From assembly GCA_042216015.1 (NCBI GenBank), contig JBDGUI010000008.1, positions 1 through 11,655 of the forward strand: a stretch of DNA of 11,655 bases, given 5' to 3'. The translations under genes were made by a program, and so were the position numbers. This stretch comes from Halodesulfurarchaeum sp. (GTDB lineage Archaea; Halobacteriota; Halobacteria; Halobacteriales; Halobacteriaceae). Each line of letters opens with the position of its first letter. Within the stretch, counting starts at the first letter, position 1. Below, piece after piece: positions 1-11,655 of this stretch. A model generated the notes under the pieces. That model saw only the letters and a list, made by a program, of their open reading frames with translations. It was not told the DNA's origin and made no database searches.

Positions 1-845
1 CTGTCCGGAACCTCGATCTTGTATTTCCCGTCCTCCCGGAGGGCGATGATGTGTTCCTCCCGGTCGTAGAGTTCCATCAGGTTGAGTTCGTACTGCCCCG
101 GCTCGACGATCCGGATGCTCTCGAACTGGTCGTTCAGTTCCGCTCGAAGAGTCTCGATATCGGTCGTCGCGGCCTCGTCCGGTTCGTCGACGACCCGGGC
201 GTTCTCGCGGGGGGGTCCGGTCGACTTGGACTCCGGAGGATCTCCGGATTGGACCGACTCGGTCTCGTCGCTCCCCGCGTCCGAAGGGGTCGGCGAGGAC
301 GTCGTCGAATCCGTGGTCGACCCGGTGCCCGTGGTTTCGGATTGAGACTGCGAGGAGAGATCCGACAGGTCGGCGACCTCGCCGCGGGCAGAGGCCTGAG
401 CCCGATCCTCTCGTGAGGGCTCACGCTTTGCTGAATCCTTCGCTCCCGTTTCGCCCCCGGAGGGTGCCGCGTCTGTGTGCGCCGTCTGCTCGTCGCTTTC
501 CGGGGACGGTGATTCGGTCCGGGTGGATTCGGCCTCCAGTTTCGATGGGGTGTCCTCGACTTCCGAAGGGGTATCCTCGACTGCGGTCGAGTCTGAGGAG
601 TCCTCGTCTCGTCGGGCATTGACGTATTCGCGGACGGACGAGGCCGCGCGGCCGACCCGTCCGGTCACCGAGTCTTCATCGATTGGCGGGTCGGGTGGGT
701 CGGTGGATTCGGGCTCGTACTGTGCCGGATCTGCGCCCTCTGGGATGTACTGGAAGGTGTTGCCGCCGCAGTGGGGACATCCAGAGAGCATCTCCTTTGA
801 CCCGTCGGGGAACACCGAGGCGCAGTTCGTACACTGGTGGGGCAT
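1..845 (-). CDS. oapC: Origin-associated protein C (Zn-ribbon protein, DUF2072/OapC type); 3' end truncated by the window edge
   Basis: Not in the ORF track because no stop lies inside the window. Manual translation from ATG at 845 gives MPHQCTNCASVFPDGSKEMLSGCPHCGGNTFQYIP (two CxxC motifs), then an acidic S/T/E/D/P-rich linker with EDRAQASARGEV, then C-terminal LRAELNDQFESIRIVEPGQYELNLMELYDREEHIIALREDGKYKIEVPD in the same frame. Starts 2 nt after the oapB stop. Confidence 0.9.
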   Translation of the reverse strand, partial: MPHQCTNCASVFPDGSKEMLSGCPHCGGNTFQYIPEGADPAQYEPESTDPPDPPIDEDSVTGRVGRAASSVREYVNARRDEDSSDSTAVEDTPSEVEDTPSKLEAESTRTESPSPESDEQTAHTDAAPSGGETGAKDSAKREPSREDRAQASARGEVADLSDLSSQSQSETTGTGSTTDSTTSSPTPSDAGSDETESVQSGDPPESKSTGPPRENARVVDEPDEAATTDIETLRAELNDQFESIRIVEPGQYELNLMELYDREEHIIALREDGKYKIEVPD

Positions 846-847
846 CG

Positions 848-1237
848 CTATTTCCCCGAGATGAGTGCCCGGATGAGGGTGTCGTCCTTCTGAAGGGACT
901 GGATCTGGTTTGCCGGACCGATCACGGTGAGCTTCGCATTCGAGGGTTGAGTTCCGATCAATCGGGAGAGAAAGCCCCCATCGGAGGCCGCCTGCCTGGG
1001 AAAGCTCTCGATCTCGATCCCCGAGAAGTCATCCGGGTTGATCTCGGTCATCGTGACCTCGATGAGTTTCGACTCCTCGTCGGGAGTCAACCCCTCCTCG
1101 AGGATCACGATGTTCCCGGCCCTGACATCGTCCAGAATCATACGAATCTTCTCCATCGAGGTCTTCTCCCGCATTCGCTGGCCCGAGATCAACTCGATTT
1201 CGACCCCCTCCGCCGTCTCGTGTTCTATTTCTGCCAT
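848..1237 (-). CDS. oapB: Origin-associated protein B (DUF2073 family)
   Basis: MEKIRMILDDVRAGNIVILEEGLTPDEESKLIEVTM...LTVIGPANQI is typical of this archaeal family. Middle gene of the operon. ATG at 1237 is preferred over GTG at 1246 because GGGTGA (SD-like, containing the oapA stop) lies just upstream. Confidence 0.88.
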   Translation of the reverse strand: MAEIEHETAEGVEIELISGQRMREKTSMEKIRMILDDVRAGNIVILEEGLTPDEESKLIEVTMTEINPDDFSGIEIESFPRQAASDGGFLSRLIGTQPSNAKLTVIGPANQIQSLQKDDTLIRALISGK

Positions 1238-1242
1238 TCCGG

Positions 1243-1887
1243 TCACCCGAAGTACGCGGCGATCTTGTCGTACACTTCGTCCATGTTGTCCCCCTCCAGG
1301 GCGGAGAGTGGCACCGTCTCGTGCTGAGGGAAGGCGTTCTCGATGCGACTGATCTGGGCCTCCTCGAGGTCGATCTTGTTCGCGAAGATGAGCACCGGCA
1401 GGTCCCGGGACTCGATGATCCCGATGAGCATGGTGTTGACCTGCGTGAAGGGATCCTCGGCCGAGTCCAGGACGTAGATGACTCCGTCGACGTCCTCCCG
1501 GAGCCAGTGCATGGCCTCAGCGACCCCCTCGGTCGCCTCACGGGACCGGCGGACGGCCTCGTCCTTCTCGATGTCGTGGTCGAGGAATTCCGTGTAATCG
1601 ACCTTTGTGGTCACCCCCGGTGTGTCGACGATATCGATCGTGACCGTCTGGCCATTGCGTTCGATCTCCACGTTCTCCTTTCGGCGAGCTCGACGCGTCT
1701 CATGTGGGATCCGAGATTCCGGCCCGACTGCGTCGCCGGTCCAGTCTCTGGCGATCCGGTTGGCGAGTGTCGTCTTTCCCGCGTTCGGTGGCCCGTAGAT
1801 GCCGATTCGTTTCGGTTCAGCATCGCTCGAGAAGAGGGAGTCCGTCACCCGAGAGATGCTGTTGCGTAGACTTCCGAGCAGTCCCAT
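1243..1887 (-). CDS. oapA: Era-like small GTP-binding protein, origin-associated protein A
   Basis: G1 GPPNAGKT, G2 PHETR, G3 DTPG, G4 NKID, G5 SAL. 214 aa, acidic. Transcribed divergently from cdc6 across oriC1, the conserved haloarchaeal arrangement. Confidence 0.93.
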   Translation of the reverse strand: MGLLGSLRNSISRVTDSLFSSDAEPKRIGIYGPPNAGKTTLANRIARDWTGDAVGPESRIPHETRRARRKENVEIERNGQTVTIDIVDTPGVTTKVDYTEFLDHDIEKDEAVRRSREATEGVAEAMHWLREDVDGVIYVLDSAEDPFTQVNTMLIGIIESRDLPVLIFANKIDLEEAQISRIENAFPQHETVPLSALEGDNMDEVYDKIAAYFG

Positions 1888-1893
1888 TTATGG

Positions 1894-1899
1894 CTCCTC
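1894..1899 (-). promoter_or_regulatory. Shine-Dalgarno-like site of oapA
   Basis: Minus strand reads AGAGGAGCCATAA-ATG, i.e. GAGGAG 6 nt before the ATG at 1887. Confidence 0.6.
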
Positions 1900-2016
1900 T
1901 TGTGCGTCCCGGGGCTTGAAGCCTCCGGACACCTGTCTCTCGTCGCTGGACGACCTTAAGTCCACTCGGGAAGGGTGGGCTTGCAGGACCGGAGTGGTTC
2001 CTCAGCCGTATCCCGT

Positions 2017-2107
2017 TGATGTTCTCAATCGGCAATGATTGCTCTCAATCGGCATGCAGGTCGGCTGGAAAGATGGGTCGATGACGAGTTCCGTAATGAC
2101 GAGTTCC
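2017..2107. repeat. Two short direct-repeat pairs in the oapA-oriC intergenic region
   Basis: TCTCAATCGGCA at 2023-2034 and 2043-2054; ATGACGAGTTCC at 2081-2092 and 2096-2107. Confidence 0.8.
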
Positions 2108-2411
2108 ATAAAAGGTGGTAGTCGGCGAATCGTGTCCTGCTAAGGCACATCTCAGTGATTGTCTCAATATCTTCTGTTCCATTTTTGGAATCCGATTACT
2201 TTTGTTTCACGCCGAGTCGAATAGTCTCGTGTCCATATCGATTTCACGGTCCAAACTTCGATCGGCGATTTCATGACCTTCCCGAACCACCGGTTTCACG
2301 ACAGAACTCGATCCGTGAATCCGACCCGTTCGGACTCCAAACGGATGATTTATCGCGTAACTATCAAATATCTATCCTGAAAACAGACACCTTTGAGATA
2401 GTGGTTGGGTG

Positions 2412-2438
2412 CCCCCACCCCTTTATTTCAACTGGAAC
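2412..2438 (-). promoter_or_regulatory. Origin recognition box (left ORB) with haloarchaeal G-string
   Basis: Reverse complement reads GTTCCAGTTGAAATAAAGGGGTGGGGG, matching the archaeal ORB consensus TTCCAGTGGAAAC-(N)-GGGG. Confidence 0.95.
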
Positions 2439-2614
2439 AGCACTTTGCAAATAACACGGTTTTCCCGTTTTCCCAACCGGCTAAAAACCCGTATAATACC
2501 AAATGTTAATAACATATCATCCAAGTTTTGTTACTGGTTTACGGATATTGTTTCTAAGTAACCTACATAAAAGTTGCTGTTTCAATACCAGTCGATCGTG
2601 TAGGTTACTTTCGC
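2439..2614. other. AT-rich DNA unwinding element (DUE)
   Basis: 65 G+C in 176 nt by manual count; lies between the inverted ORBs. Confidence 0.85.
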
Positions 2615-2642
2615 GTTCCAGTTGAAACAAAGGGGTGGGGGG
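2615..2642 (+). promoter_or_regulatory. Origin recognition box (right ORB) with G-string
   Basis: GTTCCAGTTGAAACAAAGGGGTGGGGGG; one mismatch to the left ORB over 27 nt, in inverted orientation. Confidence 0.95.
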
Positions 2643-3158
2643 TGAACGGTTAGCGACCGCCATCGTTCTCAAACAAATCTCGTCGCGATAACGCTATCAA
2701 ACTTCAAACAATAAAACCAAGTACTATCCGCTCACACGTTGGCCCGCTATCAAGGATGGTGACGTTCCGGGGATCACTCGATTCGGGGACGGATTCGACA
2801 ACCCAACGTGATCGAATCCGGTGAATTGACTTCAATCGAATCGTCCCTCATCGGGCCGTCTTCCAGGAGGAGTCGGGACAACTCGGTTCATCCACGACCG
2901 ATCTCCGTGAAACGGTCATAGTGAATCCCTGTGTACCAATGAATCGTGGCTCTCATCCCCCACACGCGGTTAACTGGCACCCGTTGAGAGGCAGCTGTTC
3001 TCCCGTGTGGAGGTGCTTGCGTACTCGCTGTTACTATCGCTGTTCTTCAGAAAGCTGTCCGTGTTCGAGGGCCAGGTCCCGATCACGATTGGGAGTACGG
3101 ACTTCCAACGGGATCGAGCGGATACCCACGATCGATTGGATCGATACTTTTTTGTCTA

Positions 3159-3193
3159 CCCCACACCCCCAGTTTCGTCTGCATCAACTGGAC
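3159..3193 (-). promoter_or_regulatory. Degenerate ORB with G-string upstream of cdc6
   Basis: Reverse complement is GTCCAGTTGATGCAGACGAAACTGGGGGTGTGGGG. It contains TGCAGACGAAAC plus a G-string, preceded by a TCCAGTTGA half site. Confidence 0.65.
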
Positions 3194-3270
3194 AGGACGT
3201 CTTATGGATCCTACCCCAAATCTCCTCGAAGAACACTCGTACACAGCATATCCGGGTGGTTCCGTTTCCT

Positions 3271-3290
3271 GTCGCACTTGAACCAAGGGG
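3271..3290 (+). promoter_or_regulatory. Mini-ORB-like site immediately upstream of the cdc6 start
   Basis: GTCGCACTTGAACCAAGGGG versus ORB GTTCCAGTTGAAACAAAGGGG; ends 10 nt before ATG 3301. Confidence 0.5.
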
Positions 3291-3300
3291 CCGGTTTGAT

Positions 3301-4782
3301 ATGGTAGAGGACACACCGAAACCCGGACACGCCGGGTCCGAACGCGCCTTCGACGTCGACCTCGATGAGGTGCTCGAAGAGGAATCCGAATCCGAACAGG
3401 GCCTGTTCGACGATCTCCTCTCGGGCGAACCCATCTTCGAGAACAAGGAGGTTCTTCGCCCGTCGTACACACCTCAGGAACTGCCCCACCGGAACGACCA
3501 GATCAACAAGATGGCGACGATTCTCGTCGCCGCCCTTCGCGGGGAAACCCCGTCGAACATTCTCATCTACGGCAAGACTGGGACGGGGAAGACCGCGAGC
3601 GCGAAGTACGTCAGCCAGGAACTCGAGAAGACCTCGGAGAAGTACGACGTGCCCTGTCGAGTCGAGTACATCAATTGTGAGGTGACCGACACCCAGTATC
3701 GCGTGCTCGCCCAGCTCGCGAACACCTTCATCGAACGGAACCAGGACTACGTCGAGGACAGGCTGGCCGACCTCCGTGATATCGAACAGCTTATTGAGGG
3801 GGGTTCGATGGCCATCGAGGAAACCGAGTTCGAGTCGATGACCGATCTCGAGGGCGAAATTCGGATGCTCGAGGCGGATCGCGAGGAGATGGAGATGGTC
3901 CCGATGACCGGCTGGCCGACCGACCGCGTGTACACGACATTCTTCGAGGCCGTCGACTACGTCGAGCGGGTGGCGGTCATCATGCTCGACGAGATCGACA
4001 AACTCGTCGAGAAGAGCGGTGACGACGTCCTCTACAATCTCTCCCGGATGAACTCCTCCCTCGATAACTCCCGGGTCTCGATCATCGGCATCTCCAATGA
4101 TCTCAAGTTCACCGACTTCCTCGACCCGCGGGTCAAATCCAGTCTCGGCGAGGAGGAGATCGTCTTCCCGCCCTACGACGCGAATCAGCTCCGGGACATT
4201 CTGACCCAGCGGGCCGACGTGGCGTTCAAGCCCGATGCCCTCTCGGAGGACGTCATCCCGCTCTGTGCCGCGTTTGCCGCCCAGGAGCACGGGGACGCAC
4301 GCCGCGCGCTCGACCTCCTCAGAACGGCCGGGGAACTGGGTGAGCGCGAACAGGCCACGGAGATCACCGAGGAACACGTCCGGAAGGCCCAGGACAAGAT
4401 CGAACTCGATCGCGTCGTCGAGGTCGTCCGCACCCTGCCGACACAGTCAAAACTCGTGCTCTATGCGATCGTCCTCCACGAGAAACACGGCGTCAGAAAC
4501 ATCAACACCGGCGAGGTCTACAACATCTACAAGCGGCTCTGTCGGGAGATCGACGCCGACGTGCTGACCCAGCGACGGGTGACCGACCTCATCAGCGAAC
4601 TCGACATGCTCGGGATCGTCAACGCGGTGGTCGTGAGCAAGGGACGCTACGGGCGGACCAAGGAGATTAGCCTCTCGGTCCCGGTCGAGGAGACCGAGAC
4701 CGTCCTGCAGGCCGACTCCAGAATCGGCGACGTCGGGGACGTGTCCCCCTTCCTCCAGGCCCGCTTCGACGGCGATCATTGA
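3301..4782 (+). CDS. orc1: Orc1/Cdc6 replication initiator (oriC1-associated, AAA+ plus winged helix)
   Basis: IFENKEVLRPSYTPQELPHR, Walker A GKTGTGKT, YINC, Walker B IMLDEIDKL, sensor HGDARRALDLL, and WH domain LTQRRVTDLISELDMLGIV...GRYGRTK. ATG 3301 chosen (493 aa) because acidic haloarchaeal composition begins there. Confidence 0.96.
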   Translation: MVEDTPKPGHAGSERAFDVDLDEVLEEESESEQGLFDDLLSGEPIFENKEVLRPSYTPQELPHRNDQINKMATILVAALRGETPSNILIYGKTGTGKTASAKYVSQELEKTSEKYDVPCRVEYINCEVTDTQYRVLAQLANTFIERNQDYVEDRLADLRDIEQLIEGGSMAIEETEFESMTDLEGEIRMLEADREEMEMVPMTGWPTDRVYTTFFEAVDYVERVAVIMLDEIDKLVEKSGDDVLYNLSRMNSSLDNSRVSIIGISNDLKFTDFLDPRVKSSLGEEEIVFPPYDANQLRDILTQRADVAFKPDALSEDVIPLCAAFAAQEHGDARRALDLLRTAGELGEREQATEITEEHVRKAQDKIELDRVVEVVRTLPTQSKLVLYAIVLHEKHGVRNINTGEVYNIYKRLCREIDADVLTQRRVTDLISELDMLGIVNAVVVSKGRYGRTKEISLSVPVEETETVLQADSRIGDVGDVSPFLQARFDGDH

Positions 4783-4795
4783 TCCGAAGTCGGGC

Positions 4796-4841
4796 CGCTT
4801 CGAAAAGTCGACGGAGTTCGCTTCGAAAAGCCGACGGAGTT
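4796..4841 (+). repeat. 23-bp tandem direct repeat (2 copies, 1 mismatch) upstream of the HTH gene
   Basis: CGCTTCGAAAAGTCGACGGAGTT (4796-4818) and CGCTTCGAAAAGCCGACGGAGTT (4819-4841). Confidence 0.9.
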
Positions 4842-4845
4842 ATTA
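4840..4845 (+). promoter_or_regulatory. Putative TATA box of the HTH gene (leaderless transcript)
   Basis: TTATTA at -31 to -26 relative to ATG 4871, the usual spacing for leaderless haloarchaeal mRNAs. Confidence 0.55.
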
Positions 4846-4870
4846 GCGTGACACCACCACCCTCTTATTG

Positions 4871-5248
4871 ATGGTAGCTGGTCCGTTGGGAGGTGTCGAC
4901 ATCCCTGATTCCCAGGCCGTCTTTGATGCCCTCGAGGACGGCGACTGTCGTCGGATCATCGAACACCTCGAGGAGCCCCGAACGGCAAAGGAGCTCTCGG
5001 AGGACTGTGAGTTGCCCCTTTCGACGACCTATCGCAAACTCGACATTCTCACGGACGCGTCGCTGCTTTCCGAACGAACGGTCATCCAGTCCGACGGCCA
5101 TCACACGACGCAGTACGAGGTCGCCTTCGAGGAGGTCACGATCGAACTGGACGAGGACCATCGGATCGCCATCGGAATTCAGCGCGCGTCCGAATCGACG
5201 GACGAGCGCCTCGAAACACTGTGGGCGGAGGTTCGACGCGAAACATGA
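4871..5248 (+). CDS. Winged helix-turn-helix transcriptional regulator (ArsR-like, haloarchaeal type)
   Basis: VFDALEDGDCRRIIEHLEEPRTAKELSEDCELPLSTTYRKLDILTDASLLSER...DGHHTTQY is a wHTH with wing; C-terminal ERLETLWAEVR. ATG 4871 is preferred over TTG 4868. Confidence 0.85.
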   Translation: MVAGPLGGVDIPDSQAVFDALEDGDCRRIIEHLEEPRTAKELSEDCELPLSTTYRKLDILTDASLLSERTVIQSDGHHTTQYEVAFEEVTIELDEDHRIAIGIQRASESTDERLETLWAEVRRET

Positions 5249-5520
5249 GTGAAATTACCGGCCTGATCGTCGTCTTGAAAACGCTATCCGTGGCGCTCGG
5301 TGGACTCATCACGTATTTCGCCTACCGGGCGTATCGCCGGACGGGTGCAAGCGCGCTCCGGTGGCTATCGATCGGCTTTGCCGTGATCACCTTTGGGGCC
5401 CTGCTCGGTGGCATCATCGACCAGGTTCTGGTCACCACGAGGGAGTGGGCCATCGTGATGGAGAGTTCACTCGCGGTCGTCGGGTTCGCCATCATCCTTT
5501 ACTCCCTGTACGCGGAGTGA
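5245..5520 (+). CDS. Small integral membrane protein (about 3 TM segments, 91 aa), translationally coupled to the HTH gene
   Basis: ATGA start/stop overlap at 5245-5248. Three hydrophobic segments and an AYRAYRRTG basic loop, a pattern seen in small haloarchaeal membrane proteins encoded next to wHTH genes. Confidence 0.82.
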   Translation: MSEITGLIVVLKTLSVALGGLITYFAYRAYRRTGASALRWLSIGFAVITFGALLGGIIDQVLVTTREWAIVMESSLAVVGFAIILYSLYAE

Positions 5521-5667
5521 CCGGCTCGGCACACGTCCGCTGCGGAATTGCGCACATCCATCACCGAGCGCCAAAATAGGCTCGGTGGACCGGCAACCAT
5601 CGACCCGCGGAAACGCCATCGTCCTGACCATCGAACACGGGATGCGCGCTTCCGCTTGTCATCTCGA

Positions 5668-6585
5668 TCACGCGACTGCCGAGGGATGTCTGACTGCCAG
5701 TTGGCCAATGGCCATTCCAGTCACTCCGGCCCCCATCGTTGCCGGGCCCGGAAGTTCCAGGTCCGCGGCCCAGAGTCTGATCCACCCGAGCCATGGGATT
5801 CTGAGGACCGCGGTCCCCCGGACCCACTCCGGTTTCACGACCGAGCTGATTCCCCGGGTCTGATCGTAGTAATCGTTCGTGACCGGGTTGTCACCCTTCG
5901 TGATGAACCCGTCAGTGGGGGCCGGGCAGGCGGCCAGTGCTTCACAGGAGTTCGCCTGGATCAGGTCGGGATTGGCCCGGTCGTACCAGTTCTCCCCCTC
6001 CTCGACGTACAGGCGGGCCCGATGGATGATCGGCGTGGCCGATTCTTTCCCGTAGGGCTGATAGACGATGACGTCGCCGGGTCCACCGAACCGATAGTAC
6101 CCCTCTTTGGCCCCAACCTGGGCGGTCACGACTCCGGTTTCCGCGGCGGCGTAGTCGGGGGAGAATCGTTCTTCCTCCATCACGAGCACGAGGTCGCCCT
6201 TCTGTAGGTGGGGCTCCATGCTGCCACTTTCGACGGCGACCAGCGGCGGCCACACCCCGCTCACCACGTACAGCAACAGACCGACGGCGACCACGATGAG
6301 GACACTCACGAGAATCTCCCGGAGGAATGCCACCCACTCGGAGTCCGTCCGTCGGAACCAGCCGAGTGCTTCCCTCAACCCGTCCCGCGGATCGGGCTCC
6401 TCCTCGGGACTGGTGAACGTCGGTGGCGGCGTCGACCCGGCGGATTCAGCCCGATTCCCTTTGGAACTCCCAATCGCTTCGGGGTGTCCGCCCCCCTGGG
6501 CTCCGCCATTCGGTTCTGGAATCCCATCACTGGCGGACCGAGGATCGTCCCGACGTGGCTCTTCGCCCCCCTCCTCGCGACCCAT
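5668..6585 (-). CDS. sec11: Signal peptidase I, S26 family (Sec11-type)
   Basis: TM anchor followed by VAVESGSMEP (catalytic Ser), GDL, PIIHRA (catalytic His), FITKGDN, and RIPWLGWIRL. ATG 6585 chosen because a TTGAAA TATA-like box lies about 25-30 nt upstream. Confidence 0.9.
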   Translation of the reverse strand: MGREEGGEEPRRDDPRSASDGIPEPNGGAQGGGHPEAIGSSKGNRAESAGSTPPPTFTSPEEEPDPRDGLREALGWFRRTDSEWVAFLREILVSVLIVVAVGLLLYVVSGVWPPLVAVESGSMEPHLQKGDLVLVMEEERFSPDYAAAETGVVTAQVGAKEGYYRFGGPGDVIVYQPYGKESATPIIHRARLYVEEGENWYDRANPDLIQANSCEALAACPAPTDGFITKGDNPVTNDYYDQTRGISSVVKPEWVRGTAVLRIPWLGWIRLWAADLELPGPATMGAGVTGMAIGQLAVRHPSAVA

Positions 6586-6677
6586 GCACCGGATTACGAC
6601 ACTTTCCCCTTTCAACGTTCGCATGCTCACCCGCCACAGTCGCTATCCTTTTGGGACCGACACGCCTCACTCAGGCC
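6586..6677. promoter_or_regulatory. Divergent promoter region between sec11 and polD1
   Basis: 92-bp gap with minus-strand TTGAAA (about 6610-6615) for sec11 and plus-strand TTTTGG (6649-6654) for DP1, each about 25-30 nt from the proposed start. Confidence 0.45.
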
Positions 6678-8411
6678 GTGCCGCGATCTTCACCGGTCCG
6701 TATCGTCAAACGCCTGACGAAGGCCGGACTCAACGCCGACCGCGAGGCGGTTACCCTCCTCGCCAGCGCGGCGAATCCGGACCGGGCCGTCGAACGGGTC
6801 ATCGACCGGATGGACGAGGAGACGGTGACCCTCCAGACCGAAGACGTGCGAACGGTACTCGAAGACGCTCGCGTCAGGTCGGGAGGCGAGGCCGATTCGA
6901 ACCCGAGTTCGGGGCCGCCAGATACCACCATTTCGGGTGGAGGTGAAAACGACGAAAACCAAAATACGGCAATCGATTCTTCACCTGAAATAAAGGGGGT
7001 GGAAACGGCCAATTCCGATGGGACTGGAGTTTCGAAATCATCGAGCACTATAACCCCAGGTGGCGAACCCACGACTCCTGCATCGTCGGGTGCGGAACCG
7101 GTGACCCCTGTGTCTTCCGGTCGGGAGCGGACGGATTCGGATGCCCGACCCCCGAACCGGTCGACTGAAACCTCGCCCACCCGGGATACCGAGTCGAGTC
7201 GAAATCCGGAACCGCCGACGATCTCGGGGGACGTGACGGGCGAAAGCACCGGAACCGGCGTCTACGAGGACTTCGTGGCCGTGTTCCGGGACCGGTACGA
7301 ACGCCTCTCCGCGATGCTTCGGGGACGGGTCAACCATCGTCCGACGGACGCCCTCGAAAACATGGCCGGCGGATCCGACGCCGCCCTCATCGGGATGGTC
7401 ACGGACGTCCGCTCGACACGCAACGGTCACCGGCTGATCGACCTCGAGGACACGAATGGGACCTTCCCGGCGCTGGTGATGAAGGACCGGGAGTTCGCCG
7501 GGAGGGTCGACGAACTCCTGCTCGATGAGGTGATCGGCGTCGAGGGAACCCTCGCGGACGACTCGGGAATCATCTTCGTCGATCAACTCTACTTCCCCGA
7601 CGTCCCGAGAACGTTCACGCCCCAGACCGCCGACCGCCACGTCCAGGCCGCCCTCGTGAGCGATCTCCACGTCGGGAGCCAGGAGTTCCTGGCCGACGCC
7701 TGGGACCGGTTCACCGACTGGTTGCACGGGCCCGCGGGCGCGAACGTGGAGTATCTCCTGATCGCCGGGGACATGGTCGAGGGGGTAGGGGTCTATCCCG
7801 GTCAGGACGACGAACTCGACGTCGTGGACATCTACGAGCAGTACGAGCACTTCGCCGAGCGGCTGAAGGCCGTTCCCGGCGACATGGAGCTCGTCATGAT
7901 CCCGGGGAACCACGACGCCGTCCGGCTGGCCGAACCGCAACCAGCCTTCGAGCCGGAACTCAGGGAGATCATGGCCGCCCACGATGCGACGATCACCGCG
8001 AATCCCTCGCTGGTCGAGATCGAGGGGGTCTCGATCCTCATGTACCACGGCGTCTCACTCGACGAACTCGTCGCCGAACTCCCCCTCGAGTCGGTGAGCT
8101 ACGACCATCCCGCCCGGGCGATGGCCCAGCTCGTGAAAAAGCGCCATCTGGCCCCGACGTTCGGGGGCAAGAACCGGATCGCCCCGGAGAAACGGGACTA
8201 CCTCGTGATCGAGGAGGTCCCGGACGTCGTCCACTCGGGGCACGTCCACAAGCTGGGTGTCGACGCGTATCACGACGTTCGCCTGATCAATTCGGGATGC
8301 TTCCAGGGACAGACCGCATTCCAGCGCAGCGTCAACATCGATCCCGACACCGGAACGGTTCCAATTCTCGACCTCGACACCCTCGACGTGACCGTCCGAA
8401 AGTTCACGTGA
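6678..8411 (+). CDS. polD1: DNA polymerase D small subunit DP1 (3'-5' proofreading exonuclease, calcineurin-like phosphoesterase)
   Basis: N-terminal (V/M)PRSSPVRIVKRLTKAGLNADREAVTLLA, a low-complexity linker, an OB fold (GMVTDVRSTRNGH...LEDTNG), and the motifs SDLHVGS, IAGDMVEG, PGNHDAVR, YHGVSLD, GHVH, QTAFQ. GTG at 6678 is the likely start (577 aa). Confidence 0.95.
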   Translation: MPRSSPVRIVKRLTKAGLNADREAVTLLASAANPDRAVERVIDRMDEETVTLQTEDVRTVLEDARVRSGGEADSNPSSGPPDTTISGGGENDENQNTAIDSSPEIKGVETANSDGTGVSKSSSTITPGGEPTTPASSGAEPVTPVSSGRERTDSDARPPNRSTETSPTRDTESSRNPEPPTISGDVTGESTGTGVYEDFVAVFRDRYERLSAMLRGRVNHRPTDALENMAGGSDAALIGMVTDVRSTRNGHRLIDLEDTNGTFPALVMKDREFAGRVDELLLDEVIGVEGTLADDSGIIFVDQLYFPDVPRTFTPQTADRHVQAALVSDLHVGSQEFLADAWDRFTDWLHGPAGANVEYLLIAGDMVEGVGVYPGQDDELDVVDIYEQYEHFAERLKAVPGDMELVMIPGNHDAVRLAEPQPAFEPELREIMAAHDATITANPSLVEIEGVSILMYHGVSLDELVAELPLESVSYDHPARAMAQLVKKRHLAPTFGGKNRIAPEKRDYLVIEEVPDVVHSGHVHKLGVDAYHDVRLINSGCFQGQTAFQRSVNIDPDTGTVPILDLDTLDVTVRKFT

Positions 8412-8582
8412 GCGGGAGAGAATGCCGGGAGTAAATGGGGTGGGAGAGGAGGTTTGAATGGCCCCCTCTTTCGTCGAACCGGTCGATACACCGACACCGT
8501 CGCGGTCGAAGGACACAGTTATCATCGCCGCCGCGTTACTCGCGGCTATGCACCTCTGTAGCACGACTCGGAGGCGTCTCGT

Positions 8583-9761
8583 ATGCGTGTAGTCACGAAA
8601 TTCGGGGGAACCAGTCTGGGCAGCGGCGAGCGGATCGATCGGGCGGCGGACTCCATCGCCGACGTCGCCGAGGCGGGCCACGAGATCGCCGTCGTCGCGA
8701 GCGCAATGGGAAACACCACTGACGAACTCCTCGAGGCCATCGCCTTCGACGCGACCGACGCGGACGAGGCCGAGATCGTCTCGATGGGCGAACGGACCAG
8801 CGTTCGCCTCCTCAAGGCCGCGCTCACGGCCCGTGACATCGACTCGACCTTCGTCGAACCGGGTCATCCGGACTGGCCCATCGTCACGAACGAGCTGGGC
8901 GAGGTCCTCCCCGAGGAGACCCGGCGGCGTGCGAAACGCCTGGCCGGGAAACTCGGGGAGACGGTCCCCATCCTGACGGGGTTTCTGGCCGAGGACCCCG
9001 AGGGCAACACGACGACGCTCGGGCGGGGCGGCAGCGACACGACCGCGGTGATGCTCGGCCAGTACATGGACGCCGACCAGGTCGTCATCGTCACCGACGT
9101 CGAGGGTGTGATGACCGGGGATCCGAACGTCGTGGAGGGGGCACAGAACGTCGGCGAGATAACCGTCGACGAACTGCGAAACCTCTCCTTCCGCGGGGCG
9201 GAGGTGGTCGCGCCAAGTGCGCTGAGTTACAAGGACGAGGATCTGACCGTCCGGGTGATCCACTACCAGCATCGGGACATCCTTTCGGGGGGAACGAGCA
9301 TCGAGGGCAAGTTCGAGCACATGGTGGACATGCGGGAGGACCCGCTCTCCTGTCTCACCGTGGCCGGGCGGGCGATCCGGAACACGCCGGGCATCCTCCA
9401 CTCGCTCTCGGGCGCGCTCTACGACGCCGGAATCAACATCGACGCGGTCGCCTCGGGGATGGACTCGATCACCGTCTACGTCGACGGCGACGTCGCGAAG
9501 ACGGCAGAAAACGTCCTCCACGACAAGATCATCGAGAACAACACCCTCTCGAGTGTCACCGTCACGGACGACATCGCGGTCATCAGGGTCCTCGGGACCG
9601 AGTTCCCCGACCAGCCCGGTGTCGTTTCGGGCATCGTCTCGCCACTCGCCGAGGCACACATCAACCTCATCGACGTGATCACGTCGGCGACCTCCGTTGC
9701 CGTCTTCGTCCCCTGGGCCGATCGCGAGGAGGGACTCGAAATCGTCCACGACGCATTTTGA
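8583..9761 (+). CDS. lysC: Aspartate kinase with two C-terminal ACT domains
   Basis: KFGGTS, VVASAMGNTTD, SMGERTS, TTLGRGGSDTTA, TDVEGVMTGDP, and ACT-like repeats (TPGIL...GINID; QPGVV...HINLID). SD-like GGAGG at 8570-8574. Confidence 0.95.
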   Translation: MRVVTKFGGTSLGSGERIDRAADSIADVAEAGHEIAVVASAMGNTTDELLEAIAFDATDADEAEIVSMGERTSVRLLKAALTARDIDSTFVEPGHPDWPIVTNELGEVLPEETRRRAKRLAGKLGETVPILTGFLAEDPEGNTTTLGRGGSDTTAVMLGQYMDADQVVIVTDVEGVMTGDPNVVEGAQNVGEITVDELRNLSFRGAEVVAPSALSYKDEDLTVRVIHYQHRDILSGGTSIEGKFEHMVDMREDPLSCLTVAGRAIRNTPGILHSLSGALYDAGINIDAVASGMDSITVYVDGDVAKTAENVLHDKIIENNTLSSVTVTDDIAVIRVLGTEFPDQPGVVSGIVSPLAEAHINLIDVITSATSVAVFVPWADREEGLEIVHDAF

Positions 9762-9767
9762 ACAACC

Positions 9768-10526
9768 ATGACAGCAACCGACACGGAGTGGCGGCTGATT
9801 CCCGCGGGGCAGTTCGACGCGTACATGAACATGGCCCTCGACGAGGCGATCCAGGAGCGGGTCGCCGACGGCGCAGATCCCGTCATCCGGCTCTACCGGT
9901 GGGAGCCCGCGGCGGTCAGCGTCGGTTACTTCCAGCGCCTCCGCGAGGAGGTCGACGTCGATCGGTGTGAGACAGGTGGCATCGATTACGTCCGGCGCCG
10001 AACCGGCGGGGGCGCGGTCTATCACGATCCCGACGGCGAGTTGACCTACTCCGTCATCGCCCCGGAATCGATCTATCCCTCGGACGTCGAGGAGAGTTAC
10101 CGGGCGATCATCGATCGGGTGATCGACGGCTTCTCGCGGCTCGGGATCGACGCCGAGTTCGCCCCGATCAACGACGTCGAGGCCGACGGGCGGAAGCTCT
10201 CAGGGAACGCCCAGACCCGCCGGGACGGCGTGCTCCTCCAGCATGGAACCCTGCTCTACGATCTGGACCCCGAGCGGATGTTCACGGCCCTTTCGGTGGA
10301 TGCCGAGAAGATTTCGGAGAAACACCTCGAGCGGGCCCGCGACCGGGTGGCGACCGTCACCTCGATGAGTGATGCCTCGATGGAGGACCTTCGCGAGGCG
10401 ATGATCGAGGCCTTCACCGAGGGCCGCAAGTTCCGCGAGAGCGAGTATCGCGAGGCCGAACGCGAGCGCGCCACGGAACTCGCCGAAACGCGATACTCGA
10501 CCGACGAGTGGAACTTCAAACGCTGA
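9768..10526 (+). CDS. lplA: Lipoate-protein ligase family protein (catalytic domain only; LplA-N/LipM-like)
   Basis: NMALDEA, RLYRW...SVGYFQ, RRRTGGGAVYHD, ND, GRKLSGNAQ (catalytic Lys), LLQHGTLL. 252 aa with no C-terminal LplA domain. Confidence 0.88.
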   Translation: MTATDTEWRLIPAGQFDAYMNMALDEAIQERVADGADPVIRLYRWEPAAVSVGYFQRLREEVDVDRCETGGIDYVRRRTGGGAVYHDPDGELTYSVIAPESIYPSDVEESYRAIIDRVIDGFSRLGIDAEFAPINDVEADGRKLSGNAQTRRDGVLLQHGTLLYDLDPERMFTALSVDAEKISEKHLERARDRVATVTSMSDASMEDLREAMIEAFTEGRKFRESEYREAERERATELAETRYSTDEWNFKR

Positions 10527-10559
10527 GAACTCCGCGGTCCCGGAACGGGTATCAGAGGG

Positions 10560-11471
10560 CTACCGCGAGCCCAACGATGTCGGCTCGGCTCCCCCCTCGA
10601 CCACGGTCTCGACGAACAGTTCTCCGGCGCGGTAGGACGACCGAACAGTCGGCCCGGCAGCGACGTACCGGAAGCCGAGTTCCTCGCCGAACTCACGGTA
10701 GGCTTCGAACTGCTTCGGTGGCACGTAATTCTCGACCTCGGGATGGGCACTCGAGGGCCGGAGGTACTGGCCCACGGTCAGAAAGTCGACGGCCGCTCCC
10801 CGGAGGTCCCCCATCGCCTCCCGAATCTCTGGTTCGGTCTCACCGAAGCCAACCATGAGCGAACTCTTCGTGAAGATCGAGGAATCCAGGTTCTTGACCT
10901 CCTCCAGAACCGAGAGGGACTGGGAGTAGCCAGCCCGAAAGTCCCGCACCTCGGCCTGGAGGCGCCTGACCGTCTCCACGTTGTGCCCGATCACGTCTGG
11001 CCCGGCCCGGACGATCTCCCGGAGGGACTCGGTCGACCCGCCGAAGTCCGGAATGAGCACCTCGATCCGCGTCTCGGGATTTCGATCGGCGACGCGTTCG
11101 ATGCACTCGGCGAAGTGGGCGGCCCCGCCGTCCGGAAGGTCGTCGCGGTCCACCGACGTGATGACGGCGTACGCGAGATCGAGATCGGCGACGGCCTCGG
11201 CGAGCCGATCGGGTTCGGTGGGGTCGGGGGTCCCCTCGGCCGGAACGCCGGTGGGGACATCACAGAAGTCACAGTTCCGGGTACAGGTATCCCCCATGAT
11301 CATGAACGTCGCCGTGCGCTCTTGGGCCCAGCATTCCTCGCGGTTCGGGCAGGAGGCCGACTCGCAGACGGTGTGAAGCGATCGGTCCGCCACCGTCTCG
11401 TGGACGGCGTGGTGTCGGCGCTCCACGCCGGAGAGTTCCTCGCGTATCCAGTCCGGCTTGGGACGGGCCAT
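10560..11471 (-). CDS. lipA: Lipoyl synthase (radical SAM)
   Basis: KPDW; auxiliary-cluster motif CESASCPNREEC (CX4CX5C); radical SAM motif CTRNCDFC; ITSVDRDDLPDGGA; HNVETV; GQYLRP; RSSY. Confidence 0.96.
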   Translation of the reverse strand: MARPKPDWIREELSGVERRHHAVHETVADRSLHTVCESASCPNREECWAQERTATFMIMGDTCTRNCDFCDVPTGVPAEGTPDPTEPDRLAEAVADLDLAYAVITSVDRDDLPDGGAAHFAECIERVADRNPETRIEVLIPDFGGSTESLREIVRAGPDVIGHNVETVRRLQAEVRDFRAGYSQSLSVLEEVKNLDSSIFTKSSLMVGFGETEPEIREAMGDLRGAAVDFLTVGQYLRPSSAHPEVENYVPPKQFEAYREFGEELGFRYVAAGPTVRSSYRAGELFVETVVEGGAEPTSLGSR

Positions 11472-11494
11472 GACCCCCCTAGTGGCTGAGACGG

Positions 11495-11500
11495 TTTAAC
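11495..11500 (-). promoter_or_regulatory. Putative TATA box of lipA
   Basis: Minus strand GTTAAA at -29 to -24 relative to ATG 11471. Confidence 0.5.
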
Positions 11501-11540
11501 CCGTGTGGAGGGCCCCGTGACTGGTCTCGGTCACGATCGC

Positions 11541-11655
11541 TTATTCCTGAACCTGTTCGGTCGTCCGGTCGTGGGTATGTTCGGTCGTCCGGTCGTGGGT
11601 ATGTTCGGTCGTCCGGTCGTGGGTATGTTCGGTCGTCCGACCGTGACCATGTTCG
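11541..11655 (-). CDS. Probable 3' end of a gene starting beyond the window, with a His-rich repetitive C-terminus
   Basis: Minus-strand frame ending in TAA (11541-11543) reads EHGHGRTT-EHTHDRTT-EHTHDRTT-EHTHDRTT-EQVQE*. Only 38 codons are visible and another open frame exists. Confidence 0.55.
   Translation of the reverse strand, partial: EHGHGRTTEHTHDRTTEHTHDRTTEHTHDRTTEQVQE
11554..11655. repeat. 24-bp tandem repeat (3 perfect copies, 1 degenerate, 1 partial)
   Basis: TGTTCGGTCGTCCGGTCGTGGGTA at 11554, 11578 and 11602; degenerate copy at 11626; partial copy from 11650 to the window end. Confidence 0.95.

Follow-up and report, generated by a model that had tools for sequence, protein, structure and literature searches.

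An inverted pair of ORB-type elements within haloarchaeal polD1, predicted to give the oriC1 region a second binding site for Orc1

The stretch 6921-7002 within the polD1 gene of Halodesulfurarchaeum sp. is probably a weak copy of a class-wide inverted pair of ORB-type elements, predicted to serve the oriC1 region as a second site of Orc1 binding. The element matches the genomes' own oriC1 ORBs, travels with polD1, and is kept by selection on its nucleotide sequence rather than on the peptide that it encodes. Clusters of this kind are already known from Pyrococcus dp1, while the precisely spaced, in-frame, inverted haloarchaeal pair was not found in print.

The inverted pair and its surroundings in Halodesulfurarchaeum

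Along the window, which is the whole stretch of 11,655 nucleotides analysed here, the order is oriC1, then orc1/cdc6, and then the polD1 module, which is 4.3 kb away from the ORB pair of oriC (Table 1). The two oriC ORBs are 27 nt long, 96% complementary and 176 nt apart, and the AT-rich DNA between them is presumed to be the unwinding element. The true start of orc1/cdc6 is probably located downstream of the ORF start at 3007. The ORF of polD1, coding for DP1, the small subunit of PolD, is open from 6423, and the GTG at 6678, aligned with the starts in relatives, is its likely start. DP1 was matched in 39 of the 41 relatives; its N-terminal domain is followed by a long disordered linker, which contains the module, and then by the phosphodiesterase domain.

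Table 1. Positions of the oriC1, orc1/cdc6 and polD1 features in the window
Feature	Position	Strand	Description
Left oriC1 ORB	2412-2438	-	minus strand reads GTTCCAGTTGAAATAAAGGGGTGGGGG; 37.6 bits, oriC1-ORB matrix
Right oriC1 ORB	2615-2641	+	42.2 bits, oriC1-ORB matrix
orc1/cdc6 initiator gene	3007-4782 (ORF limits)	+	Cdc6_C, Cdc6_lid and AAA domains
polD1 (DP1, PolD small subunit)	6678-8411	+	PF04042 and Metallophos domains
Reverse ORB-type element	6921-6943	-	minus strand reads C-TCCA-CCC-GAAAT-GGTGGTATC
Forward ORB-type element	6978-7002	+	TCTTCACCTGAAATAAAGGGGGTGG; codons TCT TCA CCT GAA ATA AAG GGG GTG G
Spacer	6942-6979	.	38 bp between inner TGGA and T(T)CA
Whole module by the strict class-wide pattern	6932-6997	+	TTC-N3-TGGA-N40-CA-N3-GAAA-N4-GGG

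The coordinates and letters of both motifs were given accurately in an earlier sequence-only reading, as was their relative orientation, in which the TCCA ends point inward and the G-runs outward, as at oriC. The reverse element retains an intact mini-ORB core (TCCA-N3-GAAA(C/T), matched exactly as TCCACCCGAAAT; the reverse complement of 6925-6942 is CTCCACCCGAAATGGTGG) and has GGTGGTAT in place of the G-run 3′ of the core. It agrees with the ORB pattern at 11 of 17 positions and codes D-T-T-I-S-G-G on the sense strand in frame 2, and its GTGGTAT variant is also present in other members of the genus. The forward element, coding S-S-P-E-I-K-G-V in frame 0, agrees at 15 of 17 positions, with a single core mismatch of TTCA for TCCA (TTCACCTGAAAT) and with the G-run present as AAAGGGGG. 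Most other genera have GAGGGG or AAGGGG in both arms. With its TTCA core and a reverse arm devoid of the G-run, the module copy in this genome is rather weak.

A plain mismatch scan with the 27-mer ORBs was uninformative, since the identity of 18/27 to the ORB was equalled by seven other non-ORB sites, and composition-aware matrices were therefore used instead, the full ORB matrix being trained only on 119 oriC1-region ORBs of other haloarchaea. The forward element scored 19.7 bits on the full matrix and ranked 5th in the assembly, in which just six sites exceed 8 bits; the reverse element reached only 5.7 bits. According to the 16-nt core matrix, the genome-wide ranks were 10th for the reverse element (16.8 bits) and 11th for the forward element. 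The earlier assignment of the two motifs as ORB-type elements is supported. The exact 13-mer said to be common to the forward motif and the left oriC ORB, TGAAATAAAGGGG, indeed occurs at exactly two sites in the 1.68-Mb assembly, 2418 (-) and 6986 (+), compared with 0.011 per genome expected from base composition; for any 13-mer of either ORB, 0.0048 occurrences are expected in the window. Across 79 named loci scored with the oriC1-only matrix, both linker elements exceeded 18 bits in 42 and one element did so in 22. In 39 of the 41 relatives, each genome contained 1-8 matches to the strict ORB pattern, grouped at oriC1 and polD1, and the control gave 0.

Distribution of the module and selection on its nucleotide sequence

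Of 401 Halobacteria genomes, 229 contained the strict module pattern, as a rule at a single site, against 0 for a reversed-pattern control, and all 30 of the 30 sampled class-wide matches were located inside the DP1 ORF. The two 21-nt patterns were separated by 34 nt in 108 of the 123 loci with both elements, and 71 of 99 distinct modules had both arms at the canonical gap. The length of the spacer is fixed class-wide, whereas its sequence is free, with no conserved columns and a mean GC of 0.63 in 71 modules. The A-rich, low-GC spacer stressed in the earlier reading was counted correctly (14 G+C in the 35 nt of 6943-6977), but it is not a conserved trait, only this genus being low, with the minimum of 0.40; an AT-rich spacer acting as a mini unwinding element was likewise rejected as not conserved. 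Of 254 other Halobacteriota genomes, 9 matched a spacing-relaxed pattern and 6 its control, with no match resembling the inverted module, and the core motif was found in 0 of 5 DP1 genes of non-halobacterial Halobacteriota.

The strict pattern was absent from 172 of the 401 genomes. The sampled genera without it comprised four that had lost one arm, two with both arms decayed, and one with no trace. Since the module is gone or decayed in some lineages, it is dispensable. It is also intact in genomes whose polD1 has ceased to flank orc1, such as those of Haladaptatus (19 and 12 kb from oriC1) and Halomicrococcus (13-15 kb from oriC1 and in the opposite orientation); in the genomes examined it lies no farther than about 32 kb from the origin.

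Codon choice within the module departs strongly from that of the gene. Over 24 relatives, the motif codons were TCT for 17 of 20 Ser, xCA in 24/24, GAA in 24/24 and GGG for 23/23 Gly, compared with gene-wide usages of 7.2%, about 6-8%, 32% and 33%, respectively. As a control in the same sequences, the top-codon share at 19 invariant-Gly columns of the folded domain averaged 0.59 with a maximum of 0.79, and that at 14 invariant-Pro columns had a maximum of 0.71, with CCA never being the top codon. In 71 distinct modules picked by DP1 similarity alone for comparing codon positions, the third positions were T 71/71, T 71/71, A 69/71, T 67/71, A 70/71, A 71/71, G 71/71 and G 69/71, while the first positions varied (e.g. 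T32/G26/A12). The frozen third positions make up rare A/T-ending codons (TCT, xCA, GAA, GTT, GGA), and at xCA the amino acid changes among S, T, A and P with the nucleotides constant. Moreover, the arms are reverse complements of each other yet code for unlike peptides, (D)PSVSTG and SPxETKG. These results agree with the sequence-only reading in its remark on unusual codons (in DP1 genes TCT makes up 7.2% and TCA 5.6% of Ser codons, and CCT 4.7% of Pro codons) and in its proposal of dual-coding DNA, the synonymous sites being frozen in orthologues; the comparison with orthologous polD1 genes that it had suggested revealed both the motifs and the ORB-encoded peptides VSTG ... P-V/P-ETKG. Selection therefore maintains the DNA of the element, and the only conserved "peptide motifs" in the hypervariable DP1 linker owe their existence to the constraint on a DNA-binding site.

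The same data bear on explanations that do not involve an initiator. (D)PSVSTG and SPxETKG are recognizable across genera, so that the islands could be regarded as linear peptide motifs of DP1 or as a rare-codon pause with an incidental ORB likeness, and a peptide role may exist beside the DNA role. Nevertheless, this reading is largely refuted and very improbable, as conservation is higher at the third than at the first codon positions, with amino acids varying, the unlike peptides stem from reverse-complementary DNA at a fixed distance, and the DNA fits a matrix made from oriC1 ORBs only; a pause would also predict rare codons generally instead of the exact ones seen. An inverted repeat kept as an mRNA hairpin or DNA cruciform appears slightly more improbable still. 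Its arms could pair in principle, here with G-U pairs, but when 72 distinct modules were compared, pairing at the variable mirrored columns was 56, 50, 68 and 31%, compared with 49, 47, 63 and 30% in shuffles, and the central NNN was the same in both arms in just 12 of the 72. This lack of covariation indicates that each arm is conserved separately toward the ORB consensus without compensatory change. As for chance resemblance in low-complexity coding DNA, the tied 18/27 identity speaks for it, yet this reading is refuted, with next to no likelihood remaining, by the 13-mer expectation of 0.011, the rank 5 matrix score, and the class-wide count of 229/401 genomes against a control of 0.

Proposed role beside oriC1

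By analogy with the Pyrococcus dp1 cluster and with ORB polarity and Orc1 monomer binding as described in a review (PMC7776575), one Orc1 monomer would occupy each arm, head to head with the winged-helix (TCCA) ends facing, so that Orc1 would have a second binding station next to oriC1. Where the genes keep their usual order, ORB clusters would then lie on both sides of orc1 in what could be considered a bipartite origin region. The most likely function of the module is, tentatively, that of an auxiliary and dispensable helper or modulator of oriC1, which might keep Orc1 near the origin or build a higher-order looped complex. The module itself would probably not fire as an origin, because its short spacer is coding DNA and lacks AT enrichment; the oriC-type AT-rich unwinding element between inverted ORBs is absent here, its place being taken by the 38-bp coding spacer. 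In Haloferax, a minimal oriC1 intergenic fragment is reported to be enough for ARS activity (available text of PMC1868953), so that an origin can do its basic work without the module. Intact modules away from orc1 weaken a strict model of orc1 flanked by two clusters and fit a polD1-coupled or trans-acting role as well.

In one such role, Orc1 bound in polD1 could act as a transcription roadblock or attenuator tying DP1 supply to the initiator level, with the link to oriC1 merely historical. This is consistent with a module that was never detached from polD1, moved with it in rearranged genomes and stayed intact on both sides of oriC1 and in both orientations at distances of 12-19 kb, with the occurrence of dp1 ORB clusters in two distant orders, and with 9 of 80 named loci in which another ORB follows the polD1 stop at 16-164 nt. 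We nevertheless regard it as unlikely. The site is at least 250 nt within the coding region and away from the promoter, and the co-travel of module and polD1 is expected under any model, because a site cannot leave its gene unless a new one arises elsewhere. In Haloferax volcanii, moreover, polD1 (HVO_0003) had 0 entries for an internal promoter or terminator in the thresholded supplementary tables of transcription start sites and 3′ ends available from PMC4983044 and PMC7237163; this is weak evidence because the Haloferax arms are themselves weak, and the null result gives the roadblock idea no help yet is compatible with it. Alternatively, origin-proximal, early-replicated sites might sequester or inactivate Orc1 in trans after initiation, in the manner of datA. 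A module that is outside the origin proper but always nearby, that tolerates changes of distance and orientation, and that has the architecture of an origin without the unwinding element would fit such buffering. On the other hand, titration in polyploid cells would have to rely on a mere two sites per chromosome, and a spacing that is fixed points to a defined complex rather than simple sinks. We consider buffering less probable than the roadblock.

Beyond the helper role, a broader reading, which is about as doubtful as the roadblock, would treat the polD1 ORB pair as a "pseudo-origin", in which two Orc1 molecules sit head to head at 38 bp with no unwinding element and either regulate oriC1 licensing or couple initiator occupancy to PolD supply, and which would share an ancestor with the Pyrococcus dp1 cluster. 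If so, the link between Orc1 and dp1 could be an ancient and overlooked part of euryarchaeal replication control.

Relation to known initiator-site clusters

The sequence-only reading had known of no description of such an arrangement. However, according to the available text of Matsunaga et al. 2007 (Nucleic Acids Res 35:3214, PMC1904270), a Cdc6/Orc1-bound ORB cluster was found within Pyrococcus dp1 by ChIP and gel shift and is conserved in Thermococcales, with half-binding at 240 nM for ORB3 in comparison with 150 nM for ORB1 and 110 nM for ORB2. As in Pyrococcus and Thermococcus, the haloarchaeal sites are located in the dp1 coding region adjoining oriC and orc1/cdc6 and are conserved across the lineage; in Pyrococcus and Thermococcus, the initiator gene is reported to be flanked by two ORB clusters, an arrangement conserved across the order (PMC1904270). 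Thermococcales dp1, as described there, contains several 13-bp mini-ORBs and one 23-bp ORB. Halobacteria differ in make-up, with just two full ORBs, which in most genera combine the core and the G-run; the two are inverted, held to a distance of 38 bp and confined to one reading frame. The long disordered linker carrying the module is peculiar to haloarchaeal DP1. Furthermore, the Pyrococcus cluster is reported as bound both in vivo and in vitro; a literature search found no haloarchaeal Orc1 ChIP data. The haloarchaeal polD1 ORB pair was not found in the literature open without subscription: polD and DP1 are absent from the text of PMC3528665, and the available text of PMC1868953, PMC7776575 and PMC4010727 mentions DP1 or oriC1 and no ORB inside polD1.

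The pair also resembles the haloarchaeal oriC1 ORB pair, as far as described in the available text of Norais et al. 2007 (PMC1868953), in having the same motif TCCA-N3-GAAAC-R-AAGGGG..., inward TCCA ends and the same presumed reader, Orc1. The oriC1 arms, however, are separated by about 180-330 bp, with an AT-rich element in between, and have the long halophile G-string, while the polD1 arms are 38 bp apart with a coding spacer of average GC and a short G-run.

Bacterial parallels exist as well, since bipartite bacterial origins similarly have the initiator gene between two clusters of initiator sites. Helicobacter pylori oriC1/oriC2 is such a bipartite origin. Escherichia coli datA, an intergenic and IHF-dependent locus that stimulates DnaA-ATP hydrolysis, is similar to the module as an initiator-site cluster outside the origin. 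In Bacillus subtilis, DnaA-box clusters are situated on both sides of dnaA, as noted in the discussion of PMC1904270. B. subtilis needs both clusters for origin function, whereas the haloarchaeal module is dispensable in some lineages and survives separation from orc1.

These comparisons extend a nearly forgotten observation in Pyrococcus to a second, genetically tractable class. The module is a defined object of two sites at a fixed distance and in a fixed frame, which could be recoded synonymously with the protein unchanged, so that the role of archaeal initiator sites outside the origin becomes directly testable in Haloarcula, Halobacterium or Haloferax. It is a clean natural example of dual-coding DNA, with the caution that conserved islands in disordered regions may not be protein interaction motifs. 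Strong arms are found in Haloarcula-like as well as Natrialba-like families, and parts of the Haloferax-containing family show decay; this lineage pattern provides material for comparison.

Conservation of an ORB-type module in DP1 linkers

The sequence-only reading had proposed that two inverted motifs resembling the origin recognition box (ORB) of Orc1/Cdc6 lie inside polD1, and its letters and coordinates agreed with the window sequence. In related genomes, the DP1 linker was hypervariable in length and sequence apart from two short islands, (D/N)(P/T)(S/T)VS(T/G)G and (S)P-x-E-T-K-G, whose coding DNA reads as an ORB, on the opposite strand for the first island and on the sense strand for the second; the VS(T/G)G and P-x-E-T-K-G peptides expected from ORB-encoding DNA were thus recovered. 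Of 27 DP1 genes from relatives, 20 had the two 21-nt patterns separated by exactly 34 nt; the forward pattern invariably fell in codon frame 0 and the reverse pattern in frame 2. A larger locus set was picked by DP1 protein similarity alone (29 relatives and 80 named records), and simple peptide anchors recognised the DP1 ORF in 107 of the 109 loci (two were missed), giving 99 distinct module sequences; pattern-selected loci (L031-L067) were left out of frequency estimates. In 89 of the 99, the forward element agreed with 13 or more of the 17 specified positions; both elements stood at the canonical gap in 71, and in six the gap was one codon shorter. The consensus is gAccCCtC.GtTTC.acTGGA - 38 bp - cTcCA...GAAACgaaGGGG. 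The A-rich, low-GC spacer, previously taken as a feature of the pair, proved to be confined to this genus (mean spacer GC 0.63, this genome lowest).

Across DP1 genes, the share of TCT among Ser codons is 7.2%, that of CCA among Pro codons 7.6%, that of GAA among Glu codons 32% and that of GGG among Gly codons 33%. Within the motif, TCT was used for 17/20 Ser, the next codon was xCA in 24/24 (encoding P, A, T or S), GAA occurred in 24/24 and GGG in 23/23 Gly. An internal control with the same phylogeny, 149 invariant-amino-acid columns taken from the folded region of the 24 proteins concerned, had scrambled synonymous sites, with a top-codon share averaging 0.59 (maximum 0.79) over 19 invariant Gly columns and reaching at most 0.71 over 14 invariant Pro columns, where CCA was never top. 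Compared with these columns the motif codons are frozen, which supports depressed synonymous variation in the motif. In the larger locus set, third positions of the arms were near-invariant and A/T-ending, and first positions were variable. Kinship among genomes makes cross-genome counts overstate significance, a problem from which the codon control and the reversed-pattern control described below are free. Selection on the module acts on the DNA, not on the peptide, and protein function cannot account for unlike peptides arising from reverse-complementary DNA at a fixed distance. An mRNA hairpin or cruciform was rejected, since it would need compensatory change and, among 72 distinct modules, variable mirrored columns paired no more than shuffles; the central triplets of the arms agreed in just 12. 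We regard it as highly probable that the module is a DNA-level ORB-type element.

Distribution in the class and linkage to the origin

Of 401 Halobacteria genomes, 229 contained the strict module pattern (TTC-N3-TGGA-N40-CA-N3-GAAA-N4-GGG), as a rule at one site, and the symmetry of the module often gave a hit on both strands; the reversed-pattern control had no hit in any of the 401. All 30 sampled sites lay within the DP1 ORF. Other families reached 8/8, 6/7 and 13/22 or, in three small ones, 0/11, 0/3 and 0/2. Loss was concentrated in one large family (49/154, versus 72/85 and 76/98 in two others), and the arms were weak in named Haloferax loci. Haloferax strains lacking origins are viable; should the large low-match family be that of Haloferax, its losses would agree with relaxed selection on accessory origin elements. 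Among ten sampled genera without a strict match (g-numbers are genus handles), g20 and g84 kept two strong arms at changed spacing (3 nt shorter and 9 nt longer, respectively), one arm was gone in g19, g63, g56 and g25 and largely gone in g36, both had decayed in g44 and g57, and g33 had no trace. These widespread matches and the range of decayed states indicate a module that is old and widespread in the class, yet dispensable. It was not found outside the class in 254 other Halobacteriota genomes (nine matches to a spacing-relaxed pattern versus six for the control), and five DP1 genes from other classes had short linkers with no core motif.

Of 41 relatives, 39 carried a strict ORB pattern at one to eight sites per genome (control 0), with clusters at oriC1 and inside polD1. 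Most named loci have the oriC1 ORB pair and orc1 some 3-4 kb upstream of the module, so that orc1 is flanked by ORB clusters, the oriC1 pair on one side and the module on the other. The distance from polD1 to the origin never exceeded about 32 kb in the genomes examined. Among rearranged genomes, the module was intact in Haladaptatus halobius (polD1 at 19 kb, on the side of oriC1 away from orc1), in a second Haladaptatus (12 kb) and in Halomicrococcus (13-15 kb, opposite orientation); it thus accompanies polD1 and withstands changes of distance and orientation. The forward arm was degenerate in Halobellus clavatus (polD1 about 32 kb from oriC1), and in Halolamina, with orc1 inverted and 6.5 kb downstream, both arms were weak at retained spacing.

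An extra strong ORB (25-34 bits) was present 16-164 nt past the polD1 stop in 9 of 80 named haloarchaeal loci (L082, L085, L105, L117, L130, L132, L135, L138 and L143), including Halarchaeum acidiphilum (L132), where the linker module is absent. Just downstream of polD1 the window has no ORB (best score about -19 bits).

Predicted binding, possible roles and precedent

It is established that one Orc1 monomer binds each ORB with fixed polarity, its winged helix on the core and its AAA+ domain on the G-run (review, PMC7776575). By analogy, Orc1 is likely to bind the module, at any rate in species whose arms are strong, and two monomers would face each other head to head within the polD1 linker. 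The geometry is common to both sites, but oriC1 frames an unwinding element, whereas the polD1 arms are only 38 bp apart without meltable DNA, so that the polD1 site would bind initiator without firing. We tentatively suggest an auxiliary role in the origin region, as a local Orc1 store or in a looped higher-order complex. Control of polD1 transcription seems unlikely as the function, and initiator buffering is more doubtful still. Haloferax volcanii polD1 (HVO_0003) has no entry in the published transcription start site and RNA 3'-end tables examined.

Matsunaga et al. (2007, PMC1904270) reported that Cdc6/Orc1 of Pyrococcus abyssi bound almost solely to a 5-kb region in ChIP-chip, that two ORB clusters, one of them inside dp1, stand on either side of the initiator gene and were both bound in ChIP and gel shifts, and that Thermococcales share this organisation. 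They compared it with Bacillus subtilis, where DnaA-box clusters flank dnaA, and considered that looping might occur. The kind of feature is therefore already known, although the sequence-only reading knew of no description of it. No description of the haloarchaeal form was found in the literature searched, beyond which one could exist.

The module and origin region in this assembly

The assembly (1.68 Mb, 51 contigs, 64.5% GC) carries the window as contig C37, in the classical haloarchaeal oriC1 gene order. The C-terminal part of DP1 is 91% identical to Halodesulfurarchaeum MAGs, the closest named records, and the module lies in the long low-complexity linker joining the N-terminal domain to the catalytic part.

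Features of the window
Feature	Position	Strand	Remarks
OapC and GTPase genes		minus	oriC1 neighbourhood
Two 15-nt direct repeats	2020-2054, 2081-2110		TGTTCTCAATCGGCA x2 and ATGACGAGTTCCRTA x2; upstream of left ORB
oriC ORB, left	2412-2438	-	27-nt inverted pair with right ORB; 37.6 bits
AT-rich stretch			between oriC ORBs; GC minimum 0.43
Perfect 12-nt inverted repeat	2556-2567 / 2599-2610		in AT-rich element
oriC ORB, right	2615-2641	+	27-nt inverted pair with left ORB; 42.2 bits
orc1/cdc6 ORF	3007-4782		591 aa
Weak ORB-like site	3159-3185	-	17/27; inside orc1 ORF
Weak ORB-like site	3271-3297	+	17/27; inside orc1 ORF
Small HTH gene			between orc1/cdc6 and polD1
ORF	5548-6207	+	219 aa; no Pfam match even at E = 0.01; between HTH gene and polD1
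polD1 (DP1)	6678-8411		likely start, stop
Module, reverse element	6921-6943	-	in DP1 linker
Module, forward element	6978-7002	+	in DP1 linker
ORF	10743-11489	+	248 aa; no Pfam match even at E = 0.01

Plain identity of the linker element to the ORB is 18/27, equalled by seven unrelated sites. The shared 13-mer has just two occurrences in the assembly, one at the left ORB and one in polD1 (0.011 expected), and the match is a contiguous AT-rich block within a GC-rich genome. With a position matrix for which 119 distinct ORBs from the oriC1 regions of other, named haloarchaea were the sole input, the proposed genome scan placed the polD1 forward element (19.7 bits) among six sites above 8 bits, together with the two oriC ORBs (42.2, 37.6), a pair on contig C6 (36.8, 24.7) and one weak site. 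The reverse element has a perfect core and no G-run (5.7 bits, full matrix), and genome-wide with a 16-nt core matrix it ranked 10 and the forward element 11. The ORB-like pair in polD1 stands as an observation, but the copy in this window is weak, and with so weak a reverse arm the predicted binding may be reduced or limited to one side.

Since the AAA+ domain begins only near residue 158 of the orc1 ORF, either the N-terminal extension is long or the true start lies further downstream, after an in-frame upstream run.

Contig C6 (locus L157) holds a second strong ORB set outside oriC1, at 780-806 (+), 4822, 4933-4959 and 5005 (-), in which the one at 780 and three minus-strand cores clustered at 4822-5005 are convergent across about 4.1 kb. 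The stretch contains spermidine-synthase-like, HMG-CoA reductase and thioredoxin-like genes, then CGI-121 and a Hel308-type helicase. A plus/minus pair of strict ORBs recurs in seven same-genus relatives, 2.4-8.5 kb apart (about 4 kb in five of the seven); where one contig carries both, some 25-30 kb separates the pair from the oriC1 ORBs.
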